This document shows positions 1 to 53,185 of a DNA stretch of 53,185 nucleotides, piece after piece; within the stretch, counting starts at the first letter, position 1; each line of letters begins with the position of its first letter. A program made the translations under genes and the position numbers. This stretch comes from a virus (taxonomy: Duplodnaviria > Caudoviricetes). Location: positions 1 through 53,185 of the IMG/VR virus record IMGVR_UViG_3300032770_000027; one strand, given 5' to 3'. The notes under the pieces are model-generated. The model ran no database searches, had not been told where the DNA came from, and saw only the letters and a program-made list of their open reading frames with translations.

Positions 1-116
1 ATCCGGGCTGTTCCGGGTTTGGGGTAGATAAGATTCCACAGCTTTGACTTGGCATCGGCCAACCGGGAAAGCATGAGCGGGTCATCACAAGTTTTCATCT
101 GTTCATCTATGCTTTC
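1..116. repeat. Terminal direct repeat, left copy (circularity overlap)
   Basis: 1-116 is identical to 53070-53185. Confidence 0.97.
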
Positions 117-440
117 AATCTGCGCTTTCACGTTGCTAACCGGGTCCGTGGCCTGTTCTTTTGCTGGTGCGGGTTCTGGTAGTGGCTGGATAACGTTCTC
201 GATTTCCCTGTCTTTCTGTTCATGAAACGCCCGGCGCAACCCCGTCCAGTCCTCGTTGTGAGACCATCCTTGCACGGTTAACCATTTTAGGCCGTATCGT
301 TCCGAAATGGTCTTTATTGATCCCTTCCCATGGATGAAGTCCAGTTTGGCTGCCCGGTGTTGTGCTAGGGTGGGTCTGGTGCTGGTTCTCTTCTCTGCCA
401 GTCCGTTCCCGGTCCCGTTTCCGATACATTCCGTGGTCAT
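1..440 (-). CDS. Putative terminase small subunit, 5' part of a 196-aa ORF crossing the junction
   Basis: Manual translation from ATG at 440 (in-frame TAA upstream at 450-452) is open through the junction into ORF 52919..53167. The N-terminal segment SIKTISERYGLKWLTVQGWSHNEDW is a TerS-type HTH, followed by a coiled coil. Confidence 0.6.
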   Translation of the reverse strand, partial: MTTECIGNGTGNGLAEKRTSTRPTLAQHRAAKLDFIHGKGSIKTISERYGLKWLTVQGWSHNEDWTGLRRAFHEQKDREIENVIQPLPEPAPAKEQATDPVSNVKAQIESIDEQMKTCDDPLMLSRLADAKSKLWNLIYPKPGTAR

Positions 441-542
441 GGCTGGATTTTAATCCCCGGGATGGTCGGAAGCAAGCCGGCGAAAATAAAAACCCGCCAC
501 AAGCTGGCCTAGCTCATGGCGGGCAGTATTTACGGTTTCCGA

Positions 543-815
543 TCAGATACCGGAATCATCGTCCGGGAAGTCATCCGCTGCGGCTCCTTTGTAAGCCCCG
601 ACAAGCTCCGGCGCATCCATGCCCGGATCGGGTTCAGGGTCTTCCGCCGTGCTATCCACGGCTCCGCGCATGATCGCCTCGGCCAGTCCCGGCGGCAGGC
701 TGCTCAAGCTGTTAATCACGTCCTGCTCTTCCTGTGACAGCTTGGGTGCGTTTTTTGGCAGATTCGCCTTCACCTTGCCAACCTTGTGTTTGATATGTCG
801 AATTAACTTTCTCAT
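543..815 (-). CDS. Hypothetical protein (basic N-terminus, acidic C-terminus)
   Basis: 90-aa ORF in the co-directional minus-strand gene run. Confidence 0.6.
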   Translation of the reverse strand: MRKLIRHIKHKVGKVKANLPKNAPKLSQEEQDVINSLSSLPPGLAEAIMRGAVDSTAEDPEPDPGMDAPELVGAYKGAAADDFPDDDSGI

Positions 816-872
816 TGTCTTTCTCTCTTTCGTTGTTTGTTTGGTTCATCCCCGGCCCGATGTCGGGAAAAT

Positions 873-1331
873 TCACAGTGCCTTGTTCCGTTCCTTCGGA
901 TACCCCGGCCCGGAGCCGGTAAAGTTCAGACACGCCGTTTTTGAGTCAGGCTCGTAATAAACCGGCGCTTTGGGGTGCTCTGCTTTGTGCCGCGCCATTA
1001 CCGCTTCAAAGTTGTGCTCAATCGCCTCCATAAGCTGGTAAGCACTCTCTGCCACTATCGCGTAGCGCACAGCAGACGGCAATAAGTCCAGACGCTTGAC
1101 CGGTCGCAGGCAATGCAACCTTATCGGAACCTCAAGCGGCTCTTTATCCTCTTTGATGTAACTTATCCGTTTCTGGATGTGGCTGTAGGAAATTTCCAGC
1201 AATTGCTCATGATGGATAAACCAGTAGGGTTTTCCTACCGTGCTCTCCCCGGTCACTCTGTGTTTGAATGCGGGAAACAGTTTTTGCAACCGCCGCCGCT
1301 CCTTCCGTTCATACGCTGTTAATTTTGGCAT
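873..1331 (-). CDS. Hypothetical protein
   Basis: Part of ORF 873..1448; likely start MPKLTAY at 1331 (alternative 1370). Confidence 0.6.
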   Translation of the reverse strand: MPKLTAYERKERRRLQKLFPAFKHRVTGESTVGKPYWFIHHEQLLEISYSHIQKRISYIKEDKEPLEVPIRLHCLRPVKRLDLLPSAVRYAIVAESAYQLMEAIEHNFEAVMARHKAEHPKAPVYYEPDSKTACLNFTGSGPGYPKERNKAL

Positions 1332-1357
1332 GTCGTGTCTTTCTCTTTTGATGGTTT

Positions 1358-1480
1358 TTACTTCCGCCATTTGCTGGCCAGATACAACCCGGACAGGATG
1401 ACAATCAGCCCGAACAATCCCGCGTCCATGGCGTAAAGTGCCAGCCAATCGCCCGCCGTTATGACGTCCCCGGCAATCAT
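1358..1480 (-). CDS. Small membrane protein (40 aa)
   Basis: MIAGDVITAGDWLALYAMDAGLFGLIVILSGLYLASKWRK; ATGA overlap with the upstream stop; one hydrophobic helix. Confidence 0.55.
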   Translation of the reverse strand: MIAGDVITAGDWLALYAMDAGLFGLIVILSGLYLASKWRK

Positions 1481-1956
1481 CCGTTCAGGCTTTTGATTTT
1501 TCGCACAAAGTCCGTCCGGTGAACGTGCATCGGCTTGTGTGTCCCGTTCTTCTTCTTTTTCGGCCCGGTCGGCTTCTTCCGGCCAAGCCGGGAAGCTGGA
1601 GCAACCGGGGACAGCCTGTAGTCCCGGCCCGGCATGAAGTGTTTGTGTCGGTCGAATGTCGTAATCTCCCGGCTTGTGGTGTTGCTGGTTTTGTATCGGA
1701 TGGCGGTTGTTCCGTTTACCAGATAGGAAAACGCCATTCCGATCATAGCCCCGTCTGCAATCTTCATCCGCTTGCACGCCTGAACCAGTGCGCAGTTGAG
1801 CGGGTCTTTCTTTGTCGCGTTCTTGTTGTCCACGTTTTCCACGCTGATTAGAACCGGTTCGGTTGCGTCCACAACGGTTTCAACGTTCGGGAAGTAACGT
1901 TGCAGACGGCGCAACGCGGTATTCACTGGCGGTTTTGGTCTTTGAGTGTTTTTCAT
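1477..1956 (-). CDS. Hypothetical basic protein
   Basis: Likely start MKNTQRP at 1956, just after the stop of 1961..2569. Confidence 0.65.
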   Translation of the reverse strand: MKNTQRPKPPVNTALRRLQRYFPNVETVVDATEPVLISVENVDNKNATKKDPLNCALVQACKRMKIADGAMIGMAFSYLVNGTTAIRYKTSNTTSREITTFDRHKHFMPGRDYRLSPVAPASRLGRKKPTGPKKKKNGTHKPMHVHRTDFVRKIKSLNG

Positions 1957-1960
1957 AGGT

Positions 1961-2569
1961 TTATTGGATTTGTGATTCATGGCACAGCAGCACGGTTCCG
2001 ACAACGTCATCCTGCGTCCGCAGTGACCCCGGCTCCGCGCACTCCTGCCACATTTGTGTTGCAATCGGGTTTCGTTTCTTCCCCGACAGTTTCCCTTCCT
2101 CGTTGCAGACCATGACAGCCCCGGTCTTGCCGCTGAGTTTCTGTATCTCAATCGGCCCGTTTACGATGTCCTGCAACTCCGGAAGTTGAAATGTTTTGCC
2201 GTCCTTGGGTTCAATCCGGAACATCGCCCCGGACGGGTATATTACCTTGGCGCACAGGTTAACCGGCGCTTTATGGTCTGGATTTTTCACGGGGTGCATT
2301 TTCATTTTCATAATCGTGGTCCCGTCATTGCTGTAGTATGGTTCGCCAGAATCCTCGGCTTGCTTCATCTTCGGGATGTCTTTTTCAATGTCCGAGGCAA
2401 TTTCAAGCAACAGTGCCGGGACCTTGTCAATGTTCCGAAAATTTTTCGAGACCATCGCGCATCCGCTTCCGTCCTGCCCACCGAACACGGCAACCAAAAC
2501 AATTTTGCCGCCGGTCTTTTCCATTAATTCGAATGCCTCTTTTTCGTAGTTCGCTTTTTGTGAGTTCAT
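1961..2569 (-). CDS. DUF3846-like domain protein
   Basis: The C-terminal half LPELQDIVNGPIEI...MVCNEEGKL...NPIAT matches the DUF3846 pattern. Confidence 0.7.
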   Translation of the reverse strand: MNSQKANYEKEAFELMEKTGGKIVLVAVFGGQDGSGCAMVSKNFRNIDKVPALLLEIASDIEKDIPKMKQAEDSGEPYYSNDGTTIMKMKMHPVKNPDHKAPVNLCAKVIYPSGAMFRIEPKDGKTFQLPELQDIVNGPIEIQKLSGKTGAVMVCNEEGKLSGKKRNPIATQMWQECAEPGSLRTQDDVVGTVLLCHESQIQ

Positions 2570-2763
2570 GGGTTTAGATAGTGCCGCAATGGATAGTGAG
2601 GGCCGGGGGTTATTTTCCGGCGTGCGGCATCCTCACGGGAGCGCAACCTTGCCCGGCTCTCGCCGTTTCGGGTAACGCAATTGATTGAATCGTGATCCTG
2701 TCCGCACTTGAGGCACGGACGCTGCCGGCGCAGCCTTTTCCACAGTTGTTTTTTAATCTGCAT
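2566..2763 (-). CDS. Small basic protein with CxxC...H...C motif
   Basis: MQIKKQLW...CLKCGQDHDSINC; ATGA overlap with the next gene. Confidence 0.4.
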   Translation of the reverse strand: MQIKKQLWKRLRRQRPCLKCGQDHDSINCVTRNGESRARLRSREDAARRKITPGPHYPLRHYLNP

Positions 2764-3034
2764 CAGTTTTTGCCGGTTGAGCCGTTTTCGGGAATTGAAG
2801 CTTGCGACGGGCAAGCCGTGCTTTGCGCCGCGCCTTGTTCCGTTCTGTCCTCAAAAACTGGCGTTCGTAATAGCCTTTTTTGATGCCGCTCCTGTGCAAT
2901 TTTTTCTTGTTCATGGTATCGGTTTGGCCGTGTCTTGCCTTTGATCTTCCGCCCGTGATCAATGCAAACCGGGAAGCCCGCCGGAGTAACCCAGCAGGCA
3001 ACCCGGTCGCATCCCGCCACGTGGCAGCCTCTCA

Positions 3035-3385
3035 TTAGTCGGGTAGGGTTGAAGTGTTTTCGGGAACTTTGTTTACCGTGGCGTAAATCGTCCACGCCAG
3101 ATACTGCGGGTCGATTTCCTGCTTTTCCAGTTCGGTTTGAAGCGTCTGGAAATACCGTTTCAATTGGCGGAATTGTTCCACCGGGTTGTGTTTGTTCAAT
3201 GCGATTATTTCACCGGTTCGCTGAACCTGTTCAGGTGTCAGAATGCGTTCAAGCGGGACGGCCCGCCAATCCTGCGGGATGCCGCTTGCCGGGCGTTGTA
3301 TCTCACCCGGCGCGACATCCGGCAACACTGCCGGTTGTTTTACCATGCGGACATCGAAGCCCGCGTTTAGAATAACTTTTGCCAT
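3035..3385 (-). CDS. Hypothetical protein
   Basis: 116-aa ORF in the minus-strand run. Confidence 0.65.
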   Translation of the reverse strand: MAKVILNAGFDVRMVKQPAVLPDVAPGEIQRPASGIPQDWRAVPLERILTPEQVQRTGEIIALNKHNPVEQFRQLKRYFQTLQTELEKQEIDPQYLAWTIYATVNKVPENTSTLPD

Positions 3386-3510
3386 AACGTATAAAATAAA
3401 ATCGCCAGTGCGCTACCTACCGCCACAATCAGAACCGCCCAAACCGCAAACCCGGCAATCATTATGAAGGAAGTAGCGCACAAGCGGAGCCATTCTTTAA
3501 AAGCTTTCAC
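3367..3510 (-). CDS. Small membrane protein (47 aa, not in the ORF track)
   Basis: GTG at 3510 overlaps the upstream TGA; translates MKAFKEWLRLCATSFIMIAGFAVWAVLIVAVGSALAILFYTLWQKLF*. Confidence 0.55.
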   Translation of the reverse strand: MKAFKEWLRLCATSFIMIAGFAVWAVLIVAVGSALAILFYTLWQKLF

Positions 3511-3800
3511 ACTTCAACCCGGATGGCATCAGCTATGATTCGGATGAGCGGTGACAATCCGAAAGCAGTAACGCCGTCGCCAAGCAAAGGGTGCCCAATG
3601 TGGTGTTCAATCAAATGCTCTCCAACCGCCGTCACAACGATGGCAACGGCCACACTGTAAAGCTTGCGTGAACGTGCCACGCGGCAAAGCCGGGGCCACT
3701 TGGCCATGCAACCGCGAGTTAAGAAAACAACGACGCGGTGCAAACAATCTCCTATGAAGTGAAGCGGCCATGAAATGATGAAAATGATGTTTCGTATCAT
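3507..3800 (-). CDS. Putative membrane protein
   Basis: 97 aa with hydrophobic segments. Confidence 0.55.
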   Translation of the reverse strand: MIRNIIFIISWPLHFIGDCLHRVVVFLTRGCMAKWPRLCRVARSRKLYSVAVAIVVTAVGEHLIEHHIGHPLLGDGVTAFGLSPLIRIIADAIRVEV

Positions 3801-3830
3801 CGTTTGGTTTCAAAATTTGATTGTGCAAGT

Positions 3831-4313
3831 TCAAGCTGTTGCCGGTTGAGTCGGTTCCGCTCCGGTATCCTTGGCGTCCGGATCATTAATGGCTAGCCCG
3901 GGCTGTTTGTCGATGATTTCGCCGATTGCCTTAATCGCGTTCAGCATGATTTTTTGACGTTCAGCAACTCCGGACAATTCCCGGACTTGCGCGAAAATGA
4001 GCATTGCGGCAAGCTCTCCGGCAAGTGATTTGATTTCCACGGGGCCAAGCTGTGCAAGCACGCTTGCGTCAAAATCTTCCTGAATGTCCTCGGAAAAAAT
4101 TCCGACCATTTCCCCCGGCAGGTTCAACCGCTGCCGTTCTTCGCCTGCGTCAACTATTTTGCGGAGCCATTTCCGCATGAACTCCCGGACGGGCGTTCCA
4201 TCCCCTGTAAGCATGGGGAAAAACCGGGCCGCGATGCGATCACCCTCGGCTGAGTTTTCCTCGTGGATTTTCCCACATACATCGCACGATTCTGTTTCGT
4301 TAGTTCGCTTCAT
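3831..4313 (-). CDS. Hypothetical protein, first gene of the leftward operon
   Basis: 160-aa ORF 60 nt downstream of a sigma70-like promoter; N-terminal CxxCxxxH. Confidence 0.7.
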   Translation of the reverse strand: MKRTNETESCDVCGKIHEENSAEGDRIAARFFPMLTGDGTPVREFMRKWLRKIVDAGEERQRLNLPGEMVGIFSEDIQEDFDASVLAQLGPVEIKSLAGELAAMLIFAQVRELSGVAERQKIMLNAIKAIGEIIDKQPGLAINDPDAKDTGAEPTQPATA

Positions 4314-4372
4314 TGTCTTGTCTTTCGTGTTTGGTTTTGTGTTTGGTCCGGACTTGCGGTCCGAGTTTGGGC

Positions 4373-4401
4373 AGTATGCGTTACGCTACTTTTCCTGTCA
4401 A
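4373..4401 (-). promoter_or_regulatory. Sigma70-like leftward promoter with palindromic operator candidate
   Basis: TTGACA-17 nt-CATACT; GCGTTACGC at 4378-4386 lies in the spacer and touches the -10. Confidence 0.7.
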
Positions 4402-4499
4402 CGGATTTTTTAAGTAATTTTTCGGACGTATTTTCAGCATCGCGTCTTGCGGTGTAATTTGCACTGGTTAGCGCAACGCAACTTTTTTTCAAAAAGGTA

Positions 4500-4527
4500 T
4501 TGACAACCCGGATTACAGACTTAGAGT
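4500..4527 (+). promoter_or_regulatory. Sigma70-like rightward promoter, probably giving a leaderless mRNA
   Basis: TTGACA-16 nt-TAGAGT; ATG at 4534 follows 6 nt later; A/T tracts upstream. Confidence 0.6.
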
Positions 4528-4533
4528 GCTGAC

Positions 4534-4863
4534 ATGTATCGTGAAAAATGCACCTATGCAGGGTGCGGCAGAACGTTTTCAAAACCGACTCGCAATGCTG
4601 CTTTGCAGGCTCTGCGTATGCACATCGGACGCAAACACACAAAGACAGTCCCATCAGCAACCAAAGCGGCGGGGAACTGGGGTGGCCCCACAGGTTCAGC
4701 AACTCAGAGCGTTTCAGAAGTCCGCACAAAGAGGGTTTATACCAAGCGGAAAAAACAGATTGAGACGCAGAGCGTCAATTATTGTCCGCGCTGCGGCTGC
4801 CCGGTCGCAAACGTTGCCTTGGCAATGACAGTAGCAGATGGCATGAACCGGAACGGAAAGTAA
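4534..4863 (+). CDS. C2H2-type zinc-finger protein (candidate regulator)
   Basis: CTYAGCGRTF...LRMHIGRKH, a basic patch, and a C-terminal NYCPRCGC. Confidence 0.6.
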   Translation: MYREKCTYAGCGRTFSKPTRNAALQALRMHIGRKHTKTVPSATKAAGNWGGPTGSATQSVSEVRTKRVYTKRKKQIETQSVNYCPRCGCPVANVALAMTVADGMNRNGK

Positions 4864-4865
4864 CT

Positions 4866-5171
4866 ATGAAGTATATCTTGAACGAGCAAGGCGAGCCAAT
4901 GCCGGCAAAAAGTCTGACAGATTGGGCAATATGGTTTGAAACGGCAGCAGAAAGAGTGGTTGCCAAAGACAGCATAGGAGATAGCACCGTCTCAACCGTG
5001 TTTCTCGGACTGGATCACAATTATTATCACGATGGCTCGCCCATCCTATGGGAAACGATGGTGTTTGGAGGGAAGTTGGATGAGGAACAAGACCGATGCT
5101 CAGGCAGCCGGGAGCAGGCACTTGCCATGCACAAAGCAATGGTTGAACGAGTGAAAAAAGCAAATGAATAA
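4866..5171 (+). CDS. Conserved phage hypothetical protein
   Basis: Start MKYIL at 4866; the VSTVFLGLDH...WETMVFGG motif is common in small phage proteins. Confidence 0.7.
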   Translation: MKYILNEQGEPMPAKSLTDWAIWFETAAERVVAKDSIGDSTVSTVFLGLDHNYYHDGSPILWETMVFGGKLDEEQDRCSGSREQALAMHKAMVERVKKANE

Positions 5172-5994
5172 CTCTCAAGTCGCCCATCTTTGGGCAAATC
5201 AGAGCAGACCATCCGGCAAGGGAAGCAACTTCTATTTTACCGGTGACACGATTTACAGCTACGGCCCGCACTTTCCCATTGCCCGGCTCTACAAAAACAT
5301 CGTGTTGTTTACGAATCGGGATTACTCAGTAACAACGTGCAAACATAAAAGACTTGCCCGCCGGGCTGCGGATCACAAAACAATTTTCTACGTTAATGAT
5401 CCAACGCGAAACCCATCCAGAGCAGACATTAAAAGCTACAAAGAGCGAATTTCCAAACTGGCAGAATCAGCAAGCCGGGCACGTGATCCTAAGTGGAAAC
5501 TGTTACAGCTACAGAGCACAATCGAAGAAGCGAATTTGTTCTGTGAAGAATTTGGATTCAAAACCCGCTTTTCGATGCCGGATGAATCCATGCTGGCCAC
5601 ACTGCGCGAGCGGTGCAAGATTGCCGCTGCCAGAAAAGCCAAGCAGACCGCGAAGCGCAATGCCCTGTTAGAAGAGCAGGACAAGAGCGCTATTGCTGAG
5701 TGGTTGTCGGGCACAAGCAACTTTTTTCCATATCGGGTCAACACAGTCATGCTTCGGCGAAATGGGGACTGGATGCAAACCAGTAAAGGGGCGTTCGTTC
5801 AACTGCCAGAAGCGAAACGCGCCTTTGAATTTGTCACAGCCAAACGCCCGACCGGTTGGCATCGGAACGGAGAACCGTTCAAGGTTGGAGATTTCCAGCT
5901 TGAATCCGTGAACGACTTTGGAGTTGTGGCCGGATGCCACCGGATAGCATGGGATGAAATTGAGCGGTTCGCAAAAACACAAGGTTGGGTATGA
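5164..5994 (+). CDS. Conserved phage hypothetical protein
   Basis: 276 aa; VAHLWANQ...IYSYGxHFPIA...YSVTTCKH and a C-terminal AGCH; overlaps its neighbours. Confidence 0.75.
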   Translation: MNNSQVAHLWANQSRPSGKGSNFYFTGDTIYSYGPHFPIARLYKNIVLFTNRDYSVTTCKHKRLARRAADHKTIFYVNDPTRNPSRADIKSYKERISKLAESASRARDPKWKLLQLQSTIEEANLFCEEFGFKTRFSMPDESMLATLRERCKIAAARKAKQTAKRNALLEEQDKSAIAEWLSGTSNFFPYRVNTVMLRRNGDWMQTSKGAFVQLPEAKRAFEFVTAKRPTGWHRNGEPFKVGDFQLESVNDFGVVAGCHRIAWDEIERFAKTQGWV

Positions 5995-6323
5995 AAAACA
6001 AAATGCGTGTAATTAATGCCATCGAAATCCAATTGCCCAACGGCAATGTGGTATCGTTTGATGGATGTTGCGACACAGGCGAGGAATCAATGCAGCTTGT
6101 CCGGGACGTCGTTGAAGCATACAACAGTTACGCCACGCTCCGCACTAAGAACGAGCGATTGAAGGCGAGCAATAAGCAATTAGCGGAGGCGTTACGAACT
6201 TTGTTTGAGAACTTCGATGGCGACACCGAAGTGACCGAAATTATGGACATGCTACGACCGGGGACCGAAATACGCGCCGCTCTCACCCGCTACACCACAC
6301 CAAACCACAAAGAAAAAGAATGA
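5991..6323 (+). CDS. Hypothetical coiled-coil protein
   Basis: ATGA-coupled to the previous gene. Confidence 0.6.
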   Translation: MKNKMRVINAIEIQLPNGNVVSFDGCCDTGEESMQLVRDVVEAYNSYATLRTKNERLKASNKQLAEALRTLFENFDGDTEVTEIMDMLRPGTEIRAALTRYTTPNHKEKE

Positions 6324-6649
6324 GTAAACACAGAGTAACCTACCAAGCAATCACAGACATCGCAGTTGCGGTCCGTGCCATGCAAGGCCAGACCACCAGA
6401 GCAATTGCCAGAGAATTCAAAATGAGTGAAAGCATGGCCCAATACCGGGTTGGCAAAGCTCAAGCCGCGCTCGGAACCTATTTCCGGCGCGACTACCGGA
6501 ACGGCACGGGTGATATTGTGAAAAAAATGCTTGCCGCAACCCACGACCTTGCGAGACAAATAGTCGTGCAAGACATCGCGCCACGCTACACACAAAATAA
6601 CTATGCCGAAAAGAAACAATCCCCACGACCCAAAAAAGTTTCAACGTAA
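6320..6649 (+). CDS. HTH-like DNA-binding protein
   Basis: GQTTRAIAREFKMSESMAQYRV resembles a helix-turn-helix. Confidence 0.5.
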   Translation: MSKHRVTYQAITDIAVAVRAMQGQTTRAIAREFKMSESMAQYRVGKAQAALGTYFRRDYRNGTGDIVKKMLAATHDLARQIVVQDIAPRYTQNNYAEKKQSPRPKKVST

Positions 6650-6842
6650 GCTGAAGTTGCTGGCATCGTATATGACAATTGCTCAAATGACCGAACTGTT
6701 CGGGATCGAAAACCAAGAGTGGCAGGTGAAGAATTGGATTTACCGCGATCGGGCAAACCTGTGGGCGATCCGGCTCCTGACTCCGATTGTTGATACGAAG
6801 CTGGCAGAATTTGCCACAAAGACAAAGACCAAAAAACCATAA
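6603..6842 (+). CDS. Small HTH-like protein
   Basis: MTIAQMTELFGIENQEWQVKNWIYR resembles a Cro-type HTH. Confidence 0.45.
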   Translation: MPKRNNPHDPKKFQRKLKLLASYMTIAQMTELFGIENQEWQVKNWIYRDRANLWAIRLLTPIVDTKLAEFATKTKTKKP

Positions 6843-6861
6843 CCAAAACCGAAAAAGAACT

Positions 6862-7299
6862 ATGCCTAAATTCAACCAATTGATCGAAAAAAAGTATCTG
6901 TCCAAGGAGGACTTTGAACGTCCGGCCTTGGTTACAATAGTCCGTTACGAGCAACACAATGTTGCCATGGAGGGCCAGCCGCAGGAAATGAAGTGGGTTA
7001 TTTATTTCCGGGAATTGCCCAAGGGACTCATCCTCAATCCGACCAACGTTGAACTGCTGAAAATGGCAACAAAGTGTTACGACGACACAGATGCCACCAT
7101 TGGAAAACAGATTGTCCTGTTTAACGATCCGACTGTCTCTATGGGCGGGAAACTGACCGGCGGAATCAGAATCAGAGCACCGCGCAATGTAGCACCACCA
7201 CCAATTGCGCCATTACCGATTCAACAACCAGCCCCACCGCCAGCACCAACTACAACTATGCCGACCGAGGGGGCGGCTGAAGATGACGTGCCATTTTGA
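6862..7299 (+). CDS. Putative single-stranded DNA-binding protein
   Basis: Beta-rich core (YLSKED...LILNPTN...GIRIR), Pro-rich linker and acidic tail EDDVPF typical of SSBs. Confidence 0.65.
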   Translation: MPKFNQLIEKKYLSKEDFERPALVTIVRYEQHNVAMEGQPQEMKWVIYFRELPKGLILNPTNVELLKMATKCYDDTDATIGKQIVLFNDPTVSMGGKLTGGIRIRAPRNVAPPPIAPLPIQQPAPPPAPTTTMPTEGAAEDDVPF

Positions 7300-7410
7300 G
7301 GGTGAACGATCCAAAGGGCTGCACCTGTGCGAAGGGTGCGGCCAATTCAGCAATGAAGTAAGATATTCCAAACGGATCGGTAAATTCGTTTGTTTCTTTT
7401 GCTACTGCAA

Positions 7411-7698
7411 ATGAGTAACCAGATCACAACTGTTCAGGTTATCCAATATCTGATGCCCGATGGACGCACCAGATTTGTAAAAACAGACCTGCCGATAGAA
7501 GTTCAGCAGGATTACAACGACATGCTGGCATCGGGATGCAGGTTTGAAATTGAAATGCTCCAAACAGGACATGTTTCGGCAACGATATTCAATCCAGAAA
7601 AAGAAGAGGACGTTGACATTTCGATCACCAGCAACGGTCCGGACGTGCAGACTGGAATGGTAGAAATGCTTAAAAGGCGGCAATGGAAAGAACAATGA
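7411..7698 (+). CDS. Hypothetical protein
   Basis: Start MSNQ at 7411; coupled to the next gene. Confidence 0.6.
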   Translation: MSNQITTVQVIQYLMPDGRTRFVKTDLPIEVQQDYNDMLASGCRFEIEMLQTGHVSATIFNPEKEEDVDISITSNGPDVQTGMVEMLKRRQWKEQ

Positions 7699-8054
7699 AA
7701 ACCATCGTCACCCCGGCAATCTTCACTGGTTTCGGTTCAAGGCTGGACAAGAGCCTGTCATTCCGTGGATGCACACCTGAGTTAACCAGCGTGGAAAAAG
7801 CAGCGTTCATGGACTTCCAAGGGCTTAACGTCCGGCTCCTCATCGAACCGGTGGATTATCCCACAGACGGCAAGCAGGAAGTGAAGGGGCTGTTGGACTC
7901 GAAAACTCCGAGCCAACGGCTCCGGGCCGTCCTGTTCGTGCTGTGGAAGCAGGAAACTGACAAGCAATGCGAACTGAGAGATTTCAACCAGTTCTACATT
8001 GAAAAAATGGAACGATTAATCGACAAGGTGAAAGAACAGATCAACCCGCAATGA
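7695..8054 (+). CDS. Conserved phage hypothetical protein
   Basis: KTPSQRLRAVLF motif; ATGA overlaps at both ends. Confidence 0.65.
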   Translation: MKTIVTPAIFTGFGSRLDKSLSFRGCTPELTSVEKAAFMDFQGLNVRLLIEPVDYPTDGKQEVKGLLDSKTPSQRLRAVLFVLWKQETDKQCELRDFNQFYIEKMERLIDKVKEQINPQ

Positions 8055-8326
8055 CCAGCCTCACTAAAAAAGTTGTCCGGCTCACAGATCAGAAATACGG
8101 TAAGCGCCGGATTGTGGTTACTCTGGCACCAGTCAAAACAGAAACCTTTATCGGAATGCGGCTGAAGGGAAAACGGACGCAATACGTGGTGGCACTGTCC
8201 AGCTTATACCGGTTGGGGGCATTGTGGCATGGCGACAAAATCAAAAGGGCAAAAGCTGCGGCTCGCAAACTGGGCGTGCCGTGGCGGGTCGCCAAAAAAG
8301 AGTTTGAACGACAACACAGATTATGA
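8051..8326 (+). CDS. Basic hypothetical protein
   Basis: 91 aa, ATGA-coupled. Confidence 0.6.
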   Translation: MTSLTKKVVRLTDQKYGKRRIVVTLAPVKTETFIGMRLKGKRTQYVVALSSLYRLGALWHGDKIKRAKAAARKLGVPWRVAKKEFERQHRL

Positions 8327-8589
8327 CCGATTTTGGCATACGTGGCGACTGTGTTTATATCTCGTGGCAGACCCGGAAAATGCTGGGATATGCCGTGCTC
8401 ACCATGCCAGACGAGGTTGAAGCTGTTAGAACCATAGACGGATTGACAGAAAAGGTGATGGCAGACTGGCTCAAGGCCAACCATCCGAAAATAGTTGAAC
8501 ATGTAAAGAAACAGGTTGAAACTGATGCTGAGTTTAGAAAGCAACTCGTGCAACAGAATGAAAAGCCTTCCCATCCTGAATGCAAGTGA
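8323..8589 (+). CDS. Hypothetical protein
   Basis: 88 aa, ATGA-coupled. Confidence 0.6.
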   Translation: MTDFGIRGDCVYISWQTRKMLGYAVLTMPDEVEAVRTIDGLTEKVMADWLKANHPKIVEHVKKQVETDAEFRKQLVQQNEKPSHPECK

Positions 8590-8914
8590 ATCATTCAAAC
8601 GACTCAATCCACACCTGTTTGGTCTGGCTCGATCACCTGCCCAAGACCGAAAACCTGCAACGACGCGGGACGTTCTCAAGCCGGTCAAACTCAACAAAAG
8701 AGGCACACCGATCGTGGCGGTCAGCATTGTCACTTTCAGAAAAATCGTTCTTGATGACGATAATAATGTCGGCGCGTGCAAGGCTCTGCGCGACGCCATC
8801 GCCGATTCCCTTGGAATCAATGACAAAGACAGCAGGGTGCGATGGGAATACGGACAGGTTGAAACCAGAGCCAGAACCGGAACACTTGTAAGAATAACTT
8901 TGTTGGAATCGTAA
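8558..8914 (+). CDS. RusA-like Holliday junction resolvase
   Basis: LDDDNNVGACKALRDAIADSLGINDKD matches the RusA DxDNxxxxxKxxxD...DD catalytic pattern. Confidence 0.6.
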   Translation: MKSLPILNASESFKRLNPHLFGLARSPAQDRKPATTRDVLKPVKLNKRGTPIVAVSIVTFRKIVLDDDNNVGACKALRDAIADSLGINDKDSRVRWEYGQVETRARTGTLVRITLLES

Positions 8915-9114
8915 TGATCAATCCACTTGTCACAATCACATGTCTGGCGATCGGATTTACGCTTGTGATTCTTTCGGTTGTTCACGTGGTAATCGCATTC
9001 AAAAGACACCGTGAGCCGAAACAATTGTGGTCGCATCTGATCCACGCGGTGATCTGTGCCGCTGCCGCTTGTGCGATGTCATGGATTCTGTCAATCCTCG
9101 AAGTGAAATGGTGA
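8914..9114 (+). CDS. Two-TM membrane protein
   Basis: Two hydrophobic helices; TAATG coupling. Confidence 0.6.
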   Translation: MINPLVTITCLAIGFTLVILSVVHVVIAFKRHREPKQLWSHLIHAVICAAAACAMSWILSILEVKW

Positions 9115-9136
9115 AAGAACAACTGGACCCTCAATA

Positions 9137-9328
9137 ATGCCAATCCACAGCAAAAACGACCGCCATACCGAAACCGAACGGCTGAAAAAACAAATAAATT
9201 CAATTCTTGATGGCATTGATAGGACTGAATTGGATAACAATCCGGGATGGTGGGAAACATCAGATGGAGCGTCATTTGGCTCCTTAAAACTGAAACAGAT
9301 CATGGCTCTCTTCGACGAAAAAAAATGA
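9137..9328 (+). CDS. Hypothetical protein
   Basis: 63 aa containing GWWETSDGA. Confidence 0.55.
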   Translation: MPIHSKNDRHTETERLKKQINSILDGIDRTELDNNPGWWETSDGASFGSLKLKQIMALFDEKK

Positions 9329-9358
9329 CCGCGCTCACCAAAAAGGTTGAATAGTGAT

Positions 9359-10096
9359 ATGAAAACCCTCCTCTCAGTCGTAATGGCCGCATTTATGGCC
9401 GCATGTCCTGTCAAGGCATTAGCGGATCAGCCAATCAATCAACCCGATCCTCCACCGGAAACAAATCCACAAATTGGTCTTTGCCCCTTACTGGTCGGAG
9501 CAGCAGCATTGGCCGCTGCCGGTTATGGAGTGTGGAAACTCTATAAGTGCGCGGATCACCTGTTAAATCCGCCCCCGCCCGCGCCTCCAACAAACGCCCC
9601 ACCACCGCCCCCACCACAGACAAACAACCCCGCTCCGCATATCATAAAAGAATCACTGACAGTTCAGCCGGCGACTCTTTTCATCGGAGACAATTCGCTG
9701 ACATGCGATACGAGTGTATCTGCAAATGGCTGGACTGACTGGCAGGGAAATCCGATCGGTTATTGTGTCGGGGGCGTGATAACGAACATGTTTTTCACCA
9801 ACAGCCTTGGGACAACGGTTACAAATTGGTATGAGAGCAGCCCCGACCTTGTAAACTGGACTCACGAGCCACTGACCATGATCGCATGGATCAGCCAAGC
9901 GCCGAATGGCATGGATACCAATGCGGTTTATATCGTATCAGACGTGACCGGTGCGCCGATCTCAACGAACTGGTGTGCGCTTACCACCTACGTTCAGTCC
10001 GGACAACTGATCACCGTCTCAACCAATCTTGCGTGCCTTACCACCGTTCCGCGCAGAGCAGGTCACAGATCAATGTTCTACCGAATTGGACCATGA
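9359..10096 (+). CDS. Secreted or membrane-anchored Pro-rich protein with a Verrucomicrobia-type C-terminal motif
   Basis: Signal-like MKTLLSVVMAAFMAACPVKALA, a TM helix, a poly-Pro linker, then YESSPDLVNW...MFYRI. Confidence 0.65.
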   Translation: MKTLLSVVMAAFMAACPVKALADQPINQPDPPPETNPQIGLCPLLVGAAALAAAGYGVWKLYKCADHLLNPPPPAPPTNAPPPPPPQTNNPAPHIIKESLTVQPATLFIGDNSLTCDTSVSANGWTDWQGNPIGYCVGGVITNMFFTNSLGTTVTNWYESSPDLVNWTHEPLTMIAWISQAPNGMDTNAVYIVSDVTGAPISTNWCALTTYVQSGQLITVSTNLACLTTVPRRAGHRSMFYRIGP

Positions 10097-10099
10097 CGG

Positions 10100-10327
10100 T
10101 TACGCCGGCGTGAGCGCGAGCAGTGCCTGTCCTTGAGGCGATGCGGGGTCGATCCCAGCTTTGGTGAGAGCGTCCAGCATTTTTGTCCGTGCGCTCTGAT
10201 TCGACAGTGCATTCAAAGCGTCCCAATCTGCCTGAGTGACAGTCGGAGCCGTGGCCATCTGCCAGACCTTTTGAGCGAACGGGACTCCGTAAGTGATGAT
10301 GAGTTGTGCGATTGCGGCTCCGGTCAT
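10100..10327 (-). CDS. Small protein at the end of the lysis-like cluster
   Basis: 75 aa with an amphipathic N-terminus; ATGA-coupled to the lipoprotein gene. Confidence 0.6.
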   Translation of the reverse strand: MTGAAIAQLIITYGVPFAQKVWQMATAPTVTQADWDALNALSNQSARTKMLDALTKAGIDPASPQGQALLALTPA

Positions 10328-10653
10328 TTTATACCTCCAACTGCGTTGAGAACATTTGCTTCCTGTGTTATCAGGCTGGCCGGAGCGATTGAATTGCTGC
10401 CGCTCTCAGCCGCCGCCAATGCCAGCCGGTAGCCGGCCTGAAAGTCGTTGTAATATTTCGAGACCGCCGGCACGTTGTTGGTCGGGACGATTCCCTTGGC
10501 CACGCCCCCGTAATACGCGGTGACAGCGGAGTCCACGGTATAACCGACCGAAGCCAGTGTATTGAATTCGGTCTGGCTGCCGCGCTGGAACAAAGCACAA
10601 CCGAACAAAAAGACCAAAATGACCGGGAGATAAATGCGGTTTATGAATTTCAT
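10324..10653 (-). CDS. Lipoprotein (spanin-like candidate)
   Basis: Signal peptide with lipobox LFGC; follows the holin-like genes. Confidence 0.6.
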   Translation of the reverse strand: MKFINRIYLPVILVFLFGCALFQRGSQTEFNTLASVGYTVDSAVTAYYGGVAKGIVPTNNVPAVSKYYNDFQAGYRLALAAAESGSNSIAPASLITQEANVLNAVGGIK

Positions 10654-10889
10654 GGGGTTGGTGGTTTGATGATTTGATCGGTGTTACCGGTGGCCGGAGT
10701 GACAGGAGGAAGTTTCAGCAGAGATCTGGTATCCTTCGCCGCTGTGATTAGTCCAAGTATGATTGCACCCGCCCATACTGTCTTGTCTGGCATCACACCT
10801 TTGGTTTGAATGAATACGAGGAACATCGCGCCTCCGGAGGCGATGATGAACGCGGTTAACGCGCTGACGATAATCTGAATGGCGTTCAT
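10650..10889 (-). CDS. Holin-like two-TM protein
   Basis: 79 aa with two TM helices and a polar tail; at the end of the late operon. Confidence 0.5.
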   Translation of the reverse strand: MNAIQIIVSALTAFIIASGGAMFLVFIQTKGVMPDKTVWAGAIILGLITAAKDTRSLLKLPPVTPATGNTDQIIKPPTP

Positions 10890-11113
10890 ACGTGAAGCAG
10901 TTTAAATATCCAGTCCAGAAAGTCAACTGCGGTTGGTTTGAGCACAAAGGCAAGCGTGGTCGCAGTCAGAACTGTGTTTATATCCACCTTCTTTTTGATG
11001 GACGGAAATTCCTTTGTGACTTCCTCAAGGCGAATCAGTCGATCTTTTATTCCAACCTGACCATTGCCATGAATCTCATTTTCGAGACGATCTATTCTTG
11101 CGTCCTCATTCAT
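10886..11113 (-). CDS. Coiled-coil protein with C-terminal TM (holin/lysis-associated candidate)
   Basis: MNEDARIDRLENEIHGNGQVGIKDRLIRLEE, then a hydrophobic C-terminus; ATGA-coupled at both ends. Confidence 0.5.
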   Translation of the reverse strand: MNEDARIDRLENEIHGNGQVGIKDRLIRLEEVTKEFPSIKKKVDINTVLTATTLAFVLKPTAVDFLDWIFKLLHV

Positions 11114-11568
11114 TGGTTCCACACGCGCTTGCTGCTTTTCATTTCCAGACCTTCGAAAAACACCGGCTGGTAATCCGTCGGGTTCGTTGCTGACAGGACC
11201 GTGCCGTGAAAGTTTGTCCGGATCAGAGACCATTTATGCGTAGTTAGATCGCTGCACTGATACACATTCCCGGTTCCGTTGCAGGTGATCGTGATCGCAC
11301 AGAACTCAAATCCGTTCGTGATTGTGATCGACTTGCCCGGAACCGTTTCGCTGCCATCCGCGCCCAAGGCGGTCATCCAGAAATCATTCTGGAACCGGGG
11401 CAGATTGGTGATCGCCAGTGTCGTGCCCGGATAATCCCAACGATACTGCCAGTTAGGATAATGCTTGCCGCAGTAAACCCGATACGTGACCGCGTTTGTG
11501 ACGGGTGAACAAGCCAGCACGATGTCTGGCGCATTGGTGGCGGGCGGCGGTGGTGGCAGCAGGTTCAT
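11110..11568 (-). CDS. Fn3-like domain protein
   Basis: IVLACSPVTNAVTYRVYCG...TLAITNL...MTALGADGSET is an Fn3-like pattern, followed by a CSDLTTHKW motif. Confidence 0.5.
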   Translation of the reverse strand: MNLLPPPPPATNAPDIVLACSPVTNAVTYRVYCGKHYPNWQYRWDYPGTTLAITNLPRFQNDFWMTALGADGSETVPGKSITITNGFEFCAITITCNGTGNVYQCSDLTTHKWSLIRTNFHGTVLSATNPTDYQPVFFEGLEMKSSKRVWNQ

Positions 11569-13217
11569 GGGCTTACAAAGGGAATGTGGATCGGGATGCC
11601 CTTATTGGTGATTGTAATCGACCCGTTAAACGATGAGATTGCCGCTGGTGGAGCGCCGGTAGAAATGTTCACGCTCAGATTGGTCGTGAATAAGGCCGTC
11701 AATCCGCTTGAGGGTGAACCGACGGAAAATGAATAGGCTCCGGGCACGATCCCGTTGGTCGTGATAGACAGAAACAGTTGATTGGCCACGTCCACAAGCC
11801 CAATATAATTTCCATAAGCGCCAAGGTCCATTTCATATCGGGAAGCGCCCTGAAAATACCAGAGCGCCGGCAATCCTCCGCTGAAAAACGTCCCCAACCA
11901 CATATTTCCGATCGCGCCATTGTTTGTCTGTCCCACGAGAAGTGCGTTGTAAAGATGCGGTGTAAAAGTGCTGTAATCCAGCACGACATTGCTGGGCAAA
12001 ATGTAATTTGTTGGAGCGTTGGCTGTCGGAAAATCCGCACAGATCATGGAATACAGATTGGCAGCCCATAACCGTGCTCCACCATCAGTTGGATGCACCC
12101 CGGGTGTGTAGATGATCCCCGATGAAAGCATGAAGTTCGTGTCATTGAACCGTGAATACAGGTCAGCGTAACACCAGCCATTCATAGCGCAGACAAGTTT
12201 AGCGCTGTAATTCTGCCACAGATTGTCCGCCACGTCCGTCGCAGGAGACTGATCCATCCGGGCCGGGGTTGCGACGATGATCACGTGAGTGTTAGTGTAT
12301 GACAGGAGACTTAGAAGCTGTGTCAGCACGTTGGTGTAGGTGGTGACATCATTCTCTTCACCCCAATCCTTGGCGTGGTAAACAATCAGGTCCGGCTGGA
12401 TGTTGGTGCCGATCTGTCTGAGCATATTGGTTCCTCCGATCATCGTCAGAAAATTGGTGATCGTGAGTCCTCCCTTGGCCATCCACCACACCTTGATACC
12501 CGGCGTGTTTGTCCGATTGAAGTCCGGCAGGATGTAATTTGTTCCGGCGGCACCAGACCAGCCGGAGAACACAATCTGATTGTCTATTCCGGCTGTGGAA
12601 AAATTGGTATGTAACAATGTGGGCGTCGCGGCGTAGCCGTTGATCTTGACCGTGGTATTGATGCCCTCAGTTGGTGCGGTCACCGTGGCCCAGAAGTTTG
12701 TTCCCAAAGGCTGCGCCACCCACCAGAATCCAACCTGATTGATCGGCTTTCCGATCACGGTTGAAAATGACTGGCTTTGGGTCATGTAAGCGGCATTGGT
12801 TCCATCAGAACCATACAACACGCACCAGTGGATTCCCGGCCAGTTTGTGTTTTCGTTCCGGTTCAGCGTCGTCGGGAATGATGCCCACCACCCTTCGAAC
12901 CCTTCTCCATTATTCCCAAAATTGGCTTGCAAATACTGCGACAGATATTCACTTGCCGACGGCTGGCCATATCCATTTTGGCTCATGGAGTCTCCGATCA
13001 TCAGAACCGAGGCTCCGGAGCCGCTGGCGTTTCCATAAAAGGCAGGCAGCGCCGCACTTGGTATCTGAGTCTGAGGAAGCAGCAGGCCATCCGTGCTGGA
13101 TACTATGCCGGTGCTATAACCGTCACCGATGAGATTTCCGATGACGTTGCCTTTAAAAGTTTGACCGTGCGCTGCGAGGCACACGGCCATCAGGGCTGTT
13201 GCAATGATCTTTTTCAT
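11565..13217 (-). CDS. SGNH/GDSL esterase-domain protein (tail-spike or fibre-like)
   Basis: Block I IGDSMS and block V GVHPT; fibre-like C-terminus; signal-peptide-like N-terminus. Confidence 0.7.
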   Translation of the reverse strand: MKKIIATALMAVCLAAHGQTFKGNVIGNLIGDGYSTGIVSSTDGLLLPQTQIPSAALPAFYGNASGSGASVLMIGDSMSQNGYGQPSASEYLSQYLQANFGNNGEGFEGWWASFPTTLNRNENTNWPGIHWCVLYGSDGTNAAYMTQSQSFSTVIGKPINQVGFWWVAQPLGTNFWATVTAPTEGINTTVKINGYAATPTLLHTNFSTAGIDNQIVFSGWSGAAGTNYILPDFNRTNTPGIKVWWMAKGGLTITNFLTMIGGTNMLRQIGTNIQPDLIVYHAKDWGEENDVTTYTNVLTQLLSLLSYTNTHVIIVATPARMDQSPATDVADNLWQNYSAKLVCAMNGWCYADLYSRFNDTNFMLSSGIIYTPGVHPTDGGARLWAANLYSMICADFPTANAPTNYILPSNVVLDYSTFTPHLYNALLVGQTNNGAIGNMWLGTFFSGGLPALWYFQGASRYEMDLGAYGNYIGLVDVANQLFLSITTNGIVPGAYSFSVGSPSSGLTALFTTNLSVNISTGAPPAAISSFNGSITITNKGIPIHIPFVSP

Positions 13218-13492
13218 GCTGTTTGAAGTCCTGTATCATGCCACGCTCCGGAAAAATAAGCCCACAATTCTCTCGTGCTCGTATCAATAGCCATTCCACA
13301 ACCGGAGGATGGTGTGAAATTTGGTGTCACACCAGAATAATTCCCACAGGTCACGCCGCCGGCAGCTCCGCTACCGCCATTGGACTGTATCTGGCAAAGC
13401 AGGTAAATCAACACTGGAAGTTGCATCCCGTTTGGAATATTACAGGCGATGCAGGAAGCATTGTTGATTAGTGTTTGTGGATCACAGGCCAT
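13214..13492 (-). CDS. Structural protein with shared Cys-rich N-terminal module
   Basis: Begins MACDPQTLINNASCIACNIPNGMQLPVLIYLLCQIQ; the tail AIDTSTRELWAYFSGAW resembles a fibre repeat. Confidence 0.7.
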   Translation of the reverse strand: MACDPQTLINNASCIACNIPNGMQLPVLIYLLCQIQSNGGSGAAGGVTCGNYSGVTPNFTPSSGCGMAIDTSTRELWAYFSGAWHDTGLQTA

Positions 13493-13493
13493 A

Positions 13494-14078
13494 TTATCTC
13501 AATACTTCACCGTAGCCCTGTTGGGCAGTCAGCGATTGAGTTCCATCACCAACAGTTCCCGTGATTTTGAGATTGTTCGCCTGAGCAAAATTCAGTCCCA
13601 CAAGATCGGTCGTTGTTATGCCGACCGTTTGAGAGGGGCTGGCAGCAGCATACGATAAATTCTCAACAACAGTGGTCCGGGCTGTGGTCGTGCCGGTCAT
13701 TACAATTTGAACCCGAAGATCGTGATCTGCTGGATTTGCCGCTGAGAGCGTATTGCTCCAAATAACCTGTCCTGCAAAACTGATTGTAATGTTGACATTG
13801 TATGGAGTGCCGCCATAGGTGTTGTGAGCAACATATTCCGCGATGATTCTTTGCCCCGCAGTCGTGAGCGTGTTTGCCGGAATCGAATCGGAATAAAGAT
13901 CAGTCGCACCAGTTCCAGAAGTCGAAGAATTGGAATAGTGAGAGAACAACTGAGCCGAGCTTCCAGACTGCTGAATCTGACAAAGCAGATAGATCAGCAC
14001 CGGGAGCTGCATCCCGTTGGGGATGTTGCAGGCAATGCAGGACGAATTGTTGATCAGACTTTGCGGATCACAGGCCAT
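13494..14078 (-). CDS. Structural protein with shared Cys-rich N-terminal module plus a beta-rich domain
   Basis: The first 36 aa are 34/36 identical to those of 13214..13492. Confidence 0.75.
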   Translation of the reverse strand: MACDPQSLINNSSCIACNIPNGMQLPVLIYLLCQIQQSGSSAQLFSHYSNSSTSGTGATDLYSDSIPANTLTTAGQRIIAEYVAHNTYGGTPYNVNITISFAGQVIWSNTLSAANPADHDLRVQIVMTGTTTARTTVVENLSYAAASPSQTVGITTTDLVGLNFAQANNLKITGTVGDGTQSLTAQQGYGEVLR

Positions 14079-14079
14079 A

Positions 14080-14319
14080 TCATACTCCGGCTATTTGGCA
14101 CGCCACAGAAATCGCCACGGCCCATTGCATGCCGGCGGGAATGTTGCAGGCAATGCAGGAAGCATTTCCGACCAGACTGTTGATGGCGGTTTTAGAGCTG
14201 ACATCCACCCCGGCAATCTGAGCCGCCAGATAAATCATGGCCGGCAACTCCATGCCAACCGGTATCAGACCTTCATACTGCCGCGCAGCGGTCACCAGCG
14301 TTTGAGAATCACACACCAT
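14080..14319 (-). CDS. Small protein made of two diverged copies of the same module
   Basis: MVCDSQTL...IPVGMELPAMIYLAAQIAGV and NASCIACNIPAGMQ...CQIAGV. Confidence 0.7.
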   Translation of the reverse strand: MVCDSQTLVTAARQYEGLIPVGMELPAMIYLAAQIAGVDVSSKTAINSLVGNASCIACNIPAGMQWAVAISVACQIAGV

Positions 14320-14633
14320 TAAACAGCCATGGATTGAAGCTTTTGATCAGCCTTGGCCATTTCCGGACCTTCAGACATTTCATCTTCAGATCCCTTGTCG
14401 CCTTTTCCGGTGGCGTATTTCACTTCCACTTCGTCACCATGATCGTGGACGATCTGGATGATCCACTCTTCCCCGGGCTTGACTTCCTTGCCCTGAAAAA
14501 ATGATTTGGGAAGCAACGCGGTTTCGCCATATTCTCCCTCTTCGTCCTTGTGCATTCCTTCATTGGACGATTGAGGCATTTCTTCACCGGAACCGCCACC
14601 GTCATCCATTCCATACATTTCGTCGGCTGCCAT
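14319..14633 (-). CDS. Acidic protein downstream of the major capsid gene
   Basis: 104 aa, D/E-rich; AAAGGA RBS. Confidence 0.7.
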   Translation of the reverse strand: MAADEMYGMDDGGGSGEEMPQSSNEGMHKDEEGEYGETALLPKSFFQGKEVKPGEEWIIQIVHDHGDEVEVKYATGKGDKGSEDEMSEGPEMAKADQKLQSMAV

Positions 14634-14653
14634 AATATCCTTTCAAAGTTGGA

Positions 14654-14679
14654 GGGTGGCGGGCCGTAACCCGCCACCC
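14654..14679. terminator. Strong hairpin after the capsid gene (attenuator or mRNA stabiliser)
   Basis: GGGTGGCGGG-CCGTAA-CCCGCCACCC; weak U tract. Confidence 0.5.
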
Positions 14680-14702
14680 GCTGAACCATGCCCCCAAAGT
14701 GC

Positions 14703-16331
14703 TTACGACAACTTCCACGGAATGTTGAGGAACAGGCAGGGGCCAACAAGCTGGACCTGCGCTCCAACAACCGTCCAAGTGCCGAGAATGGAAACGTTCG
14801 CGTTGAGCTGGGCAACCAAAGTGGTGACCGTTGACGCGCCAGTGATGGCGGCATGCTCAACCGTTTCATTGTTACACGTGATGGTGTCTGCAAGGACTTC
14901 ATACGTGTTGGTCGTGGTATCAAGCTGCGGAGTAAACAACAGCGTGTTACCGGTGGACGTGCAGTTCGGATCAGCCGAGCTGTAGCTCTGCGTCGGGTAT
15001 CCGGGATCGGCATTGCAGGTGCTGATCTGGATGATGCAGGCGGGTTCCCGCTTGTGGAAAATCAAGCACAGGAATTCCGTGTGATTTGGAGCTGCGGCCT
15101 GCTTAAAGTCAGCAATGAACTGACCTTTGTTGCGCCGCTTGTTCTGAATCACCACACCACTGGCATCCGCGCCAAGGTTATCCATGACGAACTGCCACTT
15201 GCCGCCGAAATTTCGGCTGGCGAACGGCATTTCCGGGTTCACCGGCATCGCTTCCGCCACGAGCATTTCGATGCCCTTGGCGTGCCAGACATACGAGAAC
15301 GCATACTGGGCATTGTCGAAGTCTATGTTGGCGATGGATCGCAAACCAGACGCCGAACCGGCACCGCTGGACGGAATGTTCTTGTAGGGTAAAACAACCT
15401 GATAGCGGTAGTTGCCAGACGCAGTCAAAGATCCCGCAACCAGACCAACAAAGTTGAAGCGCAATCCAGTCGGATCAATTCGACCGGCATAATTACCGAT
15501 CTGTCCGCTGAAACCATAGCGCCAGTATTTGTTGGCAGCGTCCCATTCGGTGAAACGCCAGTTGCCGGTGATGGAAGGCGTTCCCCCGATTCCCTGCTGT
15601 CCGCCGAGCCGGTCCAGTTCCCAGATGGTCTGGGTATCCGTGACCAGTTCAAGCATGGGTGGAGTCTGTTCCTTGAACGGATTCTCCCCGAGATAACCAA
15701 TGCGAAGCAGCGGTTCCACCATGCGCTGAAGCATCTGCGGAGTCAGCTTATAGACATTGGTGTTAGGACAATTAGTGTCGATGTAAATTTCCTGAGTCCC
15801 GACGACTACGAAATTGAACACGAACTGGGTTTGAGAATTGCCAAAGCTGGAATTGGCAATGAATTTGTTGTCGGCCAGAATCGCACCGCGTTTCCGCAGG
15901 TAGGTGTTCTGAATCTCAATAGTGGCCGGTTTCAAAATCTTGCTGATGATGTATCGGAATTGCTCCCGGGCATGCGTAATGTGCATGTCCTGATCGAAGC
16001 ACAGCAACTGGGTCTGCCAGCTCTGCTGCTCCAAACCATAGATCAGCCGGGTCGATCCCCAACCAATTGCGGTTTCATTCGGATCGCAAGGAGTGCCGAC
16101 ACAGGAGCTGTCGTTAACCGGATTCCACGTTTGAGTGGTATCAGGATAGACATGGTTGAAACGATCGCGAGTATGCTGTGTGCCGCTCCATGCCGCGAAG
16201 GTTCCTGAAGTTACGTGGGCCACCCAGCCATCCGAGGGACGAATATCCTCGATGATGTATTTGTCATACACCGGCTGTTGATCCACCAAAAACTGCGTAA
16301 AAGACGTTGCCGAAACAATAGTTCCCGCCAT
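14703..16331 (-). CDS. Major capsid protein (542 aa, with C-terminal extension)
   Basis: Likely start MAGTIV at 16331; size, own promoter and downstream hairpin fit; HK97-like spine helix segment (AREQFRYIISKILKPATIEIQNTYLR). Assigned by context and by eye. Confidence 0.65.
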   Translation of the reverse strand: MAGTIVSATSFTQFLVDQQPVYDKYIIEDIRPSDGWVAHVTSGTFAAWSGTQHTRDRFNHVYPDTTQTWNPVNDSSCVGTPCDPNETAIGWGSTRLIYGLEQQSWQTQLLCFDQDMHITHAREQFRYIISKILKPATIEIQNTYLRKRGAILADNKFIANSSFGNSQTQFVFNFVVVGTQEIYIDTNCPNTNVYKLTPQMLQRMVEPLLRIGYLGENPFKEQTPPMLELVTDTQTIWELDRLGGQQGIGGTPSITGNWRFTEWDAANKYWRYGFSGQIGNYAGRIDPTGLRFNFVGLVAGSLTASGNYRYQVVLPYKNIPSSGAGSASGLRSIANIDFDNAQYAFSYVWHAKGIEMLVAEAMPVNPEMPFASRNFGGKWQFVMDNLGADASGVVIQNKRRNKGQFIADFKQAAAPNHTEFLCLIFHKREPACIIQISTCNADPGYPTQSYSSADPNCTSTGNTLLFTPQLDTTTNTYEVLADTITCNNETVEHAAITGASTVTTLVAQLNANVSILGTWTVVGAQVQLVGPCLFLNIPWKLS

Positions 16332-16537
16332 AAAACAAAATTTGCATTGTTCAAGTCGATTGCTCCCGGGCACAACATGTGCGCGAAAGACTTCACGGGA
16401 ATTTTTGAAGCGGCGAACTCTAGTGGACTTCCCAGTCCGGGACACGCCGATTTTAGGATTGCATCGGTATCGTCAGACCGACGAACTGTAGTCCGGCGTC
16501 GAGCCGGTGGCGCTACCTGTTGGTAGCCGATGGAGGA

Positions 16538-16566
16538 TTACTACTACGGGAAGGATGGTATGTCAA
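16538..16566 (-). promoter_or_regulatory. Candidate capsid-gene promoter
   Basis: TTGACA at 16566-16561 with an imperfect -10 (TAGTAA) 17 nt downstream, ahead of a ~200-nt leader. Confidence 0.45.
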
Positions 16567-16573
16567 CAGAAAT

Positions 16574-17035
16574 TTAACACGGATACAAAACGACAGGATC
16601 CACGTCGTCTCTCAAAGGTTTGACTCTCTCAAATACGCACTGAATTTTCGACTCGGCCAGAATGCGACCAACCTCCATTTTGACAGCACAATATCCGAAT
16701 TTACGAAGGGTGGAATACTCTGAAGACGTGAACCACCTGCGGAGTTGATCCAGCGTGCGGCATCCACACCCCAGACTCATGCCAACGATTGCCTTTTTTC
16801 GAATATCACCGAACTCAACGGGCCAAGGGACCAATGTGTTAAATTCTTCGTCCGGACGATCCTCAACCCACCGATGAGAAAAGCCGGGCTTCCACGGTCC
16901 GCGCCCATCCTTGTCCTGCACTCTGAAAATTACCAGCGGTAATGGTCGAGTTTCAGGATGGATAATAGCCCCAAGTTCAGGTGCAAATTCTGAATTTTTC
17001 CGAGACGCCTCATCAGGTCGGATGTCATCAGCCAT
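16574..17035 (-). CDS. Phage protein with a possible ADP-ribosyltransferase-like fold
   Basis: IFRVQDKDGRGPW...GCGCRTLDQLRRWF...QCVF; start uncertain; the fold call is an inference. Confidence 0.45.
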   Translation of the reverse strand: MADDIRPDEASRKNSEFAPELGAIIHPETRPLPLVIFRVQDKDGRGPWKPGFSHRWVEDRPDEEFNTLVPWPVEFGDIRKKAIVGMSLGCGCRTLDQLRRWFTSSEYSTLRKFGYCAVKMEVGRILAESKIQCVFERVKPLRDDVDPVVLYPC

Positions 17036-17114
17036 ACTTGAATATTATTCCGGGGGAACCGGTGCAGGAACATCCTGCGACCGGCTTCCGGTGTGATTTT
17101 TAGAAACGGGATCA

Positions 17115-18203
17115 TTATTGCTGCTTCAAAATGACAAGGTGAATTAGCGATCCATTCAATTCAACCGCTTCGCCAACGTAACCGTCAGCAGTAAGTCCGG
17201 TGATTTCCACGTCCGGTTCACCGTTGCTCGGCTTGTGACGAAAAATCTGGTTGGTCTTATAGTCCAGCGCCAGAATCCGGTTCACCTGCTTCACGGCGTT
17301 TTCCGGTTTGTATTCGAACACGCTTTCGGTATCGCCACCGATCACGTCGCTGCCCAAACGCTTTACTGCTGAATCGTGCAAGGCTTTCCACGAGGCTTTA
17401 TGGTCGAACACTTCAATTGTCTCCACGCCGTTCTGGTTGATCATCGCAAGGCCGGCCTGATTTTCCACCAGCTTGATCTTGGACAGGATCTCGTCAAAGT
17501 GCATCGCAAACTCTTTGAAGTTGCTATGCAGGTCGTCAATTTTGCTTGGGCCGGCAAATACCGATGAGGCGCTGATAGGAACGCAACTTTCATCCGAACC
17601 ACCCATCATATAACTTCCGACTGACTGACCAGAACGTCCACGAACCGCCCCGTGGGAACCACTGCTGAAAAACGCATGCCCGGCAGCGGATTTTTCCACT
17701 TTGGTTTTCCCCATCTTCGCGTTCATTTCAGCGTTTGATGCCATCACGTTGGACCATGTCGATGACTGATCGGCAAAATGGTAACCGCTGGTGTAATTCT
17801 TTTTGTCGAAGTTGAGCGGAGTGATACCACCGTAGAGAACCTTGGAGTTCGGGCTGATTCCACGACTGGCATGCACACACCGGACACCGAGTTTTTGTTT
17901 CTTGCCCGGAAACAAAACTGCGCTACGCATCAGCGCCCGTTCCTGAGTTGATCCCTTGAAGATCGTTCCCGATCGCATGAAAACATTCAGGTCGGTTGTG
18001 TTGTGGGCTTCCATTTCGTCGATCCGGCCAGTGTCAAACACGTTGACCTTTTCGGTTTCCGGGAAGGTGATGTATTGCCGGGAAATGGACGTGCTGCGCA
18101 AAATTGGAAGCACGACCGCAAGAGATTTTTCGTCGATTCGAACCGGCTTGCCGTAGGAGTAGCCGAGTTTTTCCTCGGCCAATGAGGACAGAATTTTTAA
18201 CAT
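17115..18203 (-). CDS. ARPP-1 / DUF6569-family protein
   Basis: NTTDLNVFMRSGTIFKGSTQERAL...LGVRCVHASR matches the family pattern N...GxxxxGxxQxR...V-x-CV-x-x-x-R; start MLKIL at 18203 lies downstream of the promoter. Confidence 0.65.
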   Translation of the reverse strand: MLKILSSLAEEKLGYSYGKPVRIDEKSLAVVLPILRSTSISRQYITFPETEKVNVFDTGRIDEMEAHNTTDLNVFMRSGTIFKGSTQERALMRSAVLFPGKKQKLGVRCVHASRGISPNSKVLYGGITPLNFDKKNYTSGYHFADQSSTWSNVMASNAEMNAKMGKTKVEKSAAGHAFFSSGSHGAVRGRSGQSVGSYMMGGSDESCVPISASSVFAGPSKIDDLHSNFKEFAMHFDEILSKIKLVENQAGLAMINQNGVETIEVFDHKASWKALHDSAVKRLGSDVIGGDTESVFEYKPENAVKQVNRILALDYKTNQIFRHKPSNGEPDVEITGLTADGYVGEAVELNGSLIHLVILKQQ

Positions 18204-18245
18204 AGAATACTTTCTTTTACACCGGGATACTTCCCGGATGGTGTG

Positions 18246-18274
18246 TTTATACAATGAGTGCGTAACGCAGTCAA
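18246..18274 (-). promoter_or_regulatory. Sigma70-like promoter with the same palindromic operator
   Basis: TTGACT-17 nt-TATAAA; GCGTAACGC at 18260-18268 in the spacer. Confidence 0.7.
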
Positions 18275-18316
18275 CAAAATAATTGACCGGATTTTAGTTT
18301 TCTGTTTCGATCAGTC

Positions 18317-18535
18317 ATGAGCTTTTACGAAGAAGCCCGCAAAACAGTCGAGCATGCCGTCAAAATGGGGTGGGCCAGATACCCCGGGAACAGACAAATA
18401 ATTGAGCGGTTCAAACCAACTGATCCTCGCACACTTCCCGCATCGGATCGCAAGTGTAAAAAATGCGGGCATATCTGGTCCAATCAGGGTAAATCTTGTC
18501 CACAATGTCTTTGTGAACAATTCACACTCGCATGA
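18317..18535 (+). CDS. Zinc-ribbon protein
   Basis: CKKCGHIW...CPQC. Confidence 0.6.
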   Translation: MSFYEEARKTVEHAVKMGWARYPGNRQIIERFKPTDPRTLPASDRKCKKCGHIWSNQGKSCPQCLCEQFTLA

Positions 18536-18822
18536 GAATAACTTGTGAACAATGCGGCCAGCAGCATGAGATTTTTTGGCTGGAAAGGAAGGGTGGCAAG
18601 CGAACGGTGGTATATCGCTGTGACAGGGTTGAGCTGGTTAATAAGGATCATGAAATCAAGTATTGCACCCGGGACATTTATTGGCCGGGACAAGACGACC
18701 CGAGAAACAATGCGATCATGATGTCGCTGGCCACTGTCTGCACACTGGAACGGCGTAAAGAGCTTTTAGGAAAACAGCAACTCCAACTGATCATGATAAA
18801 TGACCGATCAAGAAAAAGCTGA
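18532..18822 (+). CDS. Hypothetical Cys/His protein
   Basis: ATGA-coupled; CEQCGQQH. Confidence 0.55.
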   Translation: MRITCEQCGQQHEIFWLERKGGKRTVVYRCDRVELVNKDHEIKYCTRDIYWPGQDDPRNNAIMMSLATVCTLERRKELLGKQQLQLIMINDRSRKS

Positions 18823-18976
18823 AAAATTGGAACGTGTAATCACCAAAACCCAGTTCAAGATCAGGCAAACGGAGGATGAAATTGGCAGGCTCATAAATCG
18901 GAACGACCGGCGCAGACGAAGGATCAGGGAACTCGGCAAACTACGCGCAGAATATATGACATTACGCTTACTTTAG
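18800..18976 (+). CDS. Small coiled-coil protein (58 aa, not in the ORF track)
   Basis: MTDQEKAEKLERVITKTQFKIRQTEDEIGRL...TLRLL* fills the gap up to the convergent gene. Confidence 0.5.
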   Translation: MTDQEKAEKLERVITKTQFKIRQTEDEIGRLINRNDRRRRRIRELGKLRAEYMTLRLL

Positions 18977-21900
18977 AGCGTCCAGTTCGTGATAAAGCGC
19001 CCGTTTTTCTTTGCCGGTCAACACGTGGGAGTTTTCGATTTTGTTCCGCACCAATGTCTTGATTTCCTTCCGTTCAACCGGTGTGGATAACTCGTAAACT
19101 TTCACCGCTTCTTTGGGAGAAATCTCAGGAGACGACAACCCATAAACCAAGTGGCTCAACCGGGCACGTTTTAAAACTTCTTCCCGACGACGAGGCAAAA
19201 CCAGACCCTGATGGACGGCTTCACTCATTGTCATTTCCTTGCGCCGGATGGCATCCACGGCAATACGTTCGTTGACACCACGCTGGAAAACTTCATGGGT
19301 TTTAGATCCAATCGGCTGGTGATTTCGGATATATTCGGCCAGCTTCAATTCAGCCGGTGAATAACTCATGTAATAGGGAGCTTTGGTGAACCCGGCATAA
19401 CCTGCCAATGCACGCAATCCGCTCGCCCCGGTGCGTCGTGCCGCAATGTTGCTGGATAGCCCGAACGGTTGCGGAATAAGATGTCCAGCCACGTCCAGCG
19501 ACCGTTTGTAAAGAGGATCGTCAGGATTGTAAACTTCAACCCCGTAAAAATCCCGATTGTTCCATACGTCCATCAACCGGCCAATTTCTCCCGTCATGGA
19601 ACTTTTCACGTAATCCACCGGGCTGTGTCCGGCGTGAACAAGGTCTTTCCAATAAGTAGGGATTGAAACGCGCTGAGACGGATCAGCAGCGTCGATCTGC
19701 GGGAAAGTCAGATTCCGCATCAATTCACCGGTATCTTTGGCTTTCTGCCACGGAAATTTTCCAGTGGTAATCAAGCTGATAATCGACGCCTGCAACGCGG
19801 TGATCACCGACATGCCGAGCAGCCATCCCATCGACTGCGTCATGCGCGGAGCGCGACCTTCCTTCCACCAGTTAACGCCCAACTCGGCCCCGGTATCACG
19901 GATCGCTTTTCCAAAAGCGCGGATGTTCCCCAGCTTCCATGTCACCGAACGGAACGCCAACTGCATTGCCGTTTTAAATGTCCGGTTCCAATAAAGGTTG
20001 TCCCAATTCAATTCTCCGAAACGATCTTCGATAGATGCCCATGTCTGACGAGCGAGTTGTCCGCGAGTGATTTTCCCCATCTGAAGATCACGTGCCCGCT
20101 GCTGAAGTTCGAAACTGTATTCTTTGAGGAACATTCCAACCTTGAGGCGTGGAATGTAAGTCTGAAAAAGTGGTTTGAGCGCCAGTTCGTTTACAGCAGG
20201 AACAGCACGAATAACAGCACCGACATAGTTATCCTCAGCCAATGCTTTTTTGAAACCAGCAATGCCTTTGACACGATAATCTTCATTCATCGCAATCTGA
20301 CCGCCGCCGGTAAACAAGTCGTCGATGAGCTGACTGGCTTGTGGATAATTTTTCCGGAACCAATTGTAGGCATCAGGATCATTCTGTTGAAATTCTTTGA
20401 CGTTTTTGGCATACCGGATTGCCAGCTCTCCCAATCCGGCAGTCGTCTGACGCGGAGCCTTTGCTCCAACCACCTGAGCCAGCCCAGCCGGTTCCACAAA
20501 CAATGCCTTGCCAACCTCTATCGCGCCTTCAACCGGTCGGCCAGCAAGAATTTTCCGAAACCCAAGGCCGAGATTTGAACCAACAGCCTCATTGGTTTCA
20601 AAAACGGCATGAAACGGAGAAAGTCCAAGTTCAATTGCTGTGGTTCCGTTTTTGATCGCAAGCAATGCCCGACCGAGTTTACCAAGCTCAGGATGTCCTT
20701 CACTACCCTGTCGGATATAATCACGCGACAGATAGTTGTTGATCATCCGACCGGCACCCTCGTTAACCCACCATTCGCCATTACTGGAAATCAAACCTTC
20801 CGGCGTTCGAAAATATGCCTTGGCAATGGAGTCCTGTATGCGAACAAAGCCCGGTGGCGGCTGTTCTCCACGTTTCACAAACTGTGCCGCACCGGTTGCC
20901 TTTAATCCTTCCCATGCCTGATTTGCCGCAACATACTTCATCGTGTCCTCGGCATGGAGCGCGAACATTTCCAGCGGGTTGGTGGTTACCGGCACGCCGC
21001 CGAGCGCGATACCTTCACTCATATCTTCCAGCGTGTGTTTCCGTAAAAATCCCTGACTGCCTCGCCACGGACGTTTGCTGGCGATCTGTTCCGCGCTCAA
21101 TCCCTGTTTGGCGAGATTGGCTTTTGCCTGATCAGACCCGGGAATGACTTTCCAAAGCACGCGCAAATGGTTTTCCAGATACGGCAGTTCCGGTTTGAAC
21201 CGTGTTGCCTCGTTGTAAAGTCGATCATCCCATTCCCGGATCAATGCGGCAGCTTGAGCCAATTGGGGAGTGGGCTGTGAGCGTCCAGTTTTCATGCGGT
21301 CGATGAAATCAATCCGATCTTTATCCGGCATCTTTTCAAACATCGAACGCACGCCGTCCATCGCCGCAGCCGCCTGAGTCAGAAATTTTTCCTTGTCGCC
21401 TTTGGACTTGAATAAAATATCCACATCACCGGGTCGGGCCAGCGTTTCCGGAGAAAATAGTTTGGCTAACATCGACGGACCAGCCTTAGCCAAGTCAGCC
21501 GTCTTTTCCAGAAACGGTTTCAGATCCTTTTCAGCAAAAGTCTTGATGGGGTTAGCAGCGTAGTGCGTAAGTCCCGGGCCTATTCTTGGAACACCTTCCC
21601 CCGATTGACCGAGCATTACTTTATTATAAGCGGCGTATTCCGGCATTGATTGCAATTCTCTTAAAAATTGAGCAAGTCTATAAAACCTTCTAACATCATC
21701 GGGCATAGCCTCTAATTCCTGAAGGCCAACCTTCTCGTTAGAGATCCGGCCAATCTCTGGATATGATTGTAATTTCTCGTAAAGATCGGCTCGTTCTTTT
21801 TTGACACGATTAAATTGATCTAACCACGATTTGAAATTTTCGCCCATTTCTGAAAATCCCTTTTCCGCTTTTTTCAAACTTTCATCCCCTTCGTTTATTC

Positions 21901-24900
21901 TGGACTCTCCCAGCGCCTTGGAATAGGATTCAAAAAAGTCGTTGAGCAAGGAATAGGCTTTGGCAGGCAGCCCAAGCACTGTTCGAACAGCGTCGATGAA
22001 GTTGTCCCACAAGGTGCGCTTGCCATGGATGCCGGGCATGTCATCCAGCATCTGCTGGAATGATTTCCGGGAGATCGCCTCTGAAATAAACTCGCTCAGA
22101 TCACCCATGCCATAAGGCATGCCCATCATTTTAACCATATCCGGATCGCCAATCACTTCCTTCAAGCGCTCATCAGGAAATGCCTCAATGGCGCGTTGAA
22201 ACGTTTCTGCCAAAGCGCGAATTCCGGGCGAGACATTTTTGTCGCTGATCAAATGCTTCAACCCCTCCATGTATCCGGAACCGCGAAACTCCGGACGCCG
22301 CAGATGATCCATGTAACTGGGAATTTTTCTTTCGATCAATCCGTGGTTGATCTCGTGCAGGATTTCCAGCGTGGGCACATGCTCACGAATTCCAGCCATC
22401 ATGATCTCATCGTTGCCACCATGGTAATAGCTGCGCAACGCCTGCACGTCGCGCCGCAGCATAACGTTCAATCCTTCAGGATCGCCATGCTTCAACATTT
22501 CAGCCGCCAGCTTTCCGGCATCGGTTGAAGTCTCCGACAGAATTTTCAAAGTGTCCCGGGCACTGATGCCATTGCGGAATCCGCGAATAATTCTCGGGTC
22601 TGCCGGCTCGGTTCCATACGCACCTTTTTCCGATTCTTCTTCAATCCGCTGTTCTGTGCTCATCCGGCGTTGAGCCATTTCCAGATCGAAATTCGGCCCC
22701 TCTTTCTTTGCACCCTCGATCGCTCCATTTAACCACGTCACCCGACCCATGGCCGCTTCTGCTGTTTGATAATCACCCCGGTCAATGGCATCCAAACCCA
22801 TCTTATGGTTTTGATCCACCAGTTTTTGAAGTTCTGGAACGATCTCAGTCCCAAATTTCAATCCGTAGTTGATTCCATCCTTATGTGGCGGACGGTATCG
22901 TTTTCCGGTCTCATCTGTTGCACGAAGATATTTGAGCAATTCCCCATCCGGCATGTTTTGGATTTCCTGATGAGTAACTGAACCAATGGGTTTTTCCAGA
23001 GCGTGCTCCGCAGTTTTAACCGGAGGCTCAATATTCTCCGCAGCCTGATGAATCTGGGGAATCGGTCGTGGTTGATCCGGAACGTCACCATACTCGGCCC
23101 GCTTGGCTTCGTATTTGGCAATTACATCCTCAAGCGGAGCGCCTGATTTTGTAACAAAGGTCGTGCCCGGTTTGCCTTCACGATCCAGCGCGGTAAACAT
23201 CCACCGTCCCATGACTTCACCATCAAAACGGGCACCGATTCGATCCGCAGTTGCCGGACCGGTTAATGATACTTCACGTCCCGTTTGTCCTTCTTGTGGT
23301 AGCCTCCGGACGGCTTGTGGCTGAATTCCTCGGCCACCTTCTTGGACGGGCACTTCCCGTAAGCCTTGCTCGGGTTGTGGGCGCACATTCCCATAAACTT
23401 CTGCTGCTTTTTGGATACCGCTGGCATATTTTATTCCTTTCGTTTTACCGTATTTTTTTTCAACTTCACTGAGCAAATTCAACGCAGCCTGCCGATACTG
23501 TTCCCGCTCAAATTGACCGGAAGGTTTCTCAAAGTCGATGCCGAGTTTGCCCGCAGCATCTTCCAACTCTGACATGATTGGATCAGCCTGTCCCTTTTTG
23601 AAGAACATCGGCATGTCCAGAACCTTTCGAATATTGGCCCGGATATTATCAGCCAATCCCTGTTTATACTCCGGAGCTTCAGCCGGTGGTTCTCCCACCT
23701 TCAATTCACCGTGCTTTGCTGACCCGAGATCAATTCCAAAATCCTCGTGAACGTCACGAACCAACGATTGCAAAAACGTGCCGGAAGCATCGTAGATCGG
23801 CTTTCCTTCAGGATCGTAAACAGTCGCCTTCCATTTTTTCTCACCCGGTGCGCCCTGCTCGAAAACAACCTTTCCTTTTTCCCCGTCCAGATCGACATCA
23901 GCTTCAAAAGGTCTAGCACCTTTGACAATCATGAACTCACGAACCTCCTGTGCCGCTGAAACAGGCTGTTCCGGACCCTGCGGCTTGATATAAGGACTGA
24001 TTGGTTCCTCTTTGTCCGGTTTTAATTTTTCCACCTTCCCATATTCCCCATTTCGATCCGGGATCAATTCGCCAGCTACTGATTTTGCATCCAAAAAAGA
24101 ATCATCATCAAACGTTACCAATACACGGTTAAAATCGTTTGGGAATTGCTTTGATCGTTGGACGTATTTTACCGTTTTTCTGGTTCCGTCAGCATTTTCG
24201 AATACATCACCCGGCACTAACCGGTTAACAATCTCACGTGCCGCCTCATTGCGTTTTTGGATAAAAGCATCAACATTCTCCTGTTTCACACCCTCCAACG
24301 AAGCTGAAGCGCGGTTTGAAAGTTCATCATGACCCATCTGGCCAAGTGCCGACTGCTGTGATTTTATTTCCGCAGCAGTTCTGAGCGGTGTCTTAACCGG
24401 AGATTCTGGCTGGTTGGCTTTCGGCAATCGCTTCGGTTCTCCCGCCGGTTTTGTTGCCGACACTTCAGGCTCGACAGATCCCCGCAGTGCCACGTTTTGA
24501 ACTCCGGGAGCTTCAGCGGTCGGACGAAACTCTCCTTCCACCTGACTGGGTATTTGAGATTTTAAAGCACGCTGAAACTGTTCAGGAATTGACAACTCCG
24601 GAATTGCTGTTGCTTGTTGCCCCAAAACCACAGGAGCCGTTTGTGAAGGTCGTTTAACAGCTAATCCAGAAGGCGGAATTTGCGGACCTTGAACAATATC
24701 CGGCCCTTGAACCTGAGGAGCTGCTCCCGGAGGAAGTTGAGACGCCGTAGAAGCAATTTGGGGTGACGGAACGCCAAGCTGGCGCAGCCCATATAATGGT
24801 TTTTGAACCGGTGTAAAATCAGCCTGATCGAGTTGCTTTGCCACCTGTTTCGCCAAGTAAGTAGGACGGTCAGCAACTCGTTCAACAGTATCCCCCAATC

Positions 24901-25591
24901 CGTGAACAGCTCCCAACGGAGCAAATACGCCCGTCTGAATTGCCTGATTTACCAGATCTGTGAGTTTGTCCTGATCACGTTGTCCGGGAGGTTTTCCAAA
25001 CTCAGTCCCCAATTCTTTTGCAAGTTCTGGAGTTTTTCGGATCATGTCAGCAGAAAATCCAAGTCCGACCAGTTTCTGCAACCATGCAGGACCGCCACCA
25101 GCAGCAAACCCGGAAACCAAACCGGGAACATCGCCAGCCACTTTTGCAACCGTGGTAAAAGTGGGATTGGTCCGAGCTGCTGAAGCAAGAAATTTTTGAA
25201 CCGGAAGCTGATCTTCACCGCGCATCATGGCTTCTAAATTCCCACCATATTCCGGTTGTCCCGCCACCTTGGAAACAACATCAGCGGCTCCGCGATAAGC
25301 TAACTGGCCCGGAGCCATGGCTAACGACATCACTGACCCCGGAATGCTTTTTAAAAACCCTTTTGGATCTGCAACAACAGCACTGGAAAATTCGGTTCCA
25401 GCCCTCATTCCAGAATCGCCAGATTCAAGCACCTGCCTTTGTGCTTGAAGTGGGGCAACAAGGTTGGATGGAATCGAGGTTATGGGAGAGCGAAACGCGG
25501 CAGGTTTTTTAGGCTCAAAGTCGGACTCTGAAAAATCCAAGTCCGCATTTGTTCCTTTGAAATCGTCGTCTGTAAACGTGATGTCAGGCAT
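18968..25591 (-). CDS. Large internal virion/ejection (polyvalent) protein with a zincin-like domain
   Basis: 2207 aa, last of three ejection-like genes; ILHEINH (HExxH) followed by LSEFISEA; helical C-terminal third. Confidence 0.75.
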   Translation of the reverse strand: MPDITFTDDDFKGTNADLDFSESDFEPKKPAAFRSPITSIPSNLVAPLQAQRQVLESGDSGMRAGTEFSSAVVADPKGFLKSIPGSVMSLAMAPGQLAYRGAADVVSKVAGQPEYGGNLEAMMRGEDQLPVQKFLASAARTNPTFTTVAKVAGDVPGLVSGFAAGGGPAWLQKLVGLGFSADMIRKTPELAKELGTEFGKPPGQRDQDKLTDLVNQAIQTGVFAPLGAVHGLGDTVERVADRPTYLAKQVAKQLDQADFTPVQKPLYGLRQLGVPSPQIASTASQLPPGAAPQVQGPDIVQGPQIPPSGLAVKRPSQTAPVVLGQQATAIPELSIPEQFQRALKSQIPSQVEGEFRPTAEAPGVQNVALRGSVEPEVSATKPAGEPKRLPKANQPESPVKTPLRTAAEIKSQQSALGQMGHDELSNRASASLEGVKQENVDAFIQKRNEAAREIVNRLVPGDVFENADGTRKTVKYVQRSKQFPNDFNRVLVTFDDDSFLDAKSVAGELIPDRNGEYGKVEKLKPDKEEPISPYIKPQGPEQPVSAAQEVREFMIVKGARPFEADVDLDGEKGKVVFEQGAPGEKKWKATVYDPEGKPIYDASGTFLQSLVRDVHEDFGIDLGSAKHGELKVGEPPAEAPEYKQGLADNIRANIRKVLDMPMFFKKGQADPIMSELEDAAGKLGIDFEKPSGQFEREQYRQAALNLLSEVEKKYGKTKGIKYASGIQKAAEVYGNVRPQPEQGLREVPVQEGGRGIQPQAVRRLPQEGQTGREVSLTGPATADRIGARFDGEVMGRWMFTALDREGKPGTTFVTKSGAPLEDVIAKYEAKRAEYGDVPDQPRPIPQIHQAAENIEPPVKTAEHALEKPIGSVTHQEIQNMPDGELLKYLRATDETGKRYRPPHKDGINYGLKFGTEIVPELQKLVDQNHKMGLDAIDRGDYQTAEAAMGRVTWLNGAIEGAKKEGPNFDLEMAQRRMSTEQRIEEESEKGAYGTEPADPRIIRGFRNGISARDTLKILSETSTDAGKLAAEMLKHGDPEGLNVMLRRDVQALRSYYHGGNDEIMMAGIREHVPTLEILHEINHGLIERKIPSYMDHLRRPEFRGSGYMEGLKHLISDKNVSPGIRALAETFQRAIEAFPDERLKEVIGDPDMVKMMGMPYGMGDLSEFISEAISRKSFQQMLDDMPGIHGKRTLWDNFIDAVRTVLGLPAKAYSLLNDFFESYSKALGESRINEGDESLKKAEKGFSEMGENFKSWLDQFNRVKKERADLYEKLQSYPEIGRISNEKVGLQELEAMPDDVRRFYRLAQFLRELQSMPEYAAYNKVMLGQSGEGVPRIGPGLTHYAANPIKTFAEKDLKPFLEKTADLAKAGPSMLAKLFSPETLARPGDVDILFKSKGDKEKFLTQAAAAMDGVRSMFEKMPDKDRIDFIDRMKTGRSQPTPQLAQAAALIREWDDRLYNEATRFKPELPYLENHLRVLWKVIPGSDQAKANLAKQGLSAEQIASKRPWRGSQGFLRKHTLEDMSEGIALGGVPVTTNPLEMFALHAEDTMKYVAANQAWEGLKATGAAQFVKRGEQPPPGFVRIQDSIAKAYFRTPEGLISSNGEWWVNEGAGRMINNYLSRDYIRQGSEGHPELGKLGRALLAIKNGTTAIELGLSPFHAVFETNEAVGSNLGLGFRKILAGRPVEGAIEVGKALFVEPAGLAQVVGAKAPRQTTAGLGELAIRYAKNVKEFQQNDPDAYNWFRKNYPQASQLIDDLFTGGGQIAMNEDYRVKGIAGFKKALAEDNYVGAVIRAVPAVNELALKPLFQTYIPRLKVGMFLKEYSFELQQRARDLQMGKITRGQLARQTWASIEDRFGELNWDNLYWNRTFKTAMQLAFRSVTWKLGNIRAFGKAIRDTGAELGVNWWKEGRAPRMTQSMGWLLGMSVITALQASIISLITTGKFPWQKAKDTGELMRNLTFPQIDAADPSQRVSIPTYWKDLVHAGHSPVDYVKSSMTGEIGRLMDVWNNRDFYGVEVYNPDDPLYKRSLDVAGHLIPQPFGLSSNIAARRTGASGLRALAGYAGFTKAPYYMSYSPAELKLAEYIRNHQPIGSKTHEVFQRGVNERIAVDAIRRKEMTMSEAVHQGLVLPRRREEVLKRARLSHLVYGLSSPEISPKEAVKVYELSTPVERKEIKTLVRNKIENSHVLTGKEKRALYHELDALK

Positions 25592-26412
25592 TACTGTGGA
25601 GCAGTGCCAAACTCTTTATTGACCGCGTCGATGATGGTCTGCTTGTTCCAATCTGGATGTTCCTTGTGCAGTTGTCGAGCACGTTCAACCTTCGATCCAC
25701 CGGTTCCGGTGCCGGTGCCGGAAGTCCTGTTTTGATATTGCGCACGAAGTTTGTCCATGGATTTCTGCAATGCGGCAGCACCTTCATCATCACCGGAAGC
25801 TTCAGCTTCAGTCTTTTTCTTGGCATATTCAGCCATCTGAATTTCAAAAATCCGGTCATCCACTGATTTTTTCATTGGAAGAACATGCAGTCCGGGACTA
25901 CCGGGACGGAACACAGCAGTAGCGCCCCCGGGCAAAACTTTGGTTGTAATGTCCCCGTATTCACGAGTGGCAGCATTCCGTCCAATGGAGGCAACGGCGG
26001 ATGGAGTGGAAAGTTCTGGAACTTGAAACAACGCCTTTTCCGGAGACATCCCGCTTTGAAGCAATTGAGAAAATTTTTGCTGGGCGGCAAATTTTTTAGC
26101 CTGTTCGGCAGCTTTTGCCTGATCCAGTGCCTGTGCCCGTTCCAACCGATCCTGAGCCAGTCCAACTTCAGCCTCCTTGTAGGCACGATTAATATCAATC
26201 TGCTGCTGCTGGCGTTGAGCCTGCTGTTGCAGCACAGCTTTTCGAACATCTGCCTGCATCCGGGCGATCTGAGCTTCCATTCCAAGACGAGCGCTGGCTT
26301 CAGCCGCCTGATTTGCCTGACCAGCCTGAGCAATACCGGCCTGTGTCCCAGCTTCAGTTGCCCGAAGGAAATCAGTCGGTTGAACGTTCAGCCATGGAGG
26401 AAGTGGTGCCAT
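25591..26412 (-). CDS. Internal virion/ejection protein
   Basis: Q/A-rich coiled coil; position before the large ejection protein. Confidence 0.6.
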   Translation of the reverse strand: MAPLPPWLNVQPTDFLRATEAGTQAGIAQAGQANQAAEASARLGMEAQIARMQADVRKAVLQQQAQRQQQQIDINRAYKEAEVGLAQDRLERAQALDQAKAAEQAKKFAAQQKFSQLLQSGMSPEKALFQVPELSTPSAVASIGRNAATREYGDITTKVLPGGATAVFRPGSPGLHVLPMKKSVDDRIFEIQMAEYAKKKTEAEASGDDEGAAALQKSMDKLRAQYQNRTSGTGTGTGGSKVERARQLHKEHPDWNKQTIIDAVNKEFGTAPQ

Positions 26413-26414
26413 TT

Positions 26415-27371
26415 TTATTGAGCTGGAATGTCAGTGCGTTGACCTTGATCGTCATACCGATAACCAGTAGATGGATCGACATATTCACCGGTAGAGGAAT
26501 CGTAATTGTATCCACCCGGACTTCCAGAATACGAACCATAAGGAAGCGTCGCTGTGGATGTATTACCATAATACGGAACGCCACCGATCACCGTGGCATT
26601 TTGAGTCGAGCCGAGCGCTGGCTGATCAGTAAGATTCGCGTCCGGTGTTGTAAAGGGAGAATTCGCTGTGGACGTATAAGGCGAATAGGCAAATGATCCG
26701 GCAGCAGGATTAAAACTCGAACCGCGAGCGCCCTGAGCCGCCTGCTGATAATTGGCAATCATCTGTTGTGCCGCCGATCGCGGATCAGGCGCTGCCGCAA
26801 GCTGATTGTTTTGAGACGTGATTTCAGCGATCAATGCCGGCGGTAAAGTCGTCTGACCGATGCCCTGCAACGATGACAAATAATCCCGCAAACCCTGCTG
26901 TTGTAAATTCTCAACCGCCAGTCCAAGCGACCGCGCTCCCTGAGCACCAGCAAAACCCGAAAGCGGCATTCCGCTGGATACACCAAATTCAGCAGCATGC
27001 TGGTTGATCATGTCGATGGTTTCCGGTGAAAGCACACCCTCCAATTCACCCATGACATTGCCGCTGACCTGACCGGCCTGTTGTTTCAGTCCCGGATAAA
27101 TTCCGGAAGTTTGAGTAAACGTGCTCGCTGGAATTGGAGTAGGATTCGGAACACGACCGTAAGCGCTGGTATTTCCACCTGATGTTGAGGGCGACCAACT
27201 CGCTCCCGGAGTGCTCACCACGGATGAAGAACCGGGACCAAGATCCATTCGAGACATCCCTTGATTTTGAACAACACTCTGCCTCACCGCATTCTGTTCC
27301 GCTGCGGCAGGATCATAAGGCGTGTAGGAATAAGCCGCTGTTCCGGCTCCGGTAATTGGTCGTGTTGGCAT
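26415..27371 (-). CDS. Internal virion/ejection (pilot-like) protein
   Basis: G/S/A/Q-rich; start MPTRP at 27371; follows the tail genes. Confidence 0.55.
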   Translation of the reverse strand: MPTRPITGAGTAAYSYTPYDPAAAEQNAVRQSVVQNQGMSRMDLGPGSSSVVSTPGASWSPSTSGGNTSAYGRVPNPTPIPASTFTQTSGIYPGLKQQAGQVSGNVMGELEGVLSPETIDMINQHAAEFGVSSGMPLSGFAGAQGARSLGLAVENLQQQGLRDYLSSLQGIGQTTLPPALIAEITSQNNQLAAAPDPRSAAQQMIANYQQAAQGARGSSFNPAAGSFAYSPYTSTANSPFTTPDANLTDQPALGSTQNATVIGGVPYYGNTSTATLPYGSYSGSPGGYNYDSSTGEYVDPSTGYRYDDQGQRTDIPAQ

Positions 27372-27372
27372 A

Positions 27373-28422
27373 TCAAATAAGTGTTCCGATTCCTTGTTTT
27401 TCCAGACGCGCTGTTCCATAACAGTTCACCTGCCCCGGCGTTTGACTGTTCGGAAATTTATTTCGTAACTCCAAATTCAATTCATGCACCGCCTTGATTT
27501 CCAATTCCTCCGCATGCTTCGTATTTCCGGCTTCGTCCTCCTTGATCGACATGATCATATCCTTCAACGCCTGTAAATTGTCGATCAGAACGATGTCGGT
27601 ATCCGCCATGACAGGAACAAATTCCAATTTTACAAGCGCCTGAATGCTTCGCAGCCCGCCACATGCGTTTTGACAGTTCGGTGGTGTGGGAGGATTAAAC
27701 CCGATCACGCGACTGATCTTCGAATGACGATACATTGGCGTGGTTTCAGTCGGCTCATGAACGACCAGATCGTCAATCAATCCTGTGGTTGAATCCAACT
27801 GGAAATAACGAACCACTCCCTGTGTCACTGTTTTAGTGATCCGGTCAATGCGCTGAAACTGATTCACCGTTTGAACAAATGGAACCGCAAGTGTTACAGT
27901 TTCTCCTTCCTGAATTATTCCACTTGCCGTCTGCGTTCTCACCGTCTGACCATTTGCGTCAATTCCGAAAATTGTGACAGTCGCACCAACATCCTGTTGC
28001 ACGGAAGGGAAAACCTGAATCGCTCGTGCGGTCCCACAGGGGATTTTGTTAAACACCGGAGTAACCCCGTCATTCAATGCAACAATGCTGCCGGTGCAGC
28101 TCCCGTTAGGAGAAAAGGCAAATGCTCCATCACACCAATTGGGGTTGGACATCGGAAGGAAAGACCACCAGTTGTTCCAAGTTGGAATCGGATTATTGCA
28201 CACGCTGATTGCCAGCGGCGTGCCCACGTAACGTGGCCAGACAATACAGCCGCTCCTTGTGCAAACCTGAACCCGTTGAACCGTTCCCCAAAAACTGCCA
28301 CGCCGCATCAGCATTTCGGTGGCATCGTTGACGAGACTCAGAAACTCGTTGCTGTCAGCGCACGACTGTGAGATTTGCAGCAGCCGGCTGTTTTTCGCAT
28401 CGAGTAACGTTGTAAGCGGCAT
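27373..28422 (-). CDS. Head-tail adaptor / tail tubular A-like protein
   Basis: Start MPLTTL at 28422; helical ends flanking a beta core; podovirus gene order. Confidence 0.5.
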   Translation of the reverse strand: MPLTTLLDAKNSRLLQISQSCADSNEFLSLVNDATEMLMRRGSFWGTVQRVQVCTRSGCIVWPRYVGTPLAISVCNNPIPTWNNWWSFLPMSNPNWCDGAFAFSPNGSCTGSIVALNDGVTPVFNKIPCGTARAIQVFPSVQQDVGATVTIFGIDANGQTVRTQTASGIIQEGETVTLAVPFVQTVNQFQRIDRITKTVTQGVVRYFQLDSTTGLIDDLVVHEPTETTPMYRHSKISRVIGFNPPTPPNCQNACGGLRSIQALVKLEFVPVMADTDIVLIDNLQALKDMIMSIKEDEAGNTKHAEELEIKAVHELNLELRNKFPNSQTPGQVNCYGTARLEKQGIGTLI

Positions 28423-28456
28423 AACTGTGGATAGTCTGTTTATTTCATTTTGGCAA

Positions 28457-29584
28457 TTACGATCCGCAGCTTTGAGTGCCAGCTCCGGTTGTCCCGGCAA
28501 CCAGAACAACAACCAAAGAAGCCGGACCGGGGCTTGAACCACTGACCTGATTGTAAACCCCGGTCGGATCATTACCACCCTGCTTAAACCCCTGCCATAT
28601 TTCTCCGTCTCCTACAATATGGATAAACCACTGAGAATGACCGTCAACACAACCGTCAAATTCGAGCTGCACGGGACACGCACACTGTCCATTAACATTC
28701 ACTGCCGAAGTCGAAGCAAACCATGTTTTGCTTGCATCGTCGAAAAATACGAAGATCCCATCCCATTCCGCCGGAGGAGAACAATCTGATCCGGTGTTGT
28801 TTGTAAACATGCTGGCATTGTAACCTGAAATGCCGTATTTATTATCACCGATTGTCCCGAAATCACTACACACGCTGTCCGAACACTGCGCTTCAGCAGC
28901 AGCAAGAGCTTGCGCATCGGCATCAGCCTGAGAAACCTGACTGAAATACATAAACGCTGGAATGTCTATAACCGGACTTCCTCCCGGACAGGTAAAAGTC
29001 ACTTCAACGTTCCAGAAACCACAAACCGCCTTGCCTTGGGCCATCAAGTTGGCCAAAGTGTTCTGCAATAATGTTAACGCCTTCTGATTCGCGTCTGCTT
29101 CCGAAGCCGTCGAGAACACCACACCGGGCTGAATAACAAGCTGTCCGGCTATCAGCGAAACGCCGGCAGGCAACTGTGGGTTACCAATAAGGTTGATCAA
29201 TATCCCGCCCGGACACGTGATTGTTTCAACTCCGTTGAAAAACGGAGGGGCTGGATTCAGATTTCGGCATTGACCAAACTGGACAGCAGCCGCATTAACC
29301 ATATCCTGAGCAACCACAGCAATTTGATCTGATGTCATCCCATCAATATCCACCACGATCTCACACAAACAGCCCAAAAGTCTCAAAGGTGAAATGGGAT
29401 TACTCGACACGACGAACTGAATTGTTCCACGTGGAACAATGTAAACTCCCGGAGGAACACTAATGGCCACAGGAGTTTCTGGATTTTCGAACAGTGTCCC
29501 ATTATTAAGCGTATAGATGTCCACGTCATCTGGAATGGCGCAATCCAGCGTTCGGCAAGGTGGACAATTGATTGCTGTGGTCAT
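28457..29584 (-). CDS. Cys-rich tail protein with DUF5977-like motifs
   Basis: FSTASEADANQKAL and FSQVSQADADAQALAAA resemble the DUF5977 SxxSQxDAD motif. Confidence 0.55.
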   Translation of the reverse strand: MTTAINCPPCRTLDCAIPDDVDIYTLNNGTLFENPETPVAISVPPGVYIVPRGTIQFVVSSNPISPLRLLGCLCEIVVDIDGMTSDQIAVVAQDMVNAAAVQFGQCRNLNPAPPFFNGVETITCPGGILINLIGNPQLPAGVSLIAGQLVIQPGVVFSTASEADANQKALTLLQNTLANLMAQGKAVCGFWNVEVTFTCPGGSPVIDIPAFMYFSQVSQADADAQALAAAEAQCSDSVCSDFGTIGDNKYGISGYNASMFTNNTGSDCSPPAEWDGIFVFFDDASKTWFASTSAVNVNGQCACPVQLEFDGCVDGHSQWFIHIVGDGEIWQGFKQGGNDPTGVYNQVSGSSPGPASLVVVLVAGTTGAGTQSCGS

Positions 29585-32145
29585 GTTTTTGTCGGTTCAT
29601 CACCGCAAATTTGAGGAGCAACCTTTGGACGCGGTATTTCTGTAGCCTGAAATCGAGCGCGAACCATCCGGTAACTGCCTTGAATAATAAATCGCGCCTG
29701 AAACCAAAATCCCTCACGCCACGGCTTTCCGGTTGTCTCGTCGCACCCGTCAGCGGGCGGGCTTCCAAAACCCATAGGCTTGCGATACTGCGGCTGAAGA
29801 TTGGCCGACTGTGGAAGCGGAGAAAGCGGATTCGGCGCAGAAGCGCAAACTGACCAGTTATGCCAGTCGTGCCAGCATGGGTCCGAATCAGATCGAAATT
29901 GAACACGAAAATCGACACGGCCAACGAGCTGATCACACACCAGCTCACCATTGAGCAACCGCATGAACGGCGGGTTTACAACACTGGGATCTGGTTTGAA
30001 AAGTAATGGGGTTTCAAAAATTGAAACGATCGGAGTGACACCATTGTCAGCGGTGATCGTGGATGACTCCGGAAGAATTTCCCACAGCTCAATTTCACCA
30101 GCGTTCGCGCTGTAGCAAAACGCAAACGCCCGGCGCACGCCATTGAACATGCCCTGACGCATCCTGAAAATGTTCAATCCAGTCCACTGACTTTCCCAGC
30201 ATGAAGGACTTTTCCCGCGCAAGCTACTGATTGCATCGAGCTGAATCGATAAAAGACTTTTGTGATACACGCCCTGCGGTCCTTGTGTCGGCGTGGTAGC
30301 ATAAAGCCGGCGGTTGTCGAACTGGATGGACGAACCGTAAATCAGCAGAGTCTTGTCATCAGCGTTGAAAATCGGATCGACTTCATGACTGATCGGAGTG
30401 TTGCCCCATTCATTGAAATCGCGGCGAGCAAGCATAAGTGATCCGGCTCCAAACGTTGATCGAAACATGATGTCGCTGTTCGAATTGTCGGTGGAATCCT
30501 GACCAAGCGGACCGGGGGCAAGCATCGGTTCTGTTAAAATTGGATTTGTGATGTTGGCCCACACTTCACGAACAACCGGAGTGTTCACGCTGAAGAATCC
30601 ATTCGGAGTTCCAACCTGCAACGCGCCCTGACCAAGCGAAGCGTCAAGCACGGCGGAGAACGTCATTGACGTGATGCTGCCGGGATTTCCCGGAACAGTA
30701 AACGTTCCACCACCAGCCAAAAATAGATTTTCCGTCACTCTCAAAACGGAATCACGATTTTTCAGCGACGGCGTCCCGCTGGGACCGCCAACGATGTCTC
30801 CGCCGATAAATTCTCTACCGTCGGTAAGACTTATCCAGTTTCTCCCCATGCCGTATGCCCCCATCCGTCCCGTCGGAAGTTCCGGCATGGAAAACAAAAT
30901 GCCCGGACCAACTAAAGTCTGCCCCGCACCGGGCGGGCCGGGACCGCGAACGTTCTGATTTCCACCCGTTCCAACCGCATCATTGATGTTCACCACCGTT
31001 AATGTCAAACCCGGCGGTGGAACCGGTGTGCCAGTAATTGAATACTGTCCATTGCCGATAAAAATCACAGTGTTGGGCGTGCCGGTAAATGGAACATTCA
31101 TCTGCGCGTTGACCGTTGAACCAATCGCCGGAGCAGTAAACGACGCTGAAACAATCTGACCTAAAACAGTGTTGGGTGGAACAGATCCGACAAATGACAC
31201 CAACGATCCCGGATTGTAAGTAACACCACCATGAAAAGTGCTGACGTTTTTTACAAGGATTTCCTGAAACGGAACGCTCACCGCTGATATGTTCCACTGT
31301 GACGAATTTACCAAAACTTTCTTTCCAATCAAAGCCGCCGTAACCGGAGCACTCATGACCAGCGTGAGTGTCAGCGTGCCGGCTGCATACGTTCCTGCCG
31401 GTATTGGCTGAGTGTTGGTCATGTAACCAAGGTTGACCGGCTCGATGACGTATTGCTCTCCAATGTTGTGAACCGTTCCCGGAGTGTCATACAAGTTTTT
31501 TAGAATGACCTGATAACCGGACGGGTCCAGCTCTGTTTGATACGTCGCATTGTCGATGAAAATGGTGGCAGGAATCGGACCGGTGTAAGCAGCCGCCAAT
31601 GTGATTGTCACGGACTCACCAATTGCCGGAACCACAAAATCCGCCGACGCCACACCAAGCTGAACTGATTGGGTGTTGGAACGTCGGGAAACGGTTCCAT
31701 CGAAAAACACAGGAATGCTGGAACCGTCGTTCCAGATCACAAAGTTTTCAGACGGCCACATCCAAGCAATTGGAATGTCGGAAGGATTGGGATCACCGGG
31801 AATCGTCCGCTCGACAACCGTGGCGGTCGCGGTATTGGTGGCGGGAGTAAATTGAAAAAGCCGGCCACTGATTGCCGCCATCAATGTTTCAGATCCGGAA
31901 TTCGGGGCATAATAACACATTCCCTGAAACGTTCCGGACTGCACCGCATTTTGAACATCGGTGTTTCCACCGAAATTCAAATTGATTTTTTGGAATGGAG
32001 AACGTGGGGTTACAAATCCGCCACGGATGCTGATATTGATAGACTTTGTCAGGACATCCTTGGGAAGAATGTAAGGGTCATCACCAAGGTTAACGCCACC
32101 TTCAAAGGTGACAATTACGTCATTGTATTCCTGAGCATCAGCCAT
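29581..32145 (-). CDS. Tail nozzle / tubular B (stabilisation-like) protein
   Basis: 854 aa; N-terminal FEGGVN...NISIRGG and a beta-propeller-like body, as in podoviral nozzle proteins. Confidence 0.6.
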   Translation of the reverse strand: MADAQEYNDVIVTFEGGVNLGDDPYILPKDVLTKSINISIRGGFVTPRSPFQKINLNFGGNTDVQNAVQSGTFQGMCYYAPNSGSETLMAAISGRLFQFTPATNTATATVVERTIPGDPNPSDIPIAWMWPSENFVIWNDGSSIPVFFDGTVSRRSNTQSVQLGVASADFVVPAIGESVTITLAAAYTGPIPATIFIDNATYQTELDPSGYQVILKNLYDTPGTVHNIGEQYVIEPVNLGYMTNTQPIPAGTYAAGTLTLTLVMSAPVTAALIGKKVLVNSSQWNISAVSVPFQEILVKNVSTFHGGVTYNPGSLVSFVGSVPPNTVLGQIVSASFTAPAIGSTVNAQMNVPFTGTPNTVIFIGNGQYSITGTPVPPPGLTLTVVNINDAVGTGGNQNVRGPGPPGAGQTLVGPGILFSMPELPTGRMGAYGMGRNWISLTDGREFIGGDIVGGPSGTPSLKNRDSVLRVTENLFLAGGGTFTVPGNPGSITSMTFSAVLDASLGQGALQVGTPNGFFSVNTPVVREVWANITNPILTEPMLAPGPLGQDSTDNSNSDIMFRSTFGAGSLMLARRDFNEWGNTPISHEVDPIFNADDKTLLIYGSSIQFDNRRLYATTPTQGPQGVYHKSLLSIQLDAISSLRGKSPSCWESQWTGLNIFRMRQGMFNGVRRAFAFCYSANAGEIELWEILPESSTITADNGVTPIVSIFETPLLFKPDPSVVNPPFMRLLNGELVCDQLVGRVDFRVQFRSDSDPCWHDWHNWSVCASAPNPLSPLPQSANLQPQYRKPMGFGSPPADGCDETTGKPWREGFWFQARFIIQGSYRMVRARFQATEIPRPKVAPQICGDEPTKT

Positions 32146-32146
32146 T

Positions 32147-32932
32147 TTAGAACAGTTTGATGGCGAGTATGCTTGCCTCCACAACGTTCACACTGCCAGC
32201 ACCGGGAGCCGCCGAAACCGTTCCAAAAATTTCAATCTTGTCGTTCGCAGCAGCGGAGTAAACAACTGCCGGAAACGGAAAATCTGCAAAAGTTTGAGTG
32301 ATGGTGGTCGGCGTTCCGGTGGCAAGAGCAATGGTGGTGTTGGCCAGATCGGCGGGACCATTCGTGACTTCCCGCAACTTGACAGTGATCGTCTGATTGC
32401 CCGCAAACGTAGTCCCGACAAAATCAATTCTGAGTTTTGCGATCAAAAGATAACTGCCTTGAGCAAGCGTGACACTGTTGGTCAAAAGTTGAACTGAAGA
32501 ATTGGTGAGAGCTTGCGAGCCGCCAACCACATAACTGGAAATCGCTGGAAGCAATGACTGATTTGTGCCCTGCAATCCCGATGGCGTCACACCGGCACCG
32601 GCACCGATGACTGTGGTTGGTGCAACGTCCCCGGTGTAACCCAGAAATTTAACCGTCAAAGACGTGACGGTTGGAATCGCGGTGACCTGCCAGTTGGAAG
32701 GTCCGAAAATGAAAACATTTTCGCCAATGACCGCCCACGAAGAAATACCGACCGCAATGGTGACGGTATTTCCAATCGCGGGAACGGTGAAGTCTGACGT
32801 GGTGATCGTAAAAGCATTGATCCCGTTCGTCCCGTTCGCGCCATCATTTCCCTTGGCACCAGCAATGCCGGGAACGTTGACCAGTGTTGGTTGCGGGCAT
32901 GGTGTGCAGCATCCAATTACTGAATCACTCAT
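32147..32932 (-). CDS. Fibre-like protein with a short collagen-like segment
   Basis: GIAGAKGNDGANGTNG (G-X-Y) followed by beta-rich domains; start MSDSV at 32932. Confidence 0.6.
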   Translation of the reverse strand: MSDSVIGCCTPCPQPTLVNVPGIAGAKGNDGANGTNGINAFTITTSDFTVPAIGNTVTIAVGISSWAVIGENVFIFGPSNWQVTAIPTVTSLTVKFLGYTGDVAPTTVIGAGAGVTPSGLQGTNQSLLPAISSYVVGGSQALTNSSVQLLTNSVTLAQGSYLLIAKLRIDFVGTTFAGNQTITVKLREVTNGPADLANTTIALATGTPTTITQTFADFPFPAVVYSAAANDKIEIFGTVSAAPGAGSVNVVEASILAIKLF

Positions 32933-32979
32933 ATTGATCTGGAATTTCTCTCCGACAGGTTCTAAAGTCAATTACTCCG

Positions 32980-34761
32980 ATGATCAAATATGGAATGGAT
33001 TTCGGTCCGAATGCCACCGACCTTCAGGTCGAAATGGAAATGATCCGGCGGGGTGGCAAAATTGGGTTGAATGGCAACGGACTATCCTACCACTACGAAC
33101 AGATGCGTAAAATCATCTGGCCGGAACTGGATGAGCATCGCTGGCACAACCTGTGCCGGGACGAAATCCTGAAAAACAAGGTCACTGTATTGATGGGTCC
33201 GGGTTCCTGCGGGAAAACCCACGAGGCGGCATGGATTTACCTGTGTGAATACTGGTGCTTTCCGGAAGAAACCTGTGTCTTGGTTTCGAGCACTCACATG
33301 CAGGGACTGCGTCTGCGCGTCTGGGGAGAGATCACCATGCTGTGGCAAAAGGGGCTGGATCGCTTTCCTGAGCTGTCTGGGCATCTTTTAGACGCAAAGG
33401 TGGCCATTACCACTGACGACATCGAGGATGGGGATTTCAACGAGCGGCGGGCGCGAGATCTGCGGAAAGGGATTGTCGGGATTCCGTGTGTTCAGGGTGG
33501 AAAATTTGTCGGGTTGTCGAAATACATGGGGATTAAACAGAAAAGGATGCGGTTAATCGCGGACGAAGCCAGCGCCATGGGAGAATCATTCCTGTCAGCC
33601 TTCTCAAACCTCAATAAAAACGAGGATTTTCGAGCCATAATTCTCGGCAATCCGAACGATCCCCTCGACCCGCTTGGAAAGGCAGCCGAACCAATCGACG
33701 GATGGGGTTCTCATTTGGAACCGTCAAAAACTGATGTTTGGAAAACCCGATTCATGAACGGAACCTGCGTCAATTTGATCGGCACAGACAGCCCCAACTT
33801 TGATTTTCCGCCAGACCAACCAACCCGTTACAAATATCTGATAAGCCGGGAAAAAATAGCTGAAACACTGTCCTTTTTTGCCAAGGATTCAACCGAGTAT
33901 TACAGCCAATGTGTCGGGGTTATGAAAATCGGCTTGTTGGCAAAACGCGTCCTCACCCGGGAAATATGCCGACAATTCAAAGCGACTGACGAAGTTGTGT
34001 GGCAAGGATCGGACCGGGTCAAAATCGCGGGGCTGGACGCATCCTACGGTGGAGACCGATGCGCGTTAAGCCATGCAGAATTTGGAAAAGAAAATCAGAC
34101 CGGCAACATCGTCGTGGCGCTTCATCCGATCACCATTGTTCCTGTGAAGCCTTCCAGTGACAAAATCCCGGAGGATCAGATTGCGGAGTTCTGTCGGAAT
34201 TACTGCAATCAGCATGGGATTCCTGCTGAAAACTTTTTTCATGATTCCACCGGTCGAGGAACTCTTGGCACGTCATTAGCCCGTATCTGGTCGTCAGCAT
34301 GCAATCCAGTGGAATTTGGCGGTTCACCGACTGAGCGTCCTGTTTCATTAAACCTTTACATATATGACGAGAAGGAACAGCGCAAGCGCCTCAAAAAGTG
34401 CAAGGAGCACTACAGCAAATTTGTTACAGAGCTGTGGTATCAAGTGAGGTATTGCGTAGAGGGTTCGCAACTTCGCGGGTTGCCGGAGGATGCCATGGAT
34501 GAGTTTTGCCTGCGGAACTGGGACTACGTCAGTGGAAATAAAATTGAGGTTGAACCCAAAAGTGACATGAAGGAACGCACCGGTCGCAGTCCTGACCTTG
34601 CTGATTGCATTACAATCATCCTTGAAGGCTGCCGCCGGAAGGGATTTCAGCTTCAGAAACTCGGGAGCGATGAAAAGGAGGAGGAAAACAAGTCGTGGAT
34701 GGAAACGCTTTATCGCAAACAACGAACACTTGCAGCACAACACCAGTTGACATACAAATGA
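32980..34761 (+). CDS. terL: Terminase large subunit
   Basis: Walker A GPGSCGKT, Walker B LIADEA, motif III LGNP, nuclease GLDASYGGD and SPDLAD. Confidence 0.92.
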   Translation: MIKYGMDFGPNATDLQVEMEMIRRGGKIGLNGNGLSYHYEQMRKIIWPELDEHRWHNLCRDEILKNKVTVLMGPGSCGKTHEAAWIYLCEYWCFPEETCVLVSSTHMQGLRLRVWGEITMLWQKGLDRFPELSGHLLDAKVAITTDDIEDGDFNERRARDLRKGIVGIPCVQGGKFVGLSKYMGIKQKRMRLIADEASAMGESFLSAFSNLNKNEDFRAIILGNPNDPLDPLGKAAEPIDGWGSHLEPSKTDVWKTRFMNGTCVNLIGTDSPNFDFPPDQPTRYKYLISREKIAETLSFFAKDSTEYYSQCVGVMKIGLLAKRVLTREICRQFKATDEVVWQGSDRVKIAGLDASYGGDRCALSHAEFGKENQTGNIVVALHPITIVPVKPSSDKIPEDQIAEFCRNYCNQHGIPAENFFHDSTGRGTLGTSLARIWSSACNPVEFGGSPTERPVSLNLYIYDEKEQRKRLKKCKEHYSKFVTELWYQVRYCVEGSQLRGLPEDAMDEFCLRNWDYVSGNKIEVEPKSDMKERTGRSPDLADCITIILEGCRRKGFQLQKLGSDEKEEENKSWMETLYRKQRTLAAQHQLTYK

Positions 34762-34764
34762 ACC

Positions 34765-35478
34765 ATGAGCCTGCGATTACGATCACGAACAACGCTTCCT
34801 CCGAACGGAATTCTTTACACCCAGAAAGAAACGGGATGGGTAAGTCACGTCGCCAATCCCAATTCGCAATGGGACTTCAAGCTCTGCGCCCGGGAAATCC
34901 AGCGCCACCGCCTCTCAAACCCGGGCCTGTTCGCCAGACTGGGGATTTCCACAGATCTGGGAGCCATCGAGGACGAGCTGGACAGAACCAACGCACTGCG
35001 CGTGTCGGCAATCCCGAACGCGGATATTTATTTGATGCAGGGAGGCGCACCGCCCCCAAAACAGTTAGCCCCTCCCAGCCAAAAGCGACTGGCTGCTGTG
35101 GCAGGGGCGGTTAAAAAAATACAAGCCGGTGTCGATCTGCTGCTGGACTGGGAAGAATCCGGAGAATCGCCCGTTGCACCCGATTTGTCGGCACGTCGCG
35201 CCACAATTTGTGCCACGTGCCCTAAAAACGGAAGGTCGGCACTTACTGAATGGTTTACTGTTCCGGCGTCCGAACTGATCAAGCGCCGGATCGCACGACT
35301 TAACGATCTGAAACTTTCCACTCCATCCGATGGTCAGATCAACATTTGCACGGCCTGTCTCTGCCCGCTCAAATTAAAAGTTCACACACCGATTCATATT
35401 GTGTTGAAACACCTGCTTCCAGAAGCTAAAGCTGATCTTGATCCGCGTTGCTGGATCTTGAATGAAGCCAAATCTTAA
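34765..35478 (+). CDS. Hypothetical protein with Zn-binding Cys clusters
   Basis: RRATICATCPKN...CTACLCPLKLKVH...CWI; directly after terL. Confidence 0.7.
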   Translation: MSLRLRSRTTLPPNGILYTQKETGWVSHVANPNSQWDFKLCAREIQRHRLSNPGLFARLGISTDLGAIEDELDRTNALRVSAIPNADIYLMQGGAPPPKQLAPPSQKRLAAVAGAVKKIQAGVDLLLDWEESGESPVAPDLSARRATICATCPKNGRSALTEWFTVPASELIKRRIARLNDLKLSTPSDGQINICTACLCPLKLKVHTPIHIVLKHLLPEAKADLDPRCWILNEAKS

Positions 35479-36847
35479 ATCGGTCACGCTGGTCTGCATT
35501 GACACGACCAATAAAGTCCATCTGGCGGAACGGGCGCTGGAAAAATCCTTGGAACAGGCGGACTTCACTGCGGTCAAATTATTGACTGATGATACAACCC
35601 GAAAGTGGGCTGTAAAAATTCCGAAGATAAACGGATTGGAAGGTTACTCCAACTTCATCGTCCGCGAACTTCACAAATATATCAGCAGCACGCATTGTCT
35701 GGTTGTTCAGTATGACGGATACGTTCTGAACGGTGCGGCGTGGACTGACGATTTCCTGAAATTCGACTACATCGGAGCGCCGAGCTGGGGAATGAACATG
35801 GCTGTTGGGAATGGTGGATTTTCACTGCGATCACTTCGATTACTGACCGTCGGGGCCACACATGCACTTGGAGAAAATTGCCATCCCGAAGATGCGTGGC
35901 TCTGCTTCCGGCACAAGCACGCACTGGAAGCAAAAAACATCCAGTTCGCTCCGCCACTATTTGCCAAACAGTTCAGCTTCGAAGGGCGCAGTTACGACGG
36001 TCATGGGTGGCACGGCACGCCAAATCAGTATTGCGGTTCGTTTGGTTTCCATTCATGGCTGACCCCGCTTCCGGAAACGATGGACAAACCGATGATTTTT
36101 CACCATACAGGAGATACCGGCGACATCATCTATTCCCTGCCGGTTATGAAGGCGCTTGGCGGTGGCGTCCTGTTTATTTCCCCGGATAGCCGCTACCCGT
36201 ATCCCCGCCCGTGCCGGGTCACACCCACCGCCGAAACGGTAAACAACATCGCGTGCCTGACCAACCAGCAGGACTACGTCTGGAACACGCTCTGGACGCA
36301 CGGCCTGCCATTTTCCACCGATGTTGATTTCAACATGTTTCGGGATTGTTACCGCGTGCCCGGACTGGATCATTGGGCCAGTCTATTTTCACTTCATCAA
36401 AAACCGTTTGGGGTGACGTGGCCGGAAGATAAACCGTGGCTGGACGTGGATGCGGCAATAAAAATCCCGGGTCGTGACATCGTCGTTAACCGGACGGAAA
36501 GATTTCACAACGAATTTTTCCCATGGGCACAGCTCGTGATAAAGCATGGTCACCGCATGGTGTTTATTGGATCTCCTGAAGAGTATCAAACATTTCGCGG
36601 GTTTGGACTGCCGCAAATCGACATCCCCTATCAGCCAACGCCAACACTTCTGGAAGTAGCCCGGTTCATCAAGGGAGCAAAAGTATTCGTGGGCAACCAA
36701 TCAGCACCGATGGCCATCGCTCTCGGACTGGGAGTCAACATTGTGCAGGAAACTTGGCCCGGAAATCCTAACTGCCGGCTCAAGCGCGATAACGCCATCT
36801 ACTGCTCAACAGACAAAACAGAAATACCGGACTCGTGGTTAAAATGA
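35462..36847 (+). CDS. DUF5672 + GT9 (heptosyltransferase-like) fusion glycosyltransferase
   Basis: N-half QYDGYV...FDYIGAP...VGNGGFSLRS...PED...FGFH (DUF5672); C-half GDTGDIIYSLP and LLEVARFIKGAKVFVGNQSAPMAIA (GT9-like). Confidence 0.8.
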   Translation: MKPNLKSVTLVCIDTTNKVHLAERALEKSLEQADFTAVKLLTDDTTRKWAVKIPKINGLEGYSNFIVRELHKYISSTHCLVVQYDGYVLNGAAWTDDFLKFDYIGAPSWGMNMAVGNGGFSLRSLRLLTVGATHALGENCHPEDAWLCFRHKHALEAKNIQFAPPLFAKQFSFEGRSYDGHGWHGTPNQYCGSFGFHSWLTPLPETMDKPMIFHHTGDTGDIIYSLPVMKALGGGVLFISPDSRYPYPRPCRVTPTAETVNNIACLTNQQDYVWNTLWTHGLPFSTDVDFNMFRDCYRVPGLDHWASLFSLHQKPFGVTWPEDKPWLDVDAAIKIPGRDIVVNRTERFHNEFFPWAQLVIKHGHRMVFIGSPEEYQTFRGFGLPQIDIPYQPTPTLLEVARFIKGAKVFVGNQSAPMAIALGLGVNIVQETWPGNPNCRLKRDNAIYCSTDKTEIPDSWLK

Positions 36848-37443
36848 CTACCCGTATTTTGGTTCCGTTTTCCCGGCCACACCTTCTTCCAGAATTAATT
36901 GATTTGTGGGAGAAGGAGCGCGGCAAGCAGGTTGCATTTGTTCCAATACACCATGAACCAATTGGTATAAGACACGAGTTAGACTCGACCATCTACCCAT
37001 TTTTTTGTGATCCGGTCCCGGAAAACTGGAACGCCATGTATTGGAAACTGAATTATCTTCTTGATCAACTGCCAATCTGTAACGAAGATCGCTATGGATT
37101 TCTGTGTGATGACGATGCTTACGAGCCGGGATTTTTCGACAAGCTCAACAGGTTGGACGACGACGTAATTATTGTCTCAATGAAGCGCGGGAATCGGTGT
37201 CCGCCCGGTGGTAATGGACACCCGCCAACCACGCTGATTGCACAGAAGGAAAATATAAAAATCGGCTCAGTTGGAATGGAACAACTTTTTATCCGTGGAA
37301 AGCTGCTCAAGAATTACCGGTTCAAAAACTTTGCCGAAGCCGATGGTGATCTGATTTGCCGGGTTGTAAACGATCACAAACCGAAATATCTGGCCAATGC
37401 TTTCATATACTTCAATTACTTTGAACCCGGTCGGTGGAGTTGA
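36844..37443 (+). CDS. GT-A fold (GT2-like) glycosyltransferase
   Basis: ILVPFSR at the start, FLCDDD (DxD) and ADGDL motifs. Confidence 0.7.
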   Translation: MTTRILVPFSRPHLLPELIDLWEKERGKQVAFVPIHHEPIGIRHELDSTIYPFFCDPVPENWNAMYWKLNYLLDQLPICNEDRYGFLCDDDAYEPGFFDKLNRLDDDVIIVSMKRGNRCPPGGNGHPPTTLIAQKENIKIGSVGMEQLFIRGKLLKNYRFKNFAEADGDLICRVVNDHKPKYLANAFIYFNYFEPGRWS

Positions 37444-37447
37444 TCCC

Positions 37448-37645
37448 ATGATTACCAGTCTGTTTGTCGCAGTCCGGCTTTACGCGGTTTACAAAAATCA
37501 GATTGAAGATGCGATACGCTTCTGGAATGAATTAAGGGATGAAGCGCGAATTGAAGGCAATATTGAAAATATCCAGTTCTACAATGAACTTGCAAACGAA
37601 GCGTGGCGTCTTGGCCGGCGCTTGAGAGTCCCCGGAAGCCTGTGA
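37448..37645 (+). CDS. Hypothetical protein
   Basis: 65 aa from ATG at 37448. Confidence 0.5.
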   Translation: MITSLFVAVRLYAVYKNQIEDAIRFWNELRDEARIEGNIENIQFYNELANEAWRLGRRLRVPGSL

Positions 37646-37648
37646 ATA

Positions 37649-37966
37649 ATGCGATTCTCAATTTCCAAGGATGGAAAATGGACCGGAGACGTGACAACCA
37701 GTTCGCTTTCGATCGGTTTAAAACTGACACTTCCATGGTCGGACGACGATATTATCGTGAGCAAGATTTACATCGAGGAACGAGGATTTCCGACGCAGTT
37801 TATTGCCATCGACTTCATCGGTTACGGACGACAGGGAACACTCTACAGAGGATTCATCACCGACCCACTAAATCATGAAAATCAAATTCACACCACTCGG
37901 ACGAAGGATATTGATAAAACACGAATACAAAAACAAAACGGACAGCGGAGCGCTGCATCTGCCTGA
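37649..37966 (+). CDS. Hypothetical protein
   Basis: 105 aa; the 3' end overlaps groES. Confidence 0.45.
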   Translation: MRFSISKDGKWTGDVTTSSLSIGLKLTLPWSDDDIIVSKIYIEERGFPTQFIAIDFIGYGRQGTLYRGFITDPLNHENQIHTTRTKDIDKTRIQKQNGQRSAASA

Positions 37967-38195
37967 GACGGCGTCACAAAAAGCGATAGGAAGCCGGGTG
38001 ATTGACGTTGGCAACGAAATCAAAGCCACTTCTCCAATCCAAAAAGGGGTTCAGGTTTCAGTAAAGCCATACGCCGGACAGGAAATCGAGCTGAACGGTG
38101 AGCATTATTTTCTGGTCGATCCGGAAGATATTCTCGGCATCGTTGAACTGATCCCGGAAGAACCAAAATTGAGTATCGTGACGCCGGAAAAATGA
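37875..38195 (+). CDS. groES: Co-chaperonin GroES (Cpn10)
   Basis: FTPLGRRILIK...TDSGALHLP...VIDVG...YAGQEIELNGEHY...EDILGIV. Confidence 0.9.
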   Translation: MKIKFTPLGRRILIKHEYKNKTDSGALHLPETASQKAIGSRVIDVGNEIKATSPIQKGVQVSVKPYAGQEIELNGEHYFLVDPEDILGIVELIPEEPKLSIVTPEK

Positions 38196-38707
38196 ACACT
38201 GTCGGAAAAATTATCCCGCCACAATGTCTGGTCACCGAGCGGGAAAAACTCCGCAAGTATGAATTCAAGGTCATTGTCACCAACGGGTGTTTTGACATCC
38301 TTCATTCCGGCCACGTTGACTATCTGGAAAAAGCTGCGTCCATGCTTGATGACTACAGGGGTCATAGCATGGCGTTCCTGCTCGTCGGATTGAACAGCGA
38401 TGATTCAGTCAGAAAGTTGAAAGGTCCAACCCGACCCATAAACAATCAGAACGACCGCGCCCGCGTGCTGGCTGCACTTGAATGTGTTGATGGGGTTTGC
38501 ATCTTTTCCAATGTGAGAGCAACTGAATTTTTGAAGGTGGCACAACCTGACTATTACGTAAAAGGCGGAGATTACACACTCGAAACCTTGGACAAGGATG
38601 AACGTGCTGCACTCGAATTCATGGGGACGAAAATCACATTTTTCCCAACCACAACCGGAAAATCCACGTCAGAAACCTTGGCCAAAATCCAATTGACAAT
38701 GCCGTGA
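38192..38707 (+). CDS. D-glycero-beta-D-manno-heptose-1-phosphate adenylyltransferase (HldE/RfaE domain II)
   Basis: TNGCFDILHSGHVDYL...VGLNSDDSVRKLKGPTRPIN...RARVLAALECVD...VKGGDY...GKSTS. Confidence 0.9.
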   Translation: MNTVGKIIPPQCLVTEREKLRKYEFKVIVTNGCFDILHSGHVDYLEKAASMLDDYRGHSMAFLLVGLNSDDSVRKLKGPTRPINNQNDRARVLAALECVDGVCIFSNVRATEFLKVAQPDYYVKGGDYTLETLDKDERAALEFMGTKITFFPTTTGKSTSETLAKIQLTMP

Positions 38708-38795
38708 TCGGGATTTAATAGTTGAGTGTTAAGTAAGCACTCATTCGTCTTACTCAATGGGTTTGGTTCGGCTGCCGGAGTCGTGTCCGGCAGCC
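38693..38795 (+). promoter_or_regulatory. Candidate portal promoter and structured leader
   Basis: TTGACA at 38693; hairpins 38723-38743 and GGCTGCCGGA/TCCGGCAGCC at 38770-38795. Confidence 0.45.
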
Positions 38796-38832
38796 ACTTT
38801 CGTAGTGGAGGGTCGATGAAAAGGATTTCAAG

Positions 38833-41148
38833 ATGAACTTTACATCGGCTCAGGCGTTGGAACAGGTAATCTGGCAGATGCGGCTGGCTGATTACCCAAG
38901 ATCTCTGAACCGCAGCCGGATTGACGACCTGTTTAACGGGGTTCCGCCCTATTCCGCAACGGAAGTTGAACAGAACAATTACTCCACCAACGTCAACTTT
39001 CTCGAATCCACAAAAATTGCGCACGACGCCCGCCGACAGTTTTACAATGCCTTCTCCGTTCCTGATCCGGTCTTTTTCGTAAACTTGGATCGCGGTCCAA
39101 AACACAAACGCCGTGAATGGTCATCGAGGATTACCAAAATCCTCGGCAAGATCATGAAAAACAGCATGGCGTTCCATGAGCTTCAGCGCGGACAATTTGC
39201 AAACGTTGTGCTGCACGGGATCGGACCATCAATCTGGGAGGACAAATACAGTTGGTGTCCAATTGATGTTGGAGTCGAGGACGTTCTTGTGCCGGCCAAC
39301 ACCCTGACCAGCATGAGAAATCTCGTGTTCCGCGCCGTGTTCCGGCAATACACCGCGATGGAGTTGTGGAAGATGACACACGGTCCAAGTGTGGATAAGG
39401 CGTGGAATATTCCGGCAGTTGAATCAGCAGTAAAATGGGCGGATCAGGAAGCGCGTCTGTTGATGGGAACAAGCTGGCCGGAAACATGGAGTCCGGAAAA
39501 AATGTCGGAACGAATCAAATCAGACGGTGGACTTTATGCGAGCGACGTTTTACCAACCATCGACTGCTTTGACTTTTTATTCTGGGATGATGATGGGAAA
39601 CGCTCGGGATGGAAACGCCGGATAATTCTGGACGCGTGGGGCAATCCGGGGGTTGGTGCTTCTGCTCAGATTCCGGAAAAATTGAAGCAGATGACTTCGT
39701 CCAAAACCCGGTTCAAGGACATTGACGATTTCCTCTACAACTCAAAGGACAGGATTTACTGTGACAATATATCTCAATCCACCCACTGGCAATTCGCCGA
39801 CGCTTCGAGTGTCGCCCCCTTCCGGTATCATTCGGTTCGCTCAATCGGCTTCCTCTTATATGCCGTTTGTCACCTACAGAATAGGTTGCGTTGCAAGTTC
39901 AACGACGCAGTGTTTGAGAACCTGCTGCAATACTTCAGAGTCACAAATCCTACCGACATGGACCGGGTCACGCGGATCAACCTCGTGGATAAAGGCGTGA
40001 TCGAGGAAGGAGTAAATTTTGTTCGCCCGGAGGAACGCTGGAAGTTTGATCATGACATTGTCCAGTCTGCAATGCAGCTCAATCGTCAGACCATGTCGGA
40101 CAACTCGGCATCGTTCACTCAGGATTTTGATTTTTCGAAAGAGAATCAGGAGGAAACGGCAACCCGCACAATGGCCAAAGTCAACGCGACCGCCGCATTG
40201 GTTGGAGCAATGCTTAATCAGGCTTACAACTATCAAATTTTCCAGTATCGGGAAATGGCCCGACGGTTCTGCATTAAAAATTCCCGCGATCCAGAAGTTA
40301 GAAAGTTTCGGGTTCTCTGTTTCAAAGAAAACATCCCGGATTATGCACTGGACAGCGAGGCGTGGGACATCAGCCCCAACCGGGTTGTCGGAGGCGGCAA
40401 CAAAGTTCTGGCCGTTGCCATTGCCGACAAGCTCATGAGTGTCGTCAACCGGCTCAATCCGGAGGCTCAACAGGAAGTGGACCGGCTTTACATCGCCACC
40501 TATACCGACGATTGGGATCTGGCCGAACGGCTCGTGCCCGAAGAGCGCCGGATCAGCAATTCGACCTATGCAGGTCAGCTTGCCGCCGGATCACTCATGG
40601 AAGGATTGCCGGTCAAAGCTCCGGACGACATCAACCGGATCGACTACACCGAAGCGCTGTTGGCCGATCTCGCATTCATCATCCAGAAAATTGAAGCCAA
40701 GGGCGGCATGGCCACTCCGGAACAGGTGGAAGGCTTGCAGAACATGTCCAAGCATATCAGCGAGCAGGTGGCATCAATCGCCCAAGATCCACAGGAGAAA
40801 GAACGGGTTAAAAAATATAACGACGCACTTTCCGGGTTCAATAACCGCATCAAAGCCTACATCCAGCGGCTTCAGAAATCTGCCGCAGCGGGTCAACAGG
40901 GTGGTGGAGGGATGGATGGCAAAGACGCGGCGAAAATCCAATCGCAAACGCTGTTGGCTCAGAACAAAGCCAAGCTTGCATCAGAATCTCACGCCCAGCG
41001 CACCGCCCAACGTCAATTGCAGTTCGAGCAACAGATGCGTCAGGATCAGGAAAAGCACCAGATGGAGCTGCAAAAAGAAGCGCTTGAAACCACGCACAAC
41101 ATGGCGATAAGCCGGCTGAAATCAATGAACGGAGAACATGATGAGTAA
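38833..41148 (+). CDS. Portal protein (P22-like, long C-terminal barrel helix)
   Basis: 771 aa downstream of terL; LHGIG, an ETATRT motif like the portal TATE, and a Q-rich C-terminal helix. Confidence 0.8.
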   Translation: MNFTSAQALEQVIWQMRLADYPRSLNRSRIDDLFNGVPPYSATEVEQNNYSTNVNFLESTKIAHDARRQFYNAFSVPDPVFFVNLDRGPKHKRREWSSRITKILGKIMKNSMAFHELQRGQFANVVLHGIGPSIWEDKYSWCPIDVGVEDVLVPANTLTSMRNLVFRAVFRQYTAMELWKMTHGPSVDKAWNIPAVESAVKWADQEARLLMGTSWPETWSPEKMSERIKSDGGLYASDVLPTIDCFDFLFWDDDGKRSGWKRRIILDAWGNPGVGASAQIPEKLKQMTSSKTRFKDIDDFLYNSKDRIYCDNISQSTHWQFADASSVAPFRYHSVRSIGFLLYAVCHLQNRLRCKFNDAVFENLLQYFRVTNPTDMDRVTRINLVDKGVIEEGVNFVRPEERWKFDHDIVQSAMQLNRQTMSDNSASFTQDFDFSKENQEETATRTMAKVNATAALVGAMLNQAYNYQIFQYREMARRFCIKNSRDPEVRKFRVLCFKENIPDYALDSEAWDISPNRVVGGGNKVLAVAIADKLMSVVNRLNPEAQQEVDRLYIATYTDDWDLAERLVPEERRISNSTYAGQLAAGSLMEGLPVKAPDDINRIDYTEALLADLAFIIQKIEAKGGMATPEQVEGLQNMSKHISEQVASIAQDPQEKERVKKYNDALSGFNNRIKAYIQRLQKSAAAGQQGGGGMDGKDAAKIQSQTLLAQNKAKLASESHAQRTAQRQLQFEQQMRQDQEKHQMELQKEALETTHNMAISRLKSMNGEHDE

Positions 41149-41560
41149 CCCAAAACCATTCGACAAAATTGAAATCGAATTCATCGACCACAAAAAACAG
41201 CGCTATGATACGTGTGGGGATTGGCGGTTTGTGAAGGGTGTTGGCGATGAGAAAATCCTGCTGATCTCCGTTTCCAAGCTTTCGGACTGGCGACGCGAAA
41301 TTCTGATCGCCATCCATGAGGCTGTCGAAGTTTGCCTGTGCGCTTACGATGGTGTGAGTCAGGAAGTGGTGGATAAATTTGACACGGAATATGAAGCCCA
41401 CCGGCATCCCGACAATGAGGATGAACCGGGTGACGATCCGTCAGCTCCCTACATGCGTCAACATTGCATTGCCACCGGCATCGAACGCACGTTGGCAGCA
41501 TGGTTGAATGTGTCATGGAAAGAATACGAGGAAGAATTGGGAACACTTGAATGGAAGTAG
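41138..41560 (+). CDS. Small metal-binding protein (HExxE, zincin-like)
   Basis: IAIHEAVE...QHCIATGIE. Confidence 0.55.
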   Translation: MMSNPKPFDKIEIEFIDHKKQRYDTCGDWRFVKGVGDEKILLISVSKLSDWRREILIAIHEAVEVCLCAYDGVSQEVVDKFDTEYEAHRHPDNEDEPGDDPSAPYMRQHCIATGIERTLAAWLNVSWKEYEEELGTLEWK

Positions 41561-42846
41561 CCAACATAATTGCCGCAATCATTGATAACGGCATGTTTTT
41601 TGGTCTCGCCCAGCAATTGGCCAGATCATTCAAGAAGGTCTATTACCACTATCCGTCATGGCAGCGCGGGTTTCCCACCTGCCGCGACGGTTCCATCGGC
41701 GATGGTTTCCCTGAAGTGATTCTGGCAGATGACCTGTGGCGGATCAAAAACGACGTTGGAGTTTTTATCTGCCCGGACATCCAACATTCCGGAATTCAAG
41801 CCGAGCTGGAAAGTCAGGGCAAACTGGTGTGGGGTTCCCGTAGTGGTGATTCTCTGGAATTGTTCCGAGGCAAGTTCATGAAAATCGTCCACGATGTTGG
41901 ATTGGATGTCGCGCCTTACGAGGAAGTAGTCGGACTGAAAAATCTCACCGCGCTACTAACCCGGGAAGATAACAAATACATCAAGATCAGCCGGTGGCGC
42001 GGAGACATGGAAACGTGGAGGCACTTCAACATCGAACTGTCCCGGCAAAAATTATTACATCTGGCCCGACGTTTTGGACCGCTGGCGGATCAGGTTCACT
42101 TTCTGGTTTTTGACCCAATCGAAACCAACATCGAAGTTGGATATGACGGATACTGCATCGACGGCTGGTTCCCAAACGTCGCCATTCACGGAATCGAAAA
42201 GAAGAACGAAGCTTACATCGGCGCAATCCAGCCTTATGACGAACTGCCGGAACAGGTGCGCGAGGTCAATGAGCGAATGTCGGAGGTTTTGGGAAAACAT
42301 AATTACCGGAATTTTTTCTCAAGCGAGATCCGGATCAAGGATGACAAATTTTACTTCATCGACCCTACTTGCCGGGCCGGAATCCCATCCGGAGACGGCC
42401 AATTTTTGTTATACAAAAATCTGCCGGAAATAATTTTGGCGGGCGCGGCTGGCGACGTGATAGAACCGGAATATACCAAAAAGTTTGTCGTTCAACTTCT
42501 GATTTCCCACGACGACGATCATGCCGACTGGCGGGACATTCAGGTGCCGGACGATGTCATGCCTTACGTGCGATTGTTCGCCCCGGTAAAATGCGGCGGG
42601 GTCTACAGCATTTCACCATCCTGCGACAGCGAAAACACGATTGGGTCCGTTCTGGGTGAAGGAGACACCATCGACGAAGCGATCGAGCACGCAAAAAACA
42701 ACTCTGCCAAGTTGGAGAATAATCCGATTTCAATCAAAACGGATGCCATCACCGATGTTTTAAAGGAAATGCACGCCGCTCGGGAGCACGGAATTGAAAT
42801 GACGGAAGAAGAAATTCCAGAACCGGCATCACTTTTGGACTCTTGA
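41551..42846 (+). CDS. ATP-grasp ligase (PurD/GARS-like)
   Basis: LELFRGKFMK, YIKIS, IEVGYDG, YRNFFSSEIRI...YFIDPTCRAGIP; C-terminal GDTIDEA. Confidence 0.7.
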   Translation: MEVANIIAAIIDNGMFFGLAQQLARSFKKVYYHYPSWQRGFPTCRDGSIGDGFPEVILADDLWRIKNDVGVFICPDIQHSGIQAELESQGKLVWGSRSGDSLELFRGKFMKIVHDVGLDVAPYEEVVGLKNLTALLTREDNKYIKISRWRGDMETWRHFNIELSRQKLLHLARRFGPLADQVHFLVFDPIETNIEVGYDGYCIDGWFPNVAIHGIEKKNEAYIGAIQPYDELPEQVREVNERMSEVLGKHNYRNFFSSEIRIKDDKFYFIDPTCRAGIPSGDGQFLLYKNLPEIILAGAAGDVIEPEYTKKFVVQLLISHDDDHADWRDIQVPDDVMPYVRLFAPVKCGGVYSISPSCDSENTIGSVLGEGDTIDEAIEHAKNNSAKLENNPISIKTDAITDVLKEMHAAREHGIEMTEEEIPEPASLLDS

Positions 42847-42884
42847 CATGCACGGCGTTTGGTGCAATCCCTAACTTTAACGGT

Positions 42885-43133
42885 ATGCCAGACTCTGAAC
42901 CATATTGGGATTTTACGCATCGAGATTATCGGCCAGATCATCAACCAACTCCGACGCCGCGAGGGGTTCCGCTTGGGCCGATTCATCCGAGCAAGGCGGC
43001 AAAGATGCTATGCAAACCAGCAAGAAAGCACGCGCCAAACAAAAACATGTCGCTCGCCGGAGGGGGAAGAGTTCGCGGCGGAGCAGCGCGGGGTGGATCA
43101 ATCAGAAGCTCAGGCGGATCATCAAAGAAATAA
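42885..43133 (+). CDS. Small basic G/R-rich protein
   Basis: Start MPDSEP at 42885; RGG-rich tail. Confidence 0.5.
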   Translation: MPDSEPYWDFTHRDYRPDHQPTPTPRGVPLGPIHPSKAAKMLCKPARKHAPNKNMSLAGGGRVRGGAARGGSIRSSGGSSKK

Positions 43134-43136
43134 TGT

Positions 43137-43412
43137 ATGCACCTGACGCCTCGACAAAGCTTTCTGGCCAGCAATCACAAGAGATTTTTCCACGACGCGG
43201 TGGCGACTGACTGGTTTCATTCGGCTATTGAAACCTCACTCGTAATGATGCAGTATGAGTTGAAAGGTCCGCCGGACATGGCCACTGCCGCGTCCCACGC
43301 GTGGAGAATGGAGGGAGCGAAACAGTTCATCAAGATTTTGATGGACTTGACTGAAACCGAAAAGAAAGCCCCACCCAAAGTGGAGCAAAACCTTGACCAT
43401 ACACTAACCTGA
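43137..43412 (+). CDS. Small protein upstream of the scaffold gene
   Basis: 91 aa; the xEGA helix resembles small portal-scaffold linker genes. Confidence 0.6.
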   Translation: MHLTPRQSFLASNHKRFFHDAVATDWFHSAIETSLVMMQYELKGPPDMATAASHAWRMEGAKQFIKILMDLTETEKKAPPKVEQNLDHTLT

Positions 43413-43414
43413 TT

Positions 43415-44734
43415 ATGCCCGCTGAAGCCCCTCCCGTTTCCGCAATCCCAGTTTCCGCACCGTTACCCTCACCCGGCTCTGCCGACGCCGGACAATCGCA
43501 GTCGCCGTCAGCCGGCGCTGACTTCGACAGTTATTTCACCAATGAACCACCCGCCCCAACTCCCGGGCCGGGCAAGCCGGCCAACAAAAGCGGAGACCCT
43601 ATTGGCAAACCAGCCACGCCACCGGTTAAAGAAGTTCCAATCCGACCTGAAGCGGCTGGCAGTGGAAAGAAAAATGAGCAACCGACCGAAAAACCAGCCG
43701 AACAAGCCAAACCTGACAATGGATCTCCTGTTAAGGGGGATAAAAATTTACCGGGAGACAATGCGAAGCCGGAAGCTGGAAAGGCGGATAAAAAGCCTAG
43801 AGAAACACCTTGGCAAATAATCCACCGCTACGAAAAGGAATTGGGCGATCTCCGGAAAGAAAAGGAGACGTGGACCAAACAGACAAACGGCGACCATCCG
43901 GAACTGAAATCTGCCAAGGAACAGCTCACGGCTTTGCAAAAACGGGCTGAGGATCTGGAAACGCGCCTGAAGTTCGCCGATTACAGCCAGTCTGACGAGT
44001 TCAAGGAAAAATACGAAGCTCCATTCCTTGATGCCTACATGGCTGGCCGGTCCCGCGCCGCCGGACTGATGGTCAACGTCGAAGGCCAGAACCCGCGCAA
44101 GGGCACGGCTGAAGATTTCGACACAATCATGAGCATTCCAAATGACGATCAAGCCGCTGAAGCCGCGATTGAAATGTTTGGGAGTAAAGCTCCGCTCGTG
44201 ATGTTCCACCGGGAAAAGGTCATGGAGCTGAACGGGGTCAAAAACAAGGCTCTTGAGGATTACCGGACAAAGGGATCTGAAACCTCCAAAAAAGCCAAAG
44301 AAGCAACCGAAAAGCAGATGGTTCAAATTGCCGGTGAGATAGAAAATCTCTGGAAAAACCATGTCGAAGCACCCCGGGAAAAATATACTCAGTATTCGAA
44401 ACCGGTAGAGGGTGACGACGAAGGGAACAAACTGCTGGAAAGGGGCTATACTCAGTCACACGAGGCTTTTTCAAACCTGAACCCATTTGACCCCAAACTC
44501 GATGCAAAACAGCGCGAGCGGATCGTCAGGCTTCACGGCATGGTCCTTAATAAGTCAGCGTGGTTCGATCGGGTAGCATTAAGAGCCACCCGTGCCGAAG
44601 CCCGGGCCAAGGAGCTGGAAGCCAAATTGGCTGAATTCGAGGCATCCGAACCCGGAGCAGACAACGGGAAGGGTCGCGGCAAAGCTCCTGTGACCGACAA
44701 TTGGGAAGCCCAGATGGAAAAATATGCCAAGTAA
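43415..44734 (+). CDS. Putative capsid scaffolding protein
   Basis: P/A/E/K-rich disordered N-terminus and long coiled coils; last gene of the packaging operon. Confidence 0.6.
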   Translation: MPAEAPPVSAIPVSAPLPSPGSADAGQSQSPSAGADFDSYFTNEPPAPTPGPGKPANKSGDPIGKPATPPVKEVPIRPEAAGSGKKNEQPTEKPAEQAKPDNGSPVKGDKNLPGDNAKPEAGKADKKPRETPWQIIHRYEKELGDLRKEKETWTKQTNGDHPELKSAKEQLTALQKRAEDLETRLKFADYSQSDEFKEKYEAPFLDAYMAGRSRAAGLMVNVEGQNPRKGTAEDFDTIMSIPNDDQAAEAAIEMFGSKAPLVMFHREKVMELNGVKNKALEDYRTKGSETSKKAKEATEKQMVQIAGEIENLWKNHVEAPREKYTQYSKPVEGDDEGNKLLERGYTQSHEAFSNLNPFDPKLDAKQRERIVRLHGMVLNKSAWFDRVALRATRAEARAKELEAKLAEFEASEPGADNGKGRGKAPVTDNWEAQMEKYAK

Positions 44735-44743
44735 AAAATTTTG

Positions 44744-44772
44744 TTGACAGGCACGTCTCAGTTTGAGATAGT
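44744..44772 (+). promoter_or_regulatory. Sigma70-like promoter
   Basis: A/T tract, then TTGACA-17 nt-GATAGT. Confidence 0.55.
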
Positions 44773-44783
44773 GTCCACGATTA

Positions 44784-44860
44784 AATGAGTGGAAAGAACA
44801 GATTAGTTTATGATTTCCGGTTACCTCAACCGGGAAACTGGCCTGTTCGGGTCATTCATT
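44784..44860 (+). ncRNA. Long imperfect hairpin (leader or small RNA)
   Basis: Nested stems AATGAGTGG/TCATTCATT, GAACAG/CTGTTC, TTAGTTT/AAACTGG and CCGGTT/AACCGG; G-U pairs favour the plus strand. Confidence 0.55.
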
Positions 44861-44867
44861 CAATCCT

Positions 44868-44901
44868 CCTACCGGTCTAACAGCCGGTAGGTGTTTTGTT
44901 T
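44868..44901 (+). terminator. Intrinsic terminator
   Basis: CCTACCGG-8 nt-CCGGTAGG followed by TGTTTTGTTT. Confidence 0.7.
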
Positions 44902-44942
44902 CAAAGTATCGGCAGACGGATTCATACCGCAGGCTCTGTCCG

Positions 44943-45153
44943 GCAGCAGCGACAACCTGTAAAACCCGGAAACGGGAGAATGTAGCAGACCCGTCCCCGT
45001 AAACAGGCCGCAAGCTACCGGTCGGCCACAATCCGGACAATAGTCCGGGCAAGGGTGATGACGGGAGGGAGTAAAGGCTATATGCTTGGCTCCAAGAAAC
45101 AGGTGAATCCGACCTGACTCCGTAACCAATCGGAGCACAGGGAAAGCTGCTGC
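44943..45153 (+). ncRNA. Unclassified ~210-nt multi-junction structured RNA upstream of an HNH gene
   Basis: Closing stem GCAGCAGC/GCTGCTGC with about nine mutually compatible nested helices, including a GAAA tetraloop hairpin. Confidence 0.6.
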
Positions 45154-45171
45154 TTTCACCAAGAAACAGGA

Positions 45172-45477
45172 ATGAGTAGAAGATCGGAATACTACCGATA
45201 CCTTGAATCTGGTCACTGGAAAAGTTTAAGAGCTAAAGTTTTTAATCGTGATGATCATCGTTGCACCAATTGCAAGACCGAAAAGAACCTCGTCGGACAT
45301 CATCTTCGATACAGAAACCCACTCACCAGATGCACTGAAAAAGATGTTGTAACACTGTGCAAATCGTGCCATAAAAAGGAGCACAGAAGATTAGCAGCGT
45401 TACGCAAATTGAACCGGAAACCAAAGTCCAATCGACATCTTGTGAAACTGATTATGAATTTCTCAGCAGAATTTTAA
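45172..45477 (+). CDS. Small HNH endonuclease
   Basis: YLESGHWKSLRAKVFNRDDHRCTNC...GHH...VTLCKSCHKKEH. Confidence 0.88.
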   Translation: MSRRSEYYRYLESGHWKSLRAKVFNRDDHRCTNCKTEKNLVGHHLRYRNPLTRCTEKDVVTLCKSCHKKEHRRLAALRKLNRKPKSNRHLVKLIMNFSAEF

Positions 45478-45562
45478 TCAGATGGTCGGACGAGCGGTCC
45501 TTGGTCCGGTTAGAAATGAGCTGGACCTGCGCGATGACTCCGACCGCCAATTTAACTGAACC

Positions 45563-45751
45563 ATGAACAAGAACCAGCGCCGATTCCGAAAGACTGCCAG
45601 CCGTAACGGGGGTGAGACACTCACCGTCCACAAGCAATACGACAGCACGTGCCGGCAGGGGAAGCCAACTGAACTTTCCCTTGTCCGGAGATCCATCCCG
45701 ATCGGCCACCAACCCCAGAAATCAAAACGGCCCAAAGTGGCCGGGAAATAA
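45563..45751 (+). CDS. Small basic hypothetical protein
   Basis: 62-aa ORF in the plus-strand run. Confidence 0.4.
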   Translation: MNKNQRRFRKTASRNGGETLTVHKQYDSTCRQGKPTELSLVRRSIPIGHQPQKSKRPKVAGK

Positions 45752-45850
45752 TCATGAACCGGTTTGGGATTGCGGCGGTGTGTTGTCTCACTGGTTATAT
45801 TACATCCCCAGCCCGGTAACCGCATAAAAGCCGGGCACTGATTTGAATGA

Positions 45851-46345
45851 ATGATCATCAAAAAAGGATCAGCAATTTATCTCGCCGACCATTCTCTCCT
45901 CACCGGCAAACTGATGGGCCTGCTCCGGGACAGCGAGGGCAAGCGTCAAGGCTGGAAACACAAAGCCCTGAACGATCAGGACACTTTGGATCGGATGGAA
46001 TGGCAGCATATCGTCGGAGCGACCGGCGAACTTGCCTTCTCCAAAATGACAGCTCTCAGATGGTCGGAATCTTACAATGCGGACCCGCACGATCCAGACG
46101 TGTTCCCGGATTGGCAGGTGAGGACACGCACTGTTCATGGTGGTGCGTTGCCAATCCGGGACCGGGATCTGCCACACCAGCGGTTTGTCCTGATGTATGT
46201 CGGATCCGATCCGTCACTCTATTTCTTCTGCGGATGGATCTGGGGCGGGATGGGAATGCAGGAGAAGTGGCGGTGCGATCCGGGCAATCGCGGGTCGTCC
46301 TGCTTCATGGTGCCACAAACTGAACTGAACGATTTGGACTTATGA
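45851..46345 (+). CDS. PD-(D/E)XK-like nuclease-fold protein
   Basis: GATGELAF...PDVFPDWQVRT pattern. Confidence 0.5.
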   Translation: MIIKKGSAIYLADHSLLTGKLMGLLRDSEGKRQGWKHKALNDQDTLDRMEWQHIVGATGELAFSKMTALRWSESYNADPHDPDVFPDWQVRTRTVHGGALPIRDRDLPHQRFVLMYVGSDPSLYFFCGWIWGGMGMQEKWRCDPGNRGSSCFMVPQTELNDLDL

Positions 46346-46374
46346 CCACCCCAACACAACCAACGGCGCGGGAG
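46340..46374 (+). repeat. Direct repeat A, copy 1 (copy 2 at 47135-47169)
   Basis: 35 nt with 1 mismatch; encodes MTTPTQPTARE. Confidence 0.9.
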
Positions 46375-46689
46375 ATGGCGGAGAAGCTGGCCAGCTATAT
46401 AACAATGGACGGAAAGAATTTTGGCCCGCAAGCTGACTACTTAAAATGCGTTGAAACTATTTTGCGAGTGCTCAACCTAGAATCGCTCCTGCGCGACCGG
46501 GAGAGGTTGGATTGGATAGAGAAAAGTCATCATTGTCTAGACTGCTTGGTTGATAACAACCGGCATCAACAGTTCTGTTGGAGTGTTGACTTTCATCGTC
46601 AGGAATTTACCAAGCATGACACAGCCCGCCAAGCCATTGATGCCGCCATCGCACAACAAAAGAAGGAGGAAGCGAAGCCATGCGAATAA
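46342..46689 (+). CDS. Hypothetical protein
   Basis: DRERLDWIE...RQAIDAAI is a common phage motif. Confidence 0.65.
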   Translation: MTTPTQPTAREMAEKLASYITMDGKNFGPQADYLKCVETILRVLNLESLLRDRERLDWIEKSHHCLDCLVDNNRHQQFCWSVDFHRQEFTKHDTARQAIDAAIAQQKKEEAKPCE

Positions 46690-46883
46690 ACTGTTGCACT
46701 TGTGGTAAACCGCACGAAAAGCAGGGCGCTTTGGTGTTCGGTCCGCCGCATGAATTTAAATGCGAAAAGTATCATATTTGCTATCTGTGTTGGGTTGATT
46801 TGCTTTCTGCAATCGTTGAACTCAGGAATGAAAAGACTTGCTGGGGTGCCACCCGCCCGAAACGAAAGCGAGGGAAGAAGTGA
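46680..46883 (+). CDS. Small Zn-finger-like protein
   Basis: CCTC...HICYLC. Confidence 0.55.
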   Translation: MRINCCTCGKPHEKQGALVFGPPHEFKCEKYHICYLCWVDLLSAIVELRNEKTCWGATRPKRKRGKK

Positions 46884-46884
46884 G

Positions 46885-46921
46885 CGCCCTCAAATCCACT
46901 CCACAAAATACGGAGAAGGAA
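46885..46921 (+). repeat. Direct repeat B, copy 1 (copy 2 at 47361-47397)
   Basis: 37 nt with 2 mismatches; includes the GGAGAAGGA RBS. Confidence 0.9.
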
Positions 46922-47133
46922 TGAACCTAAAACAAGCCAAACAGTATTTCGTTCACAATGGCCAACGGTTCAAAGAGACTCGTTTAAAGCGAGGAATATC
47001 TTTGCGAGAGTGTGCAAAAGAATGCCAAGTCGGCCACTGCACAATCTCGCGTTACGAACATGGCAGACCTGTGTCTGTGTTCGCCTACATCCAGCTAGGC
47101 TTCTGGTGGACGGTGCATGGACCAACCTACTGA
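46921..47133 (+). CDS. XRE-family HTH protein
   Basis: FKETRLKRGISLRECAKECQVGHCTISRYEHG. Confidence 0.8.
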   Translation: MNLKQAKQYFVHNGQRFKETRLKRGISLRECAKECQVGHCTISRYEHGRPVSVFAYIQLGFWWTVHGPTY

Positions 47134-47136
47134 TTT

Positions 47137-47406
47137 ATGACCACCCCAACACAACCCACGGCGCGGGAGTTTGCTGAACAAATCTTTTCTTTCGGTCCTG
47201 ATACCAAGGAAGACCTGATCGAAGAATTGGATAAATGGAGATCGGAGATCATCACCACCACCCGCGCTGCTGCGTTGGAGGAAGCGGCTGAGATAATCAG
47301 GCAGCAGGATCAAATCATTGACCCGAGGCCAACTTGTTCAAAGCTCGTGCGTTTGATCCTCGCCCTTAAATCCACCCCACAAAATACGGAGAAGGAAGAA
47401 ACATGA
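47137..47406 (+). CDS. Hypothetical protein bounded by repeats A and B
   Basis: 89 aa; RAAALEEAA motif. Confidence 0.65.
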   Translation: MTTPTQPTAREFAEQIFSFGPDTKEDLIEELDKWRSEIITTTRAAALEEAAEIIRQQDQIIDPRPTCSKLVRLILALKSTPQNTEKEET

Positions 47407-47675
47407 GATACCGAAAGAAACCTGTAGTTGTCGAAGCGTTAAAATACCAAGCAGAACTCGGAAACAACCGGGTCATGAACTGGCTTGCTCAGCAAGGAGC
47501 AAACGTCAAAAACTGGCTGTTCCACGACGGAGAAATCACCATTCCGACGCTCGAAGGCAACATGAAGGCCAGTGACGGTGATTGGATAATTCGTGGCGTC
47601 AAAGGCGAGTTTTATCCATGCAAACCTGACATCTTTGAAGCGACATACGAAGTCCAACCCCATGACCCAATTTAG
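47403..47675 (+). CDS. Conserved phage protein (YRKKPVVVEA family)
   Basis: YRKKPVVVEA...IPTLEG...GDWIIRGVKGEFYPCKPDIFEATYE. Confidence 0.85.
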   Translation: MRYRKKPVVVEALKYQAELGNNRVMNWLAQQGANVKNWLFHDGEITIPTLEGNMKASDGDWIIRGVKGEFYPCKPDIFEATYEVQPHDPI

Positions 47676-47876
47676 TCGTTACGTTCCTGTGCTGGACGCT
47701 TATGAGAACTAGATATTGCGAACTGCTGTTCCCATCATCGTGGGGACTTTTCCGGCGATTGTTTTGGAAAATCAACAACAGACACCACCAAATCGTGATG
47801 GACTCTGTTGAGTATGAACTATCATTTGCAATCTGGATGTTAACTTCAACGATCACCCCGGAGTAACGACGATTTT

Positions 47877-47961
47877 ATGGCAGTCAGATGTGGCACAATC
47901 AGCCCTTGTGCGAGCGACGGACGCACGGATGAGCAAAGCGTTGAGCTTGTCCCACTGCCAT
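47877..47961 (+). ncRNA. Candidate cloverleaf-like small RNA (not a tRNA)
   Basis: ATGGCAGT/ACTGCCAT closes three hairpins in an intergenic gap. Confidence 0.4.
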
Positions 47962-47971
47962 TCCCTTTAAA

Positions 47972-48232
47972 ATGAACTGGAATCATGGCGACATGATCCA
48001 TCATCCCGTGCTCGGCACTTATACATTTGCCGGGCAACGCTGCGGTCTGCTCTGGTTCAACCACTCTACCGGCATAACCCAACTCGGTCTGGAAGCGCCA
48101 TCCATCGAGAAAAAGTTGGAAGATCCGGAATCGAAATGGGTCCGGGTTGACGGTCCCGGTAAATGCAGAAAGTGTGGGAATCCTTGGTCCAAACACACAT
48201 TTAAAAATGGAACATCCTATGACTGCCCCTGA
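47972..48232 (+). CDS. Hypothetical protein
   Basis: 86 aa; CRKC...H...C tail. Confidence 0.55.
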   Translation: MNWNHGDMIHHPVLGTYTFAGQRCGLLWFNHSTGITQLGLEAPSIEKKLEDPESKWVRVDGPGKCRKCGNPWSKHTFKNGTSYDCP

Positions 48233-48689
48233 TACCAAAAGCCTGATGGATCTGCATGATCTTTACGTGAAGCTCTCCGGCATGGAGATCAAATTTACCA
48301 GTTACCATCTGTATGTCTGGGAGCGATGGCTGCACGATGGGTTTACCCGGGAGGATCTGGAACTGACCTGCAAATATCTCAACCGGGAGATCAAGGCCGG
48401 GAACCGCAAGCGACCGGCTGTGTTCAAGTTTATCGGGTTCATTCAGGACACCGCCAAGTTCGCCGATGAGCTGGCTGCCGCCCGGTCCGATCAACGCGAA
48501 CGTCAGGCTCACCCAAATCCGGCACGGGAACAGGCGTTGCGCGAGGCGGGAATTGCCATCCCGGAAAGGGAGACAGTCCGATCGGCTGCTGATATACTGA
48601 AGCAGATCAAAATGACTCCGGAACAACTGGCTGAAGAGCACAAGAAAATGGCCCAACAACTGGCTGAATTTAAAAAGACACTGAAATGA
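48219..48689 (+). CDS. Hypothetical protein, possibly replication-organiser C-terminal-like
   Basis: WERWLHDGFTREDLELTCKY...KFADEL helical pattern; the function is an inference. Confidence 0.5.
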   Translation: MTAPDTKSLMDLHDLYVKLSGMEIKFTSYHLYVWERWLHDGFTREDLELTCKYLNREIKAGNRKRPAVFKFIGFIQDTAKFADELAAARSDQRERQAHPNPAREQALREAGIAIPERETVRSAADILKQIKMTPEQLAEEHKKMAQQLAEFKKTLK

Positions 48690-48988
48690 GAACTGAAGCT
48701 GAAACCACCAAACTTGTAGATGATCTGGTGATGCAGGAAGGACTGAAAATCACGCACGAAATGGCGTTCAGCCAGATCACTGAGGTTTTGTCTGACGACA
48801 AAAAATTTCTTATCATGCTCCGATTTTTGTTGTGCATGGCCCGGGTTGAGTTTGAATCTCAGGACGCCAGCAATGTGCCGGTGGAAAAAATGTTCCGTCA
48901 TGCCGCTCAGGCGGCTCGCAGTCTGGTCATTAACTATTACGCCCGGCAGGATGCGATTGAGGAAATTTTGAACAAGGAAAAGCAATGA
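48686..48988 (+). CDS. Hypothetical protein
   Basis: ATGA-coupled. Confidence 0.6.
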   Translation: MRTEAETTKLVDDLVMQEGLKITHEMAFSQITEVLSDDKKFLIMLRFLLCMARVEFESQDASNVPVEKMFRHAAQAARSLVINYYARQDAIEEILNKEKQ

Positions 48989-49341
48989 GCTATTGTCGGT
49001 GGAGCAGCAACAACTTTAACTGTGATCTCTACTGCTATCACAGCGACTGGGGATTCGAAACACATGTTGCGGGCGGTCGTTACCGGTGGTGGGTGCGGTT
49101 TTGCTGGCTCCTGTTCTGTAAAAAGCTGAAACTCGACAATGGCAGGACGATTCGTTATGGACAGTGGTTTCCAAAAGTCAGCCTGTTGTTACACCTTCCA
49201 CGATGGACGTGGCAGGTAAAAATAAATCATGAATGCGCCGGAAAATCCTTCACTGACGAAACCGAACAGGATATGGTTAGTCGCGTAAAGCAACTCGTGA
49301 ACGAAGGCTTTAGAGCGCCAAAATTCTATGAACATCTGTAA
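48985..49341 (+). CDS. Conserved phage hypothetical protein
   Basis: MSYCRWSS...CDLYCY...THVA; ATGA-coupled. Confidence 0.65.
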   Translation: MSYCRWSSNNFNCDLYCYHSDWGFETHVAGGRYRWWVRFCWLLFCKKLKLDNGRTIRYGQWFPKVSLLLHLPRWTWQVKINHECAGKSFTDETEQDMVSRVKQLVNEGFRAPKFYEHL

Positions 49342-49702
49342 TTGCCCCAAGGGTGGGATTTCCACCGGTTGTCCGGTTCACGGAAATCAGGCGACCGAAG
49401 CCATGATCAGGATGATTTCAGCCGGCGGTGATCTCAACCCGGTCGAGGAAGCCGTTCTCAACGGACAGATCCAGCAGACGGTGAAGTCGATCACCCGGAT
49501 GAACGACATCAAGGCAAGGTTCACGATGGTTCTGCCGTTTGAGGATGTCGAACGGGGAAAGGTTTACTCGGTCTGGTTCAAGATCGACAACGCCCATCGG
49601 TGGTGCATCAGCCCGGTGCCGGTGGTGGAAAAGGAAAAAGCGGAAATGATGCGGGAACAATTCGCCCGGGATCTTGAGCGGGTGCTGGAAAAATTGAAAT
49701 GA
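49328..49702 (+). CDS. Hypothetical protein
   Basis: N-terminal CNC...CPVHG. Confidence 0.6.
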   Translation: MNICNCPKGGISTGCPVHGNQATEAMIRMISAGGDLNPVEEAVLNGQIQQTVKSITRMNDIKARFTMVLPFEDVERGKVYSVWFKIDNAHRWCISPVPVVEKEKAEMMREQFARDLERVLEKLK

Positions 49703-49956
49703 TCCTTATGGCCGGTGAAAACATGAAAGTAAGGACGCTCCCCACTTGGGAGGAATCCGAATCCGCCGTTGACTCCGGAGAATACACGGCGCTGCACGAA
49801 TTTATTTTCAACTGGGAGCCGGGAGACGACCAGAAGGATGGGAGCTGGCGTCGGGATCTTGCTGAATTGATCCGGGACGTGTTCGCGTCCGGGATCGAAA
49901 TAGGAATCGAACACCAAAAGAAAAACACTGAACCAAAAAATGAGCAAACAAACTGA
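49699..49956 (+). CDS. Hypothetical protein
   Basis: TALHEFIFNWEP; ATGA-coupled. Confidence 0.6.
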   Translation: MILMAGENMKVRTLPTWEESESAVDSGEYTALHEFIFNWEPGDDQKDGSWRRDLAELIRDVFASGIEIGIEHQKKNTEPKNEQTN

Positions 49957-50200
49957 ACTGATCATGTATAAAAGAGGGTTTCTGGATGCCTGTTCCATGT
50001 TTGAACAGGCTGATGGAGATGTCTCTAACGTTGAAATTGCAGCCCTGAAGTATATCAGCTCAATTGTTGAAGTGCCCGATGAAAAGACTGCCAAAACCCA
50101 ACGACCCAGAAAAGCTCGCAAGCCGAAAAACATCCCTGTGCAAACGGTGCGGCAAGCCGTTCCGACCGGAGCCGACAGGGCTGGTAAAGACGCCTCTTAG
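49940..50200 (+). CDS. Hypothetical protein
   Basis: 86 aa; overlaps the next ORF. Confidence 0.45.
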   Translation: MSKQTELIMYKRGFLDACSMFEQADGDVSNVEIAALKYISSIVEVPDEKTAKTQRPRKARKPKNIPVQTVRQAVPTGADRAGKDAS

Positions 50201-50357
50201 CACGTGCTGCTACGAGTGCCGGTTCAGGAATTTCTGTGACGGGTTGGGACTGCCGACTCCTCCTGAATTACTGGACCGGTTTACCAAAAATCCAGCCCTG
50301 ACCAGAGAGGAATTTTGGAAAATGATTGAGGGGAAAGACCCGGAAAAGGACGAGTGA
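50079..50357 (+). CDS. Zn-binding hypothetical protein
   Basis: CKRCGKPF...CYECR. Confidence 0.5.
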   Translation: MKRLPKPNDPEKLASRKTSLCKRCGKPFRPEPTGLVKTPLSTCCYECRFRNFCDGLGLPTPPELLDRFTKNPALTREEFWKMIEGKDPEKDE

Positions 50358-50896
50358 TGACCCGGAGTCAGTTAAAGAAAATGATCAATGCGGGTCAGTG
50401 GAAGCAGTTGAGCATCCTGTTCAACTTTACTCCGACATTTCTGCTTACAGAATCTGGCCGGAGTTTCATGATCGACTGGCGGTGTGTGCCGAAGGCGATG
50501 GTTGATATTCTCTGGAACACCGCCGGCATTGACTCTGATAAGCTGCTGGAAAAGTTCCAGCGCAAGGAACGAATCCGGGCGGAACTGGCACCGCGTGGAT
50601 TGAGGCTGCACACGATCCAGAACGGGCTGTGTTTCTACTGCAACAAGTTTGTGGAATATCGATCCAAGGTGAAACACAATGGCAGGAATGTTCTGGGCTG
50701 GACGATCGACCACCGGACCCCGATCTGTCGTGGTGGGGACAACTCGTGGCAGAACACGGTCGGGTGCTGTTACCAGTGCAACCATGAAAAATCGTGTCTG
50801 ACTGAGCTTGAGTTTAGAAATACTCCGGCGAAGTATCGCAAGGAGCTGGTCAAAACCATCATGCTTCAGGTGCAGACAGCAATTAAAAAGTCATGA
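50354..50896 (+). CDS. HNH endonuclease
   Basis: CFYC...TIDHRTPICRGGDNSWQNTVGCCYQCNHEK. Confidence 0.9.
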   Translation: MMTRSQLKKMINAGQWKQLSILFNFTPTFLLTESGRSFMIDWRCVPKAMVDILWNTAGIDSDKLLEKFQRKERIRAELAPRGLRLHTIQNGLCFYCNKFVEYRSKVKHNGRNVLGWTIDHRTPICRGGDNSWQNTVGCCYQCNHEKSCLTELEFRNTPAKYRKELVKTIMLQVQTAIKKS

Positions 50897-51078
50897 AGCA
50901 CGCCACGGTCAGGGTGGGTGGATTTGAAATCCCGTTACTGGGAATTCCGGTCGTGGTGTGTTAGCGTGTTGATATGAAAGCGCGCGCTGGCAAACCAGAT
51001 TTTATATCAAGGCCATGCTGTGATGACCGTTTAGCAAATTGGCCTCAATGGTATCTAACGCCTCCGGCAGATATTAAC

Positions 51079-51969
51079 ATGAGGATTCCTGAGAAAATAA
51101 AAAAGTGCGTGGTTTTCCTTGGTATCAGGGAGGGCGATTCTCATGAACCAATAAAATGGAAAGGCACTGGATTTTTCGTTTCCTATCCATCCAAAGTTGC
51201 GAATACCGACCAGCCTAACAGGGGATTCATGTATTTAGTGACCGCAAAACACGTTGCGGTAAAATTCTCCGATAAAGAATTCTATGTTCGAGCAAACACT
51301 AAAAATGGCGGGTCTATTTTATTTCATGGAAAGGCGGGAACTAGGTGGTTTTTTCACCCTGAAGAAGTGAACCAGACTGACTTGGCGGTTTTCCCTATGA
51401 CACAGACCGAAATTATTAACCAACTTGATTACGAGTCGATTGGTGTCGCTTTGTTTTGCAATGATGCGTCAATTGCAGAAATAGGAATCGGCTCTGGAGA
51501 CGATGTTTTTATTGTGGGGCTATATTCTCGTCATAGCGGTTCAGACAGAAATCTTCCCATAGTAAGAATGGGGAATATCGCGTTATTTCCAGATGGGCCG
51601 ATCAAAACTGACCTGTTTGGGAATTTAAATGCATATCTAGTCGAAATGCGATCTATCGGAGGGCTTAGCGGTTCCCCTGTTTTTGTTATGAAGCAAGTTT
51701 ATGTGGGGCTAGGTGATGATTTTGTTCCCACCCACCAATCTAAAATTTATCTTTTAGGCTTAATCCATGGGCATTGGGATGTTGCCCCGGGAGAATTGAT
51801 TGATGTCGAGGATCATTCAGGTAATAAGCCCCACTCGATAAACGAAGGAATAGCTATTGTAATTCCGGCCAAGAACATACTCGAAACTCTGAACTCCGCA
51901 GAGCTTCAAGAATACCGCGCCATGGCCGAAGCCGAATATATCAGAAAGAATTCTCCCACCACCGACTAA
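51079..51969 (+). CDS. Trypsin-like (S1/V8-type) serine protease
   Basis: GTGFFV, LVTAKHV (His), TDLAV (Asp), GGLSGSPVF (Ser). Confidence 0.85.
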   Translation: MRIPEKIKKCVVFLGIREGDSHEPIKWKGTGFFVSYPSKVANTDQPNRGFMYLVTAKHVAVKFSDKEFYVRANTKNGGSILFHGKAGTRWFFHPEEVNQTDLAVFPMTQTEIINQLDYESIGVALFCNDASIAEIGIGSGDDVFIVGLYSRHSGSDRNLPIVRMGNIALFPDGPIKTDLFGNLNAYLVEMRSIGGLSGSPVFVMKQVYVGLGDDFVPTHQSKIYLLGLIHGHWDVAPGELIDVEDHSGNKPHSINEGIAIVIPAKNILETLNSAELQEYRAMAEAEYIRKNSPTTD

Positions 51970-52240
51970 ATCTGAGCTGCGGGCATCGGGTGTTGCTGCA
52001 TCTGGGCGTTCCCAACTGCATGAAATCCTACCGGATGTTGCTCGACCTGAATCGTCCCAAAAAGATCCAGTGTTACATCTGCCCAACCATGGTTGCCGGG
52101 GTGAACAACTCGTGAACAACTTGGGATTGTAGGAACCGTGGAACCGTGGTAAAACTCCGGGAATGGTCGGCGGGGCTGATTATCCGGGTTAAGCACCGAA
52201 GGATGTCAGTTTAGCGAACGCCGACCGCCAGTTTCAAGAA

Positions 52241-52486
52241 ATGTATCCGACACAGGCAGGCGATCGAATCGGGGTGGTATTGAAAGACCCCCAGTCCCGG
52301 ATCAACCGGGAGATTGCCAATGCCTTGCTCCGGGGGGACCGTGTCATACTTGGCACGCCCCGGCCAGATAGACCCCTCCCTCCTGCAAAGGATAATGTAA
52401 GCGGACGGGATCTGGAAAACAACAATGGACCGAGCGGGGTAGAATCACAACGCCCCCGACCGTCAGCGGAGAAATCCGGTTCCTGA
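52241..52486 (+). CDS. Possible hypothetical protein
   Basis: 81-aa ORF with no recognisable motif. Confidence 0.3.
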   Translation: MYPTQAGDRIGVVLKDPQSRINREIANALLRGDRVILGTPRPDRPLPPAKDNVSGRDLENNNGPSGVESQRPRPSAEKSGS

Positions 52487-52918
52487 AAACCCACAGCCGG
52501 ACCGTCTGACCCCCGGCTCAAACCATACAGGTTTTCAGTAATACCCAATGACAGGGGGAGTGCATCCTGATACCGCCAAAATCCTGCTTGACAAATCCTG
52601 ATCCGAACCTGAATCTGTTCACGTTTCGTAAGACCCTCCACCGGCCCGGTTGGGTTAACGGTCCATTTTCTCAACCGGGCCACCCCCAAATCTGAACAAG
52701 ACATGGCTCTGGATCTGAGTCGGAACCGGGTAAACATGGCTCTGAGACTGAGTCCGGTAAACTCTTGGAATATGGGTCCGGGTAGGGAGGGGAAATCACA
52801 TCACGAACCAACAAAAAGCGGGATGAGACCACCAGACCGTGGACACCACAAGCGAGTAAAGAGATTCCTTCCAATTAAATATAACAAACATTTGAAAACG
52901 ATAAATATTCGGCCCTGT

Positions 52919-53185
52919 TCAGCCCAGCTCTTGTGGTGTCTGCTCTGTTACCGGTTCCGCTTTGGGTTCCGGCAAGGTGCTACCAAGACCAGAATCCGAA
53001 ACAGGAACGGGATTCAACCGGACCGGGCCGGGTTGGGTTTGTCCGGGGTGCGTTACGCTACCACGGCGCATCCGGGCTGTTCCGGGTTTGGGGTAGATAA
53101 GATTCCACAGCTTTGACTTGGCATCGGCCAACCGGGAAAGCATGAGCGGGTCATCACAAGTTTTCATCTGTTCATCTATGCTTTC
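52919..53185 (-). CDS. Putative terminase small subunit, 3' part
   Basis: In frame with 1..440 across the terminal repeat. Confidence 0.6.
   Translation of the reverse strand, partial: ESIDEQMKTCDDPLMLSRLADAKSKLWNLIYPKPGTARMRRGSVTHPGQTQPGPVRLNPVPVSDSGLGSTLPEPKAEPVTEQTPQELG
53070..53185. repeat. Terminal direct repeat, right copy
   Basis: Identical to 1-116. Confidence 0.97.

Follow-up and report, generated by a model that had tools for sequence, protein, structure and literature searches.

A conserved structured RNA module of uncultured phages with a probable homing-type HNH endonuclease gene at its 3′ edge

Several described systems offer parallels to the phage locus analysed here. In HEARO/omega-RNA loci, a structured RNA of ~200 nt lies directly upstream of an ORF containing an HNH domain; IscB, ~400 aa in length, combines a split RuvC domain and a bridge helix with the HNH domain, and IshB carries a PLMP domain plus HNH. 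Enzymes of the GVE2/HK97 gp74 type work with the terminase, and their gene adjoins the terminase gene and the cos site. GOLLD, ROOL and similar phage-carried RNAs, which are complex, multi-branched and without assigned function, are several times larger than the RNA described below. In one published account, IshB appears as an HNH-type protein of ~180 aa associated with omega-RNAs (PMC11610941). For the endonuclease genes of T4, hairpins that occlude the ribosome binding site are described as translational repressors (PMC2988022), and the HK022 put RNA is described as acting in cis on RNA polymerase (PMC9378689).

The window, a stretch of 53,185 nt from a Caudoviricetes virus record (IMG/VR IMGVR_UViG_3300032770_000027), contains on its plus strand a multi-branch RNA whose core spans 44943-45153 and, starting 18 nt past the closing helix, an ORF for a 101-aa HNH protein (45172-45477). 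A preliminary description had proposed that the two form an RNA-nuclease system, which our analysis does not bear out. Instead, 44943-45153 proves to be the core of a structured RNA module that is conserved in uncultured phages, occurs in at least a dozen of their contigs and is missing from Rfam. The joint reading that we favour, with moderate confidence, is a phage leader or non-coding RNA family heading a same-strand gene block, with the HNH gene inserted at its 3′ edge. The locus resembles HEARO/omega-RNA plus IscB in having a ~200-nt structured RNA directly upstream of an HNH-containing ORF. Unlike those loci, its RNA does not match HEARO, its protein comprises the HNH domain only, RNA and HNH of the window type do not co-occur in relatives, and the sequence 5′ of the RNA is conserved, not guide-like. 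Against ~180 aa for IshB, the protein is 101 aa long and starts at the helix before the HNH core. With GOLLD, ROOL and similar RNAs the window RNA shares a complex multi-branch architecture, carriage by phages and the lack of an assigned function, yet it matches no Rfam family. Resemblances to a K-turn, to RNase P and to yybP were considered by eye and dropped.

Ten nested helices had been drawn by eye within the core, and eight of them are present in the minimum-energy fold of 44943-45153 (plus strand) and equally in the folds of 44905-45171 and 44895-45215. These are the closing helix P1 (GCAGCAGC/GCTGCTGC, 44943-50/45146-53), P2 (CCTGT/ACAGG, 44956-60/45137-41), hairpin a with its GNRA loop (CCCG-GAAA-CGGG, 44965-76), the b domain (CCCGTC/GACGGG, 44990-98/45053-65), the two hairpins that it encloses, namely GGCCG/CGGCC at 45006-27 and an optional TCCGGAC-AATA-GTCCGGG at 45032-49, and the variable hairpins d (CAGGT/ACCTG, 45100-16) and e (CTCCG/CGGAG, 45118-35). 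The other two, ATGTAGC/GCTATAT and CTTG/CAAG, are absent from the folds, and GGAGU/GCUCC with an inner hairpin forms where they had been drawn. Hairpin c (45068-93) is part of the multi-branch core, within which a 5-bp pseudoknot GUAGC:GCUAC is possible. The core folds better than shuffled controls (z −5.60; 0/200 shuffles fold as well), with z −3.93 on the minus strand. However, a genome-wide RNALfold z-scan of both strands ranks the element 10th of 160 distinct loci with z <= −3, some of those above it lying within conserved genes, and a composition-regressed scan in 270-nt windows places 44911(+) at 82 of 2352. Because the genome has about nine other loci with folds at least as good, several inside genes, folding energy alone is not decisive.

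The structure is under selection, as its helices covary among 11 homologous loci comprising 10 further distinct sequences. These loci were found in IMG/VR by exact-motif pattern scans in two rounds (7, then 4), and all of them match covariance models over the full length at 74-177 bits overall: 74-137 bits with model R1, built from the window sequence alone, and 93-177 bits with model R2. Contigs with diverged copies are also present in run X3, from another study's metagenome, among them a 179-nt contig with 90% identity over 44966-45144. In an alignment of eight sequences, both partners change in 19 of 57 pairs, compared with 6.9 ± 1.8 in shuffles (0/500 reach 19) and 1-3 in slid controls; in twelve rows (11 distinct), the count is 13 of 40, compared with 6.7 ± 1.5 in shuffles (0/500) and 1-4 in slid controls, with 94.4% of cells paired, all these counts being biased towards the window fold because the alignments were fitted to a model built on it. 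RNAalifold, run unaided, predicts 39 pairs, 12 with compensatory changes. The covarying helices are P1, a, b and the GGCYG hairpin; the paired share of cells in P2 is only 72%, and hairpins d and e are not conserved. The strand assignment is upheld by G-U wobbles, one pair being U-G in 7 of the 9 sequences with letters there and another G-U in 5 of 11. Eighty-four columns are invariant among 11 sequences. A search of Rfam 15 gave no gathering-score match over the window, none at E <= 10 over 44600-45900, and none at E <= 5 for seven other family members. The proposed non-coding RNA, large, multi-junction and encoded on the plus strand, is supported by covariation and has no Rfam match, HEARO included.

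DNA similarity between carriers is limited to the RNA and short flanks, except in the close pair L081/L082, and each of the seven carrier records searched holds a single RNA copy. The window's capsid protein and terminase find matches in carriers G011-G013, but neither has one in carriers G008 and G010. Homologues P0003 and P0004 of the scaffold protein have 56-60% identity. No RNA homologue was returned by blastn of 44735-45480, or of two other family members, against GenBank phages; by IMG/VR scans with the scaffold protein, a 431-aa protein and a 164-aa protein taken singly; by nhmmer, blastn or tblastx of the intergenic region against 46 related loci; or by model R1 applied to 46 scaffold-related loci, 7 related virus records and 26 HNH loci. 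Run X2 covered only 44596-44631 and 45351-45534 of the window; the X3 contigs leave the HNH body (45158-45439) uncovered, a blank that carries no evidence. We found no published description of such an RNA motif, in a literature search too thin to call the family unpublished. Large RNAs that combine covariation with many invariant junction nucleotides usually do demanding jobs such as ligand sensing, catalysis or machine binding, and few such large structured RNAs are known in phages. This one occurs in uncultured phages of soils and wetlands, and between some of these no common capsid or terminase is recognisable, which suggests that its function is linked to a conserved feature of the host or of transcription. 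With a covariance model and 12 loci in hand, the family is now searchable at scale.

The conserved module is larger than first reported and consists of a terminator-like hairpin, a linker, the multi-branch core and a tail. The GC-rich terminator-like hairpin (44868-44901, plus strand) has 9 pairs followed by TGTTTTGTTT and lies ~40-45 nt upstream of P1 in the window; its position is kept across the family, 9 of 11 members having a stem that ends at a T-run 27-56 nt upstream of P1. In L079 a stem and T-run, read by eye, lie further upstream, and none is seen in L098. The linker from the T-run to P1 (44902-44942) is also conserved, the 45 nt upstream of P1 being kept and invariant columns beginning ~16 nt before it, and two pairs of its 4-bp hairpin change on both sides. 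The hairpin at 44910-42 named in the preliminary description is present in the fold of 44905-45171 but competes with a long-range pairing in that of 44895-45215. On the 3′ side, the tail (TTTCACC..., 45154-45171) is kept throughout the 11 aligned members; in the window its end lies 1 nt ahead of the HNH start codon. Just 5′ of the terminator-like hairpin, folding energy points to a long imperfect hairpin (44779-44865, plus strand): 44775-44905 folds at −50.4 kcal/mol (z −5.31), and 44740-44917 is 8th of the 160 loci in the genome-wide fold scan. A weak sigma-70-like match (TTGACA-17-GATAGT, 44744-44772, plus strand) probably lies outside the conserved module and was rejected as a promoter; it is not significant, with 1 promoter-type site found against 2.5 expected in shuffles and an upstream site in 1 of 11 family members against 1.22 by chance. 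A minus-strand ORF over the element (44869-45216, 115 aa) has no Pfam or PHROG match and is judged not to be coding, because similarity splits into pieces implying different frames (e.g., in L081). We also rejected descent from a capsid gene leader, as the relatives' leaders are kept only between close pairs and do not resemble this RNA.

The genomic context of the module bears on its role. One transcription unit ends before it and a block of mostly small, same-strand genes follows; in most members a same-strand ORF begins 19-110 nt past P1, the family of which varies: HNH in the window, an endonuclease VII-like gene in L083, a PAPS-reductase-like gene in L100, phrog_15768, without assigned function, in L081 and L082, and no recognised family in the other members. 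A conserved, covarying structure 5′ of same-strand genes is what a leader should present, and the most likely single role, which we put forward tentatively, is that of a 5′ leader that would be transcribed with the block and act on it in cis. Such a leader might, for example, sense a signal, mediate antitermination or direct RNA processing. It resembles the HK022 put RNA as a conserved structured RNA that heads a phage gene block near a terminator; in the window, however, the terminator-like hairpin lies upstream of the core, and put was compared by description only. The put RNA is moreover far smaller than the window RNA. Other features count against such a leader. The ORFs scanned downstream share no common function, unlike those of most riboswitches; no expression platform is obvious, since the terminator-like hairpin is upstream and not downstream of the core; and pairing over a start codon is seen in the window only. 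By eye, no terminator is seen 3′ of the core in the flanks of the aligned members, and no consensus promoter is conserved upstream among the 11 family members.

In the main alternative, the RNA would be released as a stand-alone, trans-acting phage ncRNA that binds a conserved component of the host or of its defences and to which the neighbouring genes are irrelevant. Such an RNA would serve host take-over, or act as an anti-defence decoy or sponge. The 84 invariant columns are kept across phages whose proteins are far diverged or unrelated, neighbouring genes vary, and each genome has a single copy, all of which would suit this role. L079 fits a stand-alone RNA gene better than a leader, because there the RNA lies between minus-strand genes without a convincing downstream ORF. 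Against this stand the lack of a visible terminator after the tail and the closeness of a same-strand ORF in most members. We regard a trans-acting RNA as on balance unlikely, and a cis-acting leader as the preferred role. A ribozyme and an origin or primer RNA, also named in the preliminary description, are further candidate roles.

The sequence past P1 also invites a reading at the level of DNA, in which the element would function as DNA, in single-stranded or duplex form, for instance as a replication origin or priming site, or as a hotspot of recombination or cassette insertion, marked by a repeat. A 12-nt direct repeat, CCAAGAAACAGG, has an internal copy at 45092-45103 (plus strand) and a second in the tail at 45159-45170. 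In each member, a stretch of 7-14 nt in the tail recurs exactly at an internal position, with a sequence that differs between phages; the two copies change in concert (shuffle test, p <= 0.0035 in 9 of 11 members), and no other segment varies in this concerted way. The directly downstream gene differs in almost every member, two members have nuclease genes at that border, and phrog_15768 recurs there. However, GNRA tetraloops and conserved wobbles (G-U, in DNA T-G) argue for an RNA, no recombinase or initiator is recognised beside the element in the ORFs scanned, and neither iterons nor an AT-rich stretch were found at it, so that a DNA-level element appears improbable. Equally improbable, in our judgement, is a variant in which the RNA itself carries a short phage-specific ‘address’ and could recognise its own 3′ border, either at the level of RNA or by an R-loop on the DNA. 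The basis for it is that an internal, single-stranded segment of 7-14 nt always equals the DNA just past the closing helix. If true, such an RNA might direct processing, priming or gene-cassette insertion at this border, would explain the different downstream gene in almost every phage, the two nucleases included, and would constitute a new kind of RNA-specified site in phage genomes. A common partner for both repeat copies was sought; their complementarity to the upstream T-run is weak and not convincing.

That the RNA guides or activates the 101-aa HNH protein, as omega-RNAs do for IscB/IshB, is very improbable. In its favour, RNA and gene are neighbours in the window, separated by 18 nt; homologue P0001 retains the basic C-terminal tail; a second member has the endonuclease VII-like gene in the same place (E 2.8e-6); and the short segment that equals the DNA at the RNA's own 3′ border and varies between phages is loosely guide-like. 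The distribution of the two nevertheless largely refutes it. The HNH accompanies the RNA at only 1 of 11 distinct family loci and is missing from the other 10; three of four complete carrier genomes lack any HNH homologue, and the fourth has a distant one ~27 kb away. Conversely, none of 26 loci with HNH relatives carries the RNA, and among the 24 of these loci for which an ORF call was possible, 22 have an upstream gap of at most 100 nt. RNA and HNH are not linked in relatives. Nor does the region 5′ of P1 hold a variable, guide-like segment, and the protein has neither RuvC nor any other additional domain and is nearest in fold to the GVE2 phage HNH. Adjacency to an HNH gene is therefore not evidence for an RNA-guided nuclease.

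The HNH gene is very probably not a partner of the RNA but a free-standing endonuclease gene of homing type that inserted precisely at the RNA's 3′ edge. The ORF at 45172 has the basic C-terminal tail noted at the outset, and PHROG, Pfam and fold comparison identify its product as an ordinary small phage HNH: PHROG HNH families match with E down to 3.8e-12, Pfam finds HNH only (18.2 bits), in accord with the earlier remark that RuvC is absent, the CxxC...HH...CxxC...H pattern is conserved, and P0001 is a close homologue with 53% identity. An AlphaFold2 model of the protein is a bare HNH fold that begins directly with the helix preceding the HNH core. Its best whole-chain match is the GVE2 phage HNH (PDB 5h0m; TM-score 0.57/0.61 over 88 columns), so that both fold and Cys/His pattern are shared with the GVE2/HK97 gp74 type; unlike genes of that type, the window HNH is not terminase-adjacent and lies ~10 kb downstream of the large terminase gene (32980-34761), past the portal-to-scaffold genes. 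An HNH core in a small ORF, present patchily beside conserved DNA, is the pattern of free-standing homing-type genes, and from this distribution only we infer homing. HNH genes occur sporadically at the scaffold-capsid gap in relatives L008, L041, L027 and L024, with no long RNA upstream, and HNH matches in 2 of 5 scaffold relatives and 1 of 5 RNA carriers are always elsewhere in the genome. The conserved 3′ edge of the RNA would be a typical site of insertion, since relatives without the HNH also have the conserved DNA; the nuclease here has the appearance of a hitch-hiker for which a conserved RNA gene serves as landing site.

In these respects the gene recalls T4-type mobE and segB, as a small selfish nuclease gene between conserved sequences, sporadic among relatives and with its start region covered by RNA pairing. 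A long-range pairing (44900-44915/45192-45207 plus 44933-41/45169-77; probabilities 0.8-1.0) encloses the HNH start codon, seen in the window only and with a chance expectation of ~0.2-0.5 by our own estimate. It may conceivably lower HNH translation, in the way hairpins act on endonuclease genes of the T4 type. Unlike the hairpins of those genes, the upstream RNA is an independent conserved family and not the endonuclease's own, and this phage's genes mostly lack Shine-Dalgarno sequences. A second HNH gene in the window (50354-50896) was examined as well and dropped, having small ORFs and no RNA upstream.

Chance structure, or a decaying remnant without function, is practically untenable: although about nine other loci of the genome fold as well or better, several in genes, full-length homologues with compensatory changes at 11 other loci and in the second study's metagenome refute it through covariation. 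A separate hairpin lies directly 3′ of the HNH stop codon (45482-45555, plus strand; −30 kcal/mol, z −2.6), and a 510-nt X3 contig fits the window over this segment only, with 4 substitutions and 2 indels, its flanks being unlike those of the window.

The 437-nt stretch that holds the structured RNA contains no plus-strand open reading frame (ORF) longer than 31 aa and is flanked by two plus-strand genes, on the left a 439-aa gene (43415-44734; referred to here as the scaffold gene, one of whose 28 homologues carries a phage scaffold Pfam domain) and on the right the 101-aa HNH ORF (45172-45477). Eight of the ten helices that the preliminary description had drawn by eye are present in minimum-energy folds. 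The plus-strand core of the RNA, 44943-45153, folds at -88.5 kcal/mol with a z-score of -5.60 against shuffles (minus strand, -3.93), so that the expectation of a fold better than shuffled controls holds for the core, yet it is not exceptional within the window genome: scanning both strands by RNALfold z-score yields 160 distinct loci at z <= -3, among which the core ranks 10th and the hairpin-plus-terminator unit just upstream of it (44740-44917) 8th, and loci ranking above the core include stretches within conserved genes, e.g., antisense to the presumed capsid gene. In a composition-regressed scan with 270-nt windows, position 44911 (+) ranks 82 of 2352. Searching Rfam 15, as had been proposed, gave no match at gathering score in the window and none at E <= 10 in 44600-45900; seven other members of the RNA family described below gave none at E <= 5, and ARAGORN found no tRNA. 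The genome's best local folds also include 2954-3364 (-), near a strand-switch region (z -6.84 and -5.99), and 14950-15246 (+), antisense to the capsid gene (z -6.43). Between a divergent 867-aa gene and the large terminase gene, 32185-32979 (~795 nt) may be another structured non-coding region; 32555-32883 within it is among the strongest local folds on both strands (z down to -6.15), and a 274-aa ORF drawn across the region has no Pfam match.

Direct searches for homologues of the RNA initially returned none. Contigs of three public sequencing runs (X1, from which the window probably derives, X2, and X3, from another study; all DNA) were compared with 44500-45900 of the window at >= 80% likeness. 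In X3, a 179-nt contig aligns gap-free to 44966-45144, differing by 18 substitutions, and two more contigs fit 44982-45019 and 44995-45028, their flanks being diverged yet recognisably homologous. Both of the latter retain hairpin a (44965-44976) with its GAAA loop changed to GCAA, carry two junction motifs identical to those of the window, and either lack the hairpin at 45032-45049 or form another one in its place, of 4 bp and with a GAAA loop. DNA-level discovery in IMG/VR was by exact-motif scans: an IUPAC pattern from the X3 motifs identified seven loci and a second pattern four more, against chance expectations of ~0.2 and ~1, based on a rough estimate of the collection size. Each of the 11 new loci gave a full-length covariance-model match, at 74-137 bits for R1 (built from a single sequence) and 93-177 bits for R2. 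Because loci L098 and L101 are identical in RNA sequence, the family comprises 11 distinct sequences including the window; GenBank phages gave no match.

The RNA represents a genuine family of conserved, structured RNAs. Covariation among homologues, which the preliminary description had named as a check, is borne out in alignments that were fitted to a model taken from the fold of the window itself: across 12 rows (11 distinct), 13 of 40 pairs changed on both sides, as compared with 6.7 +/- 1.5 in shuffles (0/500 reach 13) and 1-4 in slid controls, and an alignment of eight sequences gave 19 of 57 pairs (shuffles 6.9 +/- 1.8, 0/500 reach 19; slid controls 1-3). In the 12-row alignment, 94.4% of cells are paired versus 85.5% in shuffles, and RNAalifold, unaided, predicts 39 pairs, 12 of them with compensatory changes. 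Helix b (within 44990-44998/45053-45065) changes from CCCGUC:GACGGG in the window to CCGCGC:GCGCGG in other members, the GGCYG hairpin (45006-45027) from GGCCG:CGGCC to GGCUG:CAGCC or GGCUC:GAGCC, and helix a from CCCG:CGGG to CCCA:UGGG, CCCC:GGGG or CCUC:GAGG with GAAA or GCAA loops, while P1 (44943-44950/45146-45153), GCAGCAGC:GCUGCUGC in the window, occurs in several further complementary versions. P2 (44956-44960/45137-45141) is paired in only 72% of cells, the hairpin at 45032-45049 is found in only two members, and hairpins d (45100-45116) and e (45118-45135) are variable.

An extended alignment of the 11 sequences, which has 84 invariant columns, shows the conserved module to be larger than the element first described. 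In 9 of 11 members, a GC-rich stem of member-specific sequence ends at a T-run 27-56 nt before P1; in L079 such a stem and T-run lie further upstream, and in L098 none was seen upstream of P1. The linker between T-run and P1 is conserved and includes the small hairpin noted earlier at 44910-44942, and the tail after P1 (45154-45171), also conserved, starts with TTTCACC. Where hairpin a would sit, members L083 and L077 have ~100 and ~200 nt of inserted sequence; in both, the genuine 5' strand of P1 is found further upstream and is complementary to the member's own 3' strand. The loop of the GGCYG hairpin contains an invariant GCUAC that could pair with an equally invariant GUAGC in the junction preceding helix b, a possible pseudoknot. 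A 12-nt repeat in the window (45092-45103 and 45159-45170) has counterparts throughout the family: in every member, 7-14 nt following hairpin c (45068-45093) recur exactly in the tail, and the repeated sequence differs between members (shuffle test, p <= 0.0035 in 9 of 11 members and ~0.05 in the other two).

The pairing of RNA and HNH protein had been proposed as a candidate RNA-nuclease system. It is not a HEARO/IscB system, failing to agree with one in covariance model, protein domains or RNA-nuclease linkage, and is probably not an IshB system (as described in PMC11610941) either. The HNH protein shows a weak HNH domain and nothing else in Pfam, matches PHROG HNH families (E down to 3.8e-12), and has one close relative among 5.8 billion proteins (P0001, 102 aa, 53% identity, same basic tail). 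Its AlphaFold2 model (mean pLDDT 82.6) best matches, over the whole chain, the HNH endonuclease of phage GVE2; the HNH core alone also resembles Cas5-HNH, and IscB is not among the matches listed. Three of the four complete carriers of the RNA have no homologue of this protein, and carrier G008 encodes a distant one ~27 kb away. The most fitting reading of the HNH gene is as a free-standing endonuclease gene of homing type that has inserted where the conserved RNA element ends on its 3' side. A predicted extended fold encloses the start codon of the gene, its pairing probabilities being 0.8-1.0; this fold, which is confined to the window and whose complementarity is only marginally beyond chance, resembles the repressive hairpins of T4 endonuclease genes described in PMC2988022. 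A hairpin immediately after the HNH stop codon (45482-45555, +) is kept in a 510-nt X3 contig (four substitutions, two indels) whose flanks are unlike the window, and so appears to be a small conserved element in its own right. The window's other HNH gene, unrelated to the first (50354-50896, +; 180 aa; Pfam HNH score 21.6 bits, cut-off 21.4), is preceded by small ORFs and no structured RNA. A 102-aa HNH relative is encoded on L055, a 58,576-nt contig of 27% G+C labelled as a Nanoarchaeota MAG and identical in length to the contig on record for the scaffold homologue P0014; L055 may have come from a phage and been binned into the MAG.

As an IMG/VR virus record, the window is complete at 53,185 bp and carries terminal repeats (116 bp by script); its proteins are poorly annotated in Pfam and PHROG scans. 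An alignment of close scaffold homologues retrieved 36 metagenome and 10 IMG/VR loci, all with the gene order portal-like, 140-aa, 431-aa, scaffold, followed by a ~500-aa gene presumed to encode the major capsid protein. The window homologue of the latter (14703-16445, -) lies 28 kb from the scaffold gene (+); this genome is therefore rearranged directly after the scaffold gene, which splits the structural module, and the RNA module now occupies the breakpoint. In relatives, the scaffold-capsid gap measures 270-3300 nt, holds variable small genes and looks like a hotspot for accessory and mobile genes. Four of them carry an HNH gene there (L008, 6111-6548; L024, 6674-7120; L027; L041) with 27-34% identity to the window HNH and a short gap upstream or none, and several have a GroES-like ORF by eye. 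The same interval in L047 includes a very stable non-coding stretch (6344-6635, +; -132.5 kcal/mol, z -8.0), read by eye as a terminator, a promoter-like site and a second hairpin with a U-run, with no Rfam match.

Each of seven carrier records searched has one RNA copy, and DNA similarity between carriers is limited to the RNA module, except in the close pair L081/L082. Carriers G011-G013 share 53-62% identity with the window in capsid protein and 41-54% in large terminase; G008 (75 kb) and G010 match neither. The RNA is absent from three scaffold-relative genomes, and R2 detected it in 0 of 73 other loci. The ORF that follows P1 first on the same strand differs between members: HNH in the window (+19 nt), endonuclease VII-like in L083 (+44), phrog_15768 in L081 and L082 (~+39), PAPS-reductase-like in L100 (+51), uncharacterised ORFs in L098 and L101 (146 aa, +88) and L080 (72 aa, +104), a homologue of window 48147-48689 in L078 (+162), a phrog_15768-like ORF in L099 (+366), and no convincing ORF in L079. 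The RNA stands at an apparent transcription-unit boundary, at the head of a run of mostly small genes on its own strand. Our first choice, a tentative one, is that it would act as a cis-acting leader; a released trans-acting RNA comes second and is less likely, and a role of the element at the DNA level is conceivable. The RNA may work like other phage leader RNAs such as the HK022 put RNA (PMC9378689), with which it has no testable feature in common.

The preliminary description had remarked that the genome has no primase or clear initiator; none was recognised among the ~40 ORFs scanned. At the starts of ~40 window genes, most show an A-rich leader in place of a Shine-Dalgarno sequence, a hint that the host does without Shine-Dalgarno pairing. 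A cytidylyltransferase-like gene lies among the head genes (38192-38707; Pfam E 1.5e-16), and an ARPP-1 domain protein adjoins the capsid gene (17115-18254; Pfam E 2.4e-24).
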